From Candidatus Omnitrophota bacterium (GTDB taxonomy: Bacteria > Omnitrophota > Gorgyraeia > Gygaellales > Profunditerraquicolaceae): a DNA stretch of 64,000 bases. Under the pieces are notes generated by a model, which did not search any database, was not told the origin of the DNA, and saw only the letters and a list, made by a program, of their open reading frames with translations. The stretch covers positions 11,800 through 75,799 of the forward strand of contig JAOAET010000051.1 of NCBI GenBank assembly GCA_026416665.1, given 5' to 3'. Both the position numbers and the translations under genes were made by a program. Below, one piece after another: positions 1 through 64,000 of this stretch (position 1 is its first letter; every line of letters begins with the position of its first letter).

Positions 1-238
1 TAATCAAAAGCACCAAGACTAAAGGGTTGAGAAATTTGGAAAGTATCTGGATCAGGATAGTACGTTTCTTCTTTTTGGCTGGCTCGTTATAACCGTATTG
101 CTGAAGACGACTCTGAGCCTCTTGTTCGGTGAGGCCTTTGAAAGATGTGTTTAGTTTGGAAAAAAGAACTTCTTGTGGACAACTGATATAGTCAAAATCC
201 CAATTTTGTAATTTTTTGATTCCGTTCTTATTTCTCAT
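1..238 (-). CDS. P-type ATPase, N-terminal fragment (MgtA-like Mg2+ transporter). The 3' end runs off the left window edge.
   Basis: Minus-strand ATG at 238..236 gives MRNKNGIKKLQNWDFDYISCPQEVLFSKLNTSFKGLTEQEAQSRLQQYGYNEPAKKKKRTILIQILSKFLNPLVLVLLI with no stop before position 1. The 'LTEQEAQSRLQQYGYNE' segment matches the conserved N-terminal region of MgtA/cation P-type ATPases. Not in the ORF track because it is truncated by the window edge. Confidence 0.45.
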   Translation of the reverse strand, partial: MRNKNGIKKLQNWDFDYISCPQEVLFSKLNTSFKGLTEQEAQSRLQQYGYNEPAKKKKRTILIQILSKFLNPLVLVLLI

Positions 239-356
239 AAGTATATTGACAATAAAAAAGATAAAACTTTTTTATCATCATTCTTGAAAGCCCTAAAAAC
301 AAACTTATCAATTCAATCTCTAAGCAGTTTGAGTTTCTGTTTTTACTTTAGCAGTT

Positions 357-384
357 ATTGTAAAGCAAAGAATATCTTTGTCAA
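357..384 (-). promoter_or_regulatory. Candidate sigma70 promoter for the mgtA-like gene: TTGACA, 16-nt spacer, TACAAT on the minus strand
   Basis: The reverse complement of 379..384 is TTGACA and of 357..362 is TACAAT. This would give a leader of about 120 nt before the ATG at 238. Confidence 0.3.
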
Positions 385-404
385 TAAATTTACAACTGTT
401 CCTT

Positions 405-440
405 TTTATTCTTTATTTCTCATTTATTCTTTATTTCTCA
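405..440. repeat. Perfect 18-bp tandem direct duplication (tttattctttatttctca x2)
   Basis: Positions 405..422 and 423..440 are identical. The repeat sits between the stop of the 471..3092 gene and the candidate promoter of the mgtA-like gene. Confidence 0.9.
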
Positions 441-470
441 AAATTTAATCTCTTTGTTCTCAATTTTTGA

Positions 471-3092
471 TTATAAACTTGCGTTACCTGGAATAAGTTT
501 TAAAACCTCATCCCTCAGCTTCTTGGCGATTGTTTCGTAGTCCCCATTTAACTGTTGAGGATAAATTGGATGGCCAAAGATAACCTTTATTGGATGTGGC
601 CGAGGCAATTTCGCACTTCTTGGCCAAGAATAATGTGAACCTTGAATATATACAGGAACTACTGGGATACCTAACTCTTTTATTAAGATACCCACTCCTT
701 TTTTGAACTCTTTTACCTGTTTATCTATAGAACGCCTGCCCTCAGGAAATATACAAACAGTTTTCTTATGCGATAATACGAAAGAAACTGCCTGCATACC
801 TAAGGTTAAGTGGGTCTCAGTATCAATAGAAATTAAACGACATATCTTGATTGCCCAACTCAGTAAAGGATGTTCAAAAATACGTTGATATCCTACAAAG
901 TAAGTATTAATAGAAATCTTAAAAGGTAAACTTAAGAAAATAAATAACCCGTCTAGGTAACTGGCATGGTTTGGACAGATAAGATACGGTCCTTGTTTGG
1001 GCAGATTTTGACTACCTTGGCTTCTTAATAACCACAAGATTCTAAAAAGTAATAAAAAAATGTTTTTGATTACAAAAGTAATTACGGTCTCATAAAACCC
1101 AAAATCAATTTTTATCTTTTTAATTACCTCTTCTGGAGGCAATTCAGCTAAAATTTCCTTCCAATTTTTTTCTTTGGTTTTTGTATGTCTTGGATTTTTG
1201 TTTTGAATTAATTGCTCTAAATTTATAATGAGGTCTTTAACAGTAGCTACTTTATAGAGTAACTCATCAGGAATTTTTATCTTTAAAAGTGCTTCTAAAC
1301 CCAAACCAAGTTCTACTCTTGTTAGAGAGTCAATGCCAAGGTCAATTTCAAGGTGACTATTTAAATCCACAGGTTTTTTTATTTCCTCTGAAATATAACG
1401 AATTATTTTTTTAGCGATTTCTTTATTTAAAATCGCCAGTTCCTCTTCTGTATAAGATGCCTTTTCTTCTTTAACAGGCAAATTCTTTGACAAATATTTT
1501 TCTATTAACTGATAACGTTTAATCTTTCCCAAAGCAGTCCTAGGCAACTTTTCTTTGGTAAGGACAAACCCCATGATATGTTGATAAGAAGGAAGCTTCT
1601 TACTTAATGCCTCTAAATCCCAGCGTATTTTCTCACGGATATTTAATTCTCTTTTTTGCTTAAAATATTCTAAGTCTGGCACTATAACAGCAAAAAGCAA
1701 AACGCTAGGATAACCAAAGGTCTTTTCTGTCTTAGGGATAATAGCTATCTCTTTTATCCAAGGACTGGTTTGGTAATACTCTTCCAATTCCTCGGGATAG
1801 ATGTTCTTACCCGACGACAAAACAATAACTTCTTTTTCTCTACCTACAAGGAAAAGATATCCTTCCTTATCAATGTAACCTAAATCACCAGAATAAAACC
1901 AACCTTCTCTGATTGTGTCTGCGGTTAACTTTTCCTGTTTAAAATATCCTGCCATTACATTAGGGCCTTTAATCAATACCTGACCTATTGCCTTTTTATC
2001 AGGATTGGCTATCTTAATTTCTACATCAGGCAATGGCTTTCCTACAGAACCAAATTTTATTCTATTTGGTGGATTAATTGTCACTACTGGCGAGGTCTCA
2101 GTCAATCCGTAACCTTCAATTATTTTTAACCCTAAGGTTGTTAAACCTTTTCCGATATCCGGTTCCAAACGCGCCCCACCGCTTACTAATAACCGTAAAC
2201 TGCCGAATTTACTACGCAATCTTATCCTGACAAAAGGCAAAATCAAAGGTCTTAAGACAAAAGGAATATTTTGTATCTTCTCCATTATTGCCTTATGAAG
2301 AAGAGAAAAAATCTGCGGCACCCCTACCAAAATTGTGATCGAGGCCTCACTTATTATCTGAAAAATTTCTTGAGATTTAATATTTAAGGCATAGGTCACT
2401 TTAGCGCCTAAGAAAAGCGGAACAATCAAAGTTACCATAAAGGCATACGCATGATACAAAGGTAAAACAGAAAGAAAATTATCTGAAGGATAACAAAGAT
2501 TTAGTTTTTTAATACTAATAAAATTTGAGCAGATATTCTTGTGTGTAAGCATTACTGCCTTGGGTTTACCCGTTGTTCCTGAGGTATAAATAAGCGAAGC
2601 GATATCCTCAGGTTTGACTTCAGGCCAGTTAATATGTTCGTAAGAAACATTCTTTATTTTTTCCTTTACTTCCTCTGCATCCAAAACGATAGCTTCTGTT
2701 TTAGTTCCTACTATGGCCTGCTTTATTTTTTTACTAAAGAGGTCATTGCTGGTAAAAACAATCTTCGCACTACAATCCAGTATAATATTTCTTATCTCAT
2801 CTGGACTTAATTGGGGGTCTAAAGGCAAACAGGATAAACCTGCTTTCATTATCCCAAAATACACTGTAGCCCACTCAGGACAGTTCTCTAAAATTAAACA
2901 GGCAAAATCCCCTTTTTTCAGGCCTTTTTCTCTGATCAAGAATCCAGCTAATTTTAAGGACAGGTCTTCTAATTGTTTGTAAGTCCATTTTTCCCAAACT
3001 GAGCCTTTTTTTATTTGAAAACACACCTGCTGAGGAAAATTTCGGACTGTCTTGCTAAAAAATTCAGTGATAACTAAATTCTCTTCATTCAT
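471..3092 (-). CDS. Tri-domain fusion: acyl-AMP/acyl-CoA ligase (AMP-binding), acyl-carrier-protein domain, transmembrane segment and PlsC-type lysophospholipid acyltransferase
   Basis: N-terminal AMP-binding motif 'LIYTSGTTGKPKAV', then 'YSGDLGY' and 'GKI' motifs. A phosphopantetheine attachment site 'LEIDLGIDSLTRVEL' follows. A hydrophobic helix comes next, then the PlsC catalytic motifs 'PNHASYLD' (HX4D) and 'FPEGRRS'. The ORF track starts at 3134, but the second Met (MNEENL...) at 3092 forms an ATGA overlap with the upstream stop, so that is the likely true start. Confidence 0.8.
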   Translation of the reverse strand: MNEENLVITEFFSKTVRNFPQQVCFQIKKGSVWEKWTYKQLEDLSLKLAGFLIREKGLKKGDFACLILENCPEWATVYFGIMKAGLSCLPLDPQLSPDEIRNIILDCSAKIVFTSNDLFSKKIKQAIVGTKTEAIVLDAEEVKEKIKNVSYEHINWPEVKPEDIASLIYTSGTTGKPKAVMLTHKNICSNFISIKKLNLCYPSDNFLSVLPLYHAYAFMVTLIVPLFLGAKVTYALNIKSQEIFQIISEASITILVGVPQIFSLLHKAIMEKIQNIPFVLRPLILPFVRIRLRSKFGSLRLLVSGGARLEPDIGKGLTTLGLKIIEGYGLTETSPVVTINPPNRIKFGSVGKPLPDVEIKIANPDKKAIGQVLIKGPNVMAGYFKQEKLTADTIREGWFYSGDLGYIDKEGYLFLVGREKEVIVLSSGKNIYPEELEEYYQTSPWIKEIAIIPKTEKTFGYPSVLLFAVIVPDLEYFKQKRELNIREKIRWDLEALSKKLPSYQHIMGFVLTKEKLPRTALGKIKRYQLIEKYLSKNLPVKEEKASYTEEELAILNKEIAKKIIRYISEEIKKPVDLNSHLEIDLGIDSLTRVELGLGLEALLKIKIPDELLYKVATVKDLIINLEQLIQNKNPRHTKTKEKNWKEILAELPPEEVIKKIKIDFGFYETVITFVIKNIFLLLFRILWLLRSQGSQNLPKQGPYLICPNHASYLDGLFIFLSLPFKISINTYFVGYQRIFEHPLLSWAIKICRLISIDTETHLTLGMQAVSFVLSHKKTVCIFPEGRRSIDKQVKEFKKGVGILIKELGIPVVPVYIQGSHYSWPRSAKLPRPHPIKVIFGHPIYPQQLNGDYETIAKKLRDEVLKLIPGNASL

Positions 3093-3895
3093 TTTAGATG
3101 GCGTTTTAGAAAGTCTGAGATTTTCAGCATACACTCTTGATTGTAAATGTAGAAGGCATCATTATGTCCACCTTGCATAACATACAACTCTTTTGGTTCT
3201 TTAGCTGCTGTAAAGAGCATCTGGGCATGTTTAAATGGCACAATCTCATCATTTTTACTGTGAATAAAAAGTTTAGGCATGGTGATTGTGCCTACTTTTT
3301 TTAGCGAGTCGTATTTTTGCGTTACAAAAAGCCACAGAGGAATAAATTTATAGATATCTTTGGCTAAGTTGACAATAGAGGAAAAACCACTTTCAGAAAT
3401 AAGTGCTCCTGCTTTTACCTTGCTTGCCAAATCAATAGCTACTGCTGCACCTAAGGATTTTCCGTAAAGCACGATTTTTTCAGGCGGTATTCTTTTTGTC
3501 TTGACCAGATATTCATAGGCAGCTATTGCATCTAAATATGTTCCTAATTCAGATGGGCTACCTTGACTTCTTCCAAACCCGCGGTAGTCAAAGATAAAAA
3601 AACTAAAGTTTCTTTCATTAAATAATTTAGCTACTTCTATACGGTGGCTGATATTGCCAGCATTTCCGTGAAAATAAAGAACCACTATATCCTGATTTTG
3701 TGCAGGAATAAACCAACCGTTTAGGATAAGACCGTCTTGTGTTTTAAAAAATATATCTTCATAATTTAAGCCTCTACCTAATGGTGTAAATTCTATAGTT
3801 TTTTCAGGATAAAAGATTGATTTATATTCAAATATTCTCATATATATAAGAAAAAGTGATACTAAAATAATTAAAAGAATAACTTTTCTTAACAT
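3089..3895 (-). CDS. Membrane-anchored alpha/beta-fold hydrolase (BEM46/ABHD-like)
   Basis: N-terminal TM helix, 'HGNAGN' oxyanion-region motif, GxSxG nucleophile elbow 'GKSLGAA' and a C-terminal 'GGHND' His motif. Its TGA stop overlaps the ATG of the downstream fusion gene (ATGA). Confidence 0.75.
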   Translation of the reverse strand: MLRKVILLIILVSLFLIYMRIFEYKSIFYPEKTIEFTPLGRGLNYEDIFFKTQDGLILNGWFIPAQNQDIVVLYFHGNAGNISHRIEVAKLFNERNFSFFIFDYRGFGRSQGSPSELGTYLDAIAAYEYLVKTKRIPPEKIVLYGKSLGAAVAIDLASKVKAGALISESGFSSIVNLAKDIYKFIPLWLFVTQKYDSLKKVGTITMPKLFIHSKNDEIVPFKHAQMLFTAAKEPKELYVMQGGHNDAFYIYNQECMLKISDFLKRHLK

Positions 3896-4243
3896 TCTCT
3901 GCTGTGCTTATCTGGGGCAAAGTAAAAACAAAAATACTACTTTAATCCTCCAGCATCACGCCTGCCCGTAAATTCCTCTAATCAGTATTTATTCTCTCAG
4001 GAACTTCCCAGAAGAATGGTAATAATCTTTACCGTGTGCACAAAGATAAAACCTGAAACTTCACCAATACAGTCAACAATATATCCTACCTAAAATGACA
4101 AAAATTCGAAAGAAACAAACCGATTGTCTAAGTTTCATTTAATCTAAAAACGCACCTTATATAACCAGATATATAAAAAATAAATACCTTTACTAAACAT
4201 AAATCCCTAAATAACGTAAGTAAATTCAGAACCCCTTTTCTCT

Positions 4244-5845
4244 CTATTCATTAAAAAGGATTTTCATAACTGTAGATAAATCCGTTACCAGTTTTTGTAT
4301 AGATGTATAATCTAACTTTTCATAGGTGTCTTCTGGTGTATGGTAATAAGGATTACGACAAAAGGCTGTATCGGTTAACATTATGGCTTGGTAGCCAAAT
4401 CTCCAAAAGGACCAATGGTCAGAGAAGCTTATTTCTGGTATTAAAAAAATTGGGGCAACTAAAAACTCTATCGGCAAACTTGACTGTTTCTTAAATTCCC
4501 TGACTATCTTCTTCAAAAAACCTGAAGAACGAAGATTACTTATTGACGCGATAAAATTTCCCTTATCAGGATAGTAATATCTGAAGAGCCTTGTAGGATA
4601 GTTCTGTGAATTTCTTTTATTTGAATAATAACCTATAGACTCTAAACATATAACCCCTACAATATTATCCCCTCTTTTTTTTGCTTCTTGTGCGTATTGG
4701 AAACTGCCCATATCCTTAGTCATAAAAAAAGGTGGCTCTTCATTGGTAAAAGCAATAAATTTTATAGTTTGTTTGATTTCTTCTGGTGATAAAATCCTGG
4801 CTATTTCAAGAAGCCCAGCTACTCCAGAGGCATTATCATCTGCTCCGACAGAACCGATTACTGAATCATAATGAGCACACACAATGAGAATTTTCTCAGG
4901 GTGCACTTTACCTATTTTAGTAGCAATAATATTTCTATAAATTTTTCCTTCCAGGGAATAAACCTGCTCTTGTGGTTGGTAGCCATAATTCTTAAATTCT
5001 TGTTTTATATAATCAGCTGCTTGCTCTAAGTTTTGGTGGTGGCTAAAATTTCTCTCGCCTATATCTATTGATAGAAATTTAACATGTTTTTTTAGATTAT
5101 CATGTATTATTTGCTCTTGATACGTGTCTTTAGTCTGGTCTGTCTTAGCCCTTATCATCGGAACAAATCTCACGGGAATAATATTACTAATCACAATCTT
5201 GCCATTTTCCTTTTTGACTAATTTTAATTCTTGATAGTCAGCTCCTACGGGAATAACTAATCTTCCACCTTCAGCCAGTTGCTCTATCAAGGGCTTCGGG
5301 ATATCTTCTGCAGCGCAGGTAACTATAATCGCATCAAAAGGAGCCTGCTCGGGCCATCCCAGAAAACCATCTGCACATTTAACGTGGATATTTTTGTAAC
5401 CTAAATCTGTAAGTAATCTCTCTGCACGCTCTGCCAAAGGTTTTAATATCTCTATGGTATAAACCTGGTGGCTTAACTCTGCTAAAATCGCTGCTTGGTA
5501 TCCAGACCCAGTGCCTATCTCAAGTACCTTCTGGTTACCTTTCAACTCAAGAAGCTCGGTCATCAATGCTACAATATAGGGTTGGGAGATAGTCTGACCT
5601 TCACCAATCGGCAGTGGTGTGTCATCGTAAGCAAAAGGTCTAAATAACTCAGGGACAAATAAATGTCTTTTTACTTTACGCATTGCCTCTAAAACAGGCG
5701 TATCTTTTATGCCCCGCGCTTGTATCTGTTCTATTACCATCTTCTCTCTTTGCCGGTCAAAGTCCTGACACCAGACATTTCTGTTTAAAGTTAGAGAAAA
5801 CATACTGATAAACACCAATAGTTCTGCTTTTTGTTTAAGCTGCAT
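4244..5845 (-). CDS. Fusion of protein-L-isoaspartate O-methyltransferase (PIMT/Pcm) and M28 family Zn-aminopeptidase, with an N-terminal signal or anchor sequence
   Basis: Hydrophobic N-terminus '[12 protein letters not shown]'. PIMT motifs '[17 protein letters not shown]' and '[18 protein letters not shown]'. C-terminal M28 metal ligands 'CAHYDSV', '[12 protein letters not shown]', 'FTNEE' and 'YYHTPEDT'. Confidence 0.8.
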
Positions 5846-5902
5846 CTTGTGGTCAAATAATATTCTAAGTCCAAAACTGTATTTCAGAAATTTTATTTTG
5901 TT

Positions 5903-6604
5903 TTATTTTCTTTTACCTACTGGCATTATATATAGCGGTTCTTCTTTTATATTTAAGACCTTTTTTACTGCCTCATCTACAAATGCACCAACAGCTACAG
6001 TGGCAAGACCTAAAGATTCTGCCTGAAGATAGATATTTTGTCCAACATGTCCTGCCTCAATATGAACATATCTTTCTCCTCGTTCTCCGTACTTTTGCTT
6101 TGTTCTTTCATACTGGGCACAAATAACCAAGCTTACGGGCGCATTTTTTACGGCAGTTTGAAAAAGAGAGCTAGCAGATAAAGCAAGTCGCTTATCACCA
6201 TCAACGATTTTAATAAGCGAATGTCTTTTGGGATTATATTGATAAACCCCTGTTGTTAATTTTTCTACATTACCAACCACTAAATAAATCTCTAAAGGAT
6301 AAAGAGCACCTGCAGAAGGAACAGCCCTACCACCCCATTTAGTAGTAATTCCTTGTGCTGACCAGAGAAGTTGTGCAACCTCCTCTAAACTTAAGGGGGC
6401 ATCTTTATATTCCCTTACCGACCTTCTTTTAAAAATAGCCTGCTCTACTGAAAGTTTACCTGTTGTCTGAATTGCTGGAAGTTTTATCTCTTCTTTACTT
6501 TCACTTTCTGCTAAAATTATTCCTTTATTTTTTAGAAAATAACCAACAGAAAGTAATTCTGCAAACATAATTACGCTTGCAATAACTAAAAAATATTTCT
6601 TCAT
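5903..6604 (-). CDS. SagB-type dehydrogenase / nitroreductase-family protein with an N-terminal signal or anchor
   Basis: 'RRSVREY', 'AVPSAGALYPLEIY', 'YERTKQKYGERGERYVHIEAGHVGQNIYLQAESLGLATVAVGAF' and a terminal 'PVG' are the signature blocks of the SagB-type dehydrogenase domain of the nitroreductase superfamily. Hydrophobic N-terminus. Confidence 0.75.
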   Translation of the reverse strand: MKKYFLVIASVIMFAELLSVGYFLKNKGIILAESESKEEIKLPAIQTTGKLSVEQAIFKRRSVREYKDAPLSLEEVAQLLWSAQGITTKWGGRAVPSAGALYPLEIYLVVGNVEKLTTGVYQYNPKRHSLIKIVDGDKRLALSASSLFQTAVKNAPVSLVICAQYERTKQKYGERGERYVHIEAGHVGQNIYLQAESLGLATVAVGAFVDEAVKKVLNIKEEPLYIMPVGKRK

Positions 6605-6620
6605 TCTTCTTCCTCCATTA

Positions 6621-7562
6621 TCACCATCCTTGAATATCCAAATTAGTAAGACCCATTTGTTTTGCCCATCTTATAACTTCTTGATACTCCTGTTTTGTAA
6701 TTCTGCGGGCAATCTCAGGATAAAGATAAGCTTGGTGGCAAGGTGTATACTGGGACATAATGTTAAGGTAGGTATCCTTAGGTAAATTATTTGCTATCCA
6801 TTCAATAATTTCCTTTGTCCCTGCTACCCTATTAGGCATAACCAGGTGCCGTATCATCAGTCCACGGTAAATTAAGTTATCTTCCGTAAGTTTTGCTACG
6901 CCCACTTGGCGATGCATCTTAAGAATTGCTTCTCTTGTGACTTCAGCATAATCTTTTACTTGAGGTAAATGCCTCTGGGAAAACTCGTTATCCCAATATT
7001 TAAAATCTGGAAGATAAATATCTACTACCCCGTCCAAGTAATTTAGTATCTCTCCACGCTCCCAACCGCAGCTGTTATAAACAATGGGTAATCGTAAACC
7101 TTTACCCACCGCAATATCTAAAGCAAAAAGAATATGCGCTAAATAATGTGTAGGCGTAACCAGGTTAATATTATGACATCCTATCTTTTGTAATCTTAAC
7201 ATCATCTCTGCTAATTCTTCTATACTTATTGCCTCTGCTTCTTCTCCCTGACTAATCTGCCAGTTTATACAGAAAACGCACCTTAAAGCACAATGTGCAA
7301 AGAATATAGTCCCTGAACCACCCGTACCAACAAGAGGTCTTTCCTCACCAAAATGCGGATGGAATGAAGAGACCATCAACTGAGAATTTGCCTGACAAAA
7401 CCCTTTCTTTCCAGCAAGTCGGTCTACTTTACACTGTCGCGGACAGAGCCTGCAACTTTTCATTATATCCCAGAGTCTTTGGGCACGTTTTGCAAGTTCT
7501 CCAGTTCTGTGTAGTTTTAAATAACCTGGCTCAAAATTTAACTTAGCAATGTCTTTGTCCAT
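6621..7562 (-). CDS. Radical SAM enzyme, PflX-like (pyruvate formate-lyase activase-related) with an extra N-terminal Cys motif
   Basis: N-terminal 'CRLCPRQC', then 'GFCQ' and the canonical CX3CX2C cluster 'CALRCVFC', plus a glycine-rich SAM motif 'GTGGSGTIFF'. The family assignment (COG1313-like) is from memory and not searched. Confidence 0.7.
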   Translation of the reverse strand: MDKDIAKLNFEPGYLKLHRTGELAKRAQRLWDIMKSCRLCPRQCKVDRLAGKKGFCQANSQLMVSSFHPHFGEERPLVGTGGSGTIFFAHCALRCVFCINWQISQGEEAEAISIEELAEMMLRLQKIGCHNINLVTPTHYLAHILFALDIAVGKGLRLPIVYNSCGWERGEILNYLDGVVDIYLPDFKYWDNEFSQRHLPQVKDYAEVTREAILKMHRQVGVAKLTEDNLIYRGLMIRHLVMPNRVAGTKEIIEWIANNLPKDTYLNIMSQYTPCHQAYLYPEIARRITKQEYQEVIRWAKQMGLTNLDIQGW

Positions 7563-8001
7563 AAAAAAGCTTTATCTTTTATCTTAAAAAGCACTCCTAT
7601 AGTAAAACATGCTTAATCTACCAAAAACATAAAAAAGTCAAACAATATTATTTTGGTTAATTTAGATAGGAAACCTCTAAAACATTTTTAAAACTATCGT
7701 TAAACTTCCTATTTAGACTTAGAATTTTTTCTAAAAATAGTTTTTACAAATTAAAAATTTTTTATTTGTAATTTCTTTCTTCTATCGGAGAGAAAACAGG
7801 ATTGCTTCCTACAAAAAAGACGTTGTCAGGGATGAGATAAAATTCAGTTTAAAAATATTTTACCAAAACAACATTTATAGCCAGAATAAGAAACAGAGTT
7901 CTTGCTTTAACGATACTGGCAATTATTTTCTATGCCAACAGGAGGCTTCTCCACCCTTCAAGCACTCTTTTTAGGAAAGTTAATTCTACTGTATTAGGTG
8001 A

Positions 8002-8169
8002 TTATAAATGATTTAGCACGAAATTACAGAAATAACTAACCAATAAATCAAAGATATCTTTATGATACCTGTGATTATATCTAAATTCAAGTTCTTTAAG
8101 ATAAAGAGGTAATCTTTCTTTAGATAACCCATGAAACTTTATAAGTTTTTCTAAAGTTGTGGTCTGCAT
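8002..8169 (-). pseudogene. Remnant of an IS1595/ISXO2-like transposase, C-terminal 55-aa fragment
   Basis: The minus-strand ORF reads MQTTTLEKLIKFHGLSKERLPLYLKELEFRYNHRYHKDIFDLLVSYFCNFVLNHL. The 'HL(P)LYLKEfEFRYNhR' block is the characteristic C-terminal motif of IS1595-family (ISXO2-like DDE) transposases. No upstream catalytic domain remains. It lies in an ORF-free AT-rich island next to tRNA-His. Confidence 0.45.
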
Positions 8170-8174
8170 AGCAT

Positions 8175-8202
8175 AAAAAACCTCCGCTTTTTTAAGCGAA
8201 GG
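8175..8202 (-). terminator. Rho-independent terminator candidate downstream of tRNA-His
   Basis: Inverted repeat cctccgc/gcgaagg (7 bp, one mismatch) with an 8-nt loop. On the minus strand it is followed by TTTTTT. Confidence 0.45.
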
Positions 8203-8384
8203 TTACTTATTTTTATGTGAAGTTTCCCACTTTGAATTCACCACTAAATAATTTATTTCTATTAACAGGCAAAATGGTATCATTAAAGCATATCTTTATC
8301 AATTTTTTCTTGTATAAATATTAATATGTTAAATACTAAACAACCACCTTTTTTAAATGAAAAGCTCTTTAATTTTCAAAGATT

Positions 8385-8462
8385 TGGGGTGGCTGAGGGG
8401 GCTCGAACCCCCAACCCTCAGAGCCACAGTCTGATGCTCTAGCCAGTTGAGCTACAGCCACC
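8385..8462 (-). tRNA. tRNA-His (anticodon GUG)
   Basis: The reverse complement is GGTGGCTGTAGCTCAACTGGCTAGAGCATCAGACTGTGGCTCTGAGGGTTGGGGGTTCGAGCCCCCTCAGCCACCCCA. It has the extra 5' G(-1) typical of tRNA-His, anticodon loop CTGTGGC and an encoded CCA. It is very close to E. coli tRNA-His. Confidence 0.9.
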
Positions 8463-8559
8463 ACAATTTTATCCTACAAATTGTTCAATAGAGATTACAA
8501 AAAAATTTATTTTATCTTATGAGTTAATATTTTTCAATAACAAAAAACCTTTATCTGTG

Positions 8560-10158
8560 CTAATTACTAGTATTACTTGAAGTTATTTCTTGCTTTTCTC
8601 CCTGCTTGATTGCTGGCGAAGTTTCTTTTTGTTCTCTACGAAAGCTTGCCTTTAAGGCACCAGTTAATTCTTGACCTATTCCTACTGTAGTATTAATTAG
8701 CGATTTTGTCAAGTCAGCGGCCGTAGAAAAAGTATCCTTTATTGCCGAAGCAGGCAAACGGATAACCTTGCCTACAGGACTCGGACGAGGTGCTGCTTGA
8801 CTTAAACGCTCTACTAAGGCATTACGAATAACCTGAATACCAAATTCTGGACTATCAAATTTTGTCCTGTAGGTAAAATCTAAAACTATTGCCTCCTGAT
8901 TCTGCTGTCTTAGCATTCCAATGACTTTTTCTGTAAGACGTTCAAGCCGGTCTTTTTGTTCATCCTTCTGCCTTGGTTTAAACTCAAGCTGGGTAAGTTC
9001 AAGTCTACAAAAAGCAGTAACTTCATTATTTACCCCAGTTATATTGCTGGTGAAGTTAAAACGTGCCTTTTGAATCCGTGCTTTCTCTATGTCAACCCAA
9101 GGGCTAAAATATGGCGAAAGTTTAATTGCGTCTAGATTTTTTATGCGAACATTAGCGTTTATGTTACGTCTATAGAAGTTAACCCAACCATCTATTACTA
9201 AAACACCTTTTTCATCTAACTGTGCTGAAGGAATATTTGCCCGGATTTTAAAAAAATTGACTGTATCAGCAGTAACTGGCCAACGAAAGTTTTCAATTAC
9301 AGCGTTTATTTCTTTCAGATTTAACTCAAGTGGCTGTTCACTTATCTTATGATCAACAAATCGTATCTGCCCTTCGGTTAAAATGATTTTCTTTATATAC
9401 AGAGAGTTTATAGGTATATTGCTTAGATTGCTAAGATTTAGACCTTGAATTCTTTTGCGAAACAAAGACAAAGGTACTTGTTCGCTTGAAACAGCCTGCG
9501 AACCCTGTGAGAAAAATTCAGATGAAGTTAAAGTTAGCTTTTGATTATTTTGGTTATCTTCCGGCAATAAAAAATTAGTTTTATTTTGAATTTGTATTTG
9601 AGCCTGCTGTTGTGTTTGACTTCCTGTTAAGTTCATTAGTTGATTTTGCTCTTGGATTTTTGGGGTTACTTGAGATTGCGTTTGTGATTCTCTATAAAAC
9701 TCCTCTCTAACTTTTAAATTTTTTTCTTTTGTGGAAACGGATTCACCAGAAGATACGTCTGTTGATGCAGGCGGTGACTTTACTTGTGTTTCAATATTCT
9801 GGTTTAAGGCGGAGTTTTCTAAATTATTTTGTTGTTTTTTCCGTTCAATTACAAAATCAAGCCCTTCTAAGTTAAGCTCAGATAAAACAATATTTTGTCT
9901 TAACAGACCAATAACGCCAAGACCTGCAGAAAGCTTCTTACAGTAAAACAAGTCATTTACTTTAAGGTCCAAAACCACCAACTTTAAAGGCAATTCCATA
10001 GTGATTGAACCAATCTGAACTCGCCGCCCAAAAAGCCTTTCTAAACGACTGGTGAAAATCTGTGGACCTTTTTTACTTACAAGATAATCTAAAGAAAAAA
10101 AAGCCAATAGTGCTATCACTAAAATGCCAACGGTAAACCAAATTACTACTCTGGTCAT
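8560..10158 (-). CDS. Membrane-anchored AsmA-like / DUF748-like protein with a Gln/Asn-rich low-complexity linker
   Basis: N-terminal TM helix, AsmA-like N- and C-terminal blocks and a central Q/N/S-rich region (~residues 110-230). Confidence 0.5.
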   Translation of the reverse strand: MTRVVIWFTVGILVIALLAFFSLDYLVSKKGPQIFTSRLERLFGRRVQIGSITMELPLKLVVLDLKVNDLFYCKKLSAGLGVIGLLRQNIVLSELNLEGLDFVIERKKQQNNLENSALNQNIETQVKSPPASTDVSSGESVSTKEKNLKVREEFYRESQTQSQVTPKIQEQNQLMNLTGSQTQQQAQIQIQNKTNFLLPEDNQNNQKLTLTSSEFFSQGSQAVSSEQVPLSLFRKRIQGLNLSNLSNIPINSLYIKKIILTEGQIRFVDHKISEQPLELNLKEINAVIENFRWPVTADTVNFFKIRANIPSAQLDEKGVLVIDGWVNFYRRNINANVRIKNLDAIKLSPYFSPWVDIEKARIQKARFNFTSNITGVNNEVTAFCRLELTQLEFKPRQKDEQKDRLERLTEKVIGMLRQQNQEAIVLDFTYRTKFDSPEFGIQVIRNALVERLSQAAPRPSPVGKVIRLPASAIKDTFSTAADLTKSLINTTVGIGQELTGALKASFRREQKETSPAIKQGEKQEITSSNTSN

Positions 10159-10287
10159 TTTTTAAATTTGATTCCAACCCTGGATTAAATGCCTTAAGGC
10201 AGGAAGATGTTGTGGTTCCAAGTTAAAAATTGATGTCTCAAATTATGTCTGCTTCTGATGCTGTTAGGCTTAACGATTCATATATCA

Positions 10288-10361
10288 TGCGCCTGGCAGG
10301 GATTGAACCTGATACCCACTGCTTAGAAGGCAGCTGCTCTATCCAAGTGAGCTACAGGCGC
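10288..10361 (-). tRNA. tRNA-Arg (anticodon UCU)
   Basis: The reverse complement is GCGCCTGTAGCTCACTTGGATAGAGCAGCTGCCTTCTAAGCAGTGGGTATCAGGTTCAATCCCTGCCAGGCGCA. The cloverleaf is resolvable with anticodon loop CTTCTAA. CCA is not encoded. Confidence 0.85.
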
Positions 10362-10373
10362 GCTTACACTACT

Positions 10374-10811
10374 TTACTCTTTTTTCTCTCCGTCAATAAC
10401 AAAATCGCCAGTGCGATTTAAAATCTTTGTAAGATAGAAAAGTGCCTTTTCTATATCGCCTAATTGTCCATAAAAAACGCCTATGTTAAAATTGGCCTCT
10501 TTATAATCAGGGTCAATAGCAAGCGCTGCGTGAAATGCTGCCTCTGCTGCTTGGGTATTACCCATTCTTGCTTGAAGAACCCCCATATTATTATAAACTG
10601 CCTTCATAATATCAGGGCGTTCGCCTCCAAGTAACATCATTGTTTTCTGGTAATGTGCCTTGGCAGTAACAAAATCGCCTGCCTTCTGAGCCCTGACAGC
10701 CTCATTATACCGGGCGAGCCCCTCTTCTACTTTAAAAGAATTCTGGCAGAAAGAAAAAATAGGAAATATCAAAAGAATAATTGTAGTTACCCAGTATATT
10801 TTTGTCTTCAT
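10374..10811 (-). CDS. TPR-repeat protein with a signal peptide
   Basis: N-terminal hydrophobic leader followed by three or four tetratricopeptide-like repeats ('AKAHYQKTMMLL', 'AEAAFHAALAIDPDY'). Confidence 0.6.
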   Translation of the reverse strand: MKTKIYWVTTIILLIFPIFSFCQNSFKVEEGLARYNEAVRAQKAGDFVTAKAHYQKTMMLLGGERPDIMKAVYNNMGVLQARMGNTQAAEAAFHAALAIDPDYKEANFNIGVFYGQLGDIEKALFYLTKILNRTGDFVIDGEKKE

Positions 10812-10962
10812 GACTTCACCCCTTTCTTTATAAAAATATCCAGAATAAATCCTTGCCTTATGAAGAAAACATTATTCTTTTAAAGCCAAAACCTGTTATT
10901 TTTTTATGAAGAACTTCCCTTAAAAGAATTAGTTTAACTTGTATTTTTAAAATACTGTTTTT

Positions 10963-11041
10963 TGGTCGGGGCGGACAGACTTGAACTGTCGACCTCTTGC
11001 TCCCAAAGCAAGCGCTCTAAGCCAAACTGAGCCACGCCCCG
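10963..11041 (-). tRNA. tRNA-Pro (anticodon UGG)
   Basis: The reverse complement is CGGGGCGTGGCTCAGTTTGGCTTAGAGCGCTTGCTTTGGGAGCAAGAGGTCGACAGTTCAAGTCTGTCCGCCCCGACCA. C1-G72 pair, perfect T-stem GACAG/CTGTC, anticodon loop TTTGGGA, encoded CCA. Confidence 0.85.
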
Positions 11042-11047
11042 TTGACT

Positions 11048-11671
11048 TCAATTATAACAATGCTTGTTTTCTTTCTCAATATATTTCTCTAATAACTGTT
11101 TTACCTTTTTTAAAGCCTTAAAACGATGACTGATTTTATGCTTCACTGAGATAGGCAGTTCTCCAAAAGTTTTACCAAAACGCCTGATAAGAAATAAAGG
11201 GTCATAACCAAATCCGTTTTTTCCACGAGGTTCTTTTGCTATACGACCATAACATCTACCCTCTACCACACCAATAAGTCCATTTTTATCTGCTAAAGCT
11301 ATAGCACAGACATAATAGGCACGTCGCTTTTTTTCAGGGACATCCTTTAACTGCTGCAGAAGTTTTTGGTTATTCTTCTCATCACTCTTATTTCTTCCGC
11401 TGTAGCGGGCAGAACGCACCCCCGGAGCACCACCTAAGGCATCCACACAAAGACCAGAATCCTCTCCCATAGTCAACATCCCAGTTTTAGCTGCAACAGT
11501 GGTAGCTTTTTTAATAGCATTTTCCTTAAATGTCTGGCCGTCTTCACGGATATAGATGGGTTTATTAATATCCGCTAGAGAAATAATTTTACAAGGCATA
11601 TCACGCATAATCTGTTTAATCTCACGCAGTTTTTTCTGATTTTTTGTAGCAACCAACAGAGTAATTCTCAT
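11048..11671 (-). CDS. rdgB: Non-canonical purine NTP pyrophosphatase (RdgB/HAM1 family)
   Basis: 'LVATKNQKKLREI' N-terminus and the 'GFGYDPLF...KISHR' C-terminal signature. Confidence 0.8.
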   Translation of the reverse strand: MRITLLVATKNQKKLREIKQIMRDMPCKIISLADINKPIYIREDGQTFKENAIKKATTVAAKTGMLTMGEDSGLCVDALGGAPGVRSARYSGRNKSDEKNNQKLLQQLKDVPEKKRRAYYVCAIALADKNGLIGVVEGRCYGRIAKEPRGKNGFGYDPLFLIRRFGKTFGELPISVKHKISHRFKALKKVKQLLEKYIEKENKHCYN

Positions 11672-12388
11672 TTATTTAATTATATCTTTAAGGGTCTTTT
11701 TTTGTAAGGCAATAAGTTGACGGATCCCTTTTTCTGCTAATTCTATTAATTCATCCATATGAGATTTTTTAAAGGTTGCCCGTTCTCCTGTGCCCTGTAA
11801 TTCAATGAATTCACCGCTTCCTGTCATTACCACATTCATATCTACGTCTGCCTGCGAGTCCTCTTCGTAGGTTAAGTCTAAAATTGGAGTGTGAGCTAAA
11901 ATCCCTACACTAGTTGCTGCTACAAAATCCTTAACCGGCAATGACTTAATTAAACCTTTTTCTTTTAATCTCGCTAATGCCTCAACCAGTGCGACAAAAC
12001 TTCCAGTAATAGAAGCAGTGCGTGTGCCTCCATCTGCTTGAAGCACATCACAATCAATCCAGATGCTCCGCTCACCGAGCTTCTTTAAATCTATTACTGC
12101 TCTTAATGCCCTACCTACCAAACGTTGAATCTCAAAGGCTCTACCGCTATCTTTGTTACGTAGAATGCGACTCTGACAGGAACGTGGCAGCATACCATAT
12201 TCAGCAGTAACCCAACCCGAACCTGTTCCTTTTAAAAATTGTGGCACATTTTCATCTACAGAAGCAGTGCAGATAACTTTAGTATCACCGCATTCAATAA
12301 GACAGGAACCTTCTGCAAATTTATTTACGTGTCTTGTTATAGTTACTGCTCGTAACTGGTCTGCTAAACGCCCATCTTTTCTTTTCAT
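11672..12388 (-). CDS. rph: Ribonuclease PH
   Basis: '[42 protein letters not shown]' and '[18 protein letters not shown]'. The ORF-track start at 12436 overlaps the upstream gene; the Met at 12388 is the likely start. Confidence 0.85.
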
Positions 12389-12425
12389 ATTAACCCCTTC
12401 TTCCTCTTTAACAAATAAAATATAT

Positions 12426-13856
12426 CTACTCGGCAACTATAATCTTGTTTTTTCCTTCTTTTTTAGCACGATAAAGTGCCTTGTCTGCTGTCTCAATAAA
12501 CTGCTCTTTGGTCATTTGCTCCTTAAATTCTGCAATTCCACCTGAGACAGTAAGCCGAATTACCTGATTTGTTAAAGCATTACGTAAATTCATTTCCGAA
12601 ATTGTCTTCTTTATTTTGTCTGCAACTACTTTACAACCGTGGCTGTTTGTAACAGGCAGAATTATGGCTATTTCGTCTCCGCCATAACGACAAGGGATAT
12701 CAATCTGCCGCACATTCTCTCGTATAATTGTTGCTACATGTTTTAATACACGGTCACCTTCTAGATGTCCAAAGCGGTCATTGTATTCTTTAAAACCATC
12801 TATATCAAAAATGATAATACTTAAGGGATGTTGGAATCGCTTTGCACGCAGAATCTCAAGAGTTAGTTCTTCGTGAAAATAACGGTGATTATATAAACCA
12901 GTTAAAGCATCAGTTACTGCTAAAGAAGCTAACTTCTCACAGAGTCGGATATTCTCTATTTGATTTACTGCCTGATGTGCAAGCAATGTTAGATAACGAA
13001 GGTCATCTTCTGTAAAAACATCCATCTGAGCAATTTTTTCTGTTACATTCATTACACCTACGACGCGGTTGTCTGCTTTAAGCGGTAGAGAAATAAACGA
13101 TTTAGTCCGATATTGCCCCTGCCGAAGACGTTGACAAAAACGCGGATCACTGTCAATATCACGCACAATCAAAGCTTCTGCCTGTTTCGCAACCCAACCC
13201 GCAATTAACTGCCCAATTTTGATACGCAGACCTTTGGTCTTATTATCTGTCGTCCCCTTTATACCTCTGATTACTAATTCTTGTGTTTCTTCATCAACAA
13301 ACATTACCGAAGCACGTTCTGCCTCTGCTATCGCCAAGGCCTGGTCTGCTAAAAAATCTGCCAACTCATCTAAATTATACATCTGGCTCATCCGTCTATA
13401 CGCTGCAGTAATAATCTCTAGTTTAACCTTTTCTTTCTCCAGCTGTTCAATAAGTTGATAATTATGTAACGTCAAACGCTGTTTCTCTAGACTTCTTCTT
13501 ATCACCAGCTTTAAGTGGTCAAAATCAAAAGGTTTAATCAGATAATCATATGCCCCAACTTTAAGCGCTTCTATTGCTGAAGAGATAGTGGCGAAACCCG
13601 TAAGAATTATAAAACTAGTTAATGGCGAAATGTGGTTAAGGGCGCGCATTAGTTCTATGCCTTGAATATCAGGAAGCACTAAATCCAAAATTGCCAGATT
13701 AAAACGTTGTTTCTTAGCCAGTTCTATTGCAGTTGCACCTTTCTGAGCAGTTACTACCACATAAGGTTCGTCACTTAACCCTGCTTTAATATGCTCAGCA
13801 ATAATTTTATCATCATCTACAATCAAAATATAATCTTTACTGTTGTCCTGCTCCAT
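12426..13856 (-). CDS. Response regulator receiver–GAF–GGDEF diguanylate cyclase
   Basis: Receiver motifs 'ILIVDDD...LDLVLPD', a central GAF-like region, and a C-terminal GGDEF domain '[12 protein letters not shown]' with I-site-like RxxD. Confidence 0.8.
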
Positions 13857-13877
13857 AATTTTACCTCTACATAAAAT

Positions 13878-15797
13878 TTAAGACGAAGAAGATTGAGGTT
13901 GTATTGTTGAACGCTCAATAGGTAAAATAATAATAAATGTCGTGCCTTGACCCGGCTCAGAAAAAACCTGAATTGTTCCGTTGTGTTCCTTAATTATATT
14001 TTGAGTAAGACATAATCCTAAACCAAGTCCTCTATTTTTAGTAGTAAAAAATGGCGTAAAAATATTATTTAGGACTTCCTTAGACATACCAATTCCTGTA
14101 TCTACAATTTTAATGTGAACATACCCCTGCTGTTCATAAGTAAAAAGTCCTAACCTGCCTGCTTCAGGCATTGCTTGTATTGCATTTACCAAAATATTAT
14201 GAACCGCCTCACGTAATTGCAAACCGTCTGCCTGAATATGCGGCAGGTTATGTTGAAACTCTTTATCTACACGAATTTTGTTGTTCCGTAAGGCATCCTT
14301 TAATTTCGCATCAGATAGAAGACTCTCTAAAAGATAATTGACATCCACATCGGTAAAAATAAGTTTTTTAGGATAACTAAATCTTAAAACATTGTCAATA
14401 GTTTGACTGGCTGATGTCAAACTTTCTTCAATACAATTAAGCAAAGAGACAAACTGCGGTGCCTCTTTCGCAAGCTTTGTCTTAAGATTGTAAAGGGAGG
14501 TGCGTATCTCCGCAAAATTATTTCGCAGTTCATGGCTTACTGAGGTTGCCATACGTCCCATTGCCGCCATTCGTTCATATTCAACTAGTTGCTTTTGCGC
14601 TGCCTCAAGTTGTTGGGAACTTTCCCAGACTTTGGTTTCAAGCTGGCGAACATTATGTGAACAGGATTCAAGTTGTTTCATAGTATCCATTAACCGCTGC
14701 ATTGTCTTATTAAAAAATTCTGCTAACTCCTGCAACTCATCACCAGAATTTATTTCAATTTGATGGGTAAAATCCCCTCGGACAAAGGCCTCAATGCCCC
14801 AATAAAGTTTATTCACAGAAGTTACAATAGCCCCACCATTAATAATACCTATAAGCAGGGAAAAACAGCAGGAGATAACCACAGCAATTATAAAAAGCTT
14901 GGTTAATTCATTACGCTGGGCAAAGATACTCTTTTCTGGTAAGCCCACACCAAGAATACCTATTGGCTGGTTGTTTACATCATAAAGAGGTGTGTAACTG
15001 GCATGGTAACTTTCTCCTGCAACATTAATTTTCCCTATATATTCTTTTCGCTGGTCTAAAATAGTTCTGACGGTTGCCTGAGGTAGCCTACCTCCCAATG
15101 CCTTCTGCGGTAGCCGAAAAGGAACATTTGAACAAATACGCATATCACCTAAGAAAATACTTGCTACAAGGTCAGTGGCGTGTGTAATTTTATCAATAAC
15201 TAACGAATTGTTATTAAGTAGATATCCTGCAGTCATTGTCCCGACAATAATCTCATTATTGTTTATTACTGGAAGTGTGGCGCGCATAACTAAACCACGA
15301 ACCGCTTGGGTATCATCAATCTGAGCCTTTTCTTTAAGATTAAATTTCTCTAACATATCCTGTTCCCAAACCTCTGTGCCTACAACCATTTGACCGCGCA
15401 ATGCCTTACGAATGTAATAATCACTAGCTAAGTCTTTTTCCTCCAACTGAGGATTAGTTATAGAAACAATAACTTTGCCAAATCTATCAGTAACTACAAA
15501 AAAATCCAAGTTATAAGTTTTAATTACTTTCTGGTATTCGTTCTTCAAAAGGTCAAGTTGGTCTTCTGCCATCAAGGTGTATACCCTGCGGTTCTGATCA
15601 CGGATGATAAACTTAAGATTATCAAGCTGGCTTTGATAAACCGCTTTAGCTATCAGTAAGTGATTCATCAAACGTTGTTCTGCTGAGATAACCGCAAAAC
15701 GGTGTAATAAAATAACCGAAATAATCCCTACTGAAACTAAAGGAACAAGCGAACTCAATAGTAGAGTCTTAAATAATTTAATCTGTAGCTTCTTCAT
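13878..15797 (-). CDS. Sensor histidine kinase with periplasmic Cache-like sensor, HAMP, HisKA and HATPase domains
   Basis: Two TM segments flanking a ~270-aa periplasmic domain. HAMP 'FVRGDFTHQIEINSGDELQELAEFFN', H-box 'SVSHELRNNFAEI', and G-boxes 'DTGIGM' and 'GLGLGLCL'. Confidence 0.8.
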   Translation of the reverse strand: MKKLQIKLFKTLLLSSLVPLVSVGIISVILLHRFAVISAEQRLMNHLLIAKAVYQSQLDNLKFIIRDQNRRVYTLMAEDQLDLLKNEYQKVIKTYNLDFFVVTDRFGKVIVSITNPQLEEKDLASDYYIRKALRGQMVVGTEVWEQDMLEKFNLKEKAQIDDTQAVRGLVMRATLPVINNNEIIVGTMTAGYLLNNNSLVIDKITHATDLVASIFLGDMRICSNVPFRLPQKALGGRLPQATVRTILDQRKEYIGKINVAGESYHASYTPLYDVNNQPIGILGVGLPEKSIFAQRNELTKLFIIAVVISCCFSLLIGIINGGAIVTSVNKLYWGIEAFVRGDFTHQIEINSGDELQELAEFFNKTMQRLMDTMKQLESCSHNVRQLETKVWESSQQLEAAQKQLVEYERMAAMGRMATSVSHELRNNFAEIRTSLYNLKTKLAKEAPQFVSLLNCIEESLTSASQTIDNVLRFSYPKKLIFTDVDVNYLLESLLSDAKLKDALRNNKIRVDKEFQHNLPHIQADGLQLREAVHNILVNAIQAMPEAGRLGLFTYEQQGYVHIKIVDTGIGMSKEVLNNIFTPFFTTKNRGLGLGLCLTQNIIKEHNGTIQVFSEPGQGTTFIIILPIERSTIQPQSSSS

Positions 15798-16344
15798 TGT
15801 TTTTTGGTCGATTGTTTAGCTTAGGAAAAATTGTCCCGGCATAGCTGTCAATAGCTACCCAAAGAGGCATCTTCTCTACTTTTAACCGATAAATTGCCTC
15901 TGGCCCTAAATCCTTAAATGCTATTGGAGATACTTCTTTTACAAAGGTAGATAACAACGCTCCGCAACCCGCCGGAGCAACTAAATACACTGCCTTGTAT
16001 TCTTTTATTGCCTTACGCACAAATTCTGAACGGTTACCTTTACCTATCATCACCGCTAAACCTTGTCGTAATAATAGAGGGGTAAAATCATCCATACGCC
16101 CAGACGTCGTAGGTCCACAAGAACCGATTATTTTTCCTTTAGGTGTTTTAGTTGGTCCGCAATAATATATTGCCTGTCCTTCTAAAACCAAAGGCAGTTT
16201 CTCTCCTCGGAGTATCATCTGGTAAAGCCTCTTGTGTGCCTGGTCGCGAGCAGTATAAATAAACCCACTTAACAATACTTGTTCTCCTGCCCTAAGTTTT
16301 TCTAAAGATTTCTTAGAAGTAGGGGTAGTTAGTTCTTTTACCAT
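15778..16344 (-). CDS. fumB: Class I (Fe-S) fumarate hydratase / L(+)-tartrate dehydratase beta subunit
   Basis: 'LLSGFIYTARDQAHKRL' and 'YYCGPTKTPKGKIIGSCGPTTSGRMD' signatures of the C-terminal domain of Fe-S hydro-lyases. Confidence 0.8.
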   Translation of the reverse strand: MVKELTTPTSKKSLEKLRAGEQVLLSGFIYTARDQAHKRLYQMILRGEKLPLVLEGQAIYYCGPTKTPKGKIIGSCGPTTSGRMDDFTPLLLRQGLAVMIGKGNRSEFVRKAIKEYKAVYLVAPAGCGALLSTFVKEVSPIAFKDLGPEAIYRLKVEKMPLWVAIDSYAGTIFPKLNNRPKNNEEATD

Positions 16345-16350
16345 AATAAA

Positions 16351-17412
16351 TCACAATGCAAAATCCTTTTCTATTGCTTTTTGAAACAACTCTTGGAGTT
16401 GCTTCTCATCTTGTACTAACGTCGCATCCTGAACTTCTTTAGGTAAAGTTATTTTTTGATTAGGGTATTCTTCTGTCTGATGTGCTATAAGTGTTGCCTT
16501 TATTGGCTCTGATATCCCTTGCATCTGTAAAGTAACTTCTATTGAGGCAGTAGAACCTAAAGGAAGAAAGCTATTTTTATCAATATAGTTTCTTGCTTGA
16601 AAAGAATTGACGGTAATCTGCAAAACTTGTCCTGATTGCTGACTAGCATAATCTTTAATAGTCTGCTCTAGCAGTTTTTTAAAATCAGGATTATTTACCT
16701 CTATTTCGTAAACCGCTTTACCCTGCCAATCCTTTTCCTGAATCTGTCCCATGAATGCGCCACTGCTAAACTCTTCTGATTGTATAAGAGAAAATAAAGG
16801 CCCCAATGCCTGCTGTAGTTCTTGAGGCATAGTTTTAAGAAATGCTTCTCTGTCTTCTACAGTTCCTTTACGTAGTTTCTCTAGTAACTGCCACATTACT
16901 TCAAAGGAAGGTTGATTGATACGATACCAACTATTATCTATAACCATATATAGATTGGAACCAACCATATATTGTTCAGTCTTCTTACCTTTTAATTTTT
17001 CTGCCATCAATGAAAACTGCTTTTCCATTACCACTGATACAGTAGGATCATCCTCAATTTTCTTTAACTGCTCTTCGGAAAGTCCCTGTGCACTGCCTTG
17101 CTTAAGAGCGGTCTGACGGGCCAGTTGCATCATTGTCTTGGTGTCAAAGTTATAGTCTTTTATCTGTACAACTGTATGCATTATCCGATTAGGAATGTCG
17201 GTTTCCTGGATTTGTTCTGTCTTAATATTAAAAAGTCCCTGCATTGCCAATTCTTGGACAACTACTGACCTCTGAAAGTTTACTGTGCGGATTGCTTCCT
17301 GCATCTTGTCTAAAATTAATTTTTTATCCACTGCCTGCTCTGTTGCAAACACTAAAGTTTGAATAACAAGTATCAGAAAACCTATTACCCAAAAAACTTT
17401 TTTAAACCTCAT
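16351..17412 (-). CDS. Secreted hypothetical protein inserted between the fumarase alpha and beta subunit genes
   Basis: Signal peptide 'MRFKKVFWVIGFLILVIQTLVFA'. No recognisable motifs. Likely start at the Met at 17412 rather than 17457. Confidence 0.5.
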   Translation of the reverse strand: MRFKKVFWVIGFLILVIQTLVFATEQAVDKKLILDKMQEAIRTVNFQRSVVVQELAMQGLFNIKTEQIQETDIPNRIMHTVVQIKDYNFDTKTMMQLARQTALKQGSAQGLSEEQLKKIEDDPTVSVVMEKQFSLMAEKLKGKKTEQYMVGSNLYMVIDNSWYRINQPSFEVMWQLLEKLRKGTVEDREAFLKTMPQELQQALGPLFSLIQSEEFSSGAFMGQIQEKDWQGKAVYEIEVNNPDFKKLLEQTIKDYASQQSGQVLQITVNSFQARNYIDKNSFLPLGSTASIEVTLQMQGISEPIKATLIAHQTEEYPNQKITLPKEVQDATLVQDEKQLQELFQKAIEKDFAL

Positions 17413-17425
17413 TCTCCCTCCTTTT

Positions 17426-18298
17426 TTAAATATCTGCTTCTGCACTGCGCAAGGCATGGCAACTTATATTTACACATACAGGTAAACCAGCAATATGAGT
17501 AGCTGCCTTTTCTATTTTTACCGCCAGAGCAGTTGTTTTCCCACCTAACCCCATTGGTCCAATTCCCAAGCGGTTTATTTTCTTTAATAAAGTATCTTCT
17601 AAATTGGCTAAAACAGAATCACTATTTCTATGATTTAAAGGACGAAGAAGCGCTTTTTTAGCGATAAAACAGGCGTAATCGGCAGTTCCCCCAATACCTA
17701 CACCCACAATATAAGGAGGACAGGCATCAGCACCGGCACAAGAAACTGTTTCAATAATAAAGGCAATTATTTCCTCTTTACTTGCGGTGGGAAGAAACAT
17801 TTTCAACCTCGTTTTGTTCTCACAACCAAATCCTTTCGGCAAAACTATGATATGTAAACGTCTGCCACCTGTTATTTCTGTATGAACGAGGGGTATACTT
17901 GATGCTGGCGTGGCTCTTTCTAAAGGATCAATAACAACAGAATCTCTGAAATACCCACGCCGGTAACCTTCCATTACTCCCGAAGAGACTGCTTTATACA
18001 AATTACCATCCACATGGACATTACTGCCGATTTCTATAAATACAGAAGGTAGCCCTGTATCTTGACAAATAGCCAACTTCTCTGAACGCGCAATTTGAGC
18101 ATTATCCAAAATTTGCTTTAAACATATACGCGCACGCTGGTTTTTTTCTTTAGCCAACGCCTTGTTCAGAGCTATAATTACATCCTTACGTAAGAGAGTG
18201 TTGGCTTGAAGACATAAATTACCCACTGTCTGTTGAATCACTCTCGCAGGAATAATCCTAATTTTTTGGAATTCTTCATCGTTTTTTAGGGAAACCAT
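17426..18298 (-). CDS. fumA: Class I (Fe-S) fumarate hydratase / tartrate dehydratase alpha subunit
   Basis: 'CQDTGLPSVFIEIG' and 'CPPYIVGVGIGGT' Fe-S hydro-lyase alpha-domain motifs, including Cys ligands. Confidence 0.8.
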   Translation of the reverse strand: MVSLKNDEEFQKIRIIPARVIQQTVGNLCLQANTLLRKDVIIALNKALAKEKNQRARICLKQILDNAQIARSEKLAICQDTGLPSVFIEIGSNVHVDGNLYKAVSSGVMEGYRRGYFRDSVVIDPLERATPASSIPLVHTEITGGRRLHIIVLPKGFGCENKTRLKMFLPTASKEEIIAFIIETVSCAGADACPPYIVGVGIGGTADYACFIAKKALLRPLNHRNSDSVLANLEDTLLKKINRLGIGPMGLGGKTTALAVKIEKAATHIAGLPVCVNISCHALRSAEADI

Positions 18299-18677
18299 AT
18301 TGGCACTCTACAGTAGTAGTTATTCCTCCGCGAGGATTAAACACTCCTTTTATCTTTACCCAACGTGGTTTGACTGCTTTTACAAAATCTTCTAAGATGC
18401 GATTAATTACATGTTCATGAAAAATACCCACATTTCTAAAGAAAATAGTATACATTTTAAATGACTTTAATTCTACGCACCACTTGTTAGGAGAATACTC
18501 AATGGTGATAGTAGCAAAATCAGGAAGACCAGTTTTCGGACAAATACAGGTAAATTCCGGAATCTCCAATAAAACTGAATAATGCTTATCGGGATACTGA
18601 TTCTTCCATACCTCAATAGGTGGTGTCTTTAGATTTCTAATATTTTCTTGTAGACCCTCGTAACTTGATTTTTTCAT
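18276..18677 (-). CDS. queF: NADPH-dependent 7-cyano-7-deazaguanine (preQ0) reductase, unimodular type
   Basis: 'EFTCICPKTGLPDFATITIEY' (catalytic Cys) and the QueF motif 'ELKSFKMY'. Confidence 0.85.
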   Translation of the reverse strand: MKKSSYEGLQENIRNLKTPPIEVWKNQYPDKHYSVLLEIPEFTCICPKTGLPDFATITIEYSPNKWCVELKSFKMYTIFFRNVGIFHEHVINRILEDFVKAVKPRWVKIKGVFNPRGGITTTVECQYGFPKKR

Positions 18678-18730
18678 TATTCTTTCTCCAAGGCTCTATT
18701 AATATAAAAGATAGTTGCTGTTGCTTTTCG

Positions 18731-19405
18731 TTAGGGTACACCCAGCAACTTGTGAATCTGAGGAATAACACAACAAGCAATATATGCTTTTTCAAAGATC
18801 TTTTTAAAATCTTCTATCTTTTCAGAAAGTAAATCTTTTTTTATCTGAGAACTATCGGGTTGTAGAACCACACAACAGGAAGGTGCGGTGTTCTGAATAA
18901 GGTTTATTGCTCTGTGAATATCTTCTTCTGATGTGCTCTCAGTAACCACTATCTTAATAAATACCTCTTTATGTGAAGCAATCTCTAAAAAAAGGCGATG
19001 TTCATCCCAAAAACTCCGCATACCAGTTGAAGAAGGAAGCTTAAAGTCCATTGCTACTATATCTACCAAATCTATTACCTGTTTTAAAGCCTCAGGCAGT
19101 GTCCCGTTGGTCTCAAGGTAATTACTAAAGCCTCTGTTGCTTGTTAAACTCATAATTTTTTTAAGAAAATCAAGTTGCAATAGCGGTTCTCCACCGGTAA
19201 AACTAACACTCTGTGTAATATTAAAATATCGGCTAAGCTCTGCAAGTAGTTCTTCAGCATCATACTCACGAAAAATACTCTGCCAAGTATCACAGAACTT
19301 ACAGGAAAGATTGCAACCATAAAAACGCACAAAAATCTGCCGTCTGCCTATATACAGACCTTCTCCTTGAATACTTACAAATATCTCCGAAATTCTCCCC
19401 TTCAT
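18731..19405 (-). CDS. queE: 7-carboxy-7-deazaguanine synthase (radical SAM)
   Basis: 'IFVRFYGCNLSCKFCDT' CX3CX2C cluster. Size and context fall between queC and queF. Confidence 0.8.
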   Translation of the reverse strand: MKGRISEIFVSIQGEGLYIGRRQIFVRFYGCNLSCKFCDTWQSIFREYDAEELLAELSRYFNITQSVSFTGGEPLLQLDFLKKIMSLTSNRGFSNYLETNGTLPEALKQVIDLVDIVAMDFKLPSSTGMRSFWDEHRLFLEIASHKEVFIKIVVTESTSEEDIHRAINLIQNTAPSCCVVLQPDSSQIKKDLLSEKIEDFKKIFEKAYIACCVIPQIHKLLGVP

Positions 19406-20094
19406 AATAGTAAAGGATCTTTTATACCTGCTTCTTTAAATCCCTTCTTACGCCAAAGACAACTATCGCAGCTTTGACAAGGATGTTTTTTCCCTCTGTA
19501 ACAAGACCAGGTCAACTGATAAGGGACACCGAGTTTTATTCCGCGTTCAATTATCTGGGCTTTCGTAAGATTAATTAACGGTGTTTTAATCTCTATTTTT
19601 TTATTCTGGGCTCCTGTCTTTGTCCCTACTGAAACTAATTTTCTAAATACTCGATAAAAACTTGAACGGCAATCAGGATAACCGCTGTAATCAACAGCAT
19701 TTGCACCAATAAAAATTGCCTCTGCACCTATTGCCTCTGCATAAGAAACAGCGTAACTTAAAAAAATAATATTCCGCGCAGGCACATAGGTGTTAGGGAT
19801 TGCCTTTTTTTTATCAAAACTTTCCTCTTCTGCTACGGGAATCTTCAATTTATAATCAATAAGACTTGACCCCTTCCAAGGAAGCGTAATCTTTAAAACT
19901 GTCAAAGGTACTTTGGCATATTCTGTTATTCTGCGACAAGCAACCAGTTCTTTTTTGTGTCGTTGGCCATAGTCAAAAGAAAGACAAAAACAGCGAAAAC
20001 CTTGACGGATTGCCTCAAATAAAGTAGTGGAAGAATCAAGTCCTCCCGAGAGTAAAACCACAGCTTTTTTATATATTTTGCTCTGTTTGCTCAT
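19402..20094 (-). CDS. queC: 7-cyano-7-deazaguanine synthase
   Basis: PP-loop 'AVVLLSGGLDSST' and a C-terminal Zn-Cys cluster 'CQSCDSC'. Confidence 0.85.
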   Translation of the reverse strand: MSKQSKIYKKAVVLLSGGLDSSTTLFEAIRQGFRCFCLSFDYGQRHKKELVACRRITEYAKVPLTVLKITLPWKGSSLIDYKLKIPVAEEESFDKKKAIPNTYVPARNIIFLSYAVSYAEAIGAEAIFIGANAVDYSGYPDCRSSFYRVFRKLVSVGTKTGAQNKKIEIKTPLINLTKAQIIERGIKLGVPYQLTWSCYRGKKHPCQSCDSCLWRKKGFKEAGIKDPLLL

Positions 20095-20443
20095 AATAAG
20101 TGGCAGAACTTGAAGGACTTTCCCACACAGTTACCGCACAAACTTCTGGTATACTCTTTTTAAGCTGCTTATAAATAAAAACAGCTATATTCTCTGAGGT
20201 TGGATTAATTTTGGTAAAAGGAGTAATTTTATTTAGATAGGCATGGTCAAACTGCTTTAAGATACGTTGTAATTCTTTTTTTAAAACGGAAAAATCAATA
20301 ACCATTCCTGTGTTATCCAATTCTTTTGACTGGGCAACTACTTCTATCTTCCAATTATGACCATGTAAGGCTTCACATTTACCTTTGTATGCGCGTAAAT
20401 TGTGGGCAGCACTAAATGAAGATTCCACCTTTACTCTATACAT
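20069..20443 (-). CDS. queD: 6-carboxy-5,6,7,8-tetrahydropterin synthase
   Basis: 'CEALHGHNW' Zn-binding motif and 'FSAAHNL'. The probable start is the Met at 20443; the ORF-track start at 20479 would overlap murI. Confidence 0.8.
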   Translation of the reverse strand: MYRVKVESSFSAAHNLRAYKGKCEALHGHNWKIEVVAQSKELDNTGMVIDFSVLKKELQRILKQFDHAYLNKITPFTKINPTSENIAVFIYKQLKKSIPEVCAVTVWESPSSSATYYEQTEQNI

Positions 20444-21227
20444 GGTTGACCTTCTTTGCATTGTGTATAGGACGACCAAGAAATTGTTTGGCTAAATTAC
20501 TAAACCACTCTGGATTATCAGAGACAAAAAACTGTTGTCTTCCTTTACCTGCGACTTTTAGTTGTTTTTCTCTGGACAAAATTTCTCTTACCTCCAACGC
20601 TACCTGCTTAGCTGAATCAATTAGGGTAACATTCTTTCCCATTACTTCTTGTATCAGCGGTTTAAGCAGAGGATAATGGGTACAACCTAAGATAAGTGTA
20701 TCTACATTTTGTTTTTTTAATGGCGCCAAATATTTTTCGGCAACATAAGATACTGCTGGTCCACTTAAAAAACCTTCCTCAGCAAAAGGAACAAACAAAG
20801 GACAGGCAACTGCAAAAACTTTTATTCTAGGGTCAAGCTGTTTAATTTCTCTTTCGTAAGCTCCGCTATTTATCGTTCCTCGCGTGCCAATAACACCGAC
20901 CTTTTTGTTCTTCGTAGCATATACTGCCTCTCGTACTGCGGGTGAAAGCACACCTACGATAGGTACTTTGAAGTGATGACGGATAATAGGTAAGGCTAAA
21001 CTGGAAACAGTATTACAAGCAACACATATAAGTTTTACATCTTGATTAAGCAAAAACAATATATTCTCAATAGAAAATTTTATAACAGTCTCCTGGGATT
21101 TAATACCATAAGGGACACGAGCAGTGTCTCCGAAATAGATTAGGTCTTCATAAGGCAAAACTTTTATAAGCTCTTTGACTACAGTCAACCCACCTACACC
21201 TGAATCAAATACTCCTATTGGTTTCAT
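20436..21227 (-). CDS. murI: Glutamate racemase
   Basis: 'IGVFDSGVGGLTV' and 'CNTVS' / 'GCTHYPLL' catalytic Cys motifs. Confidence 0.85.
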   Translation of the reverse strand: MKPIGVFDSGVGGLTVVKELIKVLPYEDLIYFGDTARVPYGIKSQETVIKFSIENILFLLNQDVKLICVACNTVSSLALPIIRHHFKVPIVGVLSPAVREAVYATKNKKVGVIGTRGTINSGAYEREIKQLDPRIKVFAVACPLFVPFAEEGFLSGPAVSYVAEKYLAPLKKQNVDTLILGCTHYPLLKPLIQEVMGKNVTLIDSAKQVALEVREILSREKQLKVAGKGRQQFFVSDNPEWFSNLAKQFLGRPIHNAKKVNHV

Positions 21228-22348
21228 TTTCTTCTTTCCTTGCTTTTCAAGGCATAAAATTCATCTGATAATTGCTGCTCCGGAATACAGCTTATCGTGC
21301 GGTCGTAATCACGTAATCCTTTATGAATTGCCTCAGCAATTTGTTGGCGGTAAGATGAAGCAGACAGAAGATGCGCTTCCTTTAGGTTAGACATAAAACC
21401 TACCTCTATCAAAACCGCAGGTATAGTTGAACGCCGTAATACACAAAAATTAGCCCCTTTTGAACCAATAACACGACAATCTAAGGATTGATCTATAGCT
21501 GAACAGATATGCCTTGCTAGACGAATCGACTCTTTTTTGTTGTAAGAATAAATCAAGTCCCATAGAATTGCCTTCAAAGTAGTATCTGAACTGGCCAAAG
21601 AATCCTTATAATCATCTAGGGAAAAAGTTCGGGCAGCATTCTGTGCCCTTTCCATATCACTTATCTTGGGAACCAAATAGTAGATTTCAAAACCATTTAA
21701 ACTTCTTTCACGATTAGCGTTGGCATGAATACTTACAAAAAGGTCGGCTTTTGATTTCTCAGTTAATCGCGCACGCTCTTCTAAAGGAACAAACTTATCG
21801 GTTGTCCTGGTCATTAATACCTCTACACCACTTCTACGTAAAAGATTAGCTATTCTTTTTCCTATATCAAGAACAACCTCTTTTTCATATAACCCGGATT
21901 TACTGATTGCGCCAGGGTCTTTACCTCCGTGACCAGGGTCAATAATTACTTTTCTTATAGAGTAAAAACCTATGGCTTTAGGTTTTGCTTTAGATATACC
22001 TACCAACGGTTCAATTATCTGAATACGAAATTGCTCTGGGACTACAATAGAACCGTCATATAGTTGCACTGGACGATTTAATGACTGCAAGGTTCCATTA
22101 ACAAAAACAGAGTTTGAATTAACCTGTAAGCGGATGCTCTGGGCTTGTCTGCGTAATTCTACTGTTCGTGTAAGAATATCATAGCTCCATTGTAGGTTAT
22201 AGTGCTTACATAAATCTACCAGCGACACATAACGCTGTCCATCTAAAAAGTAAGTTGTTAGTCCTGTGGTAGTAGAAAGTGTAGCACACCCTGAGGAAAT
22301 AAGAGTCAAAAATATTAACCCGAATAATACTTTTACTATTGTTTTCAC
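21224..22348 (-). CDS. N-acetylmuramoyl-L-alanine amidase (Amidase_3, AmiC-like) with an N-terminal AMIN-like domain
   Basis: 'VIIDPGHGGKDPGA', 'DLFVSIHANA' and 'VLIEVGFMSN'. Signal peptide. Overlaps murI by 4 nt. Confidence 0.8.
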   Translation of the reverse strand: MKTIVKVLFGLIFLTLISSGCATLSTTTGLTTYFLDGQRYVSLVDLCKHYNLQWSYDILTRTVELRRQAQSIRLQVNSNSVFVNGTLQSLNRPVQLYDGSIVVPEQFRIQIIEPLVGISKAKPKAIGFYSIRKVIIDPGHGGKDPGAISKSGLYEKEVVLDIGKRIANLLRRSGVEVLMTRTTDKFVPLEERARLTEKSKADLFVSIHANANRERSLNGFEIYYLVPKISDMERAQNAARTFSLDDYKDSLASSDTTLKAILWDLIYSYNKKESIRLARHICSAIDQSLDCRVIGSKGANFCVLRRSTIPAVLIEVGFMSNLKEAHLLSASSYRQQIAEAIHKGLRDYDRTISCIPEQQLSDEFYALKSKERRK

Positions 22349-22418
22349 AGAAGTAATAAGATAACTTCTAAACTTTATTAATTGCCTTCTCTTTTTAGAT
22401 TAAACACAATATTCTTTC

Positions 22419-22812
22419 TGGTGGAGGTGGGCGGAATTGAACCGCCGTCCTTAAATAGACAGATACAAACCCCTACATGCTTAGTCAGTCTATTTGTTCT
22501 TAAGCCTTAACCCTCCGGCTGACAGGATGGTTAAGGCCGCAAGCTTCCTTTTGTCTTACGCCAGTTCTGAAAGCTTAAAGAACTGGCGCCAGCCTAAATA
22601 ACCGGCTCAAACACCAGCCCTTAGGCAGACTGGGTTGAGGCTTCGCTAAATTAGTTAGCGAAGGCAAACGCAGGTGTCATTGATGTTGGCATCAATGGCA
22701 TCAACACTGGTGTGTTTGCGTTTATTTTTGCACGGATTGTTAACGCGGCCAACCATGCGTCCGCGGCATGCGTTTTGTACCCGACATATTTAAGTCGAGC
22801 CCTTTCACCCCC
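22419..22812 (-). ncRNA. ssrA: tmRNA (SsrA)
   Basis: The minus-strand 5' end GGGGGTGAAAGGGCTCGAC and 3' end GGCGGTTCAATTCCGCCCACCTCCACCA (tRNA-Ala-like acceptor and T-arm with CCA) match conserved tmRNA termini. An internal ...GTGCAAAAATAAAC-GCAAAC... resembles the E. coli resume-codon context. It lies immediately downstream of smpB. Confidence 0.85.
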
Positions 22813-22885
22813 AATTTTTTAAGAACAAATTTTAAACTTAGCCTACTGTAACACGTAAAAACACAGCTTTTTTTAGTAACCTGTT

Positions 22886-23344
22886 TTATTTTCTACTTGT
22901 ATTTTTTAAAACTTTCCTAATTTTTTGCTCCATCTCCCTTCGTTTAATATCCTCTCTCTTATCCCACTTCTTTTTACCTTTAGCTAAAGCAAGCTCTACC
23001 TTAGCAAATCCCCTATCATTAAAGTATACCTTAAGTGGCACAAGGGTCAATCCTTTTTGTGAAAGAAACCCTGCAATTTTTAAAATCTCTCTTTTGTGTA
23101 AGAGCAAACGTCTTGTGCGTGTTGGCTCGACATTTAAATAACTTGCTTGTGCATAAGGACTTATGTGTGCATTATAAAGATAAACCTGTCCTGCCTCTAC
23201 TCGAGCAAAACTATCTTTAAGATTAATCTTGCGTGCGCGAAGAGATTTGACTTCACTACCTTTTAATTCAATACCTGCCTCAAAACGCTGTAATATCTCA
23301 TAATCACGAAATGCCTCTTTATTAGTGGCAATGGCTTGGTTCAT
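22886..23344 (-). CDS. smpB: SsrA-binding protein
   Basis: 'KGSEVKSLRARKINLKDSFARV' and 'LLLHKREI' SmpB signatures. C-terminal basic tail. Confidence 0.85.
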   Translation of the reverse strand: MNQAIATNKEAFRDYEILQRFEAGIELKGSEVKSLRARKINLKDSFARVEAGQVYLYNAHISPYAQASYLNVEPTRTRRLLLHKREILKIAGFLSQKGLTLVPLKVYFNDRGFAKVELALAKGKKKWDKREDIKRREMEQKIRKVLKNTSRK

Positions 23345-24297
23345 TATAAAGTTCGGATGACAAAATATAAACTTAAAAATACAGGAATGGTAATTAAACT
23401 AAAAAGATGCCCCCAGAATATACCTTGACTTATCAAGATATCCTTTGCATTATATCGACTAACAATTACTGAGAGATTAGTGGCTGGAGGCATAGCAAGC
23501 TGAAGAATAATTAAGAACCCCAGCATCTCTGGTGTCGACCAAACAAAAATAAACCAAAGCCCTATTAAAGGCATAATCACTAATTTAGCTAAAGTAAACA
23601 TTGTGATTGGTTTTAAATACCTTTGGTTAATTCTTATTAAAGCCAAGTTACCACCTACAACAATCATTGCCAAAGGAACAGTGCAGTCTCCTATTTTCTC
23701 AAGTGGGTTTAAAACCCAAGACGGAAAAAAATGCTGCCAACCTAACCAAACCACAGCTAGCCCTAATAAGGTTGCTACTACTGGTGGATTGAATAAACTT
23801 TTAAAGTCAAACTCCTTTTTATCAAAATAAGTAAGCATATATATACCTAAAGAGAACATCACCAGATTAAAACCAAGTAAGAATAAAAACAGATAAATGA
23901 GTATAAGTTCTTGTTTATGATTTGGCAGAAGAGAGGATAAAAGCGTAAGTGGTAAATATCCTGAATTTTGAAAGGCAACCAGACTGATAAACTGTAACCT
24001 CTCTTCTTTTTCCTTAAGGAAACCACTACAAAAATATCCTACTATAAAACCTAATGCTGTGATAGCTAAACTAAGAACAGGAAACAACCACCATTGGGGG
24101 AAAGTATGAAAACTGAAGCTTTTAAGAAGACGGCTAAAAATTAGAAGAGGAAGCGTTACCTCAACTGTCAAAAGGCTTATAGTATTTAATCCACCTATCC
24201 CTAAGAGGTTTCGCTTGATAAGGAAAAAACCTATACCACCCAGAATAAAGCTTGAGCTCACCCCGGTCAAGGTGACCTGAAAAGCTTCCGCAAACAC
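23344..24297 (-). CDS. AEC (auxin efflux carrier) family membrane transporter
   Basis: About 10 predicted TM helices in a 5+5 arrangement. Similarity to the Mem_trans family is by eye only. Confidence 0.5.
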   Translation of the reverse strand: MFAEAFQVTLTGVSSSFILGGIGFFLIKRNLLGIGGLNTISLLTVEVTLPLLIFSRLLKSFSFHTFPQWWLFPVLSLAITALGFIVGYFCSGFLKEKEERLQFISLVAFQNSGYLPLTLLSSLLPNHKQELILIYLFLFLLGFNLVMFSLGIYMLTYFDKKEFDFKSLFNPPVVATLLGLAVVWLGWQHFFPSWVLNPLEKIGDCTVPLAMIVVGGNLALIRINQRYLKPITMFTLAKLVIMPLIGLWFIFVWSTPEMLGFLIILQLAMPPATNLSVIVSRYNAKDILISQGIFWGHLFSLITIPVFLSLYFVIRTL

Positions 24298-24529
24298 ACC
24301 TTTCCTCCTTATAATAAATAATTATAGCAGTTAAAACTATAAATCTCAAGAGAAAATGAAGTTATTTATTCCTAAAAAATAGGAATTATCTCATAAAACT
24401 ACCTCTCTAAGAAATCTACCCTATTATTTACAATCTTTTCTTACTTTAAATTTCTCAGTAAAAATAACTCAAGAATATAAAATATATATTGGCCAAAAAT
24501 ACGTTTACTCTCTGAAAGGTTTAAGAAGA

Positions 24530-24558
24530 TTGACAGATAAACTCTAGTAAATTATACT
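24530..24558 (+). promoter_or_regulatory. Sigma70 promoter for tRNA-Leu (TTGACA-17-TATACT)
   Basis: TTGACA at 24530..24535, an exact 17-nt spacer and TATACT at 24553..24558, 12 nt upstream of the mature tRNA 5' end. Confidence 0.7.
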
Positions 24559-24570
24559 TAGGTAGTATAC

Positions 24571-24655
24571 GCGGAGGTGGCGGAATTGGCAGACGCGCTG
24601 GTCTCAGAAGCCAGTGACGCAAGTCTTGAGGGTTCAAATCCCTCCCTCCGCACCA
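24571..24655 (+). tRNA. tRNA-Leu (anticodon CAG)
   Basis: GCGGAGGTGGCGGAATTGGCAGACGCGCTGGTCTCAGAAGCCAGTGACGCAAGTCTTGAGGGTTCAAATCCCTCCCTCCGCACCA. Long variable arm, anticodon loop CTCAGAA, encoded CCA. Confidence 0.9.
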
Positions 24656-24698
24656 TATCCATATATAGTGTAGGTTATCTAAAAGCTGTTGTGGCTCT

Positions 24699-25622
24699 TT
24701 AGTCTTTAATAAGGGAAACACCTTTACAGGAATTAATTTCTACCTGAACTGTTACATGGTGAATCCCAAATCTTTCTTTAAGCATCTGTTCTATTTCTCT
24801 AATTAATAGACACGTCTTACTTACTGGCATATCCTCTTTTAGATTAATATGGCCTTCTAAGTGGATATCCTTTTCATTTATTGACCATACATGGACATGA
24901 TGAATATCACTTACACCGTTAATTTCTTCAATTGCTTTTTGTATCTCACGAAGCTTTATTCCACGCGGGACATTCTGCATAAGGATATGAATACTTTGTT
25001 GAATAATTAAATAGCCTTCCTTTAGTACATAAAGTCCAATGATGAAGGTAAGAAGCGGGTCTATCCAATATATCTTTAAAAACACTATTGCAACTGCTGC
25101 TATAATTACCGCAAAAGAAGAAAGCGCATCAGAAAACAGATGCACATAGGCAGTACGAATATTTAGGTCGCGATGGGCACTGGTCTTCAATAGAATTACA
25201 GAAAACACATTAGAGAATAATCCCACTAATGATACTATTAACATTGTCCAACCATTAATTGGTCTTAAAGTATTAAGGCGCAGAAACGCCTCCTTGAACA
25301 AAAAAAGTGAAACCACCACTAAAATACAAGAATTAAAAAGGGCAGCTAGAATCTCTGCCCGTTTGTAGCCAAAAGTCTTATCTAAAGAACTCATCCTCCT
25401 ACTTAATCTTACTGCAAATAAACTAATTACTAATGCGGTGGTGTCGCTCAAATTATGTAAAGCGTCAGAAATAAGCGCTAAACTGCCTGAGAATATCCCA
25501 CCAATTACCTCTGCTAAAGTTGTTAAGAAGTTAAGCAGAATTGCCAAAAACAAACGCTTTTCTTTTTTTCTCTCCGGATGATGCTCCATCTTCTTTTCTT
25601 TAGCGTATAGAAAAATTTTCAA
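24699..25622 (-). CDS. Cation diffusion facilitator family metal transporter
   Basis: Six TM helices, 'HNLSDT' / 'HLFSDALSS' metal-site motifs, and a His-rich C-terminal cytoplasmic domain 'HHVHVWSI...LEGHI'. Confidence 0.8.
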   Translation of the reverse strand: MKIFLYAKEKKMEHHPERKKEKRLFLAILLNFLTTLAEVIGGIFSGSLALISDALHNLSDTTALVISLFAVRLSRRMSSLDKTFGYKRAEILAALFNSCILVVVSLFLFKEAFLRLNTLRPINGWTMLIVSLVGLFSNVFSVILLKTSAHRDLNIRTAYVHLFSDALSSFAVIIAAVAIVFLKIYWIDPLLTFIIGLYVLKEGYLIIQQSIHILMQNVPRGIKLREIQKAIEEINGVSDIHHVHVWSINEKDIHLEGHINLKEDMPVSKTCLLIREIEQMLKERFGIHHVTVQVEINSCKGVSLIKD

Positions 25623-25720
25623 GAATCTTGTGAAGTAATAGGCATTCTTACAAAACTGTCTTTAAAGATAGTGAGGAATTTCTTTTAGCTAGTTTTTTTG
25701 TTTTTAACCATTTATTTTCC

Positions 25721-26320
25721 TTAGAATTTTCTGCTTACTCCTAACAAAACCAGATGACTATCAATACCTTCATTAGGTTTTTTTATACTGCAATTAGAGA
25801 GATGACGAAAACGGTATTCTAAACTAACAGCACTATCTTTTATTTTACCTATCTTGATTCCCAACCCTAAGGTATCAATAAAATTAAACTGGGTTGCTTG
25901 TTCTCGGGTATGCTGGCTCATATAAACAAGCCCACTTCCCAACCGAACATACGGAGCTATTTTTTTATCTGGTGACAATAAAAATAATTTTATAAATAGC
26001 GAACAACCTGTTTCTATATTACTATTGGGTCTTGTAACAATAGCAATAAATGGCTCAACATCAACTACTGCTCTTCTCTCAAACCAGCTTAATTTTATTT
26101 TCTGCCAAAACTTATCCACATTATAGCTAATGCAAAAATAGATAGGCCAAAATACATAATGTCCTTTCCCATGTAAACGCCCCCGTGCCCCACCAGAAAA
26201 CCATTGGAATTCATCAGGTAAGGAGAAAGTTTTCTGCTGTAAGCAACCAAACAAATAAATTACTGCTAGAAAAACGATAGATAAAAGTTTATTGCCTATC
26301 AGATTATTTCTCTGTCTCAT
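25721..26320 (-). CDS. PagL-like outer-membrane lipid A deacylase (acyloxyacyl hydrolase family)
   Basis: Signal peptide. C-terminal 'FRHLSN' matches the conserved His/Ser catalytic motif of PagL. Beta-strand-like alternation, terminal aromatic residue. Confidence 0.45.
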   Translation of the reverse strand: MRQRNNLIGNKLLSIVFLAVIYLFGCLQQKTFSLPDEFQWFSGGARGRLHGKGHYVFWPIYFCISYNVDKFWQKIKLSWFERRAVVDVEPFIAIVTRPNSNIETGCSLFIKLFLLSPDKKIAPYVRLGSGLVYMSQHTREQATQFNFIDTLGLGIKIGKIKDSAVSLEYRFRHLSNCSIKKPNEGIDSHLVLLGVSRKF

Positions 26321-26331
26321 CTTTCCCCCCT

Positions 26332-27414
26332 TTACTTATTTAGTTTTAGTCTCCATTGTCTTGATGCTTCTTTATAGGCAATAAAAGACTCTTTTACAGA
26401 GAAATCATTTCGTAAAAGGCCAAAATAATCTATACCATTTTTCCAATGTCCATTAGTGTCACGCCAAAAGGCCCAAAATATTTTTTCAACGTACTTAATA
26501 TCGAGTAATTTAGTAAATACTAACCTAACCCATTGTGCTTGCTGGTGTTCATTAGGATTTTTACCCAACCACCAATTATCTACCCGCAACCCTCTACGCA
26601 CCCCAGGAGCCCCCAGTTCAGTAATCCATATTTTTTTATGCCCATCTTTGTTTCGCTGCATAATCTTATGTACCCGTTCAAGAAATGCCTGTGCACGTTT
26701 CAAAGCAAGCGGATCAAGCGGTGACTCAAACAAATGCACATTCATTATATCAAAATATCCAGCTGCACCAGCATCGTATAGTCTGTTTACCGAAGCAAGA
26801 CCATTTGCCAGCCCACCATTTAACACAAAACAGTTAGGATCCTCTTGTTTAATTGCACAATAAACATCCTTTAACAGCCCAACATATTTAACCAGTCCAT
26901 CTTGCGGCTGCCAATAAACATTAGAATCCGGCTCATTCCATATCTCCCAGTATCTTATTCTGTCTTTATAACGATTTACTACTTTTTGGGCAAATTGGAC
27001 AAATAGAAGATTATCTTTAGGTGGACAATTCCATCTTCCACAACTAGATGCCCAATCAGCACTATAATCAAGTAAACCTAGAATTTGAATATTACGACGC
27101 ACTAACATCTCAACTAGCTCATCATAAAGTTGAAAATTCCAAATCCCTTCTTGGGGCTCAATTTCTTGCCAAACGAAATCAAGCCGGACAATACTTACTC
27201 CTGCCTCTACCATCTTATCTACTGAAAGTAAACGACTATCTGTGTCAGGGTAGTGAAAATTGTTCCAGTTGTGGTTCCAGTGTAAAAAATCTAATACACC
27301 AAAAGGTGTATCACAGATATCTCTATTATCAGTTCCCATAACAACCCCTTGTCCTAAAAGAAAAATTAATATCAAAATACTACCTAGCTTTTTTTTCATA
27401 TGGCCTGTCTTCAA
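26332..27414 (-). CDS. Secreted TIM-barrel glycoside hydrolase (GH5/GH39-like clan GH-A)
   Basis: Signal peptide. 'RYWEIWNEPD' (acid/base Glu in the NEP motif) and 'ITELG' (nucleophile Glu). Confidence 0.65.
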   Translation of the reverse strand: MKTGHMKKKLGSILILIFLLGQGVVMGTDNRDICDTPFGVLDFLHWNHNWNNFHYPDTDSRLLSVDKMVEAGVSIVRLDFVWQEIEPQEGIWNFQLYDELVEMLVRRNIQILGLLDYSADWASSCGRWNCPPKDNLLFVQFAQKVVNRYKDRIRYWEIWNEPDSNVYWQPQDGLVKYVGLLKDVYCAIKQEDPNCFVLNGGLANGLASVNRLYDAGAAGYFDIMNVHLFESPLDPLALKRAQAFLERVHKIMQRNKDGHKKIWITELGAPGVRRGLRVDNWWLGKNPNEHQQAQWVRLVFTKLLDIKYVEKIFWAFWRDTNGHWKNGIDYFGLLRNDFSVKESFIAYKEASRQWRLKLNK

Positions 27415-28762
27415 CGTTAATGTAATCTGTAAATGAAAGTGACTCTCCCAACTCCTGCTTAACTACTCTAATACGGTCAGCTGTGAAAGGATGGGTCTTA
27501 AGATAATTTTTAGGACGAGGTGGTTTCCTACGATTGTCTTCTTGAAGTTTTTCGAGAAAACTAATCATACCCCGCGGGTTATATCCAGCAAGTTTTGCAT
27601 ATCGTGCTCCTAACTGGTCAGCTAATAATTCATCTTCACGGCTGTAACCCAATAAAAGAGTAGTAAACGCTGCATCAGAAGTTGCTAAAACTTCAGAATT
27701 CTCAGACAAGGGAATACTTAACAAGCGCATAAGGGAATATCCCATAATTGCCTGTAGTCTTTTGATACTGTGCCGAGCAACAATATGCCCTACTTCGTGT
27801 GCAAGAACAGCTGCTAACTCATCATCATTGGAGATTTTTTCCACCAACCCCTTGAAGACATATACATAACCACCAGGAAGGGCAACGGCATTCACTTCAT
27901 TTTCTTCAAGAACTTTAAATTCGTAATTAACATCCTTTCGGTCTGAGACAGTAGCAATTTGCTTACCAATACTTGCTACTTTCTCCTGAATAAGAGGATC
28001 AGAAACAGGCTTGTATTGTTTTTCAATTTCTTTAGCCATTGCTTGTCCTAAGGCTATTTCCCGCTCTGTAGAGTAATAAAATACTTCTTGTTGTCCTGTA
28101 ACTACATTGTATTCTGTAGAACAACCAGAGAATAAACCAGAAACCAAACTCAAGATACAAAAAATAGAAAAACTAAAAATACGCACCCCTATTTCTTTTA
28201 ACATCCGATATAATCGGCGAACAGGCAACCCCACTACATTATAAAAACAACCATCAATCCTTCGGATAAAAAAACCCCCTTTACCTTGTATATCAAAACT
28301 GCCCGCCTTATCCAAAGGATTAACACAGCGGAAATAACCTTTTATTTCTTTGTCTTGTAGATGGTCCATATATATCTTTGTCTTCTCAACGGCAAGCTTG
28401 GTAATTTTTTTCTCTACATCAATAACACATAACCCAGAATAAATCCACTGGGTTTTTCCTGATAAATATTTAAGCATCTTGCTTGCACTGGCTAAATCTT
28501 TAGGCTTTCCAAATACTTTTTTACCTTGCACTACAATCGTATCAGCTGCAATAACAATACCTTTTTTTAAACGGGCAGCTACTGCCTCTGCTTTACGACG
28601 GGCGTTTCTCTTTACTAGCTGAGCAAAAGACATCCCCTCTATAAAATCATCCTCTTTTATTCTACTAGGTATCACAGAAAACTTCAAACCAAATAACCTT
28701 AACAATTTCCTCCTTGCTTTAGAATCCGAAGCTAAATAGATAGGTTTTTGTTTCATTGCCAA
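27380..28762 (-). CDS. Fusion of a Maf-like nucleotide pyrophosphatase with an M48-family (HExxH) Zn metalloprotease, via a signal/lipobox-like hydrophobic segment
   Basis: N-terminal Maf motifs 'IYLASDSKARRKLL' and 'VIAADTIV'. Mid-protein 'RIFSFSIFCILSLVSGLFSGC'. C-terminal M48 'LAHEVGHIVARH' plus the downstream third-ligand region 'ELLADQLG'. One continuous reading frame. Confidence 0.7.
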   Translation of the reverse strand: MAMKQKPIYLASDSKARRKLLRLFGLKFSVIPSRIKEDDFIEGMSFAQLVKRNARRKAEAVAARLKKGIVIAADTIVVQGKKVFGKPKDLASASKMLKYLSGKTQWIYSGLCVIDVEKKITKLAVEKTKIYMDHLQDKEIKGYFRCVNPLDKAGSFDIQGKGGFFIRRIDGCFYNVVGLPVRRLYRMLKEIGVRIFSFSIFCILSLVSGLFSGCSTEYNVVTGQQEVFYYSTEREIALGQAMAKEIEKQYKPVSDPLIQEKVASIGKQIATVSDRKDVNYEFKVLEENEVNAVALPGGYVYVFKGLVEKISNDDELAAVLAHEVGHIVARHSIKRLQAIMGYSLMRLLSIPLSENSEVLATSDAAFTTLLLGYSREDELLADQLGARYAKLAGYNPRGMISFLEKLQEDNRRKPPRPKNYLKTHPFTADRIRVVKQELGESLSFTDYINVEDRPYEKKAR

Positions 28763-28788
28763 CCACTTCTTACTTTTTGCGGATTTTT

Positions 28789-30051
28789 TTAAGATAGAGT
28801 CTTTGTTTTAGCAAGTAACGCAGCAGATTTACCCGCAAGCCAACCGGTAGAGAAGGCTGCTTGTAGGTTAAATCCACCTGTATCAGCATCTACATCAATA
28901 ACCTCACCACAGAAATACAACCCTTGTATGAGTCTTGACTGCATAGTCCTTGGGTCAATATCTTTTACGGATACACCACCTCTAGTAATCATCGCTTCTT
29001 TTAACAAAGCAGTAGAGCAGATTCTTAAGCGAAAATCCTTTAATAATTGCACTATCTGTTGACGTTGTCTGGCAGTTATTTGATTGGCAGTTGTATTTGG
29101 TGAAAAGCCCAAACGTTTAACGAAGACATCTATCATACTAATTGGTAAAAGTTCTTTTAAAATATTCTTCCATCTTTTAGCTGGGGCATTTTGAAATTCC
29201 CGCAACAGTCTATTGTGTAGTTGTTCGAAAGACAAAGCAGGTTTGAAATCAATACTTACCCAAACCTCCTTTTTCTCTAGTAGCCAATCTGCAATTAATC
29301 CACTATAGGTTAACACAAGCGGGCCTGAAATGCCTTGGGCAGTAAAAAGCATCTCTCCAATATCAGTAATAATTTTCTTATTTTGATTAAAAAATGTCAA
29401 ACGTATATTTTTAAGAGTCAGTCCTTCTGGCAATACCTCATCCGTTCCTACCCATAAGCCCACCAGACCCGGCCTTAATGGCACAATACTGTGGCCTGTT
29501 TGTCTTGCCCAACGGATTCCGTCACCTGTAGAACCAGTATCTGGATAAGAAACACCCCCGGTAGCTATTACTACACAACAAGCAGATAATCTACGACCAT
29601 CTTTAAGTTTTACTGCACGAATATGATTTTCCTCAGTCACAATGTCTTTTACAGAACAGTTACAAATAACCTGCACATTTCTGCCTCTTAGTTCTCGCTG
29701 TAAAGTTTCCAATATAGTTTTAGCTTTACCTGAAGCAGGAAAAACTCTTTGCTGACGCTCAACTACCAATTCTACTCCACGCTCTCTAAAAAATTCCATT
29801 AAATCTGTATTAAAAAATTCTTTAAATGCATCACGTAAGAACTGACCGTTAGAGAAGAATCTTGAAAGAAATTCCTCAAGGGAACATAAATTAGTTAGAT
29901 TGCAACGCCCTTTTCCTGTTAGAAGTAATTTACAACCACAAGAAGAATTTTTCTCAAGTAGAATAACTGGATGGTAAAATTGTGCTGCGCAAATAGCAGC
30001 CATCATTCCCGCTGGCCCTGCGCCAACTATTATGATAGGAAGTTTTCTCAC
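28789..30051 (-). CDS. HI0933/BaiN-family FAD-dependent oxidoreductase
   Basis: 'IIIVGAGPAGMMAAI' dinucleotide-binding motif, 'ATGGVSYP' and a C-terminal 'TGGFNLQAAFSTGWLAG' signature of the HI0933 family. Confidence 0.75.
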   Translation of the reverse strand: MRKLPIIIVGAGPAGMMAAICAAQFYHPVILLEKNSSCGCKLLLTGKGRCNLTNLCSLEEFLSRFFSNGQFLRDAFKEFFNTDLMEFFRERGVELVVERQQRVFPASGKAKTILETLQRELRGRNVQVICNCSVKDIVTEENHIRAVKLKDGRRLSACCVVIATGGVSYPDTGSTGDGIRWARQTGHSIVPLRPGLVGLWVGTDEVLPEGLTLKNIRLTFFNQNKKIITDIGEMLFTAQGISGPLVLTYSGLIADWLLEKKEVWVSIDFKPALSFEQLHNRLLREFQNAPAKRWKNILKELLPISMIDVFVKRLGFSPNTTANQITARQRQQIVQLLKDFRLRICSTALLKEAMITRGGVSVKDIDPRTMQSRLIQGLYFCGEVIDVDADTGGFNLQAAFSTGWLAGKSAALLAKTKTLS

Positions 30052-30056
30052 AAAGG

Positions 30057-30617
30057 CTACACCCCAAGTTCTTTGAGTGTAAAGATTGGTCTAAGATTAA
30101 TGTTATGCTGGGCAAGATTTTCTTTTGCACCTTCGCTGCGGTCAACAATAACCAGTGCCTGCGATACGTGTACACCTAATTCCTGCAAAACTTGTTTTGC
30201 TTCAATAAGTGAATGCCCGGTCGTTGCTACATCGTCCACTAAAACAGCAATCTCATTAGTTTCTAAAGCAGGTCCTTCAATTCTCTGTTGCCTACCGTGG
30301 TCTTTAGGTTGTTTACGAATAATAAAGGTCTTAAGAGGTCGCTGGTTTAAAAAGCTTAAGCACGCTACTGCTCCAACAATGGGGTCTGCTCCTAAGGTAG
30401 GACCACCGAACGCATCTACTGTTTCGTCCTTTAACATTTCTAACATAAGCGAAGCCACCAACCAAGAGCCTTCCGGCATCATAGTGATAATTCTTCCATC
30501 AAGATAAAAAGAACTTTCTTTTCCAGAAGAAAGAATAAATTTTCCGCGTTTAAGGGCATGGCGTTGGATAAGTTCAAGAAGCCTTTTACGCATCTGTTGT
30601 TCATTAAGCTTTTCCAT
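30057..30617 (-). CDS. pyrE: Orotate phosphoribosyltransferase
   Basis: PRPP-binding motif 'VLVDDVATTGHS', 'GGPTLGADPIVGA', about 186 aa. Confidence 0.8.
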   Translation of the reverse strand: MEKLNEQQMRKRLLELIQRHALKRGKFILSSGKESSFYLDGRIITMMPEGSWLVASLMLEMLKDETVDAFGGPTLGADPIVGAVACLSFLNQRPLKTFIIRKQPKDHGRQQRIEGPALETNEIAVLVDDVATTGHSLIEAKQVLQELGVHVSQALVIVDRSEGAKENLAQHNINLRPIFTLKELGV

Positions 30618-30773
30618 AATTAACCCCTTTTCTGCATGGCCTTTATATTTATAACTTTTGATTCTAGGACTTTGATTTAATTACAACTTTACTGGTATTA
30701 TACCATCCACCCTTCTATTGTCAAATAACCAAACCTTTGACAATAAGTTATTTCGTTGCTATGATAAAGCATT

Positions 30774-31508
30774 ATGGAAAACTTCTTAGTAAATTTCCTG
30801 CGTGGCTTACGCAATCTTATTTATCCAGCAGTATGTCTTGGTTGCTCAAAGAGACTAAATCCTGATGAAGAAAATAATTTTCTCTGTCGAAACTGCTGGC
30901 AAGCACTTAAAAGAAATGTTCCACCTTTTTGCACAAGATGTGGACGCACTATTGAACAAAAAAATAAAGATTTTAATATTTGTAAGCTCTGCCAGAATCG
31001 AAGCGTCTACTTCGATAAGGCATATGCACCTTTTCGCTATGAAGGAGCCATACAGAAACTTATTCATTCTTTTAAATATAAAGGAAATGATTATATAGGG
31101 AAGGTCTTAGCTGATAATATAATAGAGTTTATTTTAGAATACCATCTTCCTGTTTCTGAGATAGACGTAGTTATGCCTGTTCCGTTATATAGTAGTCGTA
31201 AAAGAGAAAGAGAGTTCAATCAGGCAGAAGTATTAGCTCAGTTAATCGCCAAAAGATTTAATAAAACCTTAGTAAGTAACAACTTAATACGCACGCGTTA
31301 TACTTCTACACAAACAGAATTAGAATATGCGCAAAGATTAGAAAATGTCAAAGGGTGTTTTAACCTAAAAAGGCCACAAGAAGTTGCTAATAAAAACGTG
31401 CTTTTGATTGATGATGTATTAACTACTGCCGCAACCGTCTCAGAAGCAGCATCTGTGTTGAAAGAAGCCAATGCCAGATACATTGTTGTTGTAACAATAG
31501 CAAACTGA
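30774..31508 (+). CDS. comF: ComF-family phosphoribosyltransferase-domain protein with an N-terminal double Zn-finger
   Basis: 'CLGCSKRL...CRNCW...CTRCG...CKLC' Cys pairs and a C-terminal PRTase motif 'VLLIDDVLTTAAT'. Confidence 0.75.
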   Translation: MENFLVNFLRGLRNLIYPAVCLGCSKRLNPDEENNFLCRNCWQALKRNVPPFCTRCGRTIEQKNKDFNICKLCQNRSVYFDKAYAPFRYEGAIQKLIHSFKYKGNDYIGKVLADNIIEFILEYHLPVSEIDVVMPVPLYSSRKREREFNQAEVLAQLIAKRFNKTLVSNNLIRTRYTSTQTELEYAQRLENVKGCFNLKRPQEVANKNVLLIDDVLTTAATVSEAASVLKEANARYIVVVTIAN

Positions 31509-31510
31509 TT

Positions 31511-32608
31511 ATGAGAATTATCAGAAATTATATTTTAAGTGAGTTTATAGGTCCTTTGGTTTTATCAATGTTATTGTTAAGTTTTGTATTTACAGTTGGG
31601 CACCTTGTGCAAATTGCTTATTTAGTAATAAATAAAGGAGTGGATACCTTTACAGTGATGAAGCTTTTTCTACTACGTATTCCAGCTATTTTTACCTATA
31701 TTCTGCCTATCTCCGTATTAGTAGCAGTACTTATTTCCTTAGGAAGACTATCTTATGACAATGAAATAATTGCTATGCGCGCAAGTGGAATCGCCCCCAT
31801 ACGTATCGTTGCTCCTCTCTTGGTATTAGGAATAATTTTAAGTATGGCGATGACTATTATCAATGACCGCCTTATTCCCTATGCACACTTCCAGTGGCGT
31901 AAGACTTTAATAGAAGTTGGGATTCGCAACCCAGCTGCTGCACTTGAACCCGGAGTATTTATTACCTCTTTTGAACGTTATATTCTATTTATCTATGCTA
32001 TTGATGGTGAGAGACTCTATAATATCCGTATTTACGAGCCTCAAGGGGAGAATAAACCTACCAGAGTGATTGTGGCACGCCAAGGAGAATTCCTTGCCCT
32101 GCCGGAACAAAAAATTATTAAACTTAAACTAATAGATGGGACTGCAGACGAACCTGACCCCGAACATCCCTCTAACTTCTATAAACTAAATTTTAAGACT
32201 TATTTTATGACTCTCCAACTTGGCCAATTATCTGACCCTAATAAATTAGAAAAGAAACCTAAGGATATGACGGTATCAGAACTTAAAAAGGAAATTATTA
32301 AACTTAAGCAGGCAGAGGTAGATACTACGCCGCTGTTAGTTGAGATTCATAAAAAAATAGCCCTTGGTTTTGCCCCTTTTATATTTGTGCTTTTAGGTGC
32401 ACCTCTTTCTATGATAACCCGCCGTAGAGAAAAATCTCTTAATTTTGGAATTGCCTTTATTATTATTGGTATATATTATCTACTTCTTTTAGGTGCAGAA
32501 GCGTTGGCTATACAAGGTTATCTACAACCTTTGATTGCCTTGTGGTTACCAAATTTAGTTTTAGGTTTTCTAGGTTCTTATTTGTTTGTCCGATTATGCG
32601 TATCTTAG
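31511..32608 (+). CDS. lptF: LPS export ABC permease LptF/LptG family (YjgP/YjgQ)
   Basis: Three N-terminal TM helices, a periplasmic beta-jellyroll region and three C-terminal TM helices. 'IAMRASGI' family motif. Confidence 0.75.
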   Translation: MRIIRNYILSEFIGPLVLSMLLLSFVFTVGHLVQIAYLVINKGVDTFTVMKLFLLRIPAIFTYILPISVLVAVLISLGRLSYDNEIIAMRASGIAPIRIVAPLLVLGIILSMAMTIINDRLIPYAHFQWRKTLIEVGIRNPAAALEPGVFITSFERYILFIYAIDGERLYNIRIYEPQGENKPTRVIVARQGEFLALPEQKIIKLKLIDGTADEPDPEHPSNFYKLNFKTYFMTLQLGQLSDPNKLEKKPKDMTVSELKKEIIKLKQAEVDTTPLLVEIHKKIALGFAPFIFVLLGAPLSMITRRREKSLNFGIAFIIIGIYYLLLLGAEALAIQGYLQPLIALWLPNLVLGFLGSYLFVRLCVS

Positions 32609-33696
32609 ACCGATATATCAGCAATTTTTTTCTAAAAATGTTCTTTTTATGCGTAAGTGTTTTTCTATTCCTTTTTATCATTGTAGATCTGTTTAGCCAT
32701 CTTGAACTTATTCTAGAAAATAAACTTGGCTGGGCCATCTTAAAACATTATTACATAAGCCTTCTGCCAACAGTTTTTATACAAGTCAGCCCATTTGCGT
32801 GCCTACTTGCTACATTATATACCTTTGCCAAGATGAATAATGATAATGAAATTACTGCGATGCGTGCTTCTGGTTTAAGTGTTTTTGATATTACCCGAAC
32901 AACTATCATCTTTGGATTTATTTTGACTATCTTTGTCTTTTGGCTCAATGACCGTGTTGCCCCAGCGTTCCGTTATAAAAACAGTATTATTAAAGAAACA
33001 ATGGAAAATGCAAAACCTAATAAAGAATCACTTCAGGAAGAGATATTGAATAATCTAGCTGTCTATGGCAGGCAGAATCGCTTGTTTTATATTAAAAAAT
33101 TCAATCTCTCAAATAACCAGATGTTTGATATCATTATCCTAGAACATGATAATAACCAAAATATCGTCAAAAAAATAGTGGCGACAAAAGGCATTTATAA
33201 CGATAATGTCTGGAAATTCTTCCAGTGTATAACCTATCAATATTCTGAAGATGGTCAGTTAAAAGAATCACCTAAATACTCGGAAGAAGAAATTGTCCCT
33301 TTTCCAGAGACACCCCAAGACTTTATCTTGCAAAGGCAAAACCCCTCTTTTATGAATGTAGCACAACTTGAGGATTATATCTGGCGTCTTTCTAAAAGTG
33401 GAGCAACAGCAGCAGCCCGAAATTTCCAAGTAGACTATTATGATAGATTTACTATGCCATTGGCAAATCTAATTATTATACTATTAGGTATCCCTTTTGC
33501 CCTACGTATAAGGAAAAAGGCACCAGGGCTGTCAGCGTTTGGAGTGTCGTTAATTTTAGGTTTCTTTTATTACATTTTGTCTGCAATCTGTCTTGCCCTA
33601 GGTAAAGCAGGTATCATTAGCCCTATTTTTGCAACTACCGCTAGCCATTCTATTATGCTTATTATAAGCCTATATCTTTTAAGTACCCTTCCTTAA
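32593..33696 (+). CDS. lptG: LPS export ABC permease LptG/LptF family
   Basis: 'MRILDRYISNFF' start, 'ITAMRASGLS' and the same 3+3 TM architecture. Paralogous to and overlapping the previous gene. Confidence 0.75.
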   Translation: MMRILDRYISNFFLKMFFLCVSVFLFLFIIVDLFSHLELILENKLGWAILKHYYISLLPTVFIQVSPFACLLATLYTFAKMNNDNEITAMRASGLSVFDITRTTIIFGFILTIFVFWLNDRVAPAFRYKNSIIKETMENAKPNKESLQEEILNNLAVYGRQNRLFYIKKFNLSNNQMFDIIILEHDNNQNIVKKIVATKGIYNDNVWKFFQCITYQYSEDGQLKESPKYSEEEIVPFPETPQDFILQRQNPSFMNVAQLEDYIWRLSKSGATAAARNFQVDYYDRFTMPLANLIIILLGIPFALRIRKKAPGLSAFGVSLILGFFYYILSAICLALGKAGIISPIFATTASHSIMLIISLYLLSTLP

Positions 33697-33871
33697 AACC
33701 TAGAAATCCAAAAATTAACTTATCATTTTTAGAAAAGTTTGGCTATACCTGAAAAAATTAAATTATCTTGGTTTAAAACCATTAAAAGGATTTTTATGAG
33801 ATGAAATTATTTATCCGAAATAAAGATGGGGATTAATCTTAGAATATTTTTAAGATATTATTCTTTGTAAA

Positions 33872-34996
33872 TTAGAAGTTTAGATAAACACGAGGGATAC
33901 GATTACCCAAGCTACAAACAATTTCATAAGGTATGGTTTTCGCCAACTGAGCAAGTTCTTCCACCGTTATTGACTGCTTACCTTGCTTACCGATAAGTAC
34001 AGCTTCTTCTCCAATTTTGACTTTAGTGTTACCAACATCTACCATACATTGATCCATACAAATTCTGCCACTAATAGTAAAACGCTTTCCTTTGATTAAA
34101 ACAATTCCTTTATTGGAAAGTGCACGTGGGTATCCGTCACCATAACCAATAGGTAGAGTAACAATATTTGTAGCTTGTTTAGTCACATAAGTATGCCCGT
34201 AGCTAATACCTGTACCTTTAGGCACGCGTTTGACAAATATTACCTTTGTCTTAAGAGCTAACACTGGCTTGAAACGTAGCCCCATATGTCCTTGAGGATG
34301 CAAACCGTAAAGAACTAATCCAGGTCTGACCATGGTAAAGTGGCTGTTACGATATGCAAGTAACCCTATACTATTTGCGGCATGAATAAGTGGTATCTGA
34401 ATATTTTTTTTACTTAGTCTCAGAATCAGATTATTAAACAGATCAATCTGATGTTGAGTAAATTCCCAATCCATATCAGCAAAGGCAAAATGTGTAAATA
34501 ACCCTTCAATATTAAGCCAAGGTAAACAACTAATCTTACAAATCAATTCATCGGCATCCCTATAATCAACTCCTAAACGCGCCATACCCGTATCCACTTT
34601 AATATGGATATTGATTTTTCGTTTGAGGCTGTTTGCGTACTTATTCAGTTTTCTTGCAAAATCAATAGTACAAACTGTGGGAATAAGCTGCCACTTGAAT
34701 AATGCTGGTATATTTTGATTAAGTATAAGTCCTAAAACAAGAATAGGTTTTTTAATACCATCTTTGCGTAGGATTATTGCTTCATCAATAGAGGCAACGC
34801 CAAAATAATCTACCCCACAGCCAACAAGTTTACGAGCAACTGGCACAATACCATGTCCATAGGCATCTGCCTTAACTGTTGCTAAAATTTTAGTAGAAGG
34901 ATTAAGACGCCTGCGCACAATATCTAAATTATCTGCCAGTGCCTTAAGGTCTATCTCTGCCCATGTAGGACGGTAACTAATGATTTTTTTATTCAT
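33872..34996 (-). CDS. alr: Alanine racemase
   Basis: 'ATVKADAYGHG' PLP-lysine motif and a C-terminal beta domain. Confidence 0.85.
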   Translation of the reverse strand: MNKKIISYRPTWAEIDLKALADNLDIVRRRLNPSTKILATVKADAYGHGIVPVARKLVGCGVDYFGVASIDEAIILRKDGIKKPILVLGLILNQNIPALFKWQLIPTVCTIDFARKLNKYANSLKRKINIHIKVDTGMARLGVDYRDADELICKISCLPWLNIEGLFTHFAFADMDWEFTQHQIDLFNNLILRLSKKNIQIPLIHAANSIGLLAYRNSHFTMVRPGLVLYGLHPQGHMGLRFKPVLALKTKVIFVKRVPKGTGISYGHTYVTKQATNIVTLPIGYGDGYPRALSNKGIVLIKGKRFTISGRICMDQCMVDVGNTKVKIGEEAVLIGKQGKQSITVEELAQLAKTIPYEIVCSLGNRIPRVYLNF

Positions 34997-35003
34997 ATTA
35001 AGC

Positions 35004-35702
35004 TTATTTGATGCGCACCTGACACTCTTTAGGATACAAATATAAGGGTAAAACCGTAAAAGTATTACCTATTCTTTTGCCAAGTATAGCCTGTCGGCTT
35101 TCTTTTAAAAGGGCATAGCTTGACATAAACCAGTAATCTTTGTCTAAAAATTGCGCTTCAGGAAATTCCCTTTGTAGTAAATCCTTAGCAAAAATTAGAC
35201 CGTCACCAAAAAATGCTATATCCCCAAAAAATTTTTTTTCAATTGTTTTGTGTATATTTTTAACTAAATCGTCCTGAGAAATAAGTAAGTAAGGCCCTAT
35301 ACGTTTCCATAATCCAGAAATATTTTTATAAATTGCTGTGTAGAGAAGATTCCTTCGTGCATCAATAAGTGGAACAGAAAACCTGGCTTTATTATTTGCA
35401 TTATTCGCTAATATATCCAAACTTACTACCCCTACCAATGGTTTTTTTAGTGCCCAACTAAAACCTTTTAATGTTGCCATACCTATACGTACACCAGTAA
35501 ATGACCCTGGGCCTCTACCACAGCAAAAATAATCAAAATCCTTTAGGTTAAGCCTAATACTTTTAGTTATTCTCTGAATCGTTGGGATAAGTACTTCCGA
35601 TAGACGACGACCAATCTCAATCTCATAGAGATATTCACGGTCTTGCTCTGCGATTCCAATACACAAACGGGATGTAGAGGTATCAACGCTTAATATCTTC
35701 AT
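35004..35702 (-). CDS. tsaB: tRNA t6A37 biosynthesis protein TsaB (YeaZ)
   Basis: 'MKILSVDTSTSRLCIGIA' and the inactive Kae1/TsaD-like fold 'GPGSFTGVRIG'. Confidence 0.8.
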   Translation of the reverse strand: MKILSVDTSTSRLCIGIAEQDREYLYEIEIGRRLSEVLIPTIQRITKSIRLNLKDFDYFCCGRGPGSFTGVRIGMATLKGFSWALKKPLVGVVSLDILANNANNKARFSVPLIDARRNLLYTAIYKNISGLWKRIGPYLLISQDDLVKNIHKTIEKKFFGDIAFFGDGLIFAKDLLQREFPEAQFLDKDYWFMSSYALLKESRQAILGKRIGNTFTVLPLYLYPKECQVRIK

Positions 35703-36150
35703 AGATTTTTTTAGCTAATTCTTGATAATGCTGTCCATATCCTTTAAAAAAAATTTTTCTTGTCTGCTGCCCAGTTACTTCTAAATAAACCTCAAGAAAT
35801 TGCTTGGGCGTAAGATAACCTAGTTTATCAGCCCACTCAATAAGAGTAACTCCTTCGCCAAAGATAAATTCTTCATATCCGATAGATAAAATTTCATCTG
35901 GATTTTTTAGACGATACAAGTCCATATGATAGACCGTAAGCCTTCCCTCATACTGACGCATTAAAACAAAAGTTGGGCTGGTTACTTCTTTTGGGATAAC
36001 ACCTAGACCTGCACAAATTCCTTTCGCAAGTACAGTTTTCCCTGATCCTAATTCACCTATTAAACAAAGGATATCTGCCGGTCTCAATTTCCTTGCAATT
36101 TTCTTCCCTAAAGAGAGTGTATCTTTTTCCGAATTACTTATAAATTGCAT
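35683..36150 (-). CDS. tsaE: tRNA t6A37 biosynthesis ATPase TsaE (YjeE)
   Basis: Walker A 'GELGSGKT' and the characteristic 'HMDLYRL' motif. Confidence 0.8.
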   Translation of the reverse strand: MQFISNSEKDTLSLGKKIARKLRPADILCLIGELGSGKTVLAKGICAGLGVIPKEVTSPTFVLMRQYEGRLTVYHMDLYRLKNPDEILSIGYEEFIFGEGVTLIEWADKLGYLTPKQFLEVYLEVTGQQTRKIFFKGYGQHYQELAKKIYEDIKR

Positions 36151-36152
36151 AA

Positions 36153-37058
36153 CTAAAAGTGACTGAAACCTTGTGGCTTTAAACGAATTTTCCTACCAAA
36201 GCGGTCAATCATTATCATACCGAAACTTGCAGGCATAATTTGACCTAATACAAAGAAATTCTTTTTTGTCTTTCTTAAACGTCGTGCCTCTCTCAATGGC
36301 AAAGTAAACAGTAACTCAAAATCTTCACCACTGGTTAAGGCATCCCAAAGATTTTCACACTGCGTTGACCAAGGGATTAGTTCCTCATATAAAAACACAC
36401 CGACTTTACTTGCCTCTAAAATATGGTTTAGGTCCTGCAAAAGCCCATCAGAGACATCTATCATTGCATGCACTTGGTAGTTTCTTACCAGATACTGTGC
36501 TTCTTGAAGTCGTGGAGTGAAACTAAGGTGTTTTCCTTTTATGGAGCCACCAAAAGGTCCGCTTGAAAATAGAATATCTCCTGGCTTTGCCATACTACGT
36601 AAAGCAAGATGCCTTCGTCTTACAAGACCACTTATGCTTACACTAATCGCTAAACGGTCTAATTTGCTTATATCTCCACCAACTATTTCTACATTATATT
36701 GCTGGGCTATTTCTAACATACCGTCATATAAACGGTCAATGGTCTTTATAGGGGTATGCTCTGGTAAAGCTAAGGATACCAGACATGCCTTAGGTAATCC
36801 TCCACAACTTGCTATATCACTAATACAAACTGCCAGTGCCTTTCTCCCTATTAATCTTGGGTCACAATTACTTGTAAAGTCTACTCCCTCTACAATCATA
36901 TCACAACTTAAAAGTTGATAGTGTGTGCGATTATAAGGTAACACTGCACAATCATCACCTATTCCTAATTTAATGCGATTAGATAATTTTATCTTTTCAG
37001 AAATAACTTTAATTAATCCAAATTCACCTATATCCTTTACTCTTTTTAAATCTGCCAT
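36153..37058 (-). CDS. thiL: Thiamine-monophosphate kinase
   Basis: 'GEFGLIKVI...GIGDDCAVL' and 'DMIVEGVDF' AIR-synthase-related fold motifs. Confidence 0.8.
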   Translation of the reverse strand: MADLKRVKDIGEFGLIKVISEKIKLSNRIKLGIGDDCAVLPYNRTHYQLLSCDMIVEGVDFTSNCDPRLIGRKALAVCISDIASCGGLPKACLVSLALPEHTPIKTIDRLYDGMLEIAQQYNVEIVGGDISKLDRLAISVSISGLVRRRHLALRSMAKPGDILFSSGPFGGSIKGKHLSFTPRLQEAQYLVRNYQVHAMIDVSDGLLQDLNHILEASKVGVFLYEELIPWSTQCENLWDALTSGEDFELLFTLPLREARRLRKTKKNFFVLGQIMPASFGMIMIDRFGRKIRLKPQGFSHF

Positions 37059-37079
37059 TCTTACTTATCCGATATCCAC

Positions 37080-38126
37080 TTATTTCCCAAAAAGTATTTT
37101 GCGAATATTTCTTGTGTACGGCGGTCTAATAATTCCCTTTTCAGTAATAAATGCCTTAATAAACTTTGCATCGGTTATATCAAAAGCAGGATTAAAGACC
37201 TTTATACCCTTTACTGCCATTGGCTTTTTAAAAAATAGGGTAGTTACTTCCTCAGCGGGCCGTTCTTCTATTGGTATATCCTTTCCTTCTGAACAGTTAA
37301 GGTCAAAAGTAGAACAAGGTGCTGCTACATAGAAGGCAATACCGTGGTAGTATGCAAGAACTGCTAACATGTAAGTGCCAATTTTATTAGCAGTATCTCC
37401 GTTTGCTGCAATACGGTCAGCTCCTACTAACACACAATCAATTTTTTTATTTTTCATTAGGGTGGCGGCCATATTATCGCAGATAAGGGTAACATCTATA
37501 GCCTTCTGTTTCAATTCCCAAGTAGTTAACCGAGCACCCTGCAGAAGTGGTCTTGTCTCACAGGCAAAAACAGAAAAATTTTTTTTCTTTTCTTTTGCCC
37601 GAAACAAAATCCCTAAGGCAGTCCCATAATCGATAGTAGCCAATGCTCCGGTATTACAAATAGTTAAAACCCTTGCTTCATCAGCGATTAACCTCTCACC
37701 ATTTTCAGCTATTTTACGACAAACTAATTTGTCTTCTTCAATAATCTTAACAGCCTCTTTTAGAACAATTTTTTTTAGCTCTTTTGGTGAACAGCCTTTA
37801 TTGTTTAATACCGCCCGCCAAACTCGTTCAATACCCCAAAAAAGATTACGTGCAGTAGGCCGTGCGTGGCTAATTAATCTCTTTGCATAATTAAGTTCTT
37901 TTAAAAATTCAAAGAAATTTTTTGCACAAGAATCTTTTATCCCTAAATACAAACCTAAGGCTGCTGCTGCTCCTAATGCAGGTGCACCCCTTACCTTTAA
38001 TTTTTTGATAGCTGATACTAACGACTGTAGGTCATAACACCAAATATAACGAAAGGTATTGGGCAAAACACTCTGGTCAACTAAACGCACTGCCTGGTTC
38101 TTAAAAGCTATTGTTTGATAAATCAT
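37080..38126 (-). CDS. mtnA: S-methyl-5-thioribose-1-phosphate isomerase (eIF-2B alpha/beta/delta-like)
   Basis: 'LVDQSVLP', 'RGAPALGAAAALGL', 'TRPLLQGARLT' and 'GADRIAANGDTANKIGTY' family signatures. Confidence 0.8.
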   Translation of the reverse strand: MIYQTIAFKNQAVRLVDQSVLPNTFRYIWCYDLQSLVSAIKKLKVRGAPALGAAAALGLYLGIKDSCAKNFFEFLKELNYAKRLISHARPTARNLFWGIERVWRAVLNNKGCSPKELKKIVLKEAVKIIEEDKLVCRKIAENGERLIADEARVLTICNTGALATIDYGTALGILFRAKEKKKNFSVFACETRPLLQGARLTTWELKQKAIDVTLICDNMAATLMKNKKIDCVLVGADRIAANGDTANKIGTYMLAVLAYYHGIAFYVAAPCSTFDLNCSEGKDIPIEERPAEEVTTLFFKKPMAVKGIKVFNPAFDITDAKFIKAFITEKGIIRPPYTRNIRKILFGK

Positions 38127-38133
38127 ATCAACC

Positions 38134-38739
38134 TTAACGATATATTTTTTCTTGTAATTCTTTTATTCGCTCTTTAATCTTAGACCGAATAATACGGCAT
38201 TGGTTAGGTTTAAGCAGTTCTAATACCTTTCGATAAGCTCTAATAGCAGCTTCAATTTCACCAAGATTAGCCAAGGCATCTGCCAAATTATCGTAGGTAA
38301 CTGCCCTATCTGGTTCAAGTTCCAATGCTTTATTAAAACATTTGATTGCCTCAGTGTATCTTCCAATATTATTAAGAAGCCATCCTTTGTTGTGGTAAAT
38401 CGTGGCATAATCAGGTTCAGCGGCAATTCCTTTATCAAAATATTCCAGTGCTTCATCAATAATACCGAGCTCTACCATACACAAAGCACGGTCATTGTAA
38501 CTGGCACCGTCCTTAGGATTAAGCTTAAGCGCTAAGTCAAAATGCTCTATAGCGGAAACGAACCTATTTTTTAGCAAATCAATCTGACCTTTAAAATATT
38601 CAATCTCTGAAACAATATTTCTCTTTTTTGCCAAGGCTAGAAATTTTCTGGCAAGCCCAAGCGCCTGCTTTTTAGTACCGTAGGTAATTGCCTGATCTAA
38701 CTGATGGCGCTGACGTGCAAAAATAGTCTGTTTACTCAT
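38134..38739 (-). CDS. TPR-repeat protein
   Basis: Four or five consecutive tetratricopeptide repeats ('AIEHFDLALKLNPKD', 'ALEYFDKGIAAEPDY', 'AIKCFNKALELEPD'). Confidence 0.65.
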   Translation of the reverse strand: MSKQTIFARQRHQLDQAITYGTKKQALGLARKFLALAKKRNIVSEIEYFKGQIDLLKNRFVSAIEHFDLALKLNPKDGASYNDRALCMVELGIIDEALEYFDKGIAAEPDYATIYHNKGWLLNNIGRYTEAIKCFNKALELEPDRAVTYDNLADALANLGEIEAAIRAYRKVLELLKPNQCRIIRSKIKERIKELQEKIYR

Positions 38740-38742
38740 TGT

Positions 38743-39525
38743 CTATATCCTCAGTTTAAAAAAAGTTACTGCATTTAAGGTAGTTTGTCTTGCCACTTCC
38801 TCAAGAGTAACTCCTTTTATTAAGGCAACTTCTTCAGCTAACCGCCGAACAGAGGCTGGTTCGTTGCGTTTACCACGCATACCTTCTGGAGAAAGATATG
38901 GGGCATCTGTTTCAAGACAAATACATTCAAGCGGAGTTACCCTCACAAGTTGGCGTAAGTATTCTGATCTTTTATAGGTAATGTTACAGGTAAACGAAAC
39001 AAGATACCCTCGTGTTATACATTCTTTTAAAAATTGCTCATCTCCACTAAAACAATGAATAAGGACACTATCAACTGATTCTTCTTTTAGTATTTGTAAA
39101 GTCTTTTCTTGAGCCTGCCGACAGTGGATTACTACGGGTTTGGCTAATTTCTTAGAAATCCGTAACAAACAACGAAACAACTCTTCCTGTTTATTGGGAC
39201 TAGATAGATTGCGATAGTAATCTAGACCTATTTCACCAATAGCCACTACCTTGGGATTCTGTGCAAGATACAAAAACTCCTCTTCATCTTCAGCTCGCCA
39301 GGTATCTGCATCATGGGGATGACAACCCACAGTAGCAAATACATTTGGATATCGCTTGGAAAGTTCTATGCACTGACGAGAAGCTGATAAACTTGAACCA
39401 ACAGATATAATCCAATGCACATTTTGCCTTTGCGCAGAGGCCAAAACCTCATCCCTATCCCTGGCAAACTCTGGAAAATCAAGATGACAATGGGTATCTA
39501 CTAGTGACCAGTCTCTATTATCCAT
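38743..39525 (-). CDS. tatD: TatD-family metal-dependent hydrolase/DNase
   Basis: 'LVDTHCHLD', 'GEIGLDY' and 'HCFSG' motifs. Confidence 0.85.
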   Translation of the reverse strand: MDNRDWSLVDTHCHLDFPEFARDRDEVLASAQRQNVHWIISVGSSLSASRQCIELSKRYPNVFATVGCHPHDADTWRAEDEEEFLYLAQNPKVVAIGEIGLDYYRNLSSPNKQEELFRCLLRISKKLAKPVVIHCRQAQEKTLQILKEESVDSVLIHCFSGDEQFLKECITRGYLVSFTCNITYKRSEYLRQLVRVTPLECICLETDAPYLSPEGMRGKRNEPASVRRLAEEVALIKGVTLEEVARQTTLNAVTFFKLRI

Positions 39526-39537
39526 TAAAATAGTTTA

Positions 39538-41046
39538 CTACTCTGTCTCAATTCGGGGAAAAAGAGGCAGTGATTTTTTAATTACTTTCTGTCCTATCTG
39601 CTGCTGTATAAAAGCTGCTGTCTGTGGCATAAATGCCGAAAGTTCGCTATTTATCGCTCTAATAATTTCTACTAAAAATCTCATGAACAACGCAAGTTCA
39701 TTTTTCTTATTCTCCTTCAACAAATTCCATGGTTTGGTTTCTTCTATATACTTATTTGCCTTATTGATAAGTTCCCAGATTCTTTCAAGAGCCAGACTGA
39801 AATTAAAATCATTCTCAGGCTGTAAGATTTTAAATACATCTTCGGGTAATCTACGGACGACAAATTTAATCTCTTCGGCTTGCTTACTCAATGACTGGGT
39901 CCAGATATCTATTTCTGGTATAGTTCCAGAAAAATATTTCTCTATCATACTAAGCGTGCGATAAACTAAGTTCCCTAAGTCATTGGCTAAATCACTATTA
40001 TAACGTTTAACAATTGCTTCCTCTGAAAAGTTACCGTCTAAACCAAAAGGGACATCGCGCAAGAGAAAATATCTTAAACCATCTGCGCTATATTTTTGGG
40101 TAAGCTCAACAGGTGAGATGACATTACCACGAGACTTAGACATCTTAGTCTCTTGGCTTAACCACCAACCGTGTGCACAAATAGTCTTAGGTGGCTGTAT
40201 TCCTAAAGCATGTAGCATAATGGGCCAATAAATTGCATGTTGGCGTAAAATATCTTTGCCAATTAACTGTAAGTCTGCAGGCCACCACAAAGAGTGGTAT
40301 TGTCCCTTTTCATCAAAATCACCAACTGCGCTAATATAATTAATCAGCGCATCAAACCAGACATAAGTAACATAGTCACTATCAAAAGGAATAGGGATAC
40401 CCCAAGATAATCGCTCTTTTGGGCGTGATATACATAAATCCTCTAAACGATTTTCTTCAAGAAACCGAACTACTTCATTGTAACGTATCTGCGGACGGAC
40501 AAATAAAGGATTTCTCTTTAAATAATCCATTAGCCAATCTTGATATATAGATAAGCGGAAAAAATAATTTTTTTCTGTAATGTATTCTACTGGTCGTTGA
40601 CAATCAGGGCAGAGATTATCTTTTAGCTGTGATTGTGCCCAGAAGCTTTCACAGGGGGTGCAATACCATCCTTCATACTGTGCTTGGTAGATATCATTTT
40701 TTTCTTTCAAAATACTTAGCACCCTTTGTACTACCTTCTTATGCCTTTCTTCAGTAGTACGAATAAAGTCATTATAGGATATACCTAGAATTTTCCATAA
40801 TTCCTTGAAAGTCAATACAACCCTATCAGCAAAAGAAAGTGTATCTAGACCGGAAGCCTGTGCGGCCCGTTGTATCTTCTGCCCGTGTTCGTCTGTTCCT
40901 GTTAGAAACCAAACATTCTGTTGACCATACCTATTTCGCATACAACGGGCAATCGTATCTGCCGCAATTGTAGTATAAGAATGTCCAATATGTGGTTGGG
41001 CATTAATGTAATATAAAGGTGTAGTTAAATAAAACTTATTCGCCAT
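39538..41046 (-). CDS. metG: Methionyl-tRNA synthetase (short form without C-terminal dimerisation/EMAP domain)
   Basis: Class I motifs 'HIGHSYT' and 'KMSKSRGN', and a Zn knuckle 'CPDC'. Confidence 0.9.
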   Translation of the reverse strand: MANKFYLTTPLYYINAQPHIGHSYTTIAADTIARCMRNRYGQQNVWFLTGTDEHGQKIQRAAQASGLDTLSFADRVVLTFKELWKILGISYNDFIRTTEERHKKVVQRVLSILKEKNDIYQAQYEGWYCTPCESFWAQSQLKDNLCPDCQRPVEYITEKNYFFRLSIYQDWLMDYLKRNPLFVRPQIRYNEVVRFLEENRLEDLCISRPKERLSWGIPIPFDSDYVTYVWFDALINYISAVGDFDEKGQYHSLWWPADLQLIGKDILRQHAIYWPIMLHALGIQPPKTICAHGWWLSQETKMSKSRGNVISPVELTQKYSADGLRYFLLRDVPFGLDGNFSEEAIVKRYNSDLANDLGNLVYRTLSMIEKYFSGTIPEIDIWTQSLSKQAEEIKFVVRRLPEDVFKILQPENDFNFSLALERIWELINKANKYIEETKPWNLLKENKKNELALFMRFLVEIIRAINSELSAFMPQTAAFIQQQIGQKVIKKSLPLFPRIETE

Positions 41047-41124
41047 AATCGAAGTTTATTGTTTTAGTGTAGCTTAATTAAGAGATGAATTTAATCTATG
41101 GTTTTACCAATTTGCTTTACCTAA

Positions 41125-41907
41125 TTATTTGTAATGAACTTCTATTACTGCTCCTGTTTCTAATTCCACAGTTGCTGTGCGTTTGAAAACATTAACACTA
41201 ATTACTTTACCTTTTCCTTCCTTAAGATTAACGCGCTCCCCCTCTTTTGGTAAACCTTTAGAAAGTATCTTATAGGTCTCATATTCAAAATTAAGACAGC
41301 ACATAAGTCTACCACAAATACCAGAGATTTTAGGAGGGTTAAGTGGGAGCCCTTCTTCTTTAGCCATCTTTATTGTAACAGGTTCAAAATCTTTTAGGAA
41401 AGTAGCACAACACAGCTGTCTACCACAAGGCCCAAAACCACCAAAAAATTTTGTTTCGTCTCTTACCCCTATTTGACGCAATTCAATACGTGCTTTAAAA
41501 ATTTTGGCAAGATCTTTGACTAATTCTCGGAAATCTACCCTACCTTCTGCCGTAAAATAAAATACTATTTTTGTTCGGTCAAAAGAATACTCAGCCTGCA
41601 CAATTTTCATTTCTAATTTATGTTCCTCTACTTTTCTGATGCAAGTAACAAGTGCCTCCTTTGCCTTTGTGCGATTTTCCTCAATTTGTTTTTTGTCCTG
41701 TTCTCTGGCAATACGAACAATTTTCTTTATCGGTTGTTTATCCGATAGCTCCTTTTCATCTACCTTAAGTGATATTATCTGACCGTAATCTAAACCTCGG
41801 TCATGTTCAACAATAACCAAATCTCCTTCTTTTACCTCACAGCCACCGGTAAAATAATAACAGTTTTGTCCTGTATCTCTTAGCCGAACACAAACTATGG
41901 ATTCCAT
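41125..41907 (-). CDS. ricT: PSP1-domain protein (RicT/YaaT family)
   Basis: PSP1 C-terminal domain with 'CGRQLCCATFL' / 'CGRLMCC' Cys pairs. Located next to holB as in Firmicutes. Confidence 0.7.
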   Translation of the reverse strand: MESIVCVRLRDTGQNCYYFTGGCEVKEGDLVIVEHDRGLDYGQIISLKVDEKELSDKQPIKKIVRIAREQDKKQIEENRTKAKEALVTCIRKVEEHKLEMKIVQAEYSFDRTKIVFYFTAEGRVDFRELVKDLAKIFKARIELRQIGVRDETKFFGGFGPCGRQLCCATFLKDFEPVTIKMAKEEGLPLNPPKISGICGRLMCCLNFEYETYKILSKGLPKEGERVNLKEGKGKVISVNVFKRTATVELETGAVIEVHYK

Positions 41908-41929
41908 AAATCTGTCCTCGTTAAATAAA

Positions 41930-42964
41930 TTAGCTTCTTATCTCTGACAACACCATATTAAGTAGAAGTTTAAGATTGACATTCTGTTCGGTATATAACA
42001 AGGCCTCTTTTAAAACATACATAATCCGCTCTATTTTCTCCAAGGAAAAATCTTTTGCCAAACTCTCTAAAAGCGGAAGATTTTCTGAATCGGCTATTGT
42101 GCTAGGCGGAAGTTCTGCTTTTAAAAAATATAAGTCCCTCAAAAATAAAGAAATAAAACAGATAGACCTTATAAATCTTTCTTTATCTTGTAGGAATGTT
42201 TGCTCTGTATTAGGAAATCTTTGAACAAAAAATAAATTTATAACGCGCTTTTTTTCTGTGAGTAGCTGTTCACTATTCTCTCTTACCGCCTTACCTAAAC
42301 TACCCTCATAAAAATAGGCAAGATACCTGCGCGCCTCTTGGGAAAGGTCCTGTTGTTTGGCTAATATATCTTCTATTAAAGCTGTATTGACCCCAGAAAA
42401 TTTAAGCAGTTTACAGCGTGAAATGATAGTTGGATAGAGAAGATTTTTTTTGTCTGTGACTAAAATAATTACACTGTAGCCAGGTGGTTCTTCTAGAGTC
42501 TTTAGGAAGGCATTGGCTGCATCACTATTCAAATTGTGGGCATCATTAATAATTACTACTTTATAACAAGACTTAGTAGGCTTATAGGAGAGTTCCTGCT
42601 GTAACTGGCGTATTTCTTCAATTTTTATCTCTTTGCTCTTAGAACCCACAGATATAGCTTTCTTTTGCGTTTCTGTTTCAGGGATAGGGTATTCTGTGGT
42701 ATCTATCTCTTCTGCCTGTTTATCCACAATATAAACATCTGGATGGTTGCGACGCTCAATAGCTAAACAGTTATGACACCGCTGGCAACAGTCATCAGTC
42801 TGGTTAATACATTGAATAGCCTTTGCAAAATTAACTGCAGTTAAGAATTTTCCCACTGCGGTTGGTCCTGAAAATAGATAAGCACCTGCTACTCTTTTAG
42901 TTTGCAAGATACGCTGTAAAACAGAAATTTGCAGACTATGTCCTTTAATGTCTTTAAACGCCAT
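41930..42964 (-). CDS. holB: DNA polymerase III delta-prime subunit
   Basis: 'AYLFSGPTAVGK' degenerate Walker A, Zn module 'CQRCHNC', and 'VIIINDAHNLN'. Confidence 0.8.
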   Translation of the reverse strand: MAFKDIKGHSLQISVLQRILQTKRVAGAYLFSGPTAVGKFLTAVNFAKAIQCINQTDDCCQRCHNCLAIERRNHPDVYIVDKQAEEIDTTEYPIPETETQKKAISVGSKSKEIKIEEIRQLQQELSYKPTKSCYKVVIINDAHNLNSDAANAFLKTLEEPPGYSVIILVTDKKNLLYPTIISRCKLLKFSGVNTALIEDILAKQQDLSQEARRYLAYFYEGSLGKAVRENSEQLLTEKKRVINLFFVQRFPNTEQTFLQDKERFIRSICFISLFLRDLYFLKAELPPSTIADSENLPLLESLAKDFSLEKIERIMYVLKEALLYTEQNVNLKLLLNMVLSEIRS

Positions 42965-43580
42965 CTTTGAAGAATATCTTGTCTACAATTTTACGAATAC
43001 GTTGTTGGGTTGAATTTAAATCGTCTAATAATCTTACTACCTTTATTCTTTCAGGAAATTTTTTAGATAAAATACGATACCCCTGTTGGACACGCCGGTG
43101 ATAAGAAAAAGCCCTTTGTTCAATTCGGTCTTTCCTTCGTAATATTTTCTTAAACGCTTTTGATAAAGGAATATCCAAAAGTATAGTTAAATCAGGCGTA
43201 ATCCCCTCTGTTACAAATTCCCCTAATCTTTGAATAAATTCTAAATCCATGCCTAGTCCATATCCCTGATAGACAACAGTAGAATCAAGAAATCTGTCAC
43301 AAATAACAATAAATCCATTCTTCAAAGCAGGACGAATAACCTCTTCAACTGTCTGCGCCCTGCTTGCCATATAAAGTAAAAGCTCAGTCTTATCAGCCAT
43401 CTTAATATTATGAGGATCAAGAAGAATTCTACGAATCGCCTCACTGATTTTAGTGCCTCCAGGCTCACGTAAAAAGATAACCTTGCGATATTTACTTTTT
43501 AGATATTCAAATAGTAACCTTGACTGTGTGCTCTTACCACTACATTCCGTACCTTCAAAAGTAATAAATTTTGCTCTCAA
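42954..43580 (-). CDS. tmk: Thymidylate kinase
   Basis: P-loop 'ITFEGTECSGKSTQ' and the 'DRF' motif. The ORF-track start at 43691 overlaps cysS by 65 nt. A TTG at 43580 preceded by GGAGA (5-nt spacing) is the likely start. Confidence 0.75.
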   Translation of the reverse strand: MRAKFITFEGTECSGKSTQSRLLFEYLKSKYRKVIFLREPGGTKISEAIRRILLDPHNIKMADKTELLLYMASRAQTVEEVIRPALKNGFIVICDRFLDSTVVYQGYGLGMDLEFIQRLGEFVTEGITPDLTILLDIPLSKAFKKILRRKDRIEQRAFSYHRRVQQGYRILSKKFPERIKVVRLLDDLNSTQQRIRKIVDKIFFKDGV

Positions 43581-43626
43581 ATTAATCTCCTTCTTTAATA
43601 AATTATCTGCCCAAAATAAGCATTTT

Positions 43627-45063
43627 CTACAATTTCCTTCTCCAGGTTGTTCCTTCTTTGGTATCCTCAAGAATAATACCTTCTTGCTCAAGCTCTTTAC
43701 GAATACGGTCAGCTTCCAGAAAATTACGTTGTCTCTTGGCCTGAAGTCGTCTTTGTATCAACTCTTCAATACGTTTATTCTCTTCATCTTGGTTGGTTTC
43801 TTTATATGAAGTTACCGTAACTACTTCGTTGATGTCTATGCCTAAAACTTTAAGAAAATCAGAAAAAAGAATCTGTGCCTGTGCTACAAACATTTTATCT
43901 AAGATATTCTTGTTAGTCTGGCTAATTAATTCAAAAAGACACGCCACTGCCTTTGGGGTATTGAAGTCATCATCCATTGCCGCAACAAATTCCTGTCTTA
44001 AATTATCTAGCAGATGATTATCAAAATGTGAAAATACTTTTTGTATTTTTAAAGTGTTAATCTTATGCCAAAGAATACTGATTCTTTCAAGCGCCTGTTT
44101 TGCCTCTGAGATTTTTGTTTCAGTATAATCAATAGGATGGCTGTAATGTGTAGAAAGAAAAAAAAGTTTAAGTATACTTGCATATTTATAACGTCTTAAA
44201 AAGTCCTCAACAGTAATAAAGTTACCTAAAGACTTTGCCATCTTCTGTCCGTTTATCGTAAGCAGTCCGTGGTGTAGCCAATATCGGGCAAAAGATTTAC
44301 CTGCTGCTTCAGACTGGGCAATTTCGTTTTCATGGTGTGGGAAAATTAAATCAATACCACCTCCATGAATATCAAAGGCGTCCCCCAAAATGTCTGAACT
44401 CATTACAGAACACTCGATGTGCCAACCGGGTCTACCTTTACCCCAAGGGCTGTCCCAACACGGTTCTTCTTTCTTTGCCTTTTTCCAAAGGGCGAAATCC
44501 AAAGGATTGCGTTTCTGCTCATTAAGTGCTACACGTGCACCTGCCTCCATCTTCTCGAGAGACTGATTAGAAAGTTTTCCATAGGACTTTGCCTGGCTAA
44601 TGTCAAAATATACGTCACCATTAGATACATAAGCTACTTTGCGTTTAAGAAGCTCTTCAATAAAAGTAATCATCTTGGGAATATATTGGCTTGCTTTAGG
44701 CTCAATAACCTGTGGTTCTTTATAAGCAATGCCTAATTTATCTAATGCACAGTGGTAACTTTCTAAATACTTATCCGCAACTTTCTTAAAAGAAATCTGT
44801 AATTCTTCTTCAGGATACTCATTTCTTGCCTTATCAATAATTTTATCATCTACATCAGTTACATTACGCACAAATTTTACTTCATAACCTCGCCAGATAA
44901 GATAACGTCTTATTAAATCAAATACATAGGCACTGCGTGCGTGGCCGATATGCGGTTCGTCATAAACAGTAGGACCACATACATACATTGAGAACTTCCC
45001 TTTTTCTAAGGGAATTAATTCCTCTTTTCTACGCATTAAGGAATTATAAACCGTAATACCCAT
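43627..45063 (-). CDS. cysS: Cysteinyl-tRNA synthetase
   Basis: 'HIGHARS', 'KMAKSLGN' and Zn-ligand cysteines. Confidence 0.9.
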   Translation of the reverse strand: MGITVYNSLMRRKEELIPLEKGKFSMYVCGPTVYDEPHIGHARSAYVFDLIRRYLIWRGYEVKFVRNVTDVDDKIIDKARNEYPEEELQISFKKVADKYLESYHCALDKLGIAYKEPQVIEPKASQYIPKMITFIEELLKRKVAYVSNGDVYFDISQAKSYGKLSNQSLEKMEAGARVALNEQKRNPLDFALWKKAKKEEPCWDSPWGKGRPGWHIECSVMSSDILGDAFDIHGGGIDLIFPHHENEIAQSEAAGKSFARYWLHHGLLTINGQKMAKSLGNFITVEDFLRRYKYASILKLFFLSTHYSHPIDYTETKISEAKQALERISILWHKINTLKIQKVFSHFDNHLLDNLRQEFVAAMDDDFNTPKAVACLFELISQTNKNILDKMFVAQAQILFSDFLKVLGIDINEVVTVTSYKETNQDEENKRIEELIQRRLQAKRQRNFLEADRIRKELEQEGIILEDTKEGTTWRRKL

Positions 45064-45064
45064 C

Positions 45065-45751
45065 TTACTTATTTCTTTTCTCTAAGTCGGCTATGCGTTT
45101 CTCAAGCTCTTCTAAATTCTGCATAAGTGGATCTAAGATATGTATGTGGTCAAGGCTCACATCAATTTTTCTGCCGTCTTGTTTAGTTATCCTACCAGGA
45201 ACCCCCACAATGGTAGAGTTAGGCGGAACATCTCTTATTACCACTGCATTTGCACCAATATAAGAATTATCTCCTATAGTAATATTACCTAAAACCTTTG
45301 CTCCTGCACCAATGACCACATTGTTTCCAATAGTGGGATGGCGTTTACCTTTTTCAAGCCCTGTTCCCCCTAAGGTAACCCCTTGATATAGAAGCACATT
45401 GTCACCAATAATAGCAGTTTCACCAATAACTACTCCCATACCGTGGTCAATGAAACAACCTTTACCAATGGTTGCTCCTGGGTGAATTTCAACTCCTGTA
45501 AGAAAACGCCCTATCTGGCTAATCCATCGTGCAATAAAATATAATTTCTTTTTATAGAAAAAATGGGCGATGCGGTATAAGACTAAAGCATGTAAACCTT
45601 GATACAATAGTAAAATCTCCCATATACTTCGTGCTGCTGGGTCCTTTTCTTTAGCGGCTTTCACTTCCTCTTGGAAAAAAAGGAGAATAACAGTAACTTT
45701 TAAAGCTAAAAATATAATCAAGAATAATAAAAACTTAAGTAAAAATAACAT
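45065..45751 (-). CDS. cysE: Serine O-acetyltransferase (left-handed beta-helix) with an N-terminal hydrophobic extension
   Basis: Hexapeptide repeats '[34 protein letters not shown]' and the CysE N-terminal block 'DPAARS'. The first ~25 residues form a predicted TM helix. Confidence 0.8.
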
Positions 45752-45753
45752 TT

Positions 45754-46272
45754 TTACTCCTTTTTTAAAAGGCAGACAGCATACGCAGCAATTGCCTCAG
45801 CCCTGCCTACTTCACCAATTCCATTATTAGTCTTTGCTTTGATACTAACTGCTTCCTGTTTAACACCCGTAGTCTGACTGATTATCTGCTGCATAGCTTT
45901 TTTAAAAGGCACAAAGTTTGGCTGGCTGGCAATAATTACACAGTCGATATTTATAAGATTAAATCCTTCTTGTTTAATAGAATTAATCAACTTCTCTAAC
46001 AATGTCCTACTTGAAATCCCTTCATATGAAGGGTCAGTATCAGGAAAACATTCGCCTATATCCTGTTTTCCTGTTGCACCTAAAAGCGCATCACATATAG
46101 CATGTAAAAGAACATCGCCGTCTGAATGGCCAGAAAGTCCTTTAATATAGGGTATCTGTATTCCTCCGATAAACAGTGGTCTTCCCTCAATAAGAGGATG
46201 TATATCATAACCAAATCCTATACGGAGATTTTCCATAATATCAGGCCTTTCGTTTAGCCAATGCTTGAGCAA
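45754..46272 (-). CDS. ispF: 2-C-methyl-D-erythritol 2,4-cyclodiphosphate synthase
   Basis: 'GFGYDIHPL' and '[19 protein letters not shown]' signatures. Confidence 0.9.
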
Positions 46273-46957
46273 TTAAAGCGTCCTCAGCAGTAGTAACCTT
46301 GATATTCTCGTAACTACCCAAAACTACTGCCACAGGAAGCCCTATCTTCTCAACCAAACTTGCATCATCGGTTACATCTTCTTTAACAAATTTAGCTATT
46401 GCTTCCTCTATTAATCTTTTATGAAAAGCCTGAGGAGTTTGTACCTGCCAAAGTGTATCTCTTTTAAGGGTTTTTTCTACTAACATTTCATGATTAACTG
46501 TATTAATTTCTATTTGTTTAATAGTCTCTTTTACTGGGACTGCTAAAATTGCCGCACCCCAAAAACGTACTTTTTTTATAAGTTTTGTAACTAGTGACTC
46601 CTCCACAAATGGCCGTGCTCCATCGTGGATAATAACAATTTCTGTATGTGGACTGGTTACCTTTACTCCTTCAGCTACAGAATCTTGTCTACGTTTACCA
46701 CCTAATACAATTCTTTTTACTTTAGTAAATCCTTCCTTTTTTACTAAATGCTGTATCTGTGACTTGTTTTTTCTACTTGCTACAACAATTATCTCATTAA
46801 TCTGTGGATGTCGCTGAAAAGTACCGATACTATAACTAAGAAGTTTTTTTTTAGCTAATCTAATAAGCAGTTTATCATTATTCCTATCAAAACGACTACC
46901 TTTACCTGCTGCTAAGATTATACAACTAATGTACATCGTATTTAATAACTTTAGCAA
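46241..46957 (-). CDS. ispD: 2-C-methyl-D-erythritol 4-phosphate cytidylyltransferase
   Basis: '[11 protein letters not shown]' and 'VVIHDGARP'. Confidence 0.85.
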
Positions 46958-47909
46958 AAATCATTCTTCCTGCGGGAGTCTGAAGAACAGAGGTTACTGA
47001 CACTTTGACTTCCTGCCCAATTAATCTACGAGCATCTTCTACTACCACCATTGTTCCATCATCCAAATACCCCACTGCCTGGTTATATTCTTTTCCTTCT
47101 TTTAAAAGTTTAAGCTGTAACTGTTCACCTGGAAAAACCACAGGCTTAAGGGCATTAGCCAACTCATTTATGTTTAATACCTTTACCCCTTGGAAACTTG
47201 CTACGTGGTTTAGATTATAATCAACGGTTAGTATCTTTGCCTGCAGTATTTGTGCAAGTTTAACCAATTTTGCGTCAACCTCTCGCACCTCAGGGAATTC
47301 ATCCTCATGGACAGACAATACCAAACCTGCCTCTTTTTGTATACTATTCAATATCTCTAATCCTCTGCGACCGCGTTGACGTTTTATTGGATCGGTAGAA
47401 TCAGCAATTTGTTGAAGTTCTTTGAGAACAAAGCGCGGAATAATAATTTTCCCACTAAGAAACTTTGTCTTTAAGATATCTAGAATTCTACCATCAATTA
47501 TGGCGCTTGTATCTATAATTATTGTTTCCTCTTGTTGATCCTGGCGTCGCAAGCGAACATAAGGAATAATTAAATTAAATTCATCTTTGCCACGTAAACC
47601 AATAAGCATACCCAGATAGCAGAAGATTAGGGTTAAAATAACCCGAATATTTGCCTCTGTCTGTTCAGGGAGCTTTGCTAGACTGAAAGCATCTCCTACT
47701 AATTTCGCCATAATAAGCCCTAAGATAAGTCCAAATACTGTTGAGGACAACCCACGCACAGATACCCGTTTCATTAAACTCTCAAGTAAAATAATAATCA
47801 CACTACTTACAAAGCCAATGACTGCACCTAACAGATGAACCGGTGTAAGATAGTATCCCACAAGAATACTTGCTATTAAGAAAAGAATACGAACAGATAA
47901 AACATTCAT
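46926..47909 (-). CDS. PIN/TRAM-domain membrane protein (YacL-like)
   Basis: Three or four N-terminal TM helices, PIN domain '[13 protein letters not shown]', C-terminal TRAM-like beta domain. It sits between radA and ispD exactly as yacL does in Bacillus. Confidence 0.7.
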
Positions 47910-47945
47910 TTTACCTCCTATTAAAGAAAATAAAAACTTATGAGT

Positions 47946-49328
47946 TTATAACCTATTTTCTAAAGCAGTGTCTATTGCCTCTTTAAGACTCTTAACTGGA
48001 ATGATTTCTATTCCTGATGTACGTAGACCTTTTGCCACAGTTGCTGGAATAATACACTGCTTAAAACCCAATTTCTCTGCTTCTTTAATCCTCGTTTCAA
48101 TCTGTGAACAGCTACGAATCTCCCCTGCTAACCCCACCTCGCCAACAGCTACCAAAGTTTGAATCACTGGCATATCACGAAAGGCAGAAGCAACAGCCAA
48201 AGACACCCCTAAATCTGCTGCAGGGTCCTGCACTTTAATTCCACCAGCGATATTAACAAAAATATCTGTTGTTTCTAAAGCAAGACCAATTCTTTTCTCT
48301 AAAACCGCTACCAAAAGGGTAAGGCGGTTATAATCAAACCCTTCTGCCCTTCTACGGGCATAGCCATAACCAGCGTGGCTTACCAAAGCCTGTATTTCTA
48401 CTAATAAAGGGCGTGTACCTTCTACAATAGGCACAACTAAAGAACCGGAAATATTTTTAGGCCTTTCTGCAAGAAAAATCTCTGAGGGATTATCTACTGC
48501 CAGCAGACCTTGACTAGTCATCTCAAAAACTCCAATCTCATTAGTAGAGCCGAATCTATTTTTAACCGCTCTTAAAATACGGTAAGTAGAAAATCTGTCA
48601 CCTTCAAAATAAAGCACAGTGTCTACAATATGCTCCAATACGCGCGGTCCAGCAATAGTTCCTTCTTTAGTAACGTGTCCGATAATAAACATTGCTGTTT
48701 TAGTGGTTTTGGCAAGTTGCGTTAGAATCCCTGCGCATTCGCGAACCTGACTTACACTGCCTGGTGATGAAGCAATTGATGGCTCAAACATTACCTGGAT
48801 GGAATCAATAACCACAAGATGAGGTTTTAGTTTATTTATATATTCACAAACCGCGGAAATATCTGTTTGATTAACAATGTAAAGATTTATATTACTTACT
48901 TCTGTACCCAAACGCTGTGCCCTTAACTTGGTTTGGGTAACTGATTCTTCTCCACTTACGTAAAGAACAGTCAGACCTGAAGCCACTAAATGGCTACAAA
49001 TCTGCAGTGAAATTGTAGATTTACCTATACCTGGATCCCCTCCGATAAGGGCAACGCAACCTTTCACAATACCCCCACCTAAAACACGGTCAAATTCACT
49101 AATATTTGTGCTAAAACGCTCAGTTTTCTCAAGTTGTACATCTCGCAATAAAACTGGCTGTTGGCTATACAAAGCTTGTCGCTTAGTAGTTTTTGCTACA
49201 GGTGCAGTGTAATTTTCTTCTACAAAAGAATTCCAACTGTTACAATCTGGACACCGACCAAGCCACTTTGCTGATTGATAACCACAATGTTGACAGGTAA
49301 AGACAGTTTTAGTATTTGCCATAAGCAC
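47946..49328 (-). CDS. radA: DNA repair protein RadA/Sms
   Basis: Zn finger 'CQHCGYQSAKWLGRCPDCNSW', Walker A 'GGDPGIGKST', 'KNRFG' motif and a Lon-like C-terminal domain. Confidence 0.9.
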   Translation of the reverse strand: MLMANTKTVFTCQHCGYQSAKWLGRCPDCNSWNSFVEENYTAPVAKTTKRQALYSQQPVLLRDVQLEKTERFSTNISEFDRVLGGGIVKGCVALIGGDPGIGKSTISLQICSHLVASGLTVLYVSGEESVTQTKLRAQRLGTEVSNINLYIVNQTDISAVCEYINKLKPHLVVIDSIQVMFEPSIASSPGSVSQVRECAGILTQLAKTTKTAMFIIGHVTKEGTIAGPRVLEHIVDTVLYFEGDRFSTYRILRAVKNRFGSTNEIGVFEMTSQGLLAVDNPSEIFLAERPKNISGSLVVPIVEGTRPLLVEIQALVSHAGYGYARRRAEGFDYNRLTLLVAVLEKRIGLALETTDIFVNIAGGIKVQDPAADLGVSLAVASAFRDMPVIQTLVAVGEVGLAGEIRSCSQIETRIKEAEKLGFKQCIIPATVAKGLRTSGIEIIPVKSLKEAIDTALENRL

Positions 49329-49369
49329 TTAAAAATTCACTTTAAAAAAAATGATATAAGTTCAAAAGA

Positions 49370-50071
49370 TTATTTCTTTGGAGACTTTGGCTCTGCTGAC
49401 TTTTCTCGCGGTTTAACAAGAAGCTTCCAGGGATGTTTTCTTATGTCAACAACAAGTTCTTCAAGTTGCTTATACAATGAATCATCATAAAGTAGCTTGC
49501 CAAGGGTACCTTCTTTGTTCTTAATTTTAGTTAAACCATCATCTAAGTTCTGGGTAAACGAAGAAATAGAATTGGTTAACGTCTTTATGTCATTCATACT
49601 CTGGTCTAGTTTAGTGGCAATAGATTTAGCCAACTCTCCAAATTCATGCATTGGTAACGGATTATTACCAATAATCATGGCATTTTCACCTAAGAAATTC
49701 GCATAGTTTTTTCCTGGCATAATTTCAATATATTTTTCTCCCAGCAATCCCAGAGTATTTACCCATACTTCCGAATCTTCTGGTATATGCACTCCCTTAC
49801 GAATATAGGCGACAATCTCCACTTTTGTGTTGTTGGTCTCTTGACTGGCAACAATATTAATATGCCTTACCTGTCCTACATCTACTCCTGCGAAACGAAC
49901 AGGTGCACCTACTTTAACACCGTTTATAAAATTAAAAATAAAAGTAACCTTGTAGGCAGAGATAGTGTTTTTAAAATCACCGATTAAAAGCACGAAAATA
50001 AAAAGAATAATGATAGCAATAAAAACAAATATTCCTACTTTAAACTCAGTTTTTGTTTTTCCAAAGTTCAT
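49370..50071 (-). CDS. mlaD: MCE-domain protein MlaD
   Basis: N-terminal TM anchor followed by an MCE fold ('GVKVGAPVRFAGVDVGQV'). Confidence 0.7.
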   Translation of the reverse strand: MNFGKTKTEFKVGIFVFIAIIILFIFVLLIGDFKNTISAYKVTFIFNFINGVKVGAPVRFAGVDVGQVRHINIVASQETNNTKVEIVAYIRKGVHIPEDSEVWVNTLGLLGEKYIEIMPGKNYANFLGENAMIIGNNPLPMHEFGELAKSIATKLDQSMNDIKTLTNSISSFTQNLDDGLTKIKNKEGTLGKLLYDDSLYKQLEELVVDIRKHPWKLLVKPREKSAEPKSPKK

Positions 50072-50084
50072 AAGACCCCCTCCA

Positions 50085-50858
50085 TTATCTGAACTGTTCC
50101 ACAGTTTCGGTTATGGGACCTTCTGAAAGGCCATTAATAAACTGATATACAATAGGATGTTCTGTGTTCTGTATCTCTTGGGGAGTGCCTTCAGCAATAA
50201 TCTGTCCTTGATAGAGCATAGCAATACGGTCAGCAATCTTATAGGCACTCTTCATATCGTGAGTTACCACAATAGAGGTGACCTTAAGCTTATCATGCAG
50301 ACCGCGGATAAGTTCATTAATAGAATCAGCGGTAATGGGGTCCATACCCGTTGTAGGTTCATCATATAAGATAATTTCTGGTCTGGTGCAAATTGCTCTG
50401 GCTAAAGCAACTCGTTTCTTCATTCCTCCGCTTAGCTCCGAAGGCATTAAACTAGCAATACCTGAAAGCCCCACTAATGATAAAGCCTCTTCCACCCGTT
50501 CGTATAAAGCATCACCCGACATATTTTCGTGCTCAATCAACTCAAAACCAACATTTTCTCCAACAGTCAAAGAATCAAAAAGTGCTCCCCCTTGAAAAAC
50601 CATATTAATCTTCTTATGAAATTCTTGTGCTTCTTTTCGAGTTAACTGCCAGATATCTTTACCATATACAAAAACATTACCACTATCCGGACGAATAAGT
50701 CGGATAATATGTTTAAGCATAACACTTTTACCACAGCCGGAACGACCTATAACTACTAAGGTTGAACCGCGCTTAACTTTCAAGTTACAGCCGCGTAATA
50801 CCTTTTGAGAATTAAAAGATTTATAGACGTTACGTAGCTCTATGATATAATCTTCCAT
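50085..50858 (-). CDS. mlaF: ABC transporter ATP-binding protein MlaF
   Basis: Walker A 'GRSGCGKS', ABC signature 'LSGGMKKRVALARA' and Walker B 'ILYDEPTTGMD'. Confidence 0.8.
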   Translation of the reverse strand: MEDYIIELRNVYKSFNSQKVLRGCNLKVKRGSTLVVIGRSGCGKSVMLKHIIRLIRPDSGNVFVYGKDIWQLTRKEAQEFHKKINMVFQGGALFDSLTVGENVGFELIEHENMSGDALYERVEEALSLVGLSGIASLMPSELSGGMKKRVALARAICTRPEIILYDEPTTGMDPITADSINELIRGLHDKLKVTSIVVTHDMKSAYKIADRIAMLYQGQIIAEGTPQEIQNTEHPIVYQFINGLSEGPITETVEQFR

Positions 50859-50864
50859 TTGATT

Positions 50865-51650
50865 TTATGGAAATATAAAATAAAACAATGCGGTAAAGAA
50901 ACAATCGCACATAATTATAAGAATAAATGAGGTAACCACTGAACGGGTAGTTGCTTTACCTACTCCCTCTGCTCCCCCTTCTACATTGAATGCCTCGTAG
51001 CAAGACACAAGTGCAATAATCATTCCAAAAAAAATAGTCTTTGCCAATCCTGTAAACAAATCCTTAAAAAGTAGTGAATCAAAGGTGATATTTAAATAAA
51101 GCCGTGAGGAAATTCCTAGTTTCAACACACAGATTGCCCACCCTCCAAAAATTCCAACAATATCTGCATAGAGGGTCAAAACAGGCAATACAAAAGCTAA
51201 GGCTACAAGTCGCGGCACAACCAAATATTTTATAGGATTTGCTGCCAATGTCTCCAATGCATCTATCTGTTCAGTTACTTGCATTGAACCTAACTCTGCA
51301 GTAATTGCTGCTCCTACACGACCGGCAACCACTAAAGCAGTAATTACAGGCCCCAACTCACGGACAATGGAAAGAGCAACAATACTGGCAATATACATCT
51401 CAGAGCCAAAACGAATCATTAGATACGATATCTGAAATGCCATAATTACGCCAATAAAAAAGGCAATTAAAGACACAAGTGGTAAACTTTCTACACCTGC
51501 CTTATGCATCTGCTCAAATATTCTACGCCTTGAGTAAGGGGGAACAAAAATCCAAATAATACTCTGAAAAGTAAGGTTAGTTAATCCACCCAAAAAATAT
51601 ATAAATTGCTGAAATTGACTGAATAAGTCATTTTTAACTTTTCTAAACAT
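50865..51650 (-). CDS. mlaE: ABC permease MlaE
   Basis: Five TM helices, about 260 aa, MlaE family size and context upstream of mlaF and mlaD. Confidence 0.7.
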   Translation of the reverse strand: MFRKVKNDLFSQFQQFIYFLGGLTNLTFQSIIWIFVPPYSRRRIFEQMHKAGVESLPLVSLIAFFIGVIMAFQISYLMIRFGSEMYIASIVALSIVRELGPVITALVVAGRVGAAITAELGSMQVTEQIDALETLAANPIKYLVVPRLVALAFVLPVLTLYADIVGIFGGWAICVLKLGISSRLYLNITFDSLLFKDLFTGLAKTIFFGMIIALVSCYEAFNVEGGAEGVGKATTRSVVTSFILIIMCDCFFTALFYFIFP

Positions 51651-51654
51651 AGGC

Positions 51655-54066
51655 TTATTCGAAAGCTAATTCTTGGTTTTTCCTTACTACAGTTACAGTT
51701 TGACCTTCCGTAAATTTCTTAGCAATAATCTCCGAAGCCAAGGGATCCTCTAAGAAACGTTGAATAGTGCGTTTAAGTGGACGTGCGCCAAAAACAGGGT
51801 CAAAACCTTTTTCAATTAAAAACTCCTTTGCCTCAGCCGTAACATTTAGTGTAATTGCCTGTTCTTTAAGACGTTCAGCAACATGGGCGATTTCAATATC
51901 TACAATTTTCACCAAATCCTCTTTTACTAGAGGCCTAAACACAATAATATCATCAATACGATTGAGGAACTCAGGCTTAAAAGTGCGTTTTACCTCTTCT
52001 AATAACTTTTCTTTCATTTCTTGGTAAGTAATATCCTCTTTCTGTGCACGAAATCCAATGGAAGTAGCTTTACGGATTAACTCTGCTCCTACATTAGAAG
52101 TCATAATCACTACCGTGTTTCTAAAATCCACTTTTCTTGCGAAGCTATCAGTAAGGCGTCCTTCCTCAAATACCTGTAAAAGTAAATTAAACACATCAGG
52201 ATGTGCCTTCTCTATTTCATCTAAAAGTATCACAGAATAAGGTTTCCTACGCACTTTTTCAGTTAACTGCCCTCCCTCTTCATAACCTACATATCCAGGA
52301 GGTGCACCAATAAGACGAGAAACATTAAATTTCTCCATATACTCAGACATGTCTAACTGAATGATGGCATCTTCCTGACCAAAAAGATACTCTGCAAGGG
52401 CACGCGCAAGTAAAGTCTTTCCCACACCAGTTGGACCTAGAAAAATAAACGAGCCAATTGGTCGACGAGGATCCTTAATACCTGCTCGTGAACGCCTAAT
52501 TGCTGAGGCTATGGCCGAAATTGCTTCATCTTGCCCCACTACTTTTTTATGTAACTCGTCTTCTATCTTAAGCAGTTTCTCACCCTCTTTTTGTTCTAAA
52601 CGAAAAAGGGGAATTCCTGTCCATTGTGAAACAATTCGAGCAATATCTTCCTCTCCTACTTGTGGCCTTATCTTATCCTTAGTCTGTGCCCATTGACGAT
52701 TAAGTTTCTCTAGTTCTTCACGCGCCTGCCGCTCTTGGTCACGTAAGGCTGCAGCCTTTTCAAAATCTTGTGCCTTTATATGCATTTCTTTTTCTTTACG
52801 CAGTGCCTCTACCCTTGCCTCTAATTCCTTAATTTCAGGAGGCACCACTAATACATTTAAACGTGCACGTGAACCTGCTTCATCAATCAAATCAATGGCT
52901 TTATCAGGTAAAAATCTTCCTGAGATATAACGGTCGGATAACTTTGCCGCTGCTACTAATGCCTCTTCAGTAAAGGTAACACGGTGATGACTTTCATACT
53001 TCTCCCTTAGTCCTTTAAGAATTTCAACAGTCTGTTCCACTGTCGGCGGCTCAACCATTATTGTCTGAAATCTCCGCTCAAGAGCTGCATCTTTCTCAAT
53101 ATACTTACGATACTCGTCTAACGTAGTTGCTCCGATACACTGAATTTCACCACGGGATAAAGCAGGTTTAAGAATATTAGAGGCATCTATTGCCCCTTCT
53201 GCAGCACCTGCTCCTACTAAAGTATGCAACTCATCAATAAAAATAATTACATCCTGTGAACGCTTTATCTCCTCCATTACTGCTTTAATACGCTCTTCAA
53301 ATTGTCCGCGGTATTTTGTTCCAGCAATCATCAAAGCAAGGTCTAAAACAATCAGGCGCTTATGTCGCAATATCTCGGGGACATTTCCTGCAACAATTGC
53401 CTGGGCAAGACCTTCTACTATAGCGGTTTTTCCTACACCTGCCTCTCCTAAAAGCACGGGATTATTTTTTGTCCTTCGGCTTAGGATTTGAATAACCCGT
53501 TCAATCTCTGTCTTGCGGTTTATTACTGGGTCAAGCTTATTCTCACGAGCAAGAGCAGTCAAGTCTCTTCCAAAGGCATCTAAAGCAGGGGTTTTAGTTT
53601 TTGCCCCCTGTTGACTAAAAGTCGGCACATCTGAACCTAATACCTCCATTATCTTGTTTCGCACGGTAGTTAAATCTAAACCCAAGTTCAACAATATCTG
53701 CGATGCCACACCTTCTTCTTCGCGAATCAATCCCAGTAATAAATGCTCTGTTCCAATATAGTTGTGCCCTAAAGCACGTGCCTCTTCTGCGGCCAACTCT
53801 AGTGCCTTCTTTGCACGCGGAGTAAAAGGCAAATCTCCGATAATCTGAGTAGCTGGTCCTGGTTGCACTAATTTTTCAATCTCAATACGAATATTCTCTA
53901 ACGATACCCCCATCTTTTCTAAGACCGTAGCAGCCACTCCTTCTCCTTCACGGATAAGCCCTAAAAGTATATGCTCAGTTCCAATATAGTCATGGTTAAA
54001 TCTTTTAGCTTCTTCTTTTGCAAGAATAATTACCTTGCGTGCCCGTTCAGTAAAGCGATTAAACAT
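51655..54066 (-). CDS. clpC: ATP-dependent Clp protease ATP-binding subunit ClpC
   Basis: Two Clp_N repeats, two AAA+ modules ([16 protein letters not shown]), a ClpP-binding loop (IGF motif) and a linker/UVR-like middle domain. Confidence 0.9.
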
Positions 54067-54087
54067 ATTGCCTCCTATAAAGTAGCA

Positions 54088-55143
54088 TCACAGAGCTTTC
54101 TCTAATCTGTTGCGAATAAGCTCTGCGCGTTTTATATCACGTTCGTTTTGGTTTAGTTTTTTGTTCTCCATCTTCTGCAGATGCGCTGGTTGTGTAATAA
54201 TAAAAAGTTCATTGATAATTCGTCTGTTGATGTCTTTAATTATCTCTAAATCTACACCAAGCCGCACCAAAGAGAGTAACTCTGTTGTCTCCTGACTAGA
54301 GATTATTCTTGCGCTCTTTAATATTCCGTAGCTACGGTTAATCTTGTCTTCTAAGAGTGCTCTGTTTTGGGTAAGAAGGAGATTACGAGCCTGATTTTCC
54401 TGCTCAATAATTTGACGTATAAGACCATTTATGTTGTCAATAAGCTCAGTATCATTTCTTCCTAAGGCAATCTGATTAGAAATCTGAAAGAAATTACCCA
54501 TTGCTTGCGTTCCTTCACCGTATAAGCCGCGTGTAGCAAAACTTAATTTTGCAATTGCTGCTAGAACCTGATTAATCTGACGGGTCATTACTAACCCCGG
54601 CAGATGTAGCATCACTGAACCACGCATCCCCGTTCCTGTGTTAGTCGGACAAGCAGTTAAATATCCCCAATCTTCAGAGAATGCAAAAGATAACTCCTCT
54701 GCCAGGCAGTCATCAATACGATTGATTATGTTATAAGCCTCAAAGAGATTAAACCCTGACTGCATAACTTGGATACGCAAATGATCCTCTTCATTTATCA
54801 TAATAGAAACTATCTCTTCGCTATCTATTATCACAGCTTTTGAATCACTTTTTTGTGCATGTTCATAGGACATAAGGTGGCGTTCTACTAAAAACTGTTT
54901 ATCTAAACTGTCCATATCTGCTAATTTAAAAAGAGTGGACTTCTTCAGATAATCAATGTTTTTCATTGCCTCTTCCACCATATCCAAAACTTGTTTTGAC
55001 TGGCGTTTGTTTGCCCAGTGAGGAAAAGGCAACTTCTCAATATTGCGCGCAAAACGCACACGACTGGAGATAACAATATTAGAGTGTGGACCTGTTCCTT
55101 TCAACCACTCACTTGTATGAGATAGAAGGTCATTTAACTGCAT
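54088..55143 (-). CDS. mcsB: Protein-arginine kinase McsB (ATP:guanido phosphotransferase family)
   Basis: Phosphagen-kinase active-site region 'CPTNTGTGMR'. About 350 aa. It sits between mcsA and clpC. Confidence 0.8.
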   Translation of the reverse strand: MQLNDLLSHTSEWLKGTGPHSNIVISSRVRFARNIEKLPFPHWANKRQSKQVLDMVEEAMKNIDYLKKSTLFKLADMDSLDKQFLVERHLMSYEHAQKSDSKAVIIDSEEIVSIMINEEDHLRIQVMQSGFNLFEAYNIINRIDDCLAEELSFAFSEDWGYLTACPTNTGTGMRGSVMLHLPGLVMTRQINQVLAAIAKLSFATRGLYGEGTQAMGNFFQISNQIALGRNDTELIDNINGLIRQIIEQENQARNLLLTQNRALLEDKINRSYGILKSARIISSQETTELLSLVRLGVDLEIIKDINRRIINELFIITQPAHLQKMENKKLNQNERDIKRAELIRNRLEKAL

Positions 55144-55145
55144 AA

Positions 55146-55661
55146 TTATCCTTCTTGTTTCTTTTCCTTTTCTTGTAATTGCCGAATTTGGTCGCGAATA
55201 ATCGCTGCCTCTTCGTATGCCTCACGTTGAATAGCATCTTGTAGCTTACAACGTAATTGCTGAATATCCATTTTTTTCTTGTTTGCCTTTGTCGCTCCTG
55301 TTTTTGGAGGGCATTTACCGCAATGAATGCTTGAACCGTGTATTCTTTTTAAAAGTGGATACAAAAACTTCTTAAAAGCACTGTAACATTCACTGCAACC
55401 AAGTCGACCAATTTTTTTGAAGTCTTTGTAGCTCATCCCACAGTTAGGACACTTGGCAACATTAGACTCCTTCTCTTCTTGTGGTGGTTTCTCAATATCC
55501 GCAAGCCCTGCTAATAGGTCAGAAAGCCCAAACTGTTGTTCCATCTGTGAGCTTTTTTTACGAGCACACTCTTCACAAAGATGTAACTCACTCATTTGGT
55601 CATCAATAATTTCAGTTAAGTGAACAGTAGCAGTATTTTTTCCACAGACATCACATAACAT
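55146..55661 (-). CDS. mcsA: McsA, arginine kinase activator with two Zn-fingers and a UVR motif
   Basis: 'CDVCGK...CEEC' and 'CPNCG...CSEC' fingers plus the C-terminal UVR motif 'REAYEEAAIIRDQIRQLQ'. Confidence 0.75.
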   Translation of the reverse strand: MLCDVCGKNTATVHLTEIIDDQMSELHLCEECARKKSSQMEQQFGLSDLLAGLADIEKPPQEEKESNVAKCPNCGMSYKDFKKIGRLGCSECYSAFKKFLYPLLKRIHGSSIHCGKCPPKTGATKANKKKMDIQQLRCKLQDAIQREAYEEAAIIRDQIRQLQEKEKKQEG

Positions 55662-55693
55662 AAAAAGTCCTTTTTAAGATAAAATAAGATAAA

Positions 55694-56563
55694 TTAATAG
55701 CGTATCCCATCAGTCTTGGTCCTTTGATGAAACTTACGGATGAGTTTCTGAGTAATTTCTCCTGGCTTACCTGTTCCAATAGAACGGCCGTCAACATTAA
55801 CTACAGGAATAATCTCAGCAGCTGTACCAGTTAAAAAACACTCATCAGCATTATACAATTCATGCCGGGTAATTACATGTTCATGTGTGGGGATACGCAT
55901 CTTCCTGGCAATTTCTAAAACAGTATCGCGGGTAATACCACGTAAAGTCCCCATACACTGGGGTGGTGTATACAACTCTTTATTACGCACAATAAAAATA
56001 TTATCCCCTGTACATTCAGCAACATACCCCAACGAATCAAGCATAATTGCCTCATCGCAACCTGAATTAATTGCCTCTATTTTTGCTAAGATATTATTAA
56101 GATAATTTAAGGACTTTATCTGAGGGTTAAGCGCCTCCGGTAGATTTCTTACCGTCGGAACAGTCACAATACGCAAACCCTCTTGGTAAAATTTTTCTGG
56201 ATAAAGCTTAATGGTATCTGTAATAATAATAATTGTAGCATTTCCTTTACACTTACGCGGGTCAAGTCCTAAGTCTCCTATTCCTCTTGTAACAATTAAA
56301 CGAATATAGGCGTCTTTCAGATTGTTTTTACGTAAAGTAGCAATCACTGCTTTAATCATTTCTTCTTTAGTAAGCGGAATCTCTAACATAATAGTGTGCG
56401 CTGATTCATAAAGTCTATCAATATGCTCTTTTAGTTTAAAGACCAAGCGGTTGTAGGCACGTATTCCTTCAAAAACACCGTCGCCATAAAGTAAACCGTG
56501 GTCAAAAACTGAAATTTTTGCTTGCTCTTTCTTATAGAATTTACCGTTTATATAAACCTTCAT
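55694..56563 (-). CDS. ilvE: Branched-chain amino acid aminotransferase (fold type IV PLP)
   Basis: '[11 protein letters not shown]' and '[10 protein letters not shown]'. A D-amino-acid aminotransferase cannot be fully excluded. Confidence 0.7.
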
Positions 56564-56576
56564 TCAACCTCCTTGA

Positions 56577-57245
56577 TTAATTTAGAAGTATGCCATCGCG
56601 TAATTCATAAATAAAATCTGCTTTTTGGGCAATTTGTTCATTGTGGGTAACCAAAATAATTGTCATTCCGTAATCTCTATGAAATTTTTTAAGAAGTAAA
56701 ATTATCTCTTTGCTTGCCTGCGAATCCAAATTCCCTGTTGGCTCGTCACAAAGTAACAGCTGTGGTTTGTTAATTAAAGCTCTGGCAATTGCACAACGTT
56801 GCCTTTCTCCTCCTGAAAGTTGACTAGGGTAGTGATGCAGTCGCTTATCTAACCCTACTTGTTGTAATAAAATTTGCGCCTGTTTTAATATATCTTTTAA
56901 CTTCTCTCTACCTGTTATTAACGCAGGCATAGCTACATTCTCTAAAGCAGTAAATTCAGTTAAAAGATGATAAAACTGGAACACAAACCCAATCTTAAGA
57001 TTACGCAATCTGGCTAGTTCTGTCTCTGACAGTTTATATATATCCTGTCCATCTAAAAAAACATTACCTTCTTCTGGAGAATCTAATCCACCGATAATAT
57101 GTAAAAGCGTAGACTTCCCGGCCCCCGAAGGACCTACTAAGGCATTAAATGACCCCTTCTGAGCTTTCAAATTTACACCTTTTAGAACGTGCAGTTTTTT
57201 ATCACCGCTTAAGTATGATTTATGAACATTATGTATCTCTAACAT
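56577..57245 (-). CDS. lolD: Lipoprotein-releasing system ATP-binding protein LolD
   Basis: Walker A 'GPSGAGKST', '[14 protein letters not shown]' and the LolD-type motif region; adjacent to a FtsX-like permease. Confidence 0.8.
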
Positions 57246-58436
57246 CTATTCGTAGCGTAATGCCTCCACTGGCGCCAGCCCTGCTGCTTTAAAAGCTGGA
57301 TAAACCGTCGCAAGTAGAGTAATTACTAATGCTGCTAGCACAATTAATACAACATCTGGCCAAAACTGAACTGCAACAGGCATACGGTCAAGATAATAAA
57401 TATCTTGTGGCAACTTGACAAACTGGTATTTCTTCAGTAAACCACAAAGCCCCAAACCGCCGATTAAACCTAAACAGGCACCACTTGCACCAATCAACAA
57501 ACCCTCTAAAGTAAATATTTTAGCAATCTCTTTTTGAGATAACCCCATTGCTTTTAAAATACCTATATCCTTGGTTTTTTCTACCACCATCACTACCAAA
57601 GTACTTGCAATATTAAAGGAAGCCACTAAAACAATTAGCGCTAAAATAACAAACATTGCCATTTTTTCTAATTTCAATGCTGCAAAGAAACTAGCATTTG
57701 CCTCTATCCAGCTTTTAATGTTATAATCAAAACCTATTTTTTGGTAAAGCTTTGGTTTTATCCTCTCGGCAGCAAACATATCATCTAATCTAACTGCAAT
57801 TCCCGTTATGTGCTGACCCATTTCAAGAATCTCTTGGGCAGTAGAATAATGAACAACTAAAAGGTTTAAATCGTAATCGTACATGCCTGAACCAAAGATA
57901 GCCACCACCTTTAACTTGTATTCTTTTCCTGTTGGAGAATAAATCTGCATCTCTGAACCAACTGGTAACCCCATATAATTGGCAAGCTCTTTACCAATAA
58001 TAGCGGTTTTTGGTAATAGTCTTTCTAGAGCACCTTGTTTTATATACTGTTTCAGTTTTGTAACATTTTTTTCTTTCTCAGGGTCAATACCACGAAACTG
58101 CAGTGCCATATAACGTTGGTCGCTTTTTAATAAAACCTGTGCCTGTATAAAAGGTGAAACAGCAGCTACCCCTTTTACAGAAGTTATTTTTTCTTCTAGT
58201 TTATTATATGTCTCCATCCTAATTGGATGAAAACCCACAATATTTATATGTGCGTAATTACCAACTATTTTATCACGCAGGTCACGGTCAAAACCAGTCA
58301 TTACTGCTAAAACTACAAGTAGAGCCATTACTCCTATGGCTACTCCCAAGACAGAAATAATACTAATCAATAAGAGAAATCTTTCTTTGCGCCTGGTTAA
58401 TAAATACCGCAAACTAATCCATAGTATCAAAGGCAT
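57246..58436 (-). CDS. lolC: Lipoprotein-releasing system permease LolC/E (FtsX-like)
   Basis: TM1, a large periplasmic domain and three C-terminal TM helices (MacB/FtsX architecture). Confidence 0.75.
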   Translation of the reverse strand: MPLILWISLRYLLTRRKERFLLLISIISVLGVAIGVMALLVVLAVMTGFDRDLRDKIVGNYAHINIVGFHPIRMETYNKLEEKITSVKGVAAVSPFIQAQVLLKSDQRYMALQFRGIDPEKEKNVTKLKQYIKQGALERLLPKTAIIGKELANYMGLPVGSEMQIYSPTGKEYKLKVVAIFGSGMYDYDLNLLVVHYSTAQEILEMGQHITGIAVRLDDMFAAERIKPKLYQKIGFDYNIKSWIEANASFFAALKLEKMAMFVILALIVLVASFNIASTLVVMVVEKTKDIGILKAMGLSQKEIAKIFTLEGLLIGASGACLGLIGGLGLCGLLKKYQFVKLPQDIYYLDRMPVAVQFWPDVVLIVLAALVITLLATVYPAFKAAGLAPVEALRYE

Positions 58437-58439
58437 AAC

Positions 58440-59894
58440 TTAATTTTTACCTTCTTGAATAGGCCTTAAGAGTGGGAACAAAATTACGTCTCTAATAGAC
58501 GCCTGATTAGTCAAAAGCATAACTAAACGGTCAATACCTATGCCCAGACCACCAGCAGGAGGCATACCATGTTCAAGGGCAATGATATAATCAAGGTCTA
58601 TTGTTTTCTCCTTTGCCTCTGGGTCGTTCTGTAACTCTTCTTCAAACCTGCGTTTTTGCTCAATAGGGTCGTTTAATTCTGAATAGGCATTGGCTACCTC
58701 CATACCTGCCATAAACAATTCAAAACGTTCGGTTAGAAGTGGGTTATCTGGTTTAGTCTTGGCTAAAGGACAAAGCACAGTGTAATAATCCGTCACAAAC
58801 ACAGGGTTTGTTTCCATATCTTTTTCCAGCGTCTCTTCAATTACTTTATTGATTTGGCTGCGCGTTAAACGGTCTTTATCTTGAGCAAAGCCTGCTTTTT
58901 TCAGTTTATCAAGCATCTGAGAATGGCTGTCCTGAGGTTCAATTCCAAACTTAAGCTTGACTAACTGGGCAAAAGAAACTCTTTTCCACGGAGGAGTAAG
59001 GTCTAAGGTTTTCCCCTGATAATTAAATTGCAGTGTCCCAAATATCTGCTGTGCCACACTTACAATCATACTTTCACAAAGATGCATCATACTGTCCATA
59101 GTGGCATAAGCAGCATAAACCTCAAGCATCGTAAACTCTGGATTGTGTTTAATGGATACCCCTTCGTTTCTAAACGAACGATTTATTTCAAAAACACGGT
59201 CAAAACCTCCTACTAGCAACCTCTTTAAATATAATTCAGGGGCTATCCTTAAAAATAAATCTATATCATATTCATTATGGTGTGTCTTAAATGGTCTACC
59301 CGTGGCACCACCAGGTATAGGATGCATCATTGGTGTTTCCACTTCTAAGAATCCTTTCTCTTGTAAATAATTTCTTATTGCGCTGGTAATCTGTGACCTA
59401 AGCATAAAAACATTTTTTACTTCTTCGTTTGCAATTAGGTCAAGATACCTCTGACGGTAGCGCGCCTCTATATCTTTTAGACCGTGCCACTTCTCGGGTA
59501 AAGGCCTTAACGCCTTAGAAAGAACAACAAAGGTTTCAACTTGAATAGTGATTTCTCCGGTGTGAGTTTTAAATAACTGTCCTTCTACACCAATGAAATC
59601 CGCAATTTCTATGTTCTCCAATAGCTTAAATCTCTCTGCACCAATAAAATCCGCTTTAACATAAAGTTGGATTTTACCTGTAGAATCTCGCAGGTCCAAA
59701 AAGATAACCTTACCGTGTAGGCGCTTAGCCATAACCCTACCGCAGGCTTGGACTTTTTTACCCTCTTGGAAATGAGTAATAATTATGCCTATGTCTAAAC
59801 GGTGAGGTAACGGCCGATCAAATACCGCAACTTTTGCTTCTTCAAGTGCTTTACGTTTATTTAGTCGTTGTTGAATAATTTCTTCTAGTTCCAT
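58440..59894 (-). CDS. lysS: Lysyl-tRNA synthetase (class II)
   Basis: N-terminal OB fold and class II motifs 'FRNEG' and 'GGLGIGIDRLVMLL'. Confidence 0.9.
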   Translation of the reverse strand: MELEEIIQQRLNKRKALEEAKVAVFDRPLPHRLDIGIIITHFQEGKKVQACGRVMAKRLHGKVIFLDLRDSTGKIQLYVKADFIGAERFKLLENIEIADFIGVEGQLFKTHTGEITIQVETFVVLSKALRPLPEKWHGLKDIEARYRQRYLDLIANEEVKNVFMLRSQITSAIRNYLQEKGFLEVETPMMHPIPGGATGRPFKTHHNEYDIDLFLRIAPELYLKRLLVGGFDRVFEINRSFRNEGVSIKHNPEFTMLEVYAAYATMDSMMHLCESMIVSVAQQIFGTLQFNYQGKTLDLTPPWKRVSFAQLVKLKFGIEPQDSHSQMLDKLKKAGFAQDKDRLTRSQINKVIEETLEKDMETNPVFVTDYYTVLCPLAKTKPDNPLLTERFELFMAGMEVANAYSELNDPIEQKRRFEEELQNDPEAKEKTIDLDYIIALEHGMPPAGGLGIGIDRLVMLLTNQASIRDVILFPLLRPIQEGKN

Positions 59895-59961
59895 AGATGA
59901 TATATTATAAAGGATATTGGAAAGGGTGTCAATTGAAGAAAGCTAATGGCTTTACTTAATC

Positions 59962-59990
59962 TTGTCTAAAAAGTTAAAATGCGCTATAAT
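59962..59990 (+). promoter_or_regulatory. Sigma70 promoter (TTGTCT-17-TATAAT) upstream of the 60020 ORF
   Basis: TTGTCT at 59962..59967, a 17-nt spacer and TATAAT at 59985..59990. An AAGGAG RBS lies 7 nt before the GTG start at 60020. Confidence 0.55.
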
Positions 59991-60019
59991 TAAAAAGTAT
60001 GATTTAAAAGGAGTTTCTA

Positions 60020-60586
60020 GTGTCAAGGAAAAGAGTAATTACTATCTGCCTATTTTTTATCCTGAGCTATTTTAGTTTAGGTTCTTTTTATACCTATCCT
60101 AACCAAACACAAAACAAAAGCAAAGTAAAAGAAAGATTTCTGTGGTTTAGTTTAAAGAAGGATAAAAAAGATGCACCTAATTTATGGCATAACATCAATC
60201 TTTCTCTGGAACAAAAGGCCGCTTTAGATAAACAACGTCAGATTACTCAGCAGAAAAAAGAAAATCTTATCCAGCTGCTTAAAGAAAAATATGAGCAGTT
60301 GAATTTAGAGCTAAAAAATACTAAACTAGACAAAAGAAAGATGCAAGCATTTTCTTCTGATATTAAAAGGATACACGGACAAATAACTGATTTGCGTCTA
60401 CAAATCTTACTTTTTGTTAAAGACACCCTCAACAAAGAGCAATTTTCACTTTTTATGGCTAATTTAGAACGATATTCTCTAACGAATCCCAAGAAAACAA
60501 AAATTTCTCCCTCATCTGGGAAAGAATTCACACCTGCTTTTTGTCTAATACCATTATTGGAACTACCTATAGAAGAATTGCTTTAA
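60020..60586 (+). CDS. Exported coiled-coil hypothetical protein (possibly Spy/CpxP- or Skp-like periplasmic protein)
   Basis: GTG start with a strong RBS and promoter. Signal peptide 'ITICLFFILSYFSLGSF' and a heptad-rich Lys/Gln/Glu-rich body. No catalytic motifs. Confidence 0.5.
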   Translation: MSRKRVITICLFFILSYFSLGSFYTYPNQTQNKSKVKERFLWFSLKKDKKDAPNLWHNINLSLEQKAALDKQRQITQQKKENLIQLLKEKYEQLNLELKNTKLDKRKMQAFSSDIKRIHGQITDLRLQILLFVKDTLNKEQFSLFMANLERYSLTNPKKTKISPSSGKEFTPAFCLIPLLELPIEELL

Positions 60587-60821
60587 AAGTTTTACAACTA
60601 ACCTTACTCTCTCACCACCAAGCAATTACCAATATAAAAATGAACCTCTAATTTTACTAATTACCGAAAAAATTTGCGGGAGTTTTGCACTCTGTTTTTA
60701 GAGAATACACATATCAGATAATCATTGCCCAGAGAAAAAAAGAAGGAAAATTAAGTTTAAGTTAATCTGGGTATAATATTAAAGAGGGACAAAATATTAT
60801 CTTCAATATTAAAATGTTGGA

Positions 60822-61448
60822 CTACTTCTTACCTTCTGCTGATAAATCTTTTTTCTGGAAGAAAAAATTAAATATCTTCTTTACAAACTTAAAGAGCATC
60901 CAAATAAGCAGAATAGTAAAAGCAATTAGAATAAGCACAATAATGGTAGCAATAATGGGATGGCGAGCAACAAAATATAAAATTGCTAATACAAGAGCAT
61001 CTTCACCAGTTGAGGTAGCAATGTTTGACACCGGCTCAGGAGAGGTATTAATTGCTACACGAGCAGTTGCCTTTGCTACATGTGCCTCTAATGCTGCACC
61101 TCCACAAAGTATAGCTACAGGAAGCTGAACCACTGGTCCTACCCCTGCAGTAGCCAGATACCCTAAAGCTGCACCACCTATTGGCCGAATAAAAGTATGG
61201 ATGCTATCCCAGATTGAATCAACATAGGGAATTTTATCTGTAATAAATTCTACTACTGCTAACAAAGTTGCTACTATTATAACCAGAGGATTGGCAAAAA
61301 CAGAACTATCTGCAGGTAAAGTTAACAAATGCATCCTGTGCATTATACCAAGGCCTGCGATAGTAGCATAAAGGCGAATTCCCGAAGCCCAAGAACCGCC
61401 TAATAAAACTGCTAAGATTCCTGCAAAATCCATATCTGCTGTGCTCAC
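60822..61448 (-). CDS. Integral membrane protein of unknown function (possibly DUF4126-like)
   Basis: Four or five hydrophobic helices rich in Gly/Ala ('GILAVLLGGSWASGIRLYATIAGLGI'). Preferred over the overlapping plus-strand ORF 60814..61128. Confidence 0.5.
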   Translation of the reverse strand: MSTADMDFAGILAVLLGGSWASGIRLYATIAGLGIMHRMHLLTLPADSSVFANPLVIIVATLLAVVEFITDKIPYVDSIWDSIHTFIRPIGGAALGYLATAGVGPVVQLPVAILCGGAALEAHVAKATARVAINTSPEPVSNIATSTGEDALVLAILYFVARHPIIATIIVLILIAFTILLIWMLFKFVKKIFNFFFQKKDLSAEGKK

Positions 61449-61547
61449 TTTATGTTACTTTCATCAAAAAATTGTAACTGTTTTAATCTCAGCTTATTAT
61501 TAACCTGGTATGAAAAATACTTTAAAGACTTAATTAGGTGTATGGGT

Positions 61548-62324
61548 CTAGCTTAATTCTCGGATAATCTTGTCTGCGACAGACTTACCTGCAAGAAGCA
61601 TACCACCGAATATTGGACCCATACGGGGACCTCCAAATACTGCGTTTGCACACATACCACAGACATAAAGCCCAGGACAAACTTTTCGCGAGTGTTTAAC
61701 TATTATTTCTTCGGCGGCGTGCGCCCACATTGGGCCCTCTCCTACTAAACTACCTGTTTTAGTAGCCAATTTAATTGCAGATTTTTTAGCTACAATAGAA
61801 CAAACTTCCGCAGCATGGCCAGTAGCATCTACCACAAATTTGGCACGCACTGTTAAAGGGTCTACATGCAAATTAGCTATTTCTACCGCAGTCCAGTTTA
61901 GAACTAAACCACAGACTCTATTGTTACGCACCAGAACATCCTCTGCACTTATCAAATTAAAAATACGTACCCCTGCATGCACACAAGCAGAGCCGATACT
62001 GGTTACTGCATCAATAGAATCAGCTAAATAATAGCCTTGTTTATATGGTTTGGTTTTTACCCTAAACTCATCTAATATCTTCTTTGCCTGGGTTTGCACA
62101 ACAATTTCATTAAACATCATACCACCGCCCCACATCCCTCCACCAATTGAGAGTTTACGTTCAAATAAAACTACTTTTTTCCCTGCTTTTGCTAAATAAT
62201 AACCACAGACCATCCCTGATGGTCCTGCACCAACAATAGCCACATCGCTTTCTAGAGAATCCTTTAGTTTCTGTGTATAAGATGAAATAATTGCATTTGA
62301 TATTTCTATTTCATCAAGATACAT
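61548..62324 (-). CDS. thi4: Thi4-family thiazole synthase (sulfide-dependent ADP-thiazole synthase type)
   Basis: 'DVAIVGAGPSGMVCGYYLAKAGKKVVLFERKLSIGGGMWGGGMMFNEIVVQ' is the Thi4 FAD/NAD-binding signature. A glycine-rich tail is present. Confidence 0.8.
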   Translation of the reverse strand: MYLDEIEISNAIISSYTQKLKDSLESDVAIVGAGPSGMVCGYYLAKAGKKVVLFERKLSIGGGMWGGGMMFNEIVVQTQAKKILDEFRVKTKPYKQGYYLADSIDAVTSIGSACVHAGVRIFNLISAEDVLVRNNRVCGLVLNWTAVEIANLHVDPLTVRAKFVVDATGHAAEVCSIVAKKSAIKLATKTGSLVGEGPMWAHAAEEIIVKHSRKVCPGLYVCGMCANAVFGGPRMGPIFGGMLLAGKSVADKIIRELS

Positions 62325-62380
62325 TTTATCCTCCAGTTATGTTTTTATGATGAACTATATTTTTATTAAAGTTTATCTAT

Positions 62381-63148
62381 CTAAAATATTTCTAATGTTT
62401 TTGTCTGAACCCATCCTGTCTTATTATCTTGTCTTCTTATTTTAACCCAGTTATCTTTTTTGTCTATTATTTTTACTTTCATACCTTCATAAAGAGCAAA
62501 ATATTCTGTTGCTGAAACGATAGGCTCAAAACGAGCTGAGGTCTTCTCTACTATAACTACTGCCTGTTGATTAATACTTCTTTTACTGTTTAACAGCGCT
62601 AACAAGCAGATAACCTCTAGAAGTAAAGTGAAGGTTATTATAAAACCAATATACACACGCAAAGAGGTATTAAATCTAAAGCAGACAACTAAAGTAAGGA
62701 AAATAATAAATAAGATCGAAATTAAAATAGAAAGTGTATCAATACTGAACCTTTCGTTCACAGCCTCAATTAGTCTTGTTACAATGTTTCCAGAAACTTT
62801 CGGCAAATTGCCCTCAACAAAGGAGAGAACATATCTGTAATTATAATCTAAATCTTTATCATTTGGGATGAGTTGTTTTGCTTTCTCATAATTTAAGATG
62901 GCCTTACCCCACATACGTTTTTTGGCATAACAATTACCTAAATTATAGTAGAGATTACCGCTTTCAAGACCTTGTGCAAGTATCCGCTCATAAATGCGAA
63001 TTGCCTCATCGTAATTCTGCTGTTCATAATAAAGGTTTGCTCGTAAAAATAATGAATCGGCATTCTCTTGATTTGCCCAAACTAAGAAGGCACTGTTAAT
63101 AATAACTGCCGACAACCAAAATATCTTTTTAATTTCTTTATGTCTCAT
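62381..63148 (-). CDS. TPR + TM + C-terminal SH3b-like domain protein (BatE-like)
   Basis: Signal peptide, two TPR repeats, a TM helix and a C-terminal 'KDNWVKIRRQDNKTGWV' SH3b-like motif. Overlaps the upstream BatD-like gene by 4 nt. Confidence 0.55.
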   Translation of the reverse strand: MRHKEIKKIFWLSAVIINSAFLVWANQENADSLFLRANLYYEQQNYDEAIRIYERILAQGLESGNLYYNLGNCYAKKRMWGKAILNYEKAKQLIPNDKDLDYNYRYVLSFVEGNLPKVSGNIVTRLIEAVNERFSIDTLSILISILFIIFLTLVVCFRFNTSLRVYIGFIITFTLLLEVICLLALLNSKRSINQQAVVIVEKTSARFEPIVSATEYFALYEGMKVKIIDKKDNWVKIRRQDNKTGWVQTKTLEIF

Positions 63149-64000
63149 CTCTTTGCTTCAAAATAGGTAATAATTTCTTTAAGTTGTTTTAATAAATCTT
63201 GCATATGTTCAGAATTGGCCTCTAAAGGTGCATAACGCACTTTCTCACACTGCTCATAAATATTTCTTATTTTTGCTAAAATTTCCTGTGTAATACCATT
63301 TTGTAAAGCAAAACTCTCAAAGATATCTAAAGTTAAACTTGCTGCCTTTAAATGGAAACGGTCAGCAAGATATTCTCTGAGGGTATTAAAAATAGCATCA
63401 AAGAACTGCTGATTCTGTCTCTTACGAACATAGGCTTCTAATTCTTTTATTCTACGGCGTGCCCTTAAAGGTGCCTGTAAACGCCGGGCAAATTGTTCAT
63501 CTTGACTTAAACGTTGCCTAAAGGAAAGCAAGATAAAAGTAATTACAAAAGAAATAAAAATAATAATATTAAATAGCCAGTAACCAAAAGTCTGGTATAA
63601 ATATAAACCTCTTTTTCTCCATTTACCTGAAGAAGTTTTAATATAAAGTATATCTTTACCCAGTGTCTCCTGTTTTTTTATCTGAGGTTCAGGGACATTT
63701 GCGTCAACGACTTGGACTTTCTGTTCCTCTGATTTTAAAACTGTAATAGGTATAGCAGGATTACGAATTTCTTGATAGGTTTGGGTTCGTGGGTTAAAGA
63801 AACTAAAGGTAATCTCAGGGAGGTTGGTCACTCTCTCAGATAAAGGAATAAAAACCTGCTCAAATATCTTTGAATCTTTTTCTTTTCTAACTTGGGGTGG
63901 ATAAACTTTAAAACCCTCTTCTGAGACAGGTTGTGGTGCTTTTACTGTATCTAAATTTCCTTCACCTTTGACAACGATAGTAACCGTTATAGGGTCACCT
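63145..64000 (-). CDS. BatD-like protein, partial (N-terminus beyond the right window edge)
   Basis: The frame stays open upstream of the ORF-track start (GTG at 63831) to the window end (…GDPITVTIVVKGEGNLDTVKAPQPVSEEGFKVYPPQVRKEKDSKIFEQVFIPLSERV…). It has the C-terminal single TM helix and basic cytoplasmic tail typical of BatD. Confidence 0.5.
   Translation of the reverse strand, partial: GDPITVTIVVKGEGNLDTVKAPQPVSEEGFKVYPPQVRKEKDSKIFEQVFIPLSERVTNLPEITFSFFNPRTQTYQEIRNPAIPITVLKSEEQKVQVVDANVPEPQIKKQETLGKDILYIKTSSGKWRKRGLYLYQTFGYWLFNIIIFISFVITFILLSFRQRLSQDEQFARRLQAPLRARRRIKELEAYVRKRQNQQFFDAIFNTLREYLADRFHLKAASLTLDIFESFALQNGITQEILAKIRNIYEQCEKVRYAPLEANSEHMQDLLKQLKEIITYFEAKR

Follow-up and report, generated by a model that had tools for sequence, protein, structure and literature searches.

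A ligase–carrier–acyltransferase fusion and its coupled serine hydrolase in Omnitrophota: a candidate lysolipid re-acylation locus

Introduction

What reaction would be carried out by a single polypeptide that joins a fatty-acid ligase, its own acyl carrier (ACP) domain and a PlsC-type acyltransferase, and does the hydrolase gene that overlaps it belong to the same pathway? We address this question for a locus of a Candidatus Omnitrophota bacterium, within one 64,000-nucleotide stretch of DNA (hereafter the window; positions are counted from its first letter). A first-pass annotation had described a self-contained module in which the hydrolase would deacylate envelope lipids and the fusion would re-acylate them.

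Results

The fusion is one uninterrupted gene

The fusion lies on the minus strand in an uninterrupted reading frame, which encodes 873 aa if translated from an ATG (471..3092) and 887 aa from a GTG further upstream (471..3134). We prefer 873 aa because the N-termini of the homologues, with the consensus MxxExLVIHKxFS, agree with the ATG start. The features of the gene are as follows:

471..3092, minus strand: fatty-acid ligase–ACP–acyltransferase fusion gene, 873 aa (ORF and Pfam; alternative GTG start at 3134)
3089..3092, minus strand: ATGA start/stop overlap of the hydrolase and fusion genes (read from the sequence)
1941..3056, minus strand: adenylation (ANL) N-terminal domain, residues 13-384, with TSGTTGKPK and EGYGLTET (PF00501, 1e-84)
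1491..1832, minus strand: adenylation C-terminal subdomain (AMP-binding_C_3), residues 421-534, with the A10 lysine Lys523 (PF23562, 6.6e-6)
1227..1409, minus strand: in-cis acyl carrier domain, residues 562-622 (PF00550), with the Ser589 codon at 1326..1328
1032..1097, minus strand: hydrophobic helix, residues 666-687 (Kyte-Doolittle, AF2 model)
645..1025, minus strand: PlsC/LPLAT-type acyltransferase, residues 690-816 (PF01553, 1.5e-24)

A deposited protein from a Candidatus Omnitrophica MAG matches the fusion at 100% identity, so there is no sign of a frameshift, nor does any stop separate the domains. Full-length homologues at 52-73% identity number more than 120, and the architecture recurs in hundreds of proteins from Omnitrophota and in some from Nitrospirota. 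The fusion is therefore real and common in Omnitrophota rather than unique to the source bacterium. Its ATG (3092..3090) overlaps the TGA stop of an upstream 268-aa ORF (...CTA AAA TGA ATG AAG...), as the first-pass annotation had reported, and in relatives ATGA-type coupling is also found at the fusion start regardless of which gene lies upstream. Besides the hydrolase, the neighbouring genes in the window encode PCMT-M28, a nitroreductase, a radical SAM protein and a P-type ATPase.

Adenylation and carrier domains

Pfam places AMP-binding, PP-binding and acyltransferase domains on the one chain in the order originally proposed, and the motifs quoted for them are all present, with catalytic positions that do not vary among 38 homologues. 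In the adenylation domain these positions are TSGTT 170-174, Glu332, Asp403, Arg418 and Lys523. Its fold, its A3 P-loop (TSGTTGxPK), A5 (YGxTE) and A7/A8 motifs and its A10 lysine are those of the ANL superfamily (fatty acyl-CoA/acyl-ACP synthetase type), in which it has more than 200 PDB relatives, and its substrate is presumably a long-chain fatty acid. The second-best NCBIfam match of this domain is the Aas-type acyl-[ACP]--phospholipid O-acyltransferase family.

The carrier domain scores 32.9 bits against a PP-binding gathering cut-off of 20.8 and also matches AcpP-type NCBIfam models. Its DLGIDSL motif, with the predicted phosphopantetheine-attachment residue Ser589, is invariant in the 38 homologues. 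In the AF2 model it forms the four-helix bundle typical of PF00550, in which Ser589 of the DSL motif opens helix 2 (589-603), and low-confidence, flexible linkers flank the bundle on both sides. No PPTase was found among the roughly one-third of the window's ORFs that were scanned against Pfam.

Membrane helix and acyltransferase

Between the carrier and the acyltransferase, the first-pass annotation had placed a transmembrane helix. The AF2 model does show residues 666-687 as one long helix, whose Kyte-Doolittle maximum is 2.12 over 19 residues. However, the helix contains Lys, Asn and Arg, and it sits where the N-terminal anchor of PlsC lies: it directly precedes the region that aligns to PlsC of Thermotoga maritima (5kym), starting at chain residue 59, and it also aligns to the N-terminus of Aas. 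The hydrophobic helix thus stands, but it need not span the membrane and is more likely an anchor of the acyltransferase.

The acyltransferase has the HX4D dyad (His709/Asp714) and the block III motif FPEGRRS (782-788) of the PlsC/LPLAT family, both the dyad and FPEGxRS being invariant in the 38 homologues, together with a PlsC fold (5kym, E 2e-13). Among NCBIfam models it is matched best by the acyltransferase segment of PRK08633 (acyl-[ACP]--phospholipid O-acyltransferase; 99 bits), ahead of the generic AGPAT model TIGR00530 (66 bits). No NCBIfam score comes close to its family cut-off.

The coupled hydrolase

The upstream gene encodes a membrane-anchored alpha/beta serine hydrolase:

3089..3895, minus strand: 268-aa alpha/beta serine hydrolase gene with an N-terminal membrane helix (Hydrolase_4 2.3e-17, Abhydrolase_1 2.1e-12)
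3455..3457, 3248..3250 and 3164..3166, minus strand: codons of the catalytic triad Ser147, Asp216 and His244, respectively (alignment)

HGNAGN, Gly145-x-Ser147-x-Gly149, Asp216 and His244 are invariant across the 39 sequences of the family. The AF2 model (pLDDT 93), with a helix at 2-27, has the alpha/beta-hydrolase fold with its GxSxG motif and Ser-Asp-His triad. The closest solved fold is esterase Pf2001 (TM 0.75-0.80), and Foldseek matches many esterases and lipases at probability 1.0; these neighbours are generic and carry no substrate-specific signal. By sequence, its best PDB match comes from a Vibrio RTX toxin, in an alpha/beta-hydrolase domain (6imp/6ii2, E 3e-13) that we take to be a phospholipase A1. 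Other PDB relatives are GrgF (6lzh, E 2.7e-11) and DcsB (7d78), whose substrates are presumably acyl chains attached to a carrier. Pfam gave no match to Thioesterase PF00975, the family of type II thioesterases, at E 0.01 or better.

In 30 of the 39 family members, Lys and Arg are more numerous in the flank after the membrane helix than in the flank before it. This favours a cytoplasmic catalytic domain. A homologue at 56% identity is encoded in L095, away from any fusion gene.

A decayed transporter gene and the neighbourhoods of relatives

In relatives, the gene most often found next to the fusion encodes an ATG22-type MFS transporter; it occurs in 10 of 11 Omnitrophota-type neighbourhoods, among them that of the more distant L005. 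Its gene is immediately upstream in L083, L085, L086, L088-L094 and L005, where it mostly overlaps or abuts the fusion or hydrolase gene, and the fullest operon among the relatives reads MFS–hydrolase–fusion. In our window only a trace of the transporter is left:

4086..4193, minus strand: decayed remnant of an ATG22-type MFS gene, about 110 nt (blastn against the L083 MFS gene)

This remnant aligns to the L083 gene at 71% over 113 nt with 47.3 bits, compared with a mean of 20.6 and a maximum of 29.2 in 200 shuffles. The alignment shows a 5-nt indel, and the translation RCVFRLNET*TIGLF, set against TRVFGLNETQIIHLMLF, has an in-frame stop. The MFS gene is dead in the window, and the source genome's locus keeps only the hydrolase and the fusion; the pair must therefore work without the transporter or with a copy encoded elsewhere. 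The MFS proteins of relatives were considered as LplT, a lysophospholipid transporter, an identity we rejected: they are of MFS_1/ATG22 type, have no NCBIfam LplT match and gave E 0.22 by BLASTP against E. coli LplT.

These neighbourhoods revise the first-pass annotation in two respects. The module is not self-contained, as its usual partner is a transporter that survives here as a remnant. Nor is the hydrolase a fixed partner: of the 11 neighbourhoods, 7 lack it and another retains just an in-frame stub of 57 aa. Immediately downstream, five relatives carry BacA/UppP.

More distant relatives have different company. A patatin phospholipase adjoins the gene in L006 and a YbgC/FadM hotdog thioesterase in L007. 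In L019, the closest relative that is not of the Omnitrophota type (46% identity), the gene shares its operon with a GtrA-like membrane protein, an additional ACP-acyltransferase and a fusion of a GT4 glycosyltransferase to a hydrolase. In separate lineages, tri-domain genes thus adjoin acyl-hydrolases that belong to three unrelated folds, namely those of the alpha/beta hydrolases, the patatins and the hotdog thioesterases, a recurrence that keeps the proposed deacylate/re-acylate role plausible.

Discussion

A candidate lysolipid re-acylation module

On balance we think it probable, with considerable room for doubt, that the fusion is a membrane-associated, Aas-like module with an in-cis ACP that re-acylates lysolipids unaided; it could be described either as a permuted Aas or as an ElbD lacking its reductase. 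The adenylation domain would convert a free long-chain fatty acid and ATP to acyl-AMP, and the acyl group would pass to the phosphopantetheine thiol at Ser589 of the built-in carrier. The carrier could then swing on its flexible linkers to the acyltransferase, held at the cytoplasmic membrane face by the hydrophobic helix, and the acyltransferase would transfer the chain to a free hydroxyl of a lysolipid. We infer that this acceptor is most likely a lysophospholipid. The first-pass annotation had proposed that no free ACP or CoA intermediate is involved, and the pathway sketched here might indeed dispense with both.

The ancestral unit would have been a three-gene operon of the ATG22-type MFS, the membrane-anchored serine hydrolase and the fusion. 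In such a unit the transporter may supply or flip the substrate lipid, the part that LplT plays for Aas, and the hydrolase may take an acyl chain off a lipid; cargo and target are both presumptive. Because the transporter is not an LplT, a lysolipid role for it is argued purely by analogy. The match of the hydrolase to the RTX toxin domain speaks for this scheme. The hydrolase is, however, dispensable in many relatives and has an unlinked homologue (L095), which counts against it, as do the dead MFS gene of the window, the generic structural neighbours of the hydrolase, the low NCBIfam scores and the undetected acyltransferase activity of ElbD in vitro.

It is tempting to speculate, although we regard the idea as rather doubtful, that Omnitrophota and some neighbouring phyla evolved a three-part lipid salvage machine (MFS, lipase and Aas-like fusion) independently of LplT/Aas. 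If so, it might import or flip lipids that are foreign or damaged, cleave off an acyl chain and restore them from scavenged fatty acids with no need for soluble ACP or CoA, and could even be a main membrane-lipid route for ultra-small, possibly host-dependent cells.

Alternative functions

The strongest alternative, which we nevertheless consider unlikely, is that the fusion builds phosphatidic acid from scavenged fatty acids instead of repairing lipids. It would acylate G3P or 1-acyl-G3P in the manner of PlsB/PlsC, with the built-in ACP replacing AcpP or acyl-CoA, a route that could suit small, possibly host-dependent Omnitrophota. The matches of the acyltransferase to PlsC (5kym) and to the AGPAT model are consistent with this, as is the AGPAT/GNPAT-like character of the ElbD acyltransferase (PMC9131029), yet the Aas-type model outscores the AGPAT model (99 vs 66 bits) and the recurrent MFS and lipase neighbours fit recycling of preformed lipids better. 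No FASII, acpP or plsX homologue occurs within the 64-kb window, a weak argument given the window's size, since absence of FASII cannot be judged from 64 kb; moreover, the Omnitrophota literature that we searched mentions no loss of fatty-acid synthesis.

We give still less credence to a second possibility, in which the hydrolase is no lipase but a thioesterase acting in trans on the carrier domain, removing stalled or incorrect acyl groups from the phosphopantetheine at Ser589 or freeing the product, much as a type II thioesterase or a release enzyme of a carrier-protein system would. Its kinship with GrgF and DcsB, the hotdog thioesterase beside the L007 tri-domain gene and a Lys/Arg bias that would let the catalytic domain reach the ACP all point in this direction. 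Against them stand the lack of a PF00975 match at the threshold used, top sequence and fold matches to a toxin hydrolase domain and to esterases and lipases, a membrane anchor that suits a lipid substrate, homologues unlinked to carrier proteins, and the patatin partner in L006, which indicates lipid hydrolysis.

Least probable of all is that the product of the locus is a specialised lipid and not recycled bulk phospholipid; the enzyme might then carry out an ether-lipid step like that of ElbD, or acylate a glycolipid, an aminolipid or some other molecule of the envelope. In favour are the homology with ElbD-type proteins along the full length, the L019 operon, BacA/UppP downstream in five relatives and weak matches to models of the ornithine-lipid acyltransferases OlsA and OlsF. 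However, the fusion has no FAR/NAD_binding_4 domain, and with no reductase it cannot make the fatty aldehyde or alcohol that ether bonds require; nor are the window genes flanked by glycosyltransferases, BacA or genes resembling elbB or elbE.

Comparison with known systems

The preferred reading, lysolipid re-acylation, draws first on E. coli Aas, a bifunctional 2-acylglycerophosphoethanolamine acyltransferase/acyl-ACP synthetase. The fusion has both catalytic domain families of Aas, at 28% identity (E 2e-39) to its acyl-ACP synthetase part and 27% (E 6e-14) to its acyltransferase, in permuted order. As the first-pass annotation had stated, Aas runs from acyltransferase (15-137) to AMP-binding (233-568) with no PP-binding domain by Pfam, whereas the fusion runs from synthetase to acyltransferase; Aas uses free holo-ACP (PMC11416262), whereas the fusion carries a PP-binding domain, and so does not share the carrier-less Aas-type layout. 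Its scores fall short of the Aas equivalog cut-offs: 178 of 886 bits for PRK08043, 273 of 1221 for PRK08633 and 205 of 1349 for PRK06814. The chemistry is probably that of Aas, via an acyl-ACP intermediate (PMC11416262).

The products of the lplT-aas operon form a flip-and-reacylate complex (PMC11416262). Compared with this E. coli locus, relatives of the fusion likewise couple an MFS gene to the enzyme gene. Unlike it, the MFS partner is of ATG22 type, with only a remnant in the window and no linkage to an LplT, and an extra alpha/beta hydrolase gene stands beside the fusion. That hydrolase shares the Ser-Asp-His triad, GxSxG elbow and HG oxyanion motif with Pf2001, monoacylglycerol lipases and the Vibrio RTX domain, and differs from known structures of the Hydrolase_4 type in its N-terminal membrane helix, at an identity of only about 20-25%.

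PlsC, the 1-acyl-sn-glycerol-3-phosphate acyltransferase, is a stand-alone enzyme of about 250 aa whose donor is free acyl-ACP or acyl-CoA. The fusion shares the HX4D and FPEGxRS motifs, fold family and hydrophobic N-terminal helix before the core of PlsC 5KYM, and unlike it carries the donor-making enzyme and the carrier upstream on the same chain.

An architectural precedent is ElbD, the FAR–ACS–ACP–AGPAT ether-lipid enzyme of Myxococcus xanthus. With the metagenomic ElbD-type FAR-ACS-ACP-AT proteins L009 (1451 aa) and L010 (1509 aa), whose architecture, including the N-terminal fatty-acyl reductase, Pfam confirmed, the fusion shares 29-30% identity (tblastn, E about 1e-121) over residues 10-853 and 10-840, respectively. 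It thus has the ACS–ACP–acyltransferase order of ElbD on one homologous polypeptide, and Pfam found no reductase (NAD_binding_4 and Sterile) at its N-terminus. In the window we found neither of the elb operon neighbours, the elbB HAD phosphatase and the elbE epimerase/dehydratase; L010 and L011, by contrast, have a downstream epimerase, and the partners of the fusion are a decayed MFS gene and a serine hydrolase. For these reasons an ether-lipid role seems unlikely. For M. xanthus ElbD, a review reports in vitro confirmation of the ACS and ACP activities and no detection of acyltransferase activity (PMC9131029). The domain order, which the first-pass annotation had thought noteworthy, is by homology that already known of ElbD, and the ElbD-like homologues outside ElbD's phylum, almost all of them without a FAR domain, were noted as early as 2014 (PMC9131029).

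The fusion gene and its product

The fusion reading frame runs uninterrupted on the minus strand to 471 from one of two starts, 3134 (GTG) or 3092 (ATG). Because the N-termini of its homologues (consensus MxxExLVIHKxFS) agree with the ATG start, we take the product to be 873 aa long. The ATGA coupling to the upstream hydrolase gene that the first-pass annotation had described can be read directly from the DNA: in ...CTA AAA TGA ATG AAG... the fusion ATG (3092..3090) overlaps the hydrolase TGA stop (3091..3089).

Features of the locus (window positions).
1-235, minus strand: N-terminus of a P-type cation ATPase, whose gene leaves the window
384-357, minus strand: strong promoter-like site
471-3092, minus strand: ligase–ACP–acyltransferase fusion gene
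3089-3895, minus strand: hydrolase gene (268 aa)
3896-4243: spacer of 348 nt between the PCMT–M28 and hydrolase genes
about 4086-4193: MFS remnant
4244-5845, minus strand: PCMT–M28 peptidase fusion (533 aa), with a hydrophobic N-terminus
7563-8387: AT-rich stretch of about 800 nt (GC about 0.30)
8388-8461: tRNA
8560-10158, minus strand: 532-aa ORF

A Pfam search recovered ligase, ACP and acyltransferase in the order first proposed.

Pfam domains of the fusion protein.
AMP-binding: residues 13-384, 1e-84
AMP-binding_C_3: residues 421-534
PP-binding: residues 562-622, 32.9 bits against a gathering score of 20.8
Acyltransferase (PF01553): residues 690-816, 1.5e-24

In an alignment of 38 fusion homologues (52-73% identity), signatures of all three activities are invariant: TSGTT 170-174, Glu332, Asp403, Arg418 and the A10 lysine Lys523 for adenylation; Ser589 within DLGIDSL for the carrier; and His709 with Asp714 (HX4D) plus Phe782-Glu784-Gly785-Arg787-Ser788 for the acyltransferase. 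The protein is also 100% identical to a deposited 'AMP-binding protein' from a 239-kb contig of a Candidatus Omnitrophica MAG, and nothing suggests an assembly frameshift. At the domain level, the initial finding is real and correct.

In the AlphaFold2 model (mean pLDDT 81), the carrier domain consists of four helices, the second starting at Ser589, and is flanked by low-confidence linkers (537-546 and 633-641). One long hydrophobic helix, 666-687, lies directly ahead of the acyltransferase core. This had been called a transmembrane helix; its hydrophobic character holds and it passes the transmembrane hydrophobicity threshold, yet it includes Lys, Asn and Arg. The part of the protein directly after it can be aligned with T. 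maritima PlsC (5kym, E 2e-13), starting at PlsC residue 59, and the helix itself aligns with the extreme N-terminus of E. coli Aas. For these reasons, we read the helix as a probable PlsC-type membrane anchor rather than a membrane-spanning segment. A true span would separate the acyltransferase and its own carrier domain across the membrane.

The fusion is neither peculiar to this genome nor a new architecture. More than 120 full-length homologues with at least 52% identity came out of a word-indexed search; those that are named are all Omnitrophota, and no homologue carries a more specific label than 'AMP-binding protein' or 'long-chain acyl-CoA synthetase'. With the ACP–acyltransferase part alone (329 aa) as query, a 50%-identity representative library gave 299 clusters at an E-value of 1e-30 or lower. 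The matched proteins are mostly 870-920 aa long and align through their C-terminal end, in keeping with the tri-domain layout; one cluster of this kind is from Nitrospirota. A full-text literature search found no relevant characterised AMP-binding/PP-binding/PlsC fusion.

The hydrolase

The hydrolase matches Pfam Hydrolase_4 and Abhydrolase_1. All 39 family sequences compared share its HGNAGN motif (76-81), Gly-x-Ser147-x-Gly, Asp216 and His244 without variation. Its AlphaFold2 model (pLDDT 93) has an N-terminal helix at 2-27. Lys and Arg are richer after than before the membrane helix in 30 of the 39 family members, and a cytoplasmic catalytic domain is weakly favoured by sequence.

By sequence, its top PDB match is a Vibrio RTX toxin (6imp/6ii2, E 3e-13), in the toxin's alpha/beta-hydrolase domain, which we take to be a phospholipase A1. 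Fold comparison puts the P. furiosus esterase Pf2001 first (TM 0.75-0.80), followed by lipases, monoacylglycerol lipases and feruloyl esterases, and also by GrgF and DcsB, which presumably act on carrier-bound acyl chains.

In another Omnitrophota genome, a homologue at 56% identity (locus L095, 4513-6810) lies away from any fusion gene; it adjoins a gene resembling LMF1 (lipase maturation factor) and type IV pilus genes.

A decayed transporter gene

The pair had been presented as a self-contained two-gene module, a claim that did not survive inspection of the spacer upstream of the hydrolase gene, which holds a decayed MFS gene. A 113-nt stretch there is 71% identical to the middle of the MFS gene of L083, a fusion locus from a relative, and scores 47.3 bits, where 200 shuffles averaged 20.6 and peaked at 29.2. 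The alignment has a 5-nt indel, and the translation, RCVFRLNET*TIGLF against TRVFGLNETQIIHLMLF, contains an in-frame stop. Its reading as an MFS remnant is supported by synteny, since L083 has the same order as the window (nitroreductase, PCMT–M28, MFS, hydrolase, fusion). Using the relatives' MFS proteins, tblastn found no intact copy in the 64-kb window. The module here is a three-gene module minus its transporter.

The spacer has no convincing sigma-70-like promoter. Between the fusion stop and the ATPase start, the promoter-like site matches sigma-70 at 11/12 positions (TTGACA-16-TACAAT), so the ATPase is probably a separate transcription unit.

Upstream of the module lie the PCMT–M28 peptidase fusion, a nitroreductase and a radical SAM protein, and further on tRNAs, TPR, Ham1, RNase PH, a GGDEF response regulator, a histidine kinase and fumarase; none of these other nearby genes is lipid-related, and Rfam matches near the locus are tRNAs only. 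The window holds no FASII, acpP or plsX homologues, although a 64-kb piece says little of the whole genome. The Omnitrophota literature that we searched contains no discussion of lipid or fatty-acid metabolism.

The PCMT (protein-L-isoaspartate O-methyltransferase)–M28 fusion is placed identically in L083, and PCMT alone occurs near the module in L085 and L094. The AT-rich stretch between the radical SAM gene and the tRNA has no ORF of at least 80 aa and nothing above Rfam gathering scores. The 532-aa ORF has an N-terminal membrane helix, a long Gln/Ser/Asn-rich middle and no Pfam match at E 0.001 or better.

Gene neighbourhoods in relatives

Gene order at fusion loci of relatives.
MFS, hydrolase, fusion, with overlapping genes: L083 (72% identity), L093, L094
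MFS, 57-aa hydrolase stub, fusion: L085
MFS, fusion: L086, L088, L089, L090, L091, L092 and the more distant L005
Neither MFS nor hydrolase beside the fusion: L084

The L085 stub (5831-6004), which lies between the MFS and fusion genes, is what an in-frame internal deletion has left of the hydrolase: the N-terminal membrane helix and the final 30 residues. Its overlap with the start of the fusion gene persists. Six hydrolase matches (P0004, P0016, P0019, P0027, P0029, P0057) lie on contigs of the same length as those of fusion matches, which points to a hydrolase–fusion pairing in several sub-lineages. In a small NJ tree, hydrolase-linked operons are spread over several clades, and most MFS-only operons fall into a single clade. 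An ancestral three-gene operon followed by gene losses accounts for this more easily, but so small a tree is not decisive, and tree comparison was too weak to show co-inheritance of hydrolase and fusion.

The relatives' MFS proteins match Pfam MFS_1 and ATG22. They are not LplT: there is no match to the LplT model in NCBIfam, and BLASTP against E. coli LplT gave E 0.22.

In five MFS-only relatives (L086, L088, L089, L090, L091), BacA/UppP (undecaprenyl-diphosphate phosphatase) directly follows the fusion and overlaps its 3' end, with PfkB and YqeY next; this synteny is not seen in the window.

More distant tri-domain genes have other partners. In L006 (37% identity), a patatin-like RssA-type phospholipase (3923-4819) comes directly after the gene. 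In L007 (36% identity), a YbgC/FadM hotdog thioesterase and an MFS, tested and ruled out as LplT, overlap its end (5013-6564). The L019 operon (46% identity, 857-9718) comprises a GtrA-like 887-aa membrane protein, a 485-aa ACP–acyltransferase protein without the adenylation N-domain, a GT4 glycosyltransferase–alpha/beta hydrolase fusion and, last, the tri-domain enzyme; it resembles a cluster for acylating a glycolipid. That hydrolases of three unrelated folds occur next to one enzyme family is the best support for the deacylate/re-acylate idea of the first-pass annotation.

Proposed mechanism and alternatives

Building on domains, conserved residues, homologies, operon structures and MFS decay, all of which are established, we propose that the fusion adenylates a free fatty acid, loads the acyl group onto the Ser589-phosphopantetheine of its in-cis ACP and, by way of that ACP, would bring it to the membrane-anchored PlsC-type domain, which would then acylate a lysolipid on the cytoplasmic side of the membrane; a lysophospholipid is the likeliest acceptor. 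Where the operon is complete, the MFS may provide the lipid substrate, and the hydrolase may either produce the lyso form or strip off a chain that is damaged or foreign. In this mechanism we infer all substrates, the topology and the direction of flux, and we hold the whole to be slightly better than an even bet.

Searched alone against NCBIfam, the acyltransferase domain finds its top match in the corresponding segment of PRK08633, an acyl-[ACP]--phospholipid O-acyltransferase (99 bits, versus 66 bits for the generic AGPAT model TIGR00530), and the carrier part matches AcpP-type models, with all fusion scores far under equivalog cut-offs. It is conceivable, if unlikely, that the fusion makes phosphatidic acid de novo from scavenged fatty acids. 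We consider it quite unlikely that the hydrolase is a carrier-domain thioesterase, a role compatible with re-acylation by the fusion itself: the hotdog thioesterase beside the L007 gene keeps the idea alive, but the hydrolase has no match to the type II thioesterase family and is ruled out of it at family level. A specialised-lipid pathway, kept alive by the glycosyltransferase in the L019 operon, is improbable.

If the re-acylation mechanism holds, it would give a concrete function to a large family (299 clusters) now labelled only by its ligase domain, and to a bacterial branch of ATG22-type transporters. The mechanism also offers a testable lead on membrane-lipid upkeep or acquisition in uncultured Omnitrophota, and the fusion could be a compact one-protein tool for incorporating free fatty acids into phospholipids.

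Comparison with ElbD and Aas

The ligase–ACP–acyltransferase order had been thought noteworthy, but it is that of ElbD. According to a review of plasmalogen synthesis in myxobacteria, ElbD is a single protein with a FAR1-like reductase, acyl-CoA synthetase, ACP and AGPAT-like acyltransferase; in vitro work has confirmed its ACS and ACP functions but detected no acyltransferase activity (PMC9131029). ElbD-like homologues of other phyla nearly all lack the FAR domain (PMC9131029). By its order, the fusion belongs to this published, uncharacterised 'FAR-less ElbD-like' group, noted since 2014, to which the re-acylation mechanism would give a function. Our metagenome scan also found the exact ElbD architecture (NAD_binding_4 + Sterile, AMP-binding, PP-binding, Acyltransferase) in L009 (1451 aa) and L010 (1509 aa), which are 29-30% identical to fusion residues 10-850; an ElbE-like epimerase follows L010 and L011. 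Unlike ElbD, the fusion locus has neither the reductase domain nor elb neighbours, which makes an ether-lipid role unlikely here.

Aas domains were checked directly, and the contrast drawn by the first-pass annotation stands: in the E. coli lplT-aas locus, Aas has its acyltransferase first (15-137) and its AMP-binding synthetase second (233-568), and a domain search found no PP-binding domain in it, whereas the fusion has the order swapped and carries its own carrier. Identity to the two Aas parts is 28% (synthetase, E 2e-39) and 27% (acyltransferase, E 6e-14). Judged by sequence, the fusion is Aas-like on paper and not an Aas family member; for the large, uncharacterised family to which it belongs, two descriptions fit best and equally well, a permuted Aas with its own ACP built in and an ElbD that lacks the reductase.

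The new results are that an ATG22-type MFS partner recurs, that the genes form a three-gene operon, that the MFS gene has decayed in this genome and that unrelated acyl-hydrolases recur beside the family. LplT–Aas is a complex that flips and re-acylates lysophospholipids (PMC11416262), and by analogy the MFS could be a lysolipid or lipid flippase. The MFS–fusion pairing would be convergent with LplT–Aas, not orthologous to it: if the mechanism is true, the transporter-plus-reacylase logic arose a second time with an unrelated MFS family, and the acyl-ACP intermediate, which is on free ACP in E. coli Aas, is here hard-wired into the enzyme.

Follow-up and report, generated by a model that had tools for sequence, protein, structure and literature searches.

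A PIMT-M28 fusion protein with a predicted export signal, conserved in one clade of Omnitrophota

The window (the whole 64-kb stretch of DNA analysed here, from an uncultured Omnitrophota bacterium) carries a single uninterrupted, ATG-started open reading frame (ORF) on its minus strand, in which a segment with the character of an export signal is followed by a PIMT domain, that of a protein-repair methyltransferase, and then by an M28 peptidase domain. Both domains are recognised by Pfam on the one chain (PCMT and Peptidase_M28), both have intact active sites, and the arrangement is conserved in related genomes. On balance, and with modest confidence, we believe that the fusion is a Sec-exported bifunctional enzyme which either repairs or degrades isoaspartyl (isoAsp)-damaged polypeptides outside the cytoplasm. 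The features to which the text refers are as follows.

4244..5845, minus strand: whole ORF, without internal stop, 533 aa plus stop codon; signal peptide, PIMT, linker and M28
5768..5845, minus strand: predicted Sec-type signal peptide, residues 1-26, followed by QD (heuristic features and orthologue alignment)
5150..5755, minus strand: PIMT/Pcm domain, residues 31-232 (Pfam, NCBIfam, alignment with 3lbf, Foldseek)
5102..5149, minus strand: charged, variable inter-domain linker, residues 233-248 (orthologue alignment, AlphaFold2 pLDDT)
4247..5101, minus strand: M28 di-zinc exopeptidase domain, residues 249-533 (Pfam, metal ligands, Foldseek)
5903..6604, minus strand: SagB/ThcOx-type nitroreductase, upstream neighbour, with an N-terminal hydrophobic segment and 57 nt from the fusion (Pfam, TIGR03605)

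The identity of the PIMT domain is clear from several directions. Pfam PCMT matches residues 34-232 (E 5.5e-67, 226 bits vs a threshold of 20.3), and two NCBIfam equivalogs for housekeeping PIMTs are passed: PRK00312 with 264 bits (cut-off 188) and TIGR00080 with 241 bits (cut-off 159). The domain aligns with residues 7-207 of the 210-aa Escherichia coli Pcm (3lbf, E 1.6e-58); similarly, when the PIMT part of an AlphaFold2 model is compared with the same structure by Foldseek, the TM score is 0.90 (target-normalised; E 3.8e-21, 49% identity). Both motifs quoted in the preliminary description, which gave no strand, are present in the ORF. The isoAsp-binding TxS, the SAM-binding GxGxG, the post-motif-I acidic residue and the motif II Asp-Gly are all kept and are identical to those of E. 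coli Pcm. Across 13 fusion orthologues T85, S87, G111, G113, G115, D159 and G160 are invariant and E132 is nearly so, being replaced by D in P0004. We predict that the PIMT half is catalytically competent and SAM-dependent, and that it would methyl-esterify L-isoaspartyl peptides. E. coli Pcm (EC 2.1.1.77; PDB 3LBF) resembles it along the whole domain but is a free-standing cytoplasmic protein of ~210 aa, whereas the window domain stands behind a Sec-type signal and is tethered to a peptidase. Thermotoga maritima PIMT (1DL5) is likewise a multi-domain protein with an extra domain at its C-terminus, although that domain is not a peptidase.

The M28 half is equally complete. Pfam Peptidase_M28 covers residues 305-519 (E 8.7e-30, 104 bits vs a threshold of 21.3), and the ligand set consists of H325-x-D327, D337, E369-E370, E402 and H477, all of which are invariant in the 13 orthologues with the exception of H477, which is nearly invariant. 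H325, D337, E370, E402 and H477 align to H97, D117, E152, D179 and H256 of the Vibrio/Aeromonas proteolytica aminopeptidase (AAP), and beside these five metal ligands are the catalytic Glu (E369) and the Asp of the HxD motif (D327). Foldseek places the model of this half close to AAP (1amp, 3b35) and SGAP, with TM scores of 0.74-0.77. It is predicted to be a catalytically competent di-zinc exopeptidase, probably with aminopeptidase activity. AAP (1AMP), SGAP (1CP7) and Bacillus YwaD/BSAP (6HC6) are secreted enzymes that share its fold (TM about 0.75) and co-catalytic ligands, but their identity to it is only 20-22% and they have no PIMT partner. The best NCBIfam peptidase match, LapA, reaches 43 bits against a cut-off of 600, and the domain falls in a separate, uncharacterised family (~300 aa, found in many phyla) with an NEEPP motif, a third of whose members have N or Q where the last His ligand would be. 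Standalone relatives begin at the equivalent of residue ~249, immediately after their own signal peptide, which most of them carry. A glutaminyl-cyclase assignment was considered and rejected, as those enzymes match the model less well in structure than the di-zinc aminopeptidases do, and no di-zinc ligand is missing.

Between the two domains lies the least conserved part of the orthologue alignment. In the AlphaFold2 model residues 223-240 have a pLDDT below 50 and the overall pTM is 0.58; the packing of the two domains is therefore not confident, and we make no claim that their active sites face each other. As modelled, the tether appears to be flexible and roughly 16-25 residues long. Neither a second PIMT nor a second M28 paralogue was found within the 64-kb window.

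The in-frame fusion given in the preliminary description, with both catalytic sites intact, is real, and it is kept in relatives. It recurs in about 14 full-length protein clusters (P0001-P0014; 62-74% identity) drawn from JGI, ENA, NCBI and Logan, and each of the seven further metagenome loci with an M28 of 62% identity or more, from independent samples, is an in-frame fusion. The frame runs from one domain to the other without a stop codon, both in the window and in over 20 independent contigs. Because the architecture recurs at such identities in independent assemblies it is a feature far beyond chance, and we can confirm that it is not an assembly artefact. The relatives do not, as a whole, encode the two halves as separate genes, and the SAM-binding residues have not been lost.

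The fusion is, however, restricted to a single narrow clade of Omnitrophota, with M28 halves of at least 62% identity. In a close relative (L094) the same two families, 61% (M28) and 70% (PIMT) identical to the window halves, form an operon rather than a fusion: the M28 gene (P0040) comes first, its stop overlaps the start of the PIMT gene by 11 nt, and each of the separate polypeptides has its own signal peptide, in the reverse of the order seen in the fusion. The fusion may have arisen within one Omnitrophota subclade from such co-transcribed genes for an exported M28 and an exported PIMT. In a survey of M28 genome loci from many phyla, a PIMT lay within 6 kb at only 1 of 80, on the opposite strand, and at metagenome loci with M28 below 54% identity no PIMT stood beside the M28; the association is thus clade-specific. 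A second, distant lineage of PIMT-M28 fusions was also sought, and among 1.84 billion cluster representatives no match covers both halves of the query. In relatives, an MFS gene is translationally coupled to the fusion.

Here we must turn to the N-terminus. A Sec (SPase I) signal was taken to need a basic n-region, an h-region of about 7-15 residues and small residues at -3/-1, scored by heuristic only, and by this scoring the window protein has a basic n-region, an uncharged hydrophobic core of 12-13 residues and a -3/-1 site. Its V-W-C at that site aligns with the canonical VQA/Q and VLA/Q sites of P0002 and P0003. Across the orthologues the character of the segment is kept while its sequence diverges, and a signal-like segment occurs in frame in every orthologue with enough upstream sequence; this includes P0004, which seems to lack a signal until its reading frame is extended back to an upstream ATG. 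Of 15 sequences, 13 have a more positive charge in the n-flank than in the following 15 residues. In the window protein itself the two flank charges are tied (+1 and +1), so its topology is read largely from the orthologues. Export of the fusion is well supported by these comparisons, and the protein would be Sec-exported and either periplasmic or envelope-associated. The signal-peptide-like N-terminus of the preliminary description is accordingly borne out as a genuine export signal conserved in orthologues. The membrane-anchored, cytoplasmic orientation suggested there is disfavoured, as the basic n-regions, the cores of mostly 12-18 residues, and the lipoboxes and periplasm-only fusions of relatives all point outward. 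To our knowledge a cytoplasmic location is a property of all characterised PIMTs, although it is not a formal criterion of the family; the window PIMT departs from it in its orthologue-conserved Sec-type signal, and its relatives do so in their lipoboxes and periplasm-only partners.

Such relatives are numerous. An N-terminal hydrophobic segment is found in 40 of the 60 nearest PIMT cluster representatives, and a lipobox-like motif in 14 of the 41 classed as exported (background 1.7%). T85, S87, GxGxG, E132 and G160 are present in 100% of the 41 exported clusters and D159 in 39 of them, so that conservation of the SAM/isoAsp site is 95-100% and indistinguishable from that of PIMTs without signal peptides; please note that the sample was picked by similarity to the query and is therefore biased towards conserved sequences. 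YkuD (a peptidoglycan L,D-transpeptidase) and Peripla_BP_2 are domains of the periplasm only, and exported PIMTs are fused to each of them (YkuD in P0129). In addition, a second peptidase family is paired with an exported PIMT, in the lipobox-PIMT-M54 fusion P0086; at another locus (L167) a PIMT gene is followed by a separate M54 gene, the standalone M54 having no signal peptide. P0077 is a fusion of a nucleoside transporter and a PIMT. The window protein belongs to a large and apparently undescribed group of exported repair methyltransferases. The preliminary description called an export signal on a SAM-dependent enzyme unusual, and this holds against the literature that we searched (which included PIMT-M28, isoAsp in Omnitrophota, and the resistance of isoAsp to aminopeptidases), where no paper on an exported bacterial PIMT was found; it does not hold in sequence space, where exported PIMTs are common among the nearest representatives. 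The pcm of R. sphaeroides, an apparent case from the literature, was set aside on finding that it has no signal peptide.

How might such an enzyme work? Aged or damaged extracytoplasmic polypeptides would gather beta-linked isoaspartyl residues, an obstacle to exopeptidases. The PIMT domain would methylate the free alpha-carboxyl of the isoAsp, and the methyl ester would give way to a succinimide that reopens in part to normal Asp, after which the tethered aminopeptidase could resume trimming from the N-terminus. The converse view is that the peptidase may dispose of chains that the PIMT binds without being able to restore them. The accepted view of isoaspartate repair is of a cytoplasmic process fuelled by SAM, and we know of no SAM pool in the periplasm; neither a SAM pool, nor a SAM exporter, nor a methyltransferase described for that compartment was found in the searched literature. 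As the signals are of Sec or lipoprotein type, a pre-bound cofactor cannot be carried out with the enzyme. Repair by an exported PIMT would need SAM to be available outside the cytoplasm.

The lack of a known SAM source is an argument for supposing that a PIMT outside the cell works without SAM, as an isoAsp-recognition module that transfers no methyl group and feeds damaged polypeptides to the peptidase. There are PIMT homologues without catalytic function: the CI-PIMT of Paracoccus denitrificans complex I (8QBY chain t) is a PIMT fold recruited into a larger assembly, on the cytoplasmic side, and has lost its catalytic and SAM-binding residues (PMC11522691). However, in PIMTs known to be inactive the TxS and DG residues are missing (PMC11522691), while the window protein keeps every catalytic and SAM-binding residue that CI-PIMT has lost, and these are invariant or nearly so both in the 13 fusion orthologues and in the 41 independent exported clusters. 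If the domain did not bind SAM, it would be difficult to account for selection on the residues that contact it. The retention of SAM- and isoAsp-binding residues argues against the SAM-independent recognition that the preliminary description had raised, and we consider it unlikely. The supply of SAM would also be solved if the protein were a secreted effector, with which a predatory or parasitic Omnitrophota cell processes prey proteins in a prey or host where SAM is available, and most Omnitrophota have been proposed to be predators or parasites (PMC10066038). Yet the protein has a plain Sec signal only, with no adjacent secretion-system genes; exported and lipoprotein PIMTs look widespread and have varied periplasmic partners, the sole taxon name found among them being Syntrophorhabdaceae; and a lipoprotein PIMT remains anchored to the envelope of its own producer. 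We regard an effector role as very improbable. Almost no credence is given to a cytoplasmic protein, translated from M36 (with a Pcm-like N-terminus) or from M230, or to a chimeric assembly. The NCBI record for the same contig annotates only a 304-aa M28 that starts at M230 (P0015, 100% identity), no clear Shine-Dalgarno sequence precedes the ATG at 5845, and P0004 and P0012 are annotated without signal peptides. Against these stand the uninterrupted frame and the in-frame signal segments described above, as well as residues 20-35, upstream of M36, where the protein sequence is conserved. A start at M230 would leave the M28 without a signal peptide, unlike most standalone relatives, and no ribosome-binding site is evident before it.

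The gene upstream of the fusion, which was left out of the preliminary description, is a nitroreductase (Pfam Nitroreductase, E 5e-35) that passes the SagB model TIGR03605 with 143 bits (cut-off 78). Its adjacency to the fusion is kept at L003/L088, L087, L089 and L090, which form the closest subclade, and the more divergent fusions at L001, L092 and L093 have no immediate nitroreductase neighbour. The mature nitroreductase domain shares 42% identity (E 2e-53) with the C-terminal domain of P0136, in which a lipobox, a PIMT and a nitroreductase are joined, but no PIMT is fused to any of the 120 best nitroreductase homologues, so the link between the two families is weak. The SagB-type nitroreductase is a possible partner of the fusion. 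It is also the basis, together with P0136 and the PIMT-YkuD fusion, for a RiPP-like tailoring of extracytoplasmic peptides, in which a succinimide would be formed by the PIMT, on purpose rather than for repair, in a specific peptide or cell-wall substrate; further modification would fall to the SagB-type FMN dehydrogenase and trimming of the product to the M28. The preliminary description had offered RiPP tailoring as an alternative, and its chance of being correct seems to us slim. The window domain passes the housekeeping equivalogs and falls far under the RiPP-type models, scoring 151 against 320 for TIGR04364 (FxLD) and 125 against 380 for TIGR04188 (ATP-grasp maturase); the methyltransferases of these two models resemble it in fold, in succinimide-forming chemistry and in acting on peptides, but have a C-terminal extension that is absent from the window domain, which is adjoined by no RiPP precursor or core enzyme. 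No precursor-like gene was found among ORFs of at least 25 aa between 3800 and 8700, where the small ORFs overlap a tRNA-His and a probable transposase remnant. Similarly, flanking ORFs and orthologous loci yielded no lanthipeptide synthetase, lasso cyclase, ATP-grasp or YcaO gene, and the sole neighbour suggestive of RiPPs is the standalone SagB-type dehydrogenase, without YcaO.

Returning to exported repair-or-degrade activity as the preferred reading, an intact PIMT and a secreted-type aminopeptidase behind a conserved signal would amount to direct genomic evidence of isoAsp-repair chemistry in the cell envelope, and the exported and lipoprotein PIMTs with their unchanged SAM-binding sites may point the same way. 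If it is confirmed, the question it poses becomes directly testable using one soluble protein, and the fusion would provide a physical example of the coupling of repair and degradation for aged proteins. Should the PIMT turn out to have no activity outside the cell, the domain would still be of use, as a naturally occurring isoAsp reader. A wider reading, which we put forward tentatively and think rather doubtful as a whole, is that SAM-dependent repair takes place outside the cytoplasm, with the PIMT-M28 protein and the SagB-type enzyme as a triage machine. If it were true, isoAsp in envelope proteins would be methylated by a large clade of PIMTs that are periplasmic or lipoproteins, an unrecognised route would bring SAM to the periplasm and remove SAH, and the PIMT-M28 protein and the SagB-type flavoenzyme would carry out dedicated extracytoplasmic triage of damaged proteins. 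Candidate leads for the SAM/SAH route would be the MFS gene coupled to the fusion in relatives and the transporter fusion P0077. In its extreme version the SagB-type dehydrogenase would act on the succinimide made by the PIMT, or the target would be a cell-wall peptide, as hinted by the PIMT-YkuD fusion.

A scan for promoters and terminators gave counts no better than those of shuffled sequence and so says nothing about operon boundaries. Envelope-lipid repair by an LplT/Aas-like pair was considered for the neighbouring genes and dropped, as their NCBIfam matches are only to a generic MFS and an acyl-CoA ligase. In the source record the gene is represented by its M28 half alone, and this annotation could be corrected if the preferred reading is confirmed.

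Positions 4244..5845 (minus strand) hold a single unbroken ORF with an ATG start, encoding 533 aa. The in-frame fusion of a protein-L-isoaspartate O-methyltransferase (PIMT) to an M28 aminopeptidase, proposed in the preliminary description, is borne out, as one chain carries both Pfam domains:

Residues 34-232: PCMT (Pfam E 5.5e-67)
Residues 305-519: Peptidase_M28 (Pfam E 8.7e-30)

The PIMT half scores above the curated cut-offs of the NCBIfam housekeeping PIMT equivalogs (PRK00312, 264 bits vs 188; TIGR00080, 241 vs 159), and its alignment with E. coli Pcm (3lbf, 210 aa) covers Pcm residues 7-207 (E 1.6e-58). The M28 half can be aligned with AAP, SGAP, and YwaD, all secreted di-zinc aminopeptidases, so that the metal-ligand motifs coincide. 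In an AlphaFold2 model (mean pLDDT 84), the PIMT part matches 3lbf with a TM of 0.90 (49% identity) and the M28 part matches AAP and SGAP with a TM of about 0.75; bacterial glutaminyl cyclases are a poorer structural match to the latter. Since the linker region (residues 223-240) has a pLDDT <50 and the overall pTM is 0.58, the two domains look flexibly tethered. Every testable membership feature of these two well-known families was found, with the exception of the cytoplasmic location of PIMT.

In the NCBI record of this contig, the only product annotated from the ORF is a 304-aa "M20/M25/M40 family metallo-hydrolase" (P0015, 100% identical) starting at the internal M230 (about window position 5158), so that the signal peptide and entire PIMT part go unannotated. 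We regard this start site as an annotation error, because the product would have no signal peptide, unlike most standalone M28 relatives, and because inspection of the sequence upstream of M230 found no ribosome-binding site.

The fusion is not an artefact. It recurs in 14 full-length clusters (62-74% identity; word-indexed search of 5.8 billion proteins) from JGI, ENA, NCBI, and Logan assemblies, the named ones being Omnitrophota MAGs. A metagenome scan using the M28 half alone returned 80 loci; the M28 is ≥62% identical in seven, and in each of these an in-frame PIMT precedes it. HMMER, run exhaustively over cluster representatives (1.84 billion, 50% identity), found nothing that matched both halves, so the fusion is one narrow clade rather than a recurrent architecture. 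Two M28-only proteins, P0019 (326 aa) and P0033 (337 aa), have a fusion-type signal peptide and a remnant of PIMT helix 1 (…SVQAQGIKDT… and …EEFSRQRERMVRDQ…), with M28 beginning right after it; they resemble products of secondary PIMT loss or artefacts of short contigs.

Several independent lines of sequence evidence consistently support export. In the orthologues, the export signal noted earlier retains its character (basic n-region, uncharged core that is mostly 12-18 residues long, -3/-1 site) even as its sequence diverges. In 13/15 sequences the n-flank carries more positive charge than the 15 residues after it; the window protein is tied (+1 and +1), so its own case leans on the orthologues, and cleavage after C26 is a heuristic call. 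P0004, an orthologue seemingly without a signal, has an in-frame upstream ATG encoding MRFLSSGNKKTKARFIFLIIVIKVISF…, and residues 20-35, upstream of the alternative start M36, show protein-level conservation among 13 fusion orthologues. Most standalone M28 relatives open with their own signal peptide followed directly by the equivalent of residue ~249, and in the closely related locus L094, M28 and PIMT are separate genes with an 11-nt overlap and a signal peptide each.

Export extends well beyond the fusion. Among the query's 60 nearest PIMT-type cluster representatives, an N-terminal hydrophobic segment precedes the PIMT core in 40, and by-eye addition of lipobox-type cases gives an exported class of 41, of which 14 have a lipobox-like motif (vs 1.7% of internal control windows). 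Signal/lipobox-bearing PIMTs are also fused to a YkuD L,D-transpeptidase domain (P0129) and to a Peripla_BP_2 solute-binding domain (P0198), partners that work only outside the cytoplasm. No account of this large clade of exported and lipoprotein PIMTs was found in the literature searched. The novelty lies in the pairing and its location, with an M28 peptidase covalently joined to a Sec-exported PIMT, and in the place of this protein within the clade. Tandem PIMT-PIMT proteins of 440-525 aa also occur (P0020, P0022, P0023, P0027-P0029); most start with a signal peptide or lipobox, which P0028 lacks in its annotated form. The isoAsp motif of the first repeat is degenerate in P0022 and P0036 (TIPRPY or IIPRPY replacing TISQPY), a sign that one copy is inactive and the other active.

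The narrow clade links PIMT and M28 twice, as the fusion and as the overlapping pair in opposite order (M28, PIMT) in L094. The pattern is repeated with M54, an unrelated metallopeptidase family: P0086 fuses a lipobox-bearing PIMT to M54, and in L167, a single contig, the gene for P0077 (175-2076), whose C-terminal part is a PIMT, is directly followed by a separate Peptidase_M54 gene (2157-2714) whose product has no signal peptide, a caveat on this parallel. The M28 family itself is widespread, with hosts in Nitrospirota, Acidobacteriota, Proteobacteria (including Cupriavidus necator and Methylobacter luteus), Planctomycetota, Myxococcota, and others. Outside the clade it has no PIMT neighbourhood (a PIMT lies ≤6 kb away in 1/80 genome loci, on the opposite strand), so the coupling is a lineage-specific innovation.

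Could the exported PIMT merely recognize isoAsp independently of SAM, as was suggested at the outset? The residues argue against it. Among 13 fusion orthologues, isoAsp-binding T85 and S87, SAM-binding G111, G113, and G115, with E132, D159, and G160, and M28 H325, D327, D337, E369, E370, and E402 are invariant or nearly so. T85, S87, GxGxG, E132, and G160 are conserved in 100% of the 41 exported PIMTs (one per cluster at ≤50% identity) and D159 in 39/41, although this sample was picked by similarity to the query; conservation is equal in 11 PIMTs without signal peptides. Known inactive PIMT homologues, for example RPA2580 of R. palustris and a complex I subunit of Paracoccus (PMC11522691), have lost precisely the TxS and DG residues. 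The last zinc ligand, H477 (about 4415..4417; equivalent to AAP H256), is Q in 2/15 fused members and Asn or Gln in 34/105 standalone members, with all other ligands fixed; part of this uncharacterised M28 family may be mono-zinc or non-canonical.

RiPP-like peptide tailoring is a further alternative. Around the fusions of the closest subclade, genes run in the order nitroreductase, fusion, MFS, alpha/beta-hydrolase, and AMP-binding/ACP/acyltransferase protein; more divergent fusions are located elsewhere. The window contains:

5903..6604, minus strand: SagB/ThcOx-type nitroreductase, 57 nt upstream of the fusion, carrying a hydrophobic N-terminal stretch
3089..3895, minus strand: membrane-anchored alpha/beta-hydrolase, its gene end overlapping the next gene by 46 nt
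471..3134, minus strand: AMP-binding/phosphopantetheine-binding/acyltransferase tri-domain protein, 887 aa

The nitroreductase is a tentative candidate partner because its mature domain shares 42% identity (E 2e-53) with the C-terminal domain of the lipobox-PIMT-nitroreductase fusion P0136; the link is weak, since 0/120 of the top nitroreductase homologues are fused to PIMT. It is the only element keeping the RiPP reading alive, which otherwise fails: RiPP-type PIMT models score far below cut-off (151 vs 320 and 125 vs 380), and neither a precursor gene nor core RiPP enzymes were found near the fusion. The hydrolase and tri-domain pair, kept downstream of the fusion in relatives, recalls Aas-type lysophospholipid re-acylation, with matches to generic families only.

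PIMT transfers a methyl group to the free alpha-carboxyl of an L-isoaspartyl residue; the methyl ester cyclises to a succinimide that reopens partly to normal Asp. For ordinary peptidases, beta-linked isoAsp is a poor substrate. The best-supported reading of the fusion is an extracytoplasmic repair-or-degrade enzyme, built on what was observed, namely the domain architecture, the intact sites of both halves, export, conservation of the fusion, and the operon form in a relative. The PIMT would engage isoAsp sites in aged envelope or imported polypeptides, isomerisation driven by methylation would relieve the isoAsp block, and the tethered exopeptidase would trim the chain. Both activities, their substrates, and SAM availability are inferred.

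SAM supply is the central weakness of this reading, because the literature searched contained no account of either a methyltransferase or SAM in the periplasm and the Sec route excludes a pre-bound cofactor. An exported nitroreductase would pose the same puzzle for FMN. Two candidate leads can be offered. An MFS gene, with generic family matches only, starts overlapping the fusion stop codon in L003 (9598-10830), L005, L087, L089, and L090; in the window it is absent, and a 348-nt non-coding gap (3896..4243) stands instead. P0077 is a concentrative nucleoside transporter with a C-terminal PIMT 75% identical to the query's, on what is presumably the extracytoplasmic side, and could bear on SAM/SAH transport. 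The fusion is a narrow-lineage event, yet it offers a clean, testable entry to SAM-dependent chemistry outside the cytoplasm.

Further upstream lie:

8560..10158, minus strand: 532-aa protein, hydrophobic at its N-terminus, with a long low-complexity middle rich in Gln, Ser, and Asn; no Pfam match
8385..8461, minus strand: tRNA-His (GTG anticodon)
8002..8169, minus strand: short ORF resembling a transposase tail, near the tRNA

The last two sit within a low-GC gap of ~1 kb between a radical SAM gene and the next gene.

Follow-up and report, generated by a model that had tools for sequence, protein, structure and literature searches.

A five-gene unit in an Omnitrophota genome associating a predicted exported PIMT–M28 fusion with a PflX-type radical SAM enzyme and a stand-alone SagB-type flavoenzyme

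Within the 64,000-nucleotide stretch of a Candidatus Omnitrophota bacterium genome analysed here (the window), an array of three minus-strand genes encoding a PflX-type radical SAM enzyme (rSAM), a SagB-type flavoenzyme and a fusion of PIMT with an M28 peptidase constitutes the 5′ part of a five-gene unit (471..7562), which continues downstream with an α/β-hydrolase and an acyl-AMP ligase·ACP·acyltransferase. All of the enzyme families are known; what is new is the phylum-specific operon association of a predicted exported PIMT, here joined to an aminopeptidase, with a PflX-type rSAM and a stand-alone SagB-type flavoenzyme, of which no description was found in the searchable literature. The window unit may well be a decayed copy of an Omnitrophota-specific operon. 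Judged from sequence, there is about an even chance that it represents a module peculiar to this lineage that maintains the envelope through protein isoaspartate repair and turnover, equipped with radical and flavin accessory enzymes.

The three ORFs of the array (6621..7562, 5903..6604 and 4244..5845) are separated by gaps of 16 nt (6605..6620) and 57 nt (5846..5902). An earlier annotation of the same DNA (the sequence-only reading) had described three tight same-strand genes, and its coordinates, strand, gap lengths and domain calls were all correct. Same-strand junctions of 57 nt or less account for 45/56 in the window, with a median of 6.5 nt; such tight spacing is the norm in this genome and therefore carries no information on coupling. 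A promoter and terminator scan returned counts at or below the shuffle expectation, with no terminator inside the array. The remainder of the window is made up of ordinary housekeeping genes.

The third gene of the array encodes the 533-aa fusion (4244..5845, minus strand), one continuous ORF comprising a signal peptide predicted from hydrophobicity and motifs at approximately residues 1–26 (5768..5845), a PIMT domain at residues 31–234 (5144..5755; PCMT, 226 bits) and an M28 aminopeptidase domain at residues 305–519 (4289..4933; Peptidase_M28, PF04389, 104 bits). The PIMT–peptidase fusion proposed earlier is thus borne out, and the same architecture is repeated in 14 independent homologues. 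The PIMT domain scores 264 bits against NF001453 (cut-off 188) and 241 bits against TIGR00080 (cut-off 159), and the motifs TISQP, LEIGxGSGY, VTCA and RLVIP are invariant across 15 fusion sequences; on its HMM score and its SAM- and isoaspartyl-binding motifs the domain qualifies as a predicted Pcm equivalog. In the same 15 sequences the M28 residues H325, D327, D337, E369, E370, E402 and H502 are invariant and H477 nearly so, making them, by analogy, candidate co-catalytic metal ligands (H, D, E-E, D/E, H). Its PIMT domain clears the curated equivalog models and retains every SAM- and substrate-binding motif of classical PIMT, but whereas that enzyme is stand-alone and cytoplasmic, the fusion carries a Sec-type signal and an M28 domain and should, by prediction, be extracytoplasmic; its homologues also have Sec-type signals, with AXA-like sites (SVQA|QDF). 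No two-domain PIMT+M28 protein was present among the best 150 representatives at 50% clustering, and the fusion is therefore confined to one narrow clade; exported PIMT also occurs fused to other partners, namely an M54 peptidase, DUF2784 and a CNT transporter.

The first gene of the array (6621..7562, minus strand) encodes a 313-aa rSAM matching Radical_SAM (PF04055, 42.9 bits). Its cluster motif CX3CX2C (C91-x3-C95-x2-C98) lies C-terminal to an auxiliary motif (C37-x2-C40-P41-x2-C44, plus C56), picked out earlier as an extra N-terminal CxxCPxxC, and the cysteines of both motifs are invariant among 34 homologues. A PDB sequence search gave zero matches; the AF2 model (pLDDT 89) has PFL-activating enzyme (PFL-AE) 3c8f as its best PDB fold (E 1e-8, TM 0.55/0.69), the top Foldseek matches (3c8f, 8fo0 and 3cb8; E 1e-8, TM 0.55–0.71) sharing a PFL-AE-like partial barrel, with GDGT-MAS (7tom) among the weaker matches. 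The CX3CX2C core and this partial barrel are common to the window rSAM and the PFL-AE family, but the protein reaches 15 bits against a cut-off of 232 for TIGR02493; no long window ORF contains the RV[SAC]G[YFW] motif of a cognate glycyl-radical enzyme, and no PFL-like gene occurs in related loci. It resembles the AmmeMemoRadiSam rSAM (TIGR04337) over its entire catalytic domain and in the N-terminal motif C-x2-C-P-x2-C...C, a relation at the profile level only (hhalign probability 98.8%, E 1e-16, 28% identity), whereas the C-terminal Cys-rich tail of that type is absent and the score of 29 bits falls short of the cut-off of 220; neither AMMECR1 nor Memo genes turned up at any locus examined. 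The rSAM family is separate and very conserved, with 65–82% identity across phyla, and its members are named simply ‘radical SAM protein’ or ‘putative PFL activating enzyme’.

Between these genes lies that of a 233-aa SagB-type FMN dehydrogenase-like protein of the nitroreductase fold (5903..6604, minus strand; Nitroreductase PF00881, 121 bits). A score of 143 bits against the SagB domain model TIGR03605 (cut-off 78) assigns it to the SagB type, and its hydrophobic N-terminus would serve as anchor or signal, in agreement with the SagB-type domain and export feature noticed in the sequence-only reading. Invariant positions are R60/S62/R64 and Y172; in an alignment, K171-Y172 falls on the ‘WKY’ of CyaGox, and the Lys-Tyr pair that is catalytic in azoline oxidases is retained. 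The nitroreductase fold, TIGR03605, the FMN-binding R-x-S-x-R and the Lys-Tyr pair are common to this protein and the SagB/McbC/ThcOx azoline dehydrogenases of TOMM and cyanobactin pathways; however, it is short and stand-alone, occurs with a signal, anchor or lipobox and without a YcaO partner, and has as its closest solved relatives the uncharacterised nitroreductases 3eo7, 8cqs, 3hoi and 3hj9 rather than azoline oxidases. By hydrophobicity and motif scoring, a hydrophobic N-terminus is found in 101/112 homologues and a lipobox in 18/112. The gene is very widespread and stand-alone (at least 598 GTDB genome matches), with no conserved neighbour across 80 genomes and phyla, the top neighbour family occurring in at most 10/80 loci.

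The remaining genes of the unit encode a 268-aa membrane-anchored α/β-hydrolase, S33/S9-like (3089..3895, minus strand; Hydrolase_4, Abhydrolase_1 and Peptidase_S9), and an 887-aa Aas-like acyl-AMP ligase·ACP·PlsC-type acyltransferase (471..3134, minus strand; AMP-binding 285 bits, PP-binding, Acyltransferase 87 bits) with its acyltransferase H-x4-D motif present as NHASYLD. The two genes overlap by 46 nt; the Aas-like gene is the last of the unit, followed by approximately 200 nt of non-coding sequence and a new gene with a P-type-ATPase-like N-terminus. The ligase, ACP, acyltransferase domain order with a built-in carrier sets the protein apart from Aas, and its 273 bits with the Aas model NF006386 lie far below the cut-off of 1221. 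In relatives an MFS gene is followed by such an acyl-activating and PlsC-type acyltransferase protein, as in the LplT–Aas system by which Gram-negative bacteria re-acylate lysophospholipids; that transporter matches Atg22 and MFS_1 and no LplT model, so that LplT was rejected as its identity and the classical lysophospholipid-recycling reading is weakened.

Comparison with the closest relative, locus L171, provides the basis for regarding the window unit as decayed. The complete operon there has seven genes, in the order APC/L-type amino-acid permease, PflX-type rSAM, SagB-type FMN dehydrogenase, PIMT·M28, Atg22-like MFS, α/β-hydrolase and acyl-AMP ligase·ACP·PlsC acyltransferase, with every junction an overlap or 7 nt. 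Window positions 7544–5903, 5820–4238 and 3917–463 correspond in blastn to L171 7112–8744, 8769–10390 and 11583–15035 (70–78% identity), and collinearity jumps over L171 10390–11583, the MFS gene. The 3896..4243 gap is accordingly the site of the lost Atg22-like transporter gene kept in relatives, and a weak remnant (4110..4211, minus strand) can be detected by tblastn, where MFS residues 231–264 match window 4211–4110 on the expected strand at 44% identity (E 0.08), the best MFS match in the whole window. A 47-aa MFS stub similar to this remnant occurs in L177. Missing from the window copy are the permease gene, the MFS gene and the rSAM N-terminal anchor, and because of these losses the local copy may be partly non-functional. 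Homology between the two rSAM genes begins at codon 38 of the L171 gene, and the window protein lacks the N-terminal anchor or Tat-like signal of approximately 30–60 aa typical of most homologues.

Upstream, the break point (7563..8169, minus strand) is AT-rich, without homology to relatives, and stands where L171 has the APC permease and the rSAM signal-peptide codons; neither that permease nor rSAM codons 1–37 gave a blastn or tblastn match, and a repeat search around the break point returned nothing informative. A weak C-terminal remnant of an IS1595-type transposase (8002..8169) scores 18 bits against PF12762, below the cut-off. A tRNA-His lies at 8385..8461; tRNA-linked integration was considered and rejected, as the tRNAs upstream of the array vary among loci (His, Pro, Ser) with no conserved attachment site. 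At the Rfam gathering threshold, the window and six related loci contained no SAM riboswitch, the matches being limited to tRNAs, tmRNA and unrelated FMN and c-di-GMP riboswitches.

The genes of the unit are under purifying selection: comparison of the window with L171 gives the rSAM, SagB-like, fusion and hydrolase genes a dN/dS of 0.07–0.14, at a dS of 1 or more, the hydrolase being 79–80% identical to its ortholog at the same position. The trio is co-conserved, remaining intact in L171–L173 despite dS of at least 1, and the genes flanking the array differ between the window and L171. Subsets recur together, in several orders, across Omnitrophota. Such loci include L084 (SagB, IS, fusion, MFS, hydrolase, Aas), L086 (fusion, MFS, hydrolase), L174 (SagB, Aas, DUF3108, DUF2784) and L175 (rSAM, 127-aa ORF, Aas, M28, flavodoxin-like protein), the Aas-like gene ending the array in L171, L084, L174 and L175, and the hydrolase recurring in L084, L086, L040 and L177. 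The rSAM gene occurs with SagB in L002 (CcdA, rSAM, SagB, MFS), L001 (rSAM, DUF2784, CcdA, SagB, exported PIMT) and L040 (patatin, hydrolase, rSAM, SagB); with a permease and PIMT in L176 (CcdA, rSAM, permease, PIMT), L177 (the same four genes, then hydrolase and DUF2784) and L088, where it is convergent with a permease–lipoprotein PIMT pair. L178 combines a nitroreductase, a CNT transporter, M28 and PIMT.

An inferred role in envelope maintenance, with the even chance given above, would place the products of the unit at the cytoplasmic membrane or outside it. As judged by hydrophobicity and motifs only, putative N-terminal export or anchor sequences are present on the SagB-like protein, the PIMT·M28 fusion and nearly all rSAM orthologs, the window rSAM excepted, with positive scores in 14/17 fusion and 74/82 PflX-family sequences; two of these families are SAM-dependent. 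RRxF[ILVTMA]K occurs in 34 of the 82 PflX sequences scored, and the TIGR01409 Tat model gave no match on 10 PflX homologues, for which reason the motif is termed ‘Tat-like’. The fusion would be Sec-exported, its PIMT domain binding L-isoaspartyl sites of aged envelope proteins or peptides and methylating them if SAM is available, and the fused aminopeptidase would trim isoaspartyl substrates. A protein- or peptide-type substrate is proposed for the FMN dehydrogenase and for the PFL-activase-like rSAM, which has an extra [4Fe-4S]-type Cys motif, and the hydrolase and Aas-like enzyme may contribute acyl or lysolipid turnover. A difficulty for this role is that extracytoplasmic SAM is not known, so that an exported PIMT or rSAM would be without an obvious cosubstrate supply; should the predicted localisations be right, the unit raises the questions of how SAM-dependent enzymes work outside the cytoplasm and whether envelope proteins are repaired there. 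The sequence-only reading had offered, as a fallback, a non-RiPP modification or damage-repair module; this remains the better and a plausible account, but was incomplete, the unit being larger and extending to 471.

The foremost alternative holds that unrelated genes have been juxtaposed by chance or inheritance in a compact, single-strand, tightly packed genome, with synteny reflecting phylogenetic inertia. The spacing statistics and the housekeeping character of the rest of the window agree with it, as does the want of any neighbour family in more than 10/80 SagB-like loci; moreover, the fusion relatives L081–L083 have neither rSAM nor SagB-like genes, and in L086 their upstream place is taken by HydE/G-like genes. 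Outside Omnitrophota, a SagB-like, PIMT or hydrolase gene was found in 0/80 metagenomic rSAM loci; since linkage vanishes there, conservation within Omnitrophota could partly be inherited synteny. Against this, the genes stay together through changes of order and orientation in at least six differently arranged Omnitrophota loci, at dS of at least 1 and with differing flanks; at six of approximately 12 such loci the rSAM has PIMT, expected to be roughly single-copy, no more than 5 kb away; translational coupling is implied by the overlapping starts and stops of L171, L084 and L086; and the gammaproteobacterial locus L058 groups hydrolase, SagB-like, DUF2784, an rSAM paralog, PIMT and an MFS/spermidine-synthase-like protein within 7 kb. 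Juxtaposition is judged rather unlikely.

Remodelling of membrane lipids, whereby the rSAM and SagB-type enzymes would modify acyl chains or head groups together with the hydrolase, patatin (L040) and ligase·ACP·acyltransferase, leaving PIMT·M28 as a passenger, appears improbable. Several radical SAM enzymes act on lipids, and GDGT-MAS is among the weaker fold matches of the window protein; the Aas-like gene ends the array in the window as well as in four relatives, directly follows the SagB-like gene in L174 and is separated from the rSAM by the 127-aa ORF in L175, and a patatin phospholipase precedes hydrolase, rSAM and SagB in L040. However, the fold closest to that of the rSAM belongs to PFL-AE, an activase directed at protein, and not to a lipid enzyme, the SagB-like protein has retained the Lys-Tyr motif known from peptide azoline oxidases, L176, L177 and L088 tie the rSAM to permease and PIMT without an Aas gene, and the MFS protein is not LplT.

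Similarly doubtful is the stronger form of the repair hypothesis, in which the operon is a self-contained extracytoplasmic SAM-dependent protein-repair system, with exported PIMT (with or without M28) and an anchored or Tat-targeted rSAM acting outside the cytoplasm. SAM is both an amino acid and a nucleoside, and in such a system its supply would fall to the associated APC or CNT transporter and that of electrons to CcdA and the exported FMN protein; damaged residues in long-lived envelope proteins would be the target of the rSAM, for example through Cα-H chemistry at isoAsp or D-Asp sites. If this is true, radical SAM chemistry and isoaspartate repair would each be demonstrated outside the cytoplasm for the first time.

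Radical SAM enzymes, SagB-type dehydrogenases, PIMT-like enzymes and peptidases are each found in known RiPP pathways, and the sequence-only reading had drawn attention to these as RiPP-type activities, while noting the lack of a YcaO or cyclodehydratase partner and of a convincing precursor ORF in the flanks. Both absences were upheld: YcaO was missing from every ORF between 471 and 15797, from all window ORFs of 340 aa or longer and from the called genes of L081–L090 and L171–L178 (approximately 15 related loci for YcaO/cyclodehydratase), and a scan of 3896..4243 and 7563..8384 yielded only unconserved ORFs of 20–55 aa, one of them the weak IS1595 transposase tail. A RiPP/TOMM-like cluster, in which rSAM modification, SagB-type oxidation, methylation by the PIMT homolog and M28 cleavage would act on a ribosomal peptide, is therefore very improbable and close to refuted, notwithstanding the four enzyme classes, the TIGR03605 assignment and weak sub-threshold PIMT matches to the FxLD (TIGR04364, 151/320 bits) and ATP-grasp (TIGR04188, 126/380) systems, given that relatives’ arrays leave no intergenic space for a precursor (overlaps or 7 nt in L171) and the window gap holds an MFS remnant, that the PIMT domain lies above the genuine-Pcm cut-off and far under the RiPP methyltransferase models, that the SagB-like family is stand-alone in hundreds of genomes, and that the enzymes are predicted to be exported whereas known RiPP tailoring is cytoplasmic. 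The combination of rSAM, SagB, PIMT and peptidase is by itself insufficient for annotating a RiPP cluster; the association described here provides an initial genomic lead on two large families, namely PflX-type rSAMs and, in anaerobes, stand-alone SagB-like nitroreductases.

Three consecutive minus-strand ORFs separated by 16 and 57 nt, as the sequence-only reading had described, encode a PflX-type radical SAM protein (rSAM; 6621..7562, 313 aa), a SagB-like protein (5903..6604, 233 aa) and a PIMT·M28 peptidase fusion (4244..5845, 533 aa), and profile searches bore out the domain calls for all three. Radical_SAM is the only profile matched by rSAM, with weak, sub-threshold matches to NrdG, AmmeMemoRadiSam and PFL-AE activases; the SagB-like protein, of nitroreductase fold, scores 143 bits with the SagB domain model TIGR03605, above its cut-off of 78; and the fusion comprises a bona fide PIMT (NF001453, 264 bits against a cut-off of 188) with Peptidase_M28 C-terminal to it. 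The tight spacing is uninformative, because 45 of the 56 same-strand junctions in the window measure at most 57 nt (median 6.5 nt), nearly all genes lying on a single strand.

The trio belongs to a larger unit, of which the window copy is decayed. The closest relative of the window rSAM (P0002, 82% identity) is located in L171–L173, where seven genes, each overlapping the next at its start and stop codons or separated from it by 7 nt, encode in order an APC-type amino-acid permease, rSAM, the SagB-like protein, PIMT·M28, an Atg22-like MFS transporter, an α/β-hydrolase, and an acyl-AMP ligase·ACP·PlsC acyltransferase (Aas-like). Three collinear blocks, of 70–78% nucleotide identity, link the window to this array, and the two copies differ at two points. 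Upstream, homology to the L171 rSAM begins no earlier than codon 38, and the place of the permease and of the lipoprotein-type signal of rSAM present in L171 is taken by a weak IS1595-like remnant in AT-rich DNA; tRNA-His is located further upstream. This remnant, a 55-aa minus-strand ORF (8002..8169) resembling the C-terminal 25 residues of an IS1595 (ISXO2-like) transposase (18 bits, under the cut-off), may mark the rearrangement through which the permease and the signal peptide of rSAM were lost; with 7563..8001, it forms part of the AT-rich DNA lying exactly where synteny with L171 breaks. Downstream, 3′ of the fusion, a 348-nt gap (3896..4243) stands in place of the 1.2-kb MFS gene and holds the window's best MFS-like tblastn match, on the expected strand (E 0.08); a similar MFS stub of 47 aa occurs in L177, another Omnitrophota locus. 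The Aas-like gene is the last of the unit; after it come ∼200 bases of non-coding DNA and then a new gene whose N-terminus is P-type-ATPase-like. Comparison of the window with L171 gives a dN/dS of 0.07–0.14 with dS of at least 1, and the two loci have different genes on either side of the array; the array is therefore conserved as a block.

Within Omnitrophota, the rSAM, SagB-like, PIMT, M28, MFS, hydrolase and Aas genes co-occur in many different arrangements: SagB, IS, fusion, MFS, hydrolase and Aas (L084); fusion, MFS and hydrolase (L086); CcdA, rSAM, SagB and MFS (L002); rSAM, DUF2784, CcdA, SagB and a stand-alone exported PIMT (L001); SagB and MFS (L003); patatin, hydrolase, rSAM and SagB (L040); SagB, Aas, DUF3108 and DUF2784 (L174); rSAM, a 127-aa ORF, Aas, M28 and a flavodoxin-like protein (L175); CcdA, rSAM, permease and PIMT (L176 and L177, the latter continuing with hydrolase and DUF2784); rSAM convergent with a permease-lipoprotein-PIMT pair (L088); nitroreductase, CNT nucleoside transporter, M28 and PIMT (L178); and Sua5, fusion and an MFS/spermidine-synthase-like protein (L081).

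Across phyla the linkage dissolves. With the SagB-like gene as anchor in 80 genomes that span many phyla of Bacteria and Archaea (at least 598 loci matched), a PflX-type rSAM adjoins it in three loci of the 80, all Omnitrophota, and PIMT in two; no conserved neighbour was found, with no family present in more than 10 of the 80 loci. When rSAM served as anchor, none of 80 metagenomic loci had a SagB-like, PIMT or hydrolase gene nearby, a ∼760-aa ‘fused MFS/spermidine synthase’-like membrane protein lay directly upstream in 13, and an AmmeMemoRadiSam-type paralog adjoined rSAM in 13. A gammaproteobacterial locus, L058, gathers hydrolase, SagB-like, DUF2784, rSAM paralog, PIMT and MFS/spermidine-synthase-like genes inside 7 kb. 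Co-conservation in relatives, whose absence would have counted against the sequence-only reading, does occur: the trio is kept together in L171–L173 and as subsets in other Omnitrophota. Linkage is essentially that of one phylum. Proximity kept despite shuffled order usually points to functional coupling; near-restriction to one phylum leaves room for inherited synteny as a partial explanation; juxtaposition devoid of functional meaning, the main rival, seems to us unlikely, if the strongest of the alternatives.

The MFS/spermidine-synthase-like protein (NF037959, PF01564) is encoded immediately upstream of the PflX-type rSAM, and on its strand, in many loci outside Omnitrophota (L094, L100, L104, L120, L122, L123, L125, L126, L130 and L141), adjoins a PIMT or SagB-like gene in L081, L058 and L062, and is a third SAM/dcSAM-fold protein of this neighbourhood network.

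The rSAM family retains 65–82% identity across bacterial and archaeal phyla, and no curated NCBIfam model covering it was found. Its AlphaFold model (pLDDT 89) is nearest to PFL-activating enzyme, and likeness to AmmeMemoRadiSam-type enzymes extends across the whole domain, N-terminal Cys motif included. The CxxCPxxC motif (C37-C40-P41-C44) is invariant in 34 homologs, as are C56 and the C91/C95/C98 cluster motif. N-terminal extensions occur in 74 of 82 scorable homologs (RRxF[ILVTMA]K, n=34; RR, n=14; plainly hydrophobic, n=26), often followed by ‘GC’; the window rSAM is among the few members without one. The Tat HMM (TIGR01409) matched none of 10 PflX homologs, and the motifs are accordingly termed Tat-like. 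A predicted export signal is unusual for a radical SAM enzyme. Most homologs among P0001–P0120 have at the N-terminus a Tat-like S/T-R-R-x-F-[ILV]-K, a hydrophobic stretch and ‘GC’, and the adjoining AmmeMemoRadiSam-type paralog (TIGR04337, ∼380 bits) has its own Tat-like leader; such leaders were observed at L141, L147, L150, L152, L153, L162 and L166–L168, the L141 copy being the sole match to TIGR01409.

The fusion has a predicted Sec-type signal, ending in homologs at an AXA-like site (e.g. SVQA|QDF), and conservation across 15 fusion sequences extends to every PIMT motif and to the candidate M28 metal ligands. No fusion found so far falls below 62% identity to the window protein, placing the architecture in a single narrow clade; none of the best 150 matches in a library clustered at 50% identity covers both PIMT and M28. 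Predicted exported PIMTs are not rare among the nearest relatives, with further fusions to M54 metallopeptidase, DUF2784 and CNT transporter. Other exported or anchored PIMT architectures (P0301, P0317, P0326, P0262) comprise signal+PIMT+DUF2784, CNT nucleoside transporter+PIMT, lipoprotein signal+PIMT+archaemetzincin (M54), and TM+tandem PIMT. Among the contig's database matches, the sole fusion entry is P0255 (‘M20/M25/M40 family metallo-hydrolase’), the C-terminal 304-aa M28 part; the PIMT half has no protein entry there, the ORF at 4244..5845 being nonetheless continuous.

The enzyme kinds composing the operon are already known; the best-supported reading, to which we give an even chance, is a lineage-specific envelope maintenance set, of which recurrence, selection, collinearity and gene content are demonstrated, and localisation, substrates and repair function putative. 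An exported methyltransferase recognising isoaspartate would be coupled to an aminopeptidase, with the radical and flavin enzymes as accessory partners, and the hydrolase and acyl-ligase·ACP·acyltransferase would probably handle acyl or lysolipid turnover. A lipid-modification pathway, the second rival, is in our view improbable. Equally hard to favour is a SAM-dependent repair system working outside the cytoplasm, which the associated transporters, CcdA and flavoproteins would feed; its weak point is the source of SAM outside the cell. The operon links two large uncharacterised families, PflX-type rSAM and SagB-like, to a predicted exported PIMT, and it poses a testable localisation paradox.

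The SagB-like family has a hydrophobic N-terminus (101 of 112 members, 18 of these with a lipobox). Its FMN-binding R-x-S-x-R motif is retained, as is a [K/R]-Y pair that aligns with the ‘WKY’ of CyaGox; in TOMM dehydrogenases this pair is the catalytic Lys-Tyr. The nearest solved structures are uncharacterised nitroreductases. The sequence-only interpretation holds in part: the RiPP pathway considered for the trio is rejected, two of three defining tests, cyclodehydratase and precursor, having failed and predicted enzyme export arguing against it, and the fallback of a protein damage-repair module is plausible.

Elsewhere on the minus strand, a 532-aa protein (8560..10158) that has a TM segment at its N-terminus and an extended low-complexity stretch rich in Q/S/N, lying between tRNA-Arg and tRNA-His, gave no Pfam or NCBIfam match. 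A 460-aa ORF (27380..28762) fuses a Maf-like nucleotide pyrophosphatase (aa 7–190) to Peptidase_M48 (aa 259–436). At 51655..55143, a ClpC-like AAA+ chaperone (Clp_N, AAA_2) adjoins a McsB-like ATP:guanido phosphotransferase, a pair for protein quality control by arginine phosphorylation that is more familiar from Firmicutes.

Follow-up and report, generated by a model that had tools for sequence, protein, structure and literature searches.

A conserved in-frame fusion of a Maf pyrophosphatase and an M48 metalloprotease in Omnitrophota with a predicted internal lipoprotein signal peptide

A gene in a 64,000-nt stretch of DNA of a Candidatus Omnitrophota bacterium (contig JAOAET010000051.1; hereafter the window) encodes a Maf nucleotide pyrophosphatase joined in frame to an M48 zinc metalloprotease through a hydrophobic linker that ends in an invariant Gly-Cys pair. 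Judged from sequence comparison, a genuine fusion that has retained a lipoprotein signal is very likely. The explanation that we favor, with modest confidence, is a conserved in-place fusion of maf with an M48 lipoprotein gene, whose Maf part would stay in the cytoplasm and whose M48 part would be exported, with C214 being lipidated and the chain cut in front of it.

The pairing of the two domains is no discovery, both enzyme families being well known and the architecture having been named automatically in GenBank. The undescribed part is the junction, in which a signal peptide with an invariant lipobox stands behind a folded cytoplasmic enzyme of ~190 residues; a deep lineage of an uncultured phylum has conserved this arrangement. 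The literature on Maf-M48 fusions, internal lipoboxes, and internalized prolipoprotein signals yielded nothing relevant, and the survey paper on Omnitrophota is silent on them. The original prediction that such a protein had not been described therefore holds for published papers, but not for NCBI/GenBank, which already names the architecture (MCX7927654.1).

Results and discussion

Reading frame and distribution of the fusion

The mechanically defined ORF (27380–28762, minus strand) comprises 460 codons without interruption and opens with TTG at 28762. Since homologues and the GenBank entry begin at the ATG at 28756, two codons inside this ORF, we placed the start there, which is probably the true one and gives a product of 458 aa (Table 1). 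This product was 100% identical to P0001 (GenBank MCX7927654.1, annotated as "Maf and M48 domain-containing protein"). The open frame of 460 codons with Maf and M48 parts had thus been predicted correctly, although its strand had been left out. The profile matches to Maf and M48, given below, far exceed chance. An AlphaFold2 model of the fusion protein had a moderate pLDDT of 72.7, with values below 50 in the linker; it was used for confirming the two folds only, leaving the domain arrangement aside, and together with Foldseek it supported both the Maf and the M48 fold.

Table 1 Features of the Maf-M48 fusion gene and its neighbors in the window.
Feature	Position	Strand	Remarks
pyrE-like phosphoribosyltransferase gene	30057–30617	−	Upstream; conserved syntenic block
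HI0933-like flavoprotein gene	28789–30051	−	Upstream; conserved syntenic block
Maf-M48 fusion gene	27380–28756	−	Starts at the ATG 28756; 458 codons and a stop
Maf (YhdE-like) nucleoside triphosphate pyrophosphatase domain	28181–28744	−	Residues 7–194; Pfam, TIGR00172
M187 ATG ('MLKEIG'), candidate internal start	28202–28204	−	Lies in the last Maf helix
h-region of a predicted internal lipoprotein signal peptide, or TM segment	28124–28180	−	Residues 195–213; Kyte-Doolittle, column identity
Lipobox L210-F-S-G-C214	28121–28135	−	Predicted Lgt/LspA site between G213 and C214; Cys codon 28121–28123
Mature M48 zinc metalloprotease (predicted)	27383–28123	−	Residues 214–460 (~247 residues); Pfam, PDB, Foldseek
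HEVGH zinc-binding/catalytic motif (H322, E323, H326)	27785–27799	−	Residues 322–326
E378, third zinc ligand	27629–27631	−	BepA E201, ExxAD motif
H424-P-x4-R430, autoinhibitory active-site plug	27473–27493	−	BepA H246/P247/R252
Secreted glycoside-hydrolase-like protein gene	26332–27414	−	Downstream; start overlaps the final 20–35 nt of the fusion gene

Proteins of 442–470 aa with both Pfam domains formed at least 120 protein clusters from many independent assemblies (60–71% identity), and an uninterrupted in-frame fusion was present in 13 GTDB species-representative genomes (43–61% identity). Overall, the carriers of the fusion (42–71% identity) belonged to Omnitrophota or clustered with them, and the most diverged member noted, 42% identical, keeps the same synteny.

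Maf domain

Residues 7–190 matched Pfam Maf (PF02545; E = 5e-54, 183 bits against a cut-off of 27) over positions 1–186 of the 187 in the profile, and the TIGR00172 maf score was 157.6 (cut-off 117.15), which bears out the complete Maf domain predicted at residues ~1–190. The domain aligned end to end with Bacillus subtilis Maf (1EX2, residues 3–188), and its model gave a Foldseek TM score of 0.90 to 4HEB. Identity to B. subtilis Maf and E. coli YhdE was 35–37%.

The Maf signature S-R-E-K-D-K, known from YhdE as Ser10, Arg13, Glu33, Lys52, Asp70, and Lys82 (Tchigvintsev et al. 2013, PMC3899018), is complete in the window protein (S14, R17, E37, K57, D74, and K86). Among 46 fusions, E37 was conserved in at least 90% and the other five residues were invariant. 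The subfamily motif of YhdE is R-T-Q (Arg12, Thr71, and Gln153; PMC3899018); the corresponding positions here are A16-T75-Q159, that is, Thr and Gln as in YhdE, whereas an invariant Ala of the fusions takes the place of the first residue, which is Arg12 in YhdE and aromatic in YceF. The R12A variant of YhdE has near wild-type activity toward dTTP (PMC3899018). A Maf of the YceF type was ruled out, as YceF has Q/E at the positions occupied here by T/Q. With its full-length fold, all six signature residues, and the Thr and Gln of the subfamily motif, the Maf part resembles the YhdE/BSU28050-type Mafs and is predicted to be a YhdE-type dTTP/UTP/modified-NTP pyrophosphatase. It differs from them in that YhdE-type Mafs end at their C-terminus, whereas the fused Maf continues directly into the hydrophobic signal segment. 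The Maf fusions named in PMC3899018 have methyltransferases (ASMTL) as partners, and proteases are not among them.

M48 protease domain

Pfam Peptidase_M48 (PF01435) matched residues 259–436 (E = 1e-35, 123.7 bits against a cut-off of 20.3) over profile positions 4–184 of 186. The HEVGH motif and the downstream Glu ligand that had been read from the sequence were found as H322/E323/H326 and E378. These four residues and H424, P425, and R430 are all invariant among the fusions, and in the match to BepA (E = 5e-20) the seven aligned with H136, E137, H140, E201, H246, P247, and R252. Judged from the (near-)invariance of the signature and catalytic residues, the Maf and M48 parts both look active.

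The nearest solved structure was the M48 peptidase of Geobacter sulfurreducens (Q74D82, PDB 3C37; E = 6e-43, ~37% identity over 211 residues), a stand-alone protein from structural genomics. The fused M48 domain shares HExxH, the Glu ligand, and the H-P-x4-R plug with the E. coli outer-membrane lipoproteins YcaL and LoiP and with the BepA protease domain (PF01435). The fused domain is further like YcaL and LoiP in its mature size (~247 residues), its lipobox, and the absence of a TPR domain; in contrast to theirs, its precursor has a 190-residue enzyme before the signal peptide. Assignment to the BepA equivalog was rejected (NF052400, 118 bits against a cut-off of 570, covering only profile positions 42–251 of 483 without the TPR region), as was LoiP orthology (NCBIfam NF052399, 61.6 bits against a cut-off of 365).

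Hydrophobic linker and lipobox

The sole hydrophobic segment of the protein lies at residues ~190–216 (Kyte-Doolittle 19-residue maximum, 2.05). Nineteen uncharged residues (195–213) precede the lipobox Cys of the window protein, and their flank is net positive; across the fusions, the median net charge ahead of the h-region is +3. The basic C-terminal helix of Maf (R182–R194) is predicted to serve as the n-region of the lipoprotein signal peptide. G213 and C214 were invariant in 46 of 46 fusion proteins and, in a larger set, in 122 of 122. The columns of the h-region were 17–54% identical, thus drifting around a fixed Gly-Cys. The PS51257 lipobox core, {DERK}(6)-[LIVMFWSTAG](2)-[LIVMFYSTAGCQ]-[AGS]-C, was matched after the hydrophobic stretch by the window protein and 109 of the 122 fusions.

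The nearest standalone M48 homologues (~255–270 aa) have a classical N-terminal lipoprotein signal peptide followed by C-(S/T)-T-E-Y-N-x-x-T-G as the mature N-terminus, as in the fusions, and the PROSITE lipobox occurred within the first 50 aa of 56 of 89 standalone M48 representatives. The linker is homologous to the signal peptides with which these standalone lipoproteins begin. The original reading of 'LFSGC' as a lipoprotein signal is strongly supported by both the invariant Gly-Cys and this homology.

Lipobox and h-region fit the pattern of Lgt/LspA prolipoproteins (PS51257), whose Cys lies within the first ~35 residues, with a basic residue near the N-terminus, whereas the Cys of the fusion, number 214 in the ORF and 212 in the annotated protein, lies far beyond the range of the positional rule (approximately the first 15–35 residues), and the basic residues come from the C-terminal Maf helix. 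Therefore, standard lipoprotein predictors and the PROSITE positional rule would not call the fusion, and signal-peptide predictors that read no further than residue ~70 overlook substrates of this kind. A scan of the ORFs of the window revealed no further credible internal lipobox. Motif scans for lgt and lspA in the 64-kb window and the Omnitrophota loci gave no hits, in a span too small to inform.

Locus and origin of the fusion

The block LptFG/ComF/pyrE/(HI0933)/maf-M48 is common to genomes with the fused and the unfused genes, and the neighbors of the fusion gene include LPS/outer-membrane genes (LptFG, PagL). Two Omnitrophota genomes have separate genes: in L018, maf is followed by a stop codon, a 31-nt spacer, and the M48 gene, and in L019, maf and the M48 gene share an ATGA stop/start overlap. 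Outside Omnitrophota, no maf was found within 6 kb of an M48 gene in 54 loci of other phyla. From this conserved neighborhood it appears that the fusion formed in place from two adjacent co-transcribed genes, maf and an M48 lipoprotein gene; in the process, maf would have lost its stop codon, and the protease gene its start and n-region.

A neighbor-joining tree of 16 taxa, whose internal resolution is weak, grouped L009–L012 with L018 and L019 at 100% bootstrap support, while the subclade containing only fused genes had 0%. This pattern implies that the fused or split state changed at least twice. Three states of these genes occur in Omnitrophota, namely unlinked, adjacent and coupled, and fused, with at least one reversal. 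Repeated switching is expected if both forms yield identical mature products.

L018 and L019 also represent orthologues with a stop codon after the Maf domain. Both belong to lineages of their own in which the two genes lie side by side, and they do not point to an error in the window.

Predicted processing of the fusion protein

According to the favored explanation, Maf would fold in the cytoplasm, and the internal signal peptide would direct the nascent chain to Sec for export of the M48 domain. Lgt would then add diacylglycerol to C214, and LspA would cut between G213 and C214; we hold cleavage by LspA at this predicted site to be somewhat more probable than its absence. The products would be a mature M48 lipoprotein in the periplasm, similar in type to YcaL and LoiP and acting as an envelope quality-control protease, and a Maf protein with a C-terminal signal-peptide tail, which may be kept in the inner membrane or trimmed by signal-peptide peptidases. 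The fusion would chiefly enforce 1:1 co-expression and be nearly neutral, creating no new bifunctional machine. Cleavage presupposes that Lgt and LspA tolerate a folded N-terminal domain of ~190 aa, and the literature offered no natural precedent for a lipobox behind such a domain.

If Lgt and LspA process the fusion, the lipoprotein pathway accepts large N-terminal cytoplasmic domains, and a single translation product gives the bacterium both a cytoplasmic and a periplasmic protein. Such genes would be better annotated as encoding a probable precursor of two proteins than a bifunctional enzyme.

The original prediction had offered, as its first reading, a genuine fusion with Maf in the cytoplasm, one membrane segment, and a periplasmic protease. 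This topology agrees with our analysis, but a functional lipobox would lead to cleavage into two proteins, a consequence that had not been drawn, and the segment would then not have to act as a lasting TM anchor. We regard as possible, though rather doubtful, an uncleaved bitopic bifunctional protein, in which a permanent N-in/C-out anchor would hold Maf on the cytoplasmic face and M48 on the periplasmic face and could couple the state of the envelope to nucleotide or cell-division control. Such an anchor is consistent with the presence of a single hydrophobic segment preceded by positive charges and with the persistence of the fusion down to 42% identity. The length of the segment bears on it in two ways. 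The h-region has a median of 19 residues in the fusions (often 19–20; range, 7–24) against 13 in standalone homologues, and a segment of 19–20 residues, as in most fusions, is long enough to cross a bilayer, so that it could have turned from a cleaved signal into a permanent anchor. However, ~30% of the fusions have an h-region of only 7–17 residues (~13 and ~15 in the species genomes L001 and L003, as read off the linker sequences), which is too short for a stable TM helix. A plain anchor also needs no invariant Gly-Cys in 122 of 122 proteins amid a drifting segment, and the occurrence of separate proteins in close relatives, with more than one switch of state, argues against obligate covalent coupling.

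RseA-type substrates of regulated intramembrane proteolysis (RIP) and type II bitopic proteins likewise cross the membrane once, with the N-terminal domain in the cytoplasm and the C-terminal domain in the periplasm. In the fusion, as in RIP, a cut on the periplasmic side and subsequent removal of the membrane stub would free the cytoplasmic part. The fusion resembles RseA-type systems in topology by analogy only and has no sequence kinship with them, and we know of no RseA-like system in which LspA makes the periplasmic-side cut at a lipobox. It is conceivable, but improbable, that the fusion is a bacterial 'polyprotein' resolved by LspA. LspA would then be the first-site protease that separates the two enzymes, one a lipoprotein protease in the periplasm and the other cytoplasmic, and the spent signal peptide would hold Maf at the inner membrane until a site-2 or signal-peptide peptidase sets it free, so that the localization or release of Maf would be tied to the flux of lipoprotein and envelope biogenesis. 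If so, pyrimidine-NTP pools or division timing would be linked to envelope biogenesis via the release of Maf, and the lengthened h-region of the fused lineages would be an adaptation to such processing.

Initiation of the protease at an internal start, 'MLKEIG', had been proposed as the alternative to a genuine fusion. Two proteins would then arise from one frame, with ribosomes also initiating at the M187 ATG to produce a 27-residue lipoprotein signal peptide followed by M48, and the full-length chain would be a minor product or by-product. Read from M187, MLKEIGVRIFSFSIFCILSLVSGLFSG/C looks like a textbook lipoprotein signal peptide, and Met is kept at this position in 104 of 118 fusions. 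However, M187 aligns within the last helix of B. subtilis Maf, and Met is also found there in standalone Omnitrophota Mafs that have no in-frame protease downstream. The remaining 14 fusions (12%) have Ile, Leu, or Thr instead. No SD-like motif precedes the M187 ATG in the window, which is not decisive, as only 20 of the 57 genes of the window (~35%) have one. When junction codons were read in 10 species genomes, four had no usable internal start: L003, L006, and L007 lack any in-frame ATG, GTG, or TTG between the GLP motif of Maf and the h-region, and in L004 such a codon occurs only within the h-region. The protease of these four must therefore be made as a fusion. Both the replacements of M187 and these genomes speak against an internal start as a general or conserved mechanism, and we consider it very unlikely.

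Sequencing error had been named as what would refute the fusion, and loss of a stop codon or a frameshift by assembly or sequencing error between neighboring genes, for which the neighboring yet separate maf and M48 genes of some Omnitrophota (L018 and L019) could speak, is practically impossible and already refuted by the comparative data: the same in-frame junction recurs in more than 120 non-identical clusters and the 13 species-level genomes from unrelated projects, and the linker from the GLP motif to the Cys, 27–46 residues in the fusions, is far shorter than the stretch between the two genes where they are split.

The Maf-M48 fusion gene and its domains

A frame on the minus strand joins a Maf domain to an M48 protease through a hydrophobic linker. 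In homologues, the first Met lies two codons inside the TTG-started frame, and the identical GenBank protein MCX7927654.1 has 458 aa; therefore, the gene is most likely 27380..28756. Full-length Maf (residues 7-190, E 5e-54) and Peptidase_M48 (residues 259-436, E 1e-35) domains were found with Pfam, and the protein passed the cut-off of TIGR00172 (maf). Its sole hydrophobic stretch (residues ~190-216) terminates in L-F-S-G-C214. HEVGH (residues 322-326), the Glu ligand (E378), and the H-P-x4-R "plug" of M48 proteases (H424-R430) align with H136/E137/H140/E201/H246/P247/R252 of BepA. The Maf signature S14/R17/E37/K57/D74/K86 was also present. The subfamily positions are A16/T75/Q159, with an invariant Ala in place of the Arg of YhdE; judging from these residues, the Maf part is YhdE-like apart from this replacement. 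An AlphaFold2 model (mean pLDDT 72.7; linker poorly defined) matched Bacillus subtilis Maf (TM 0.90), the Geobacter M48 peptidase 3C37, and BepA. Thus, all features described in the original prediction (frame, Maf, hydrophobic segment, LFSGC, HEVGH, and Glu ligand) are present, both domains are intact, and the catalytic residues are all strongly conserved. The protein is a member of both the Maf family and peptidase family M48. Orthology to BepA or LoiP was rejected on NCBIfam scores.

Coordinates of the fusion gene and neighboring features in the window
Feature	Position	Strand	Remarks
Maf-M48 frame	27380..28762	minus	460 codons from TTG
Conserved Omnitrophota block	22886-33696	both	also in L001-L013, L018, L019, and L081
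Glycoside-hydrolase-like gene start	ATG 27399 or TTG 27414	same as fusion gene	overlap region 27380-27414
PagL-like lipid A 3-O-deacylase	25721-26320	-	Pfam E 5e-20
LptF/LptG	31511-33696

Distribution of the fusion

A search of 5.8 billion proteins yielded at least 120 clusters in which both domains occur, 442-470 aa long and with 60-71% identity to the query. Their source metagenomes are numerous and unrelated; those with a name are assigned to "Candidatus Omnitrophota/Omnitrophica", and several already bear the title "Maf and M48 domain-containing protein". The architecture is thus already named in NCBI annotation; in the searchable literature, no paper was found on the fusion or on any naturally occurring internal lipobox that follows a large cytoplasmic domain. 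In a library clustered at 50% identity, the few fusion representatives were P0121 (56%), P0122 (42%), and junction-crossing fragments, followed by standalone M48 (~255-270 aa) and standalone Maf (~190 aa). Among GTDB species genomes, 13 loci (L001-L013) carried both domains in one frame without an intervening stop, all from Omnitrophota or otherwise-labelled MAGs clustering with Omnitrophota. No Maf was located within 6 kb of M48 in 54 loci from other phyla. These results indicate that the Maf-M48 fusion is real and confined to one group.

The 'uncultured Planctomycetia bacterium' MAGs (L013, L016, L020, L021, and L026) showed the Omnitrophota syntenic block or M48/Maf clustering with Omnitrophota, and their labels are probably wrong or outdated. 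The matches also included tandem Maf-Maf proteins (P0230 and P0236; 423 and 345 aa in the fetched sequences) and M48-M48 proteins of ~500-530 aa, confirmed from sequence for P0133 and inferred from length and two matched stretches for P0173, P0184, and P0220.

The linker as a probable internal lipoprotein signal

The closest standalone M48 homologues begin with classical lipoprotein signal peptides, e.g., MQRLFILVALGFFLCG/CATEYNLATG and ...ALALSG/CTTEYNLATKQEE, and share the mature N-terminus C-(S/T)-T-E-Y-N-x-x-T-G-x-x-E with the fusion. A PROSITE-type lipobox was found inside the first 50 residues of 56 of the 89 standalone representatives. All 122 fusion proteins had Gly-Cys at the linker, and 109 matched the PROSITE lipobox core pattern. 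Column identity across the fusions was only 17-54% in the hydrophobic core versus 80-100% on both flanks, a pattern consistent with the manner in which a signal peptide evolves. No spacer separates Maf from the linker: the Maf domain could be aligned with B. subtilis Maf up to residue 194, the end of that 189-aa protein. The basic last Maf helix (R182...K189...R194; median net charge +3 family-wide) is the putative n-region of the internal signal.

The fusion thus has one hydrophobic segment, flanked by positive charges on its N-terminal side, and its lipobox is conserved. In the lipoprotein pathway, Lgt lipidates and LspA cleaves at the lipobox Cys. By analogy, Maf would stay in the cytoplasm, the internal signal peptide would engage SRP/Sec, and the M48 domain would be translocated; Lgt would lipidate C214, and LspA would cleave between G213 and C214. 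This would yield an ordinary M48 lipoprotein and a Maf bearing a C-terminal signal-peptide tail, which might be retained in the membrane or trimmed. We consider such a precursor split at the lipobox the likeliest reading. The original prediction of a genuine fusion, with cytoplasmic Maf, a transmembrane anchor, and a periplasmic protease, was right in that one frame is found in these clusters and loci, but had overlooked this reading. The fusion would work like prolipoproteins, yet its Cys, at 212/214 (annotated protein/frame numbering), lies outside the positions that define that class. The predicted M48 lipoprotein resembles YcaL and LoiP, which in Escherichia coli act on stalled outer-membrane-protein assembly.

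The main caveat to cleavage is core length, the median being 19 residues in the fusions (P0001-P0122) versus 13 in standalone M48 (P0127-P0270); ~30% of the fusions have cores of 7-17 residues. The longer core may reflect co-translational, SRP-dependent targeting of the internal signal, or may be a step towards, or conversion into, a permanent anchor.

The alternative of two genes, with the protease initiating internally at M187 (MLKEIG), was reasonable because this start would give a perfect lipoprotein precursor. However, M187 sits inside the Maf C-terminal helix, a Met occupies the same place in standalone Omnitrophota Mafs without in-frame downstream sequence, and 14 of 118 fusions have Ile, Leu, or Thr there instead. 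Moreover, in three fused loci (L003, L006, and L007), the stretch from the Maf GLP motif to the hydrophobic core contains no in-frame ATG, GTG, or TTG, and in L004 the sole such codon falls within the core. Internal initiation is therefore unlikely as a conserved mechanism, although it may occur at a minor level in this particular organism. No SD-like motif was found ahead of the M187 ATG in the window; since a crude scan of the whole window found such motifs before the first ATG of only ~20 of 57 long ORFs, SD-based start-site arguments are weak in this genome.

Origin of the fusion

In two Omnitrophota genomes, maf and M48 are adjacent yet separate within the same gene block. In L018, the maf stop is followed by a 31-nt spacer and then by an M48 gene that carries its own signal peptide; in L019, the M48 ATG overlaps the maf TGA (ATGA), an arrangement typical of translational coupling. 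The two genes were unlinked in other Omnitrophota (L014-L017 and L020-L026). Because the block is common to fused and adjacent-split genomes, the fusion was formed in place from an existing gene pair. In neighbour-joining trees of each domain and their concatenation, whose internal resolution was weak, L018 and L019 fell within a clade with four fused genomes (bootstrap 100%), and a fused-only subclade received 0%. With split genomes nested among fused ones, the state changed at least twice, through either one fusion and a fission or several fusions. Such repeated switching fits a fusion yielding the same products as the split genes. At the L019 junction (6498-6576), the n-region of the M48 precursor is unusually long, with ~37 residues ahead of the hydrophobic core; this may have been left behind when a fused ancestor underwent fission.

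The claim of a functional "weld" between house-cleaning and envelope quality control is unsupported; the evidence points to co-expressed neighbouring genes turned into one reading frame. The component parts are ordinary and show no new function, and the junction offers an unusual, readily testable case for lipoprotein biogenesis and gene-fusion evolution in an uncultured phylum.

Gene neighbourhood

In the window, LptG/LptF and a ComF-like gene on one strand diverge from pyrE, an HI0933-like flavoprotein, maf-M48, a secreted glycoside hydrolase, a PagL-like protein, CDF and AEC transporters, and SmpB on the opposite strand. The same block, which is strongly conserved in Omnitrophota and combines LPS/outer-membrane genes with pyrimidine and housekeeping genes, flanks the fusion in L001-L013 and at the distant P0122 locus. 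The start of the downstream glycoside-hydrolase-like gene overlaps the final 20-35 nt of the fusion gene, suggesting tight operon coupling. The PagL-like protein and LptF/LptG indicate that this organism has an outer membrane containing LPS. The hydrophobic N-terminal segment of the PagL-like protein terminates in LFGC.
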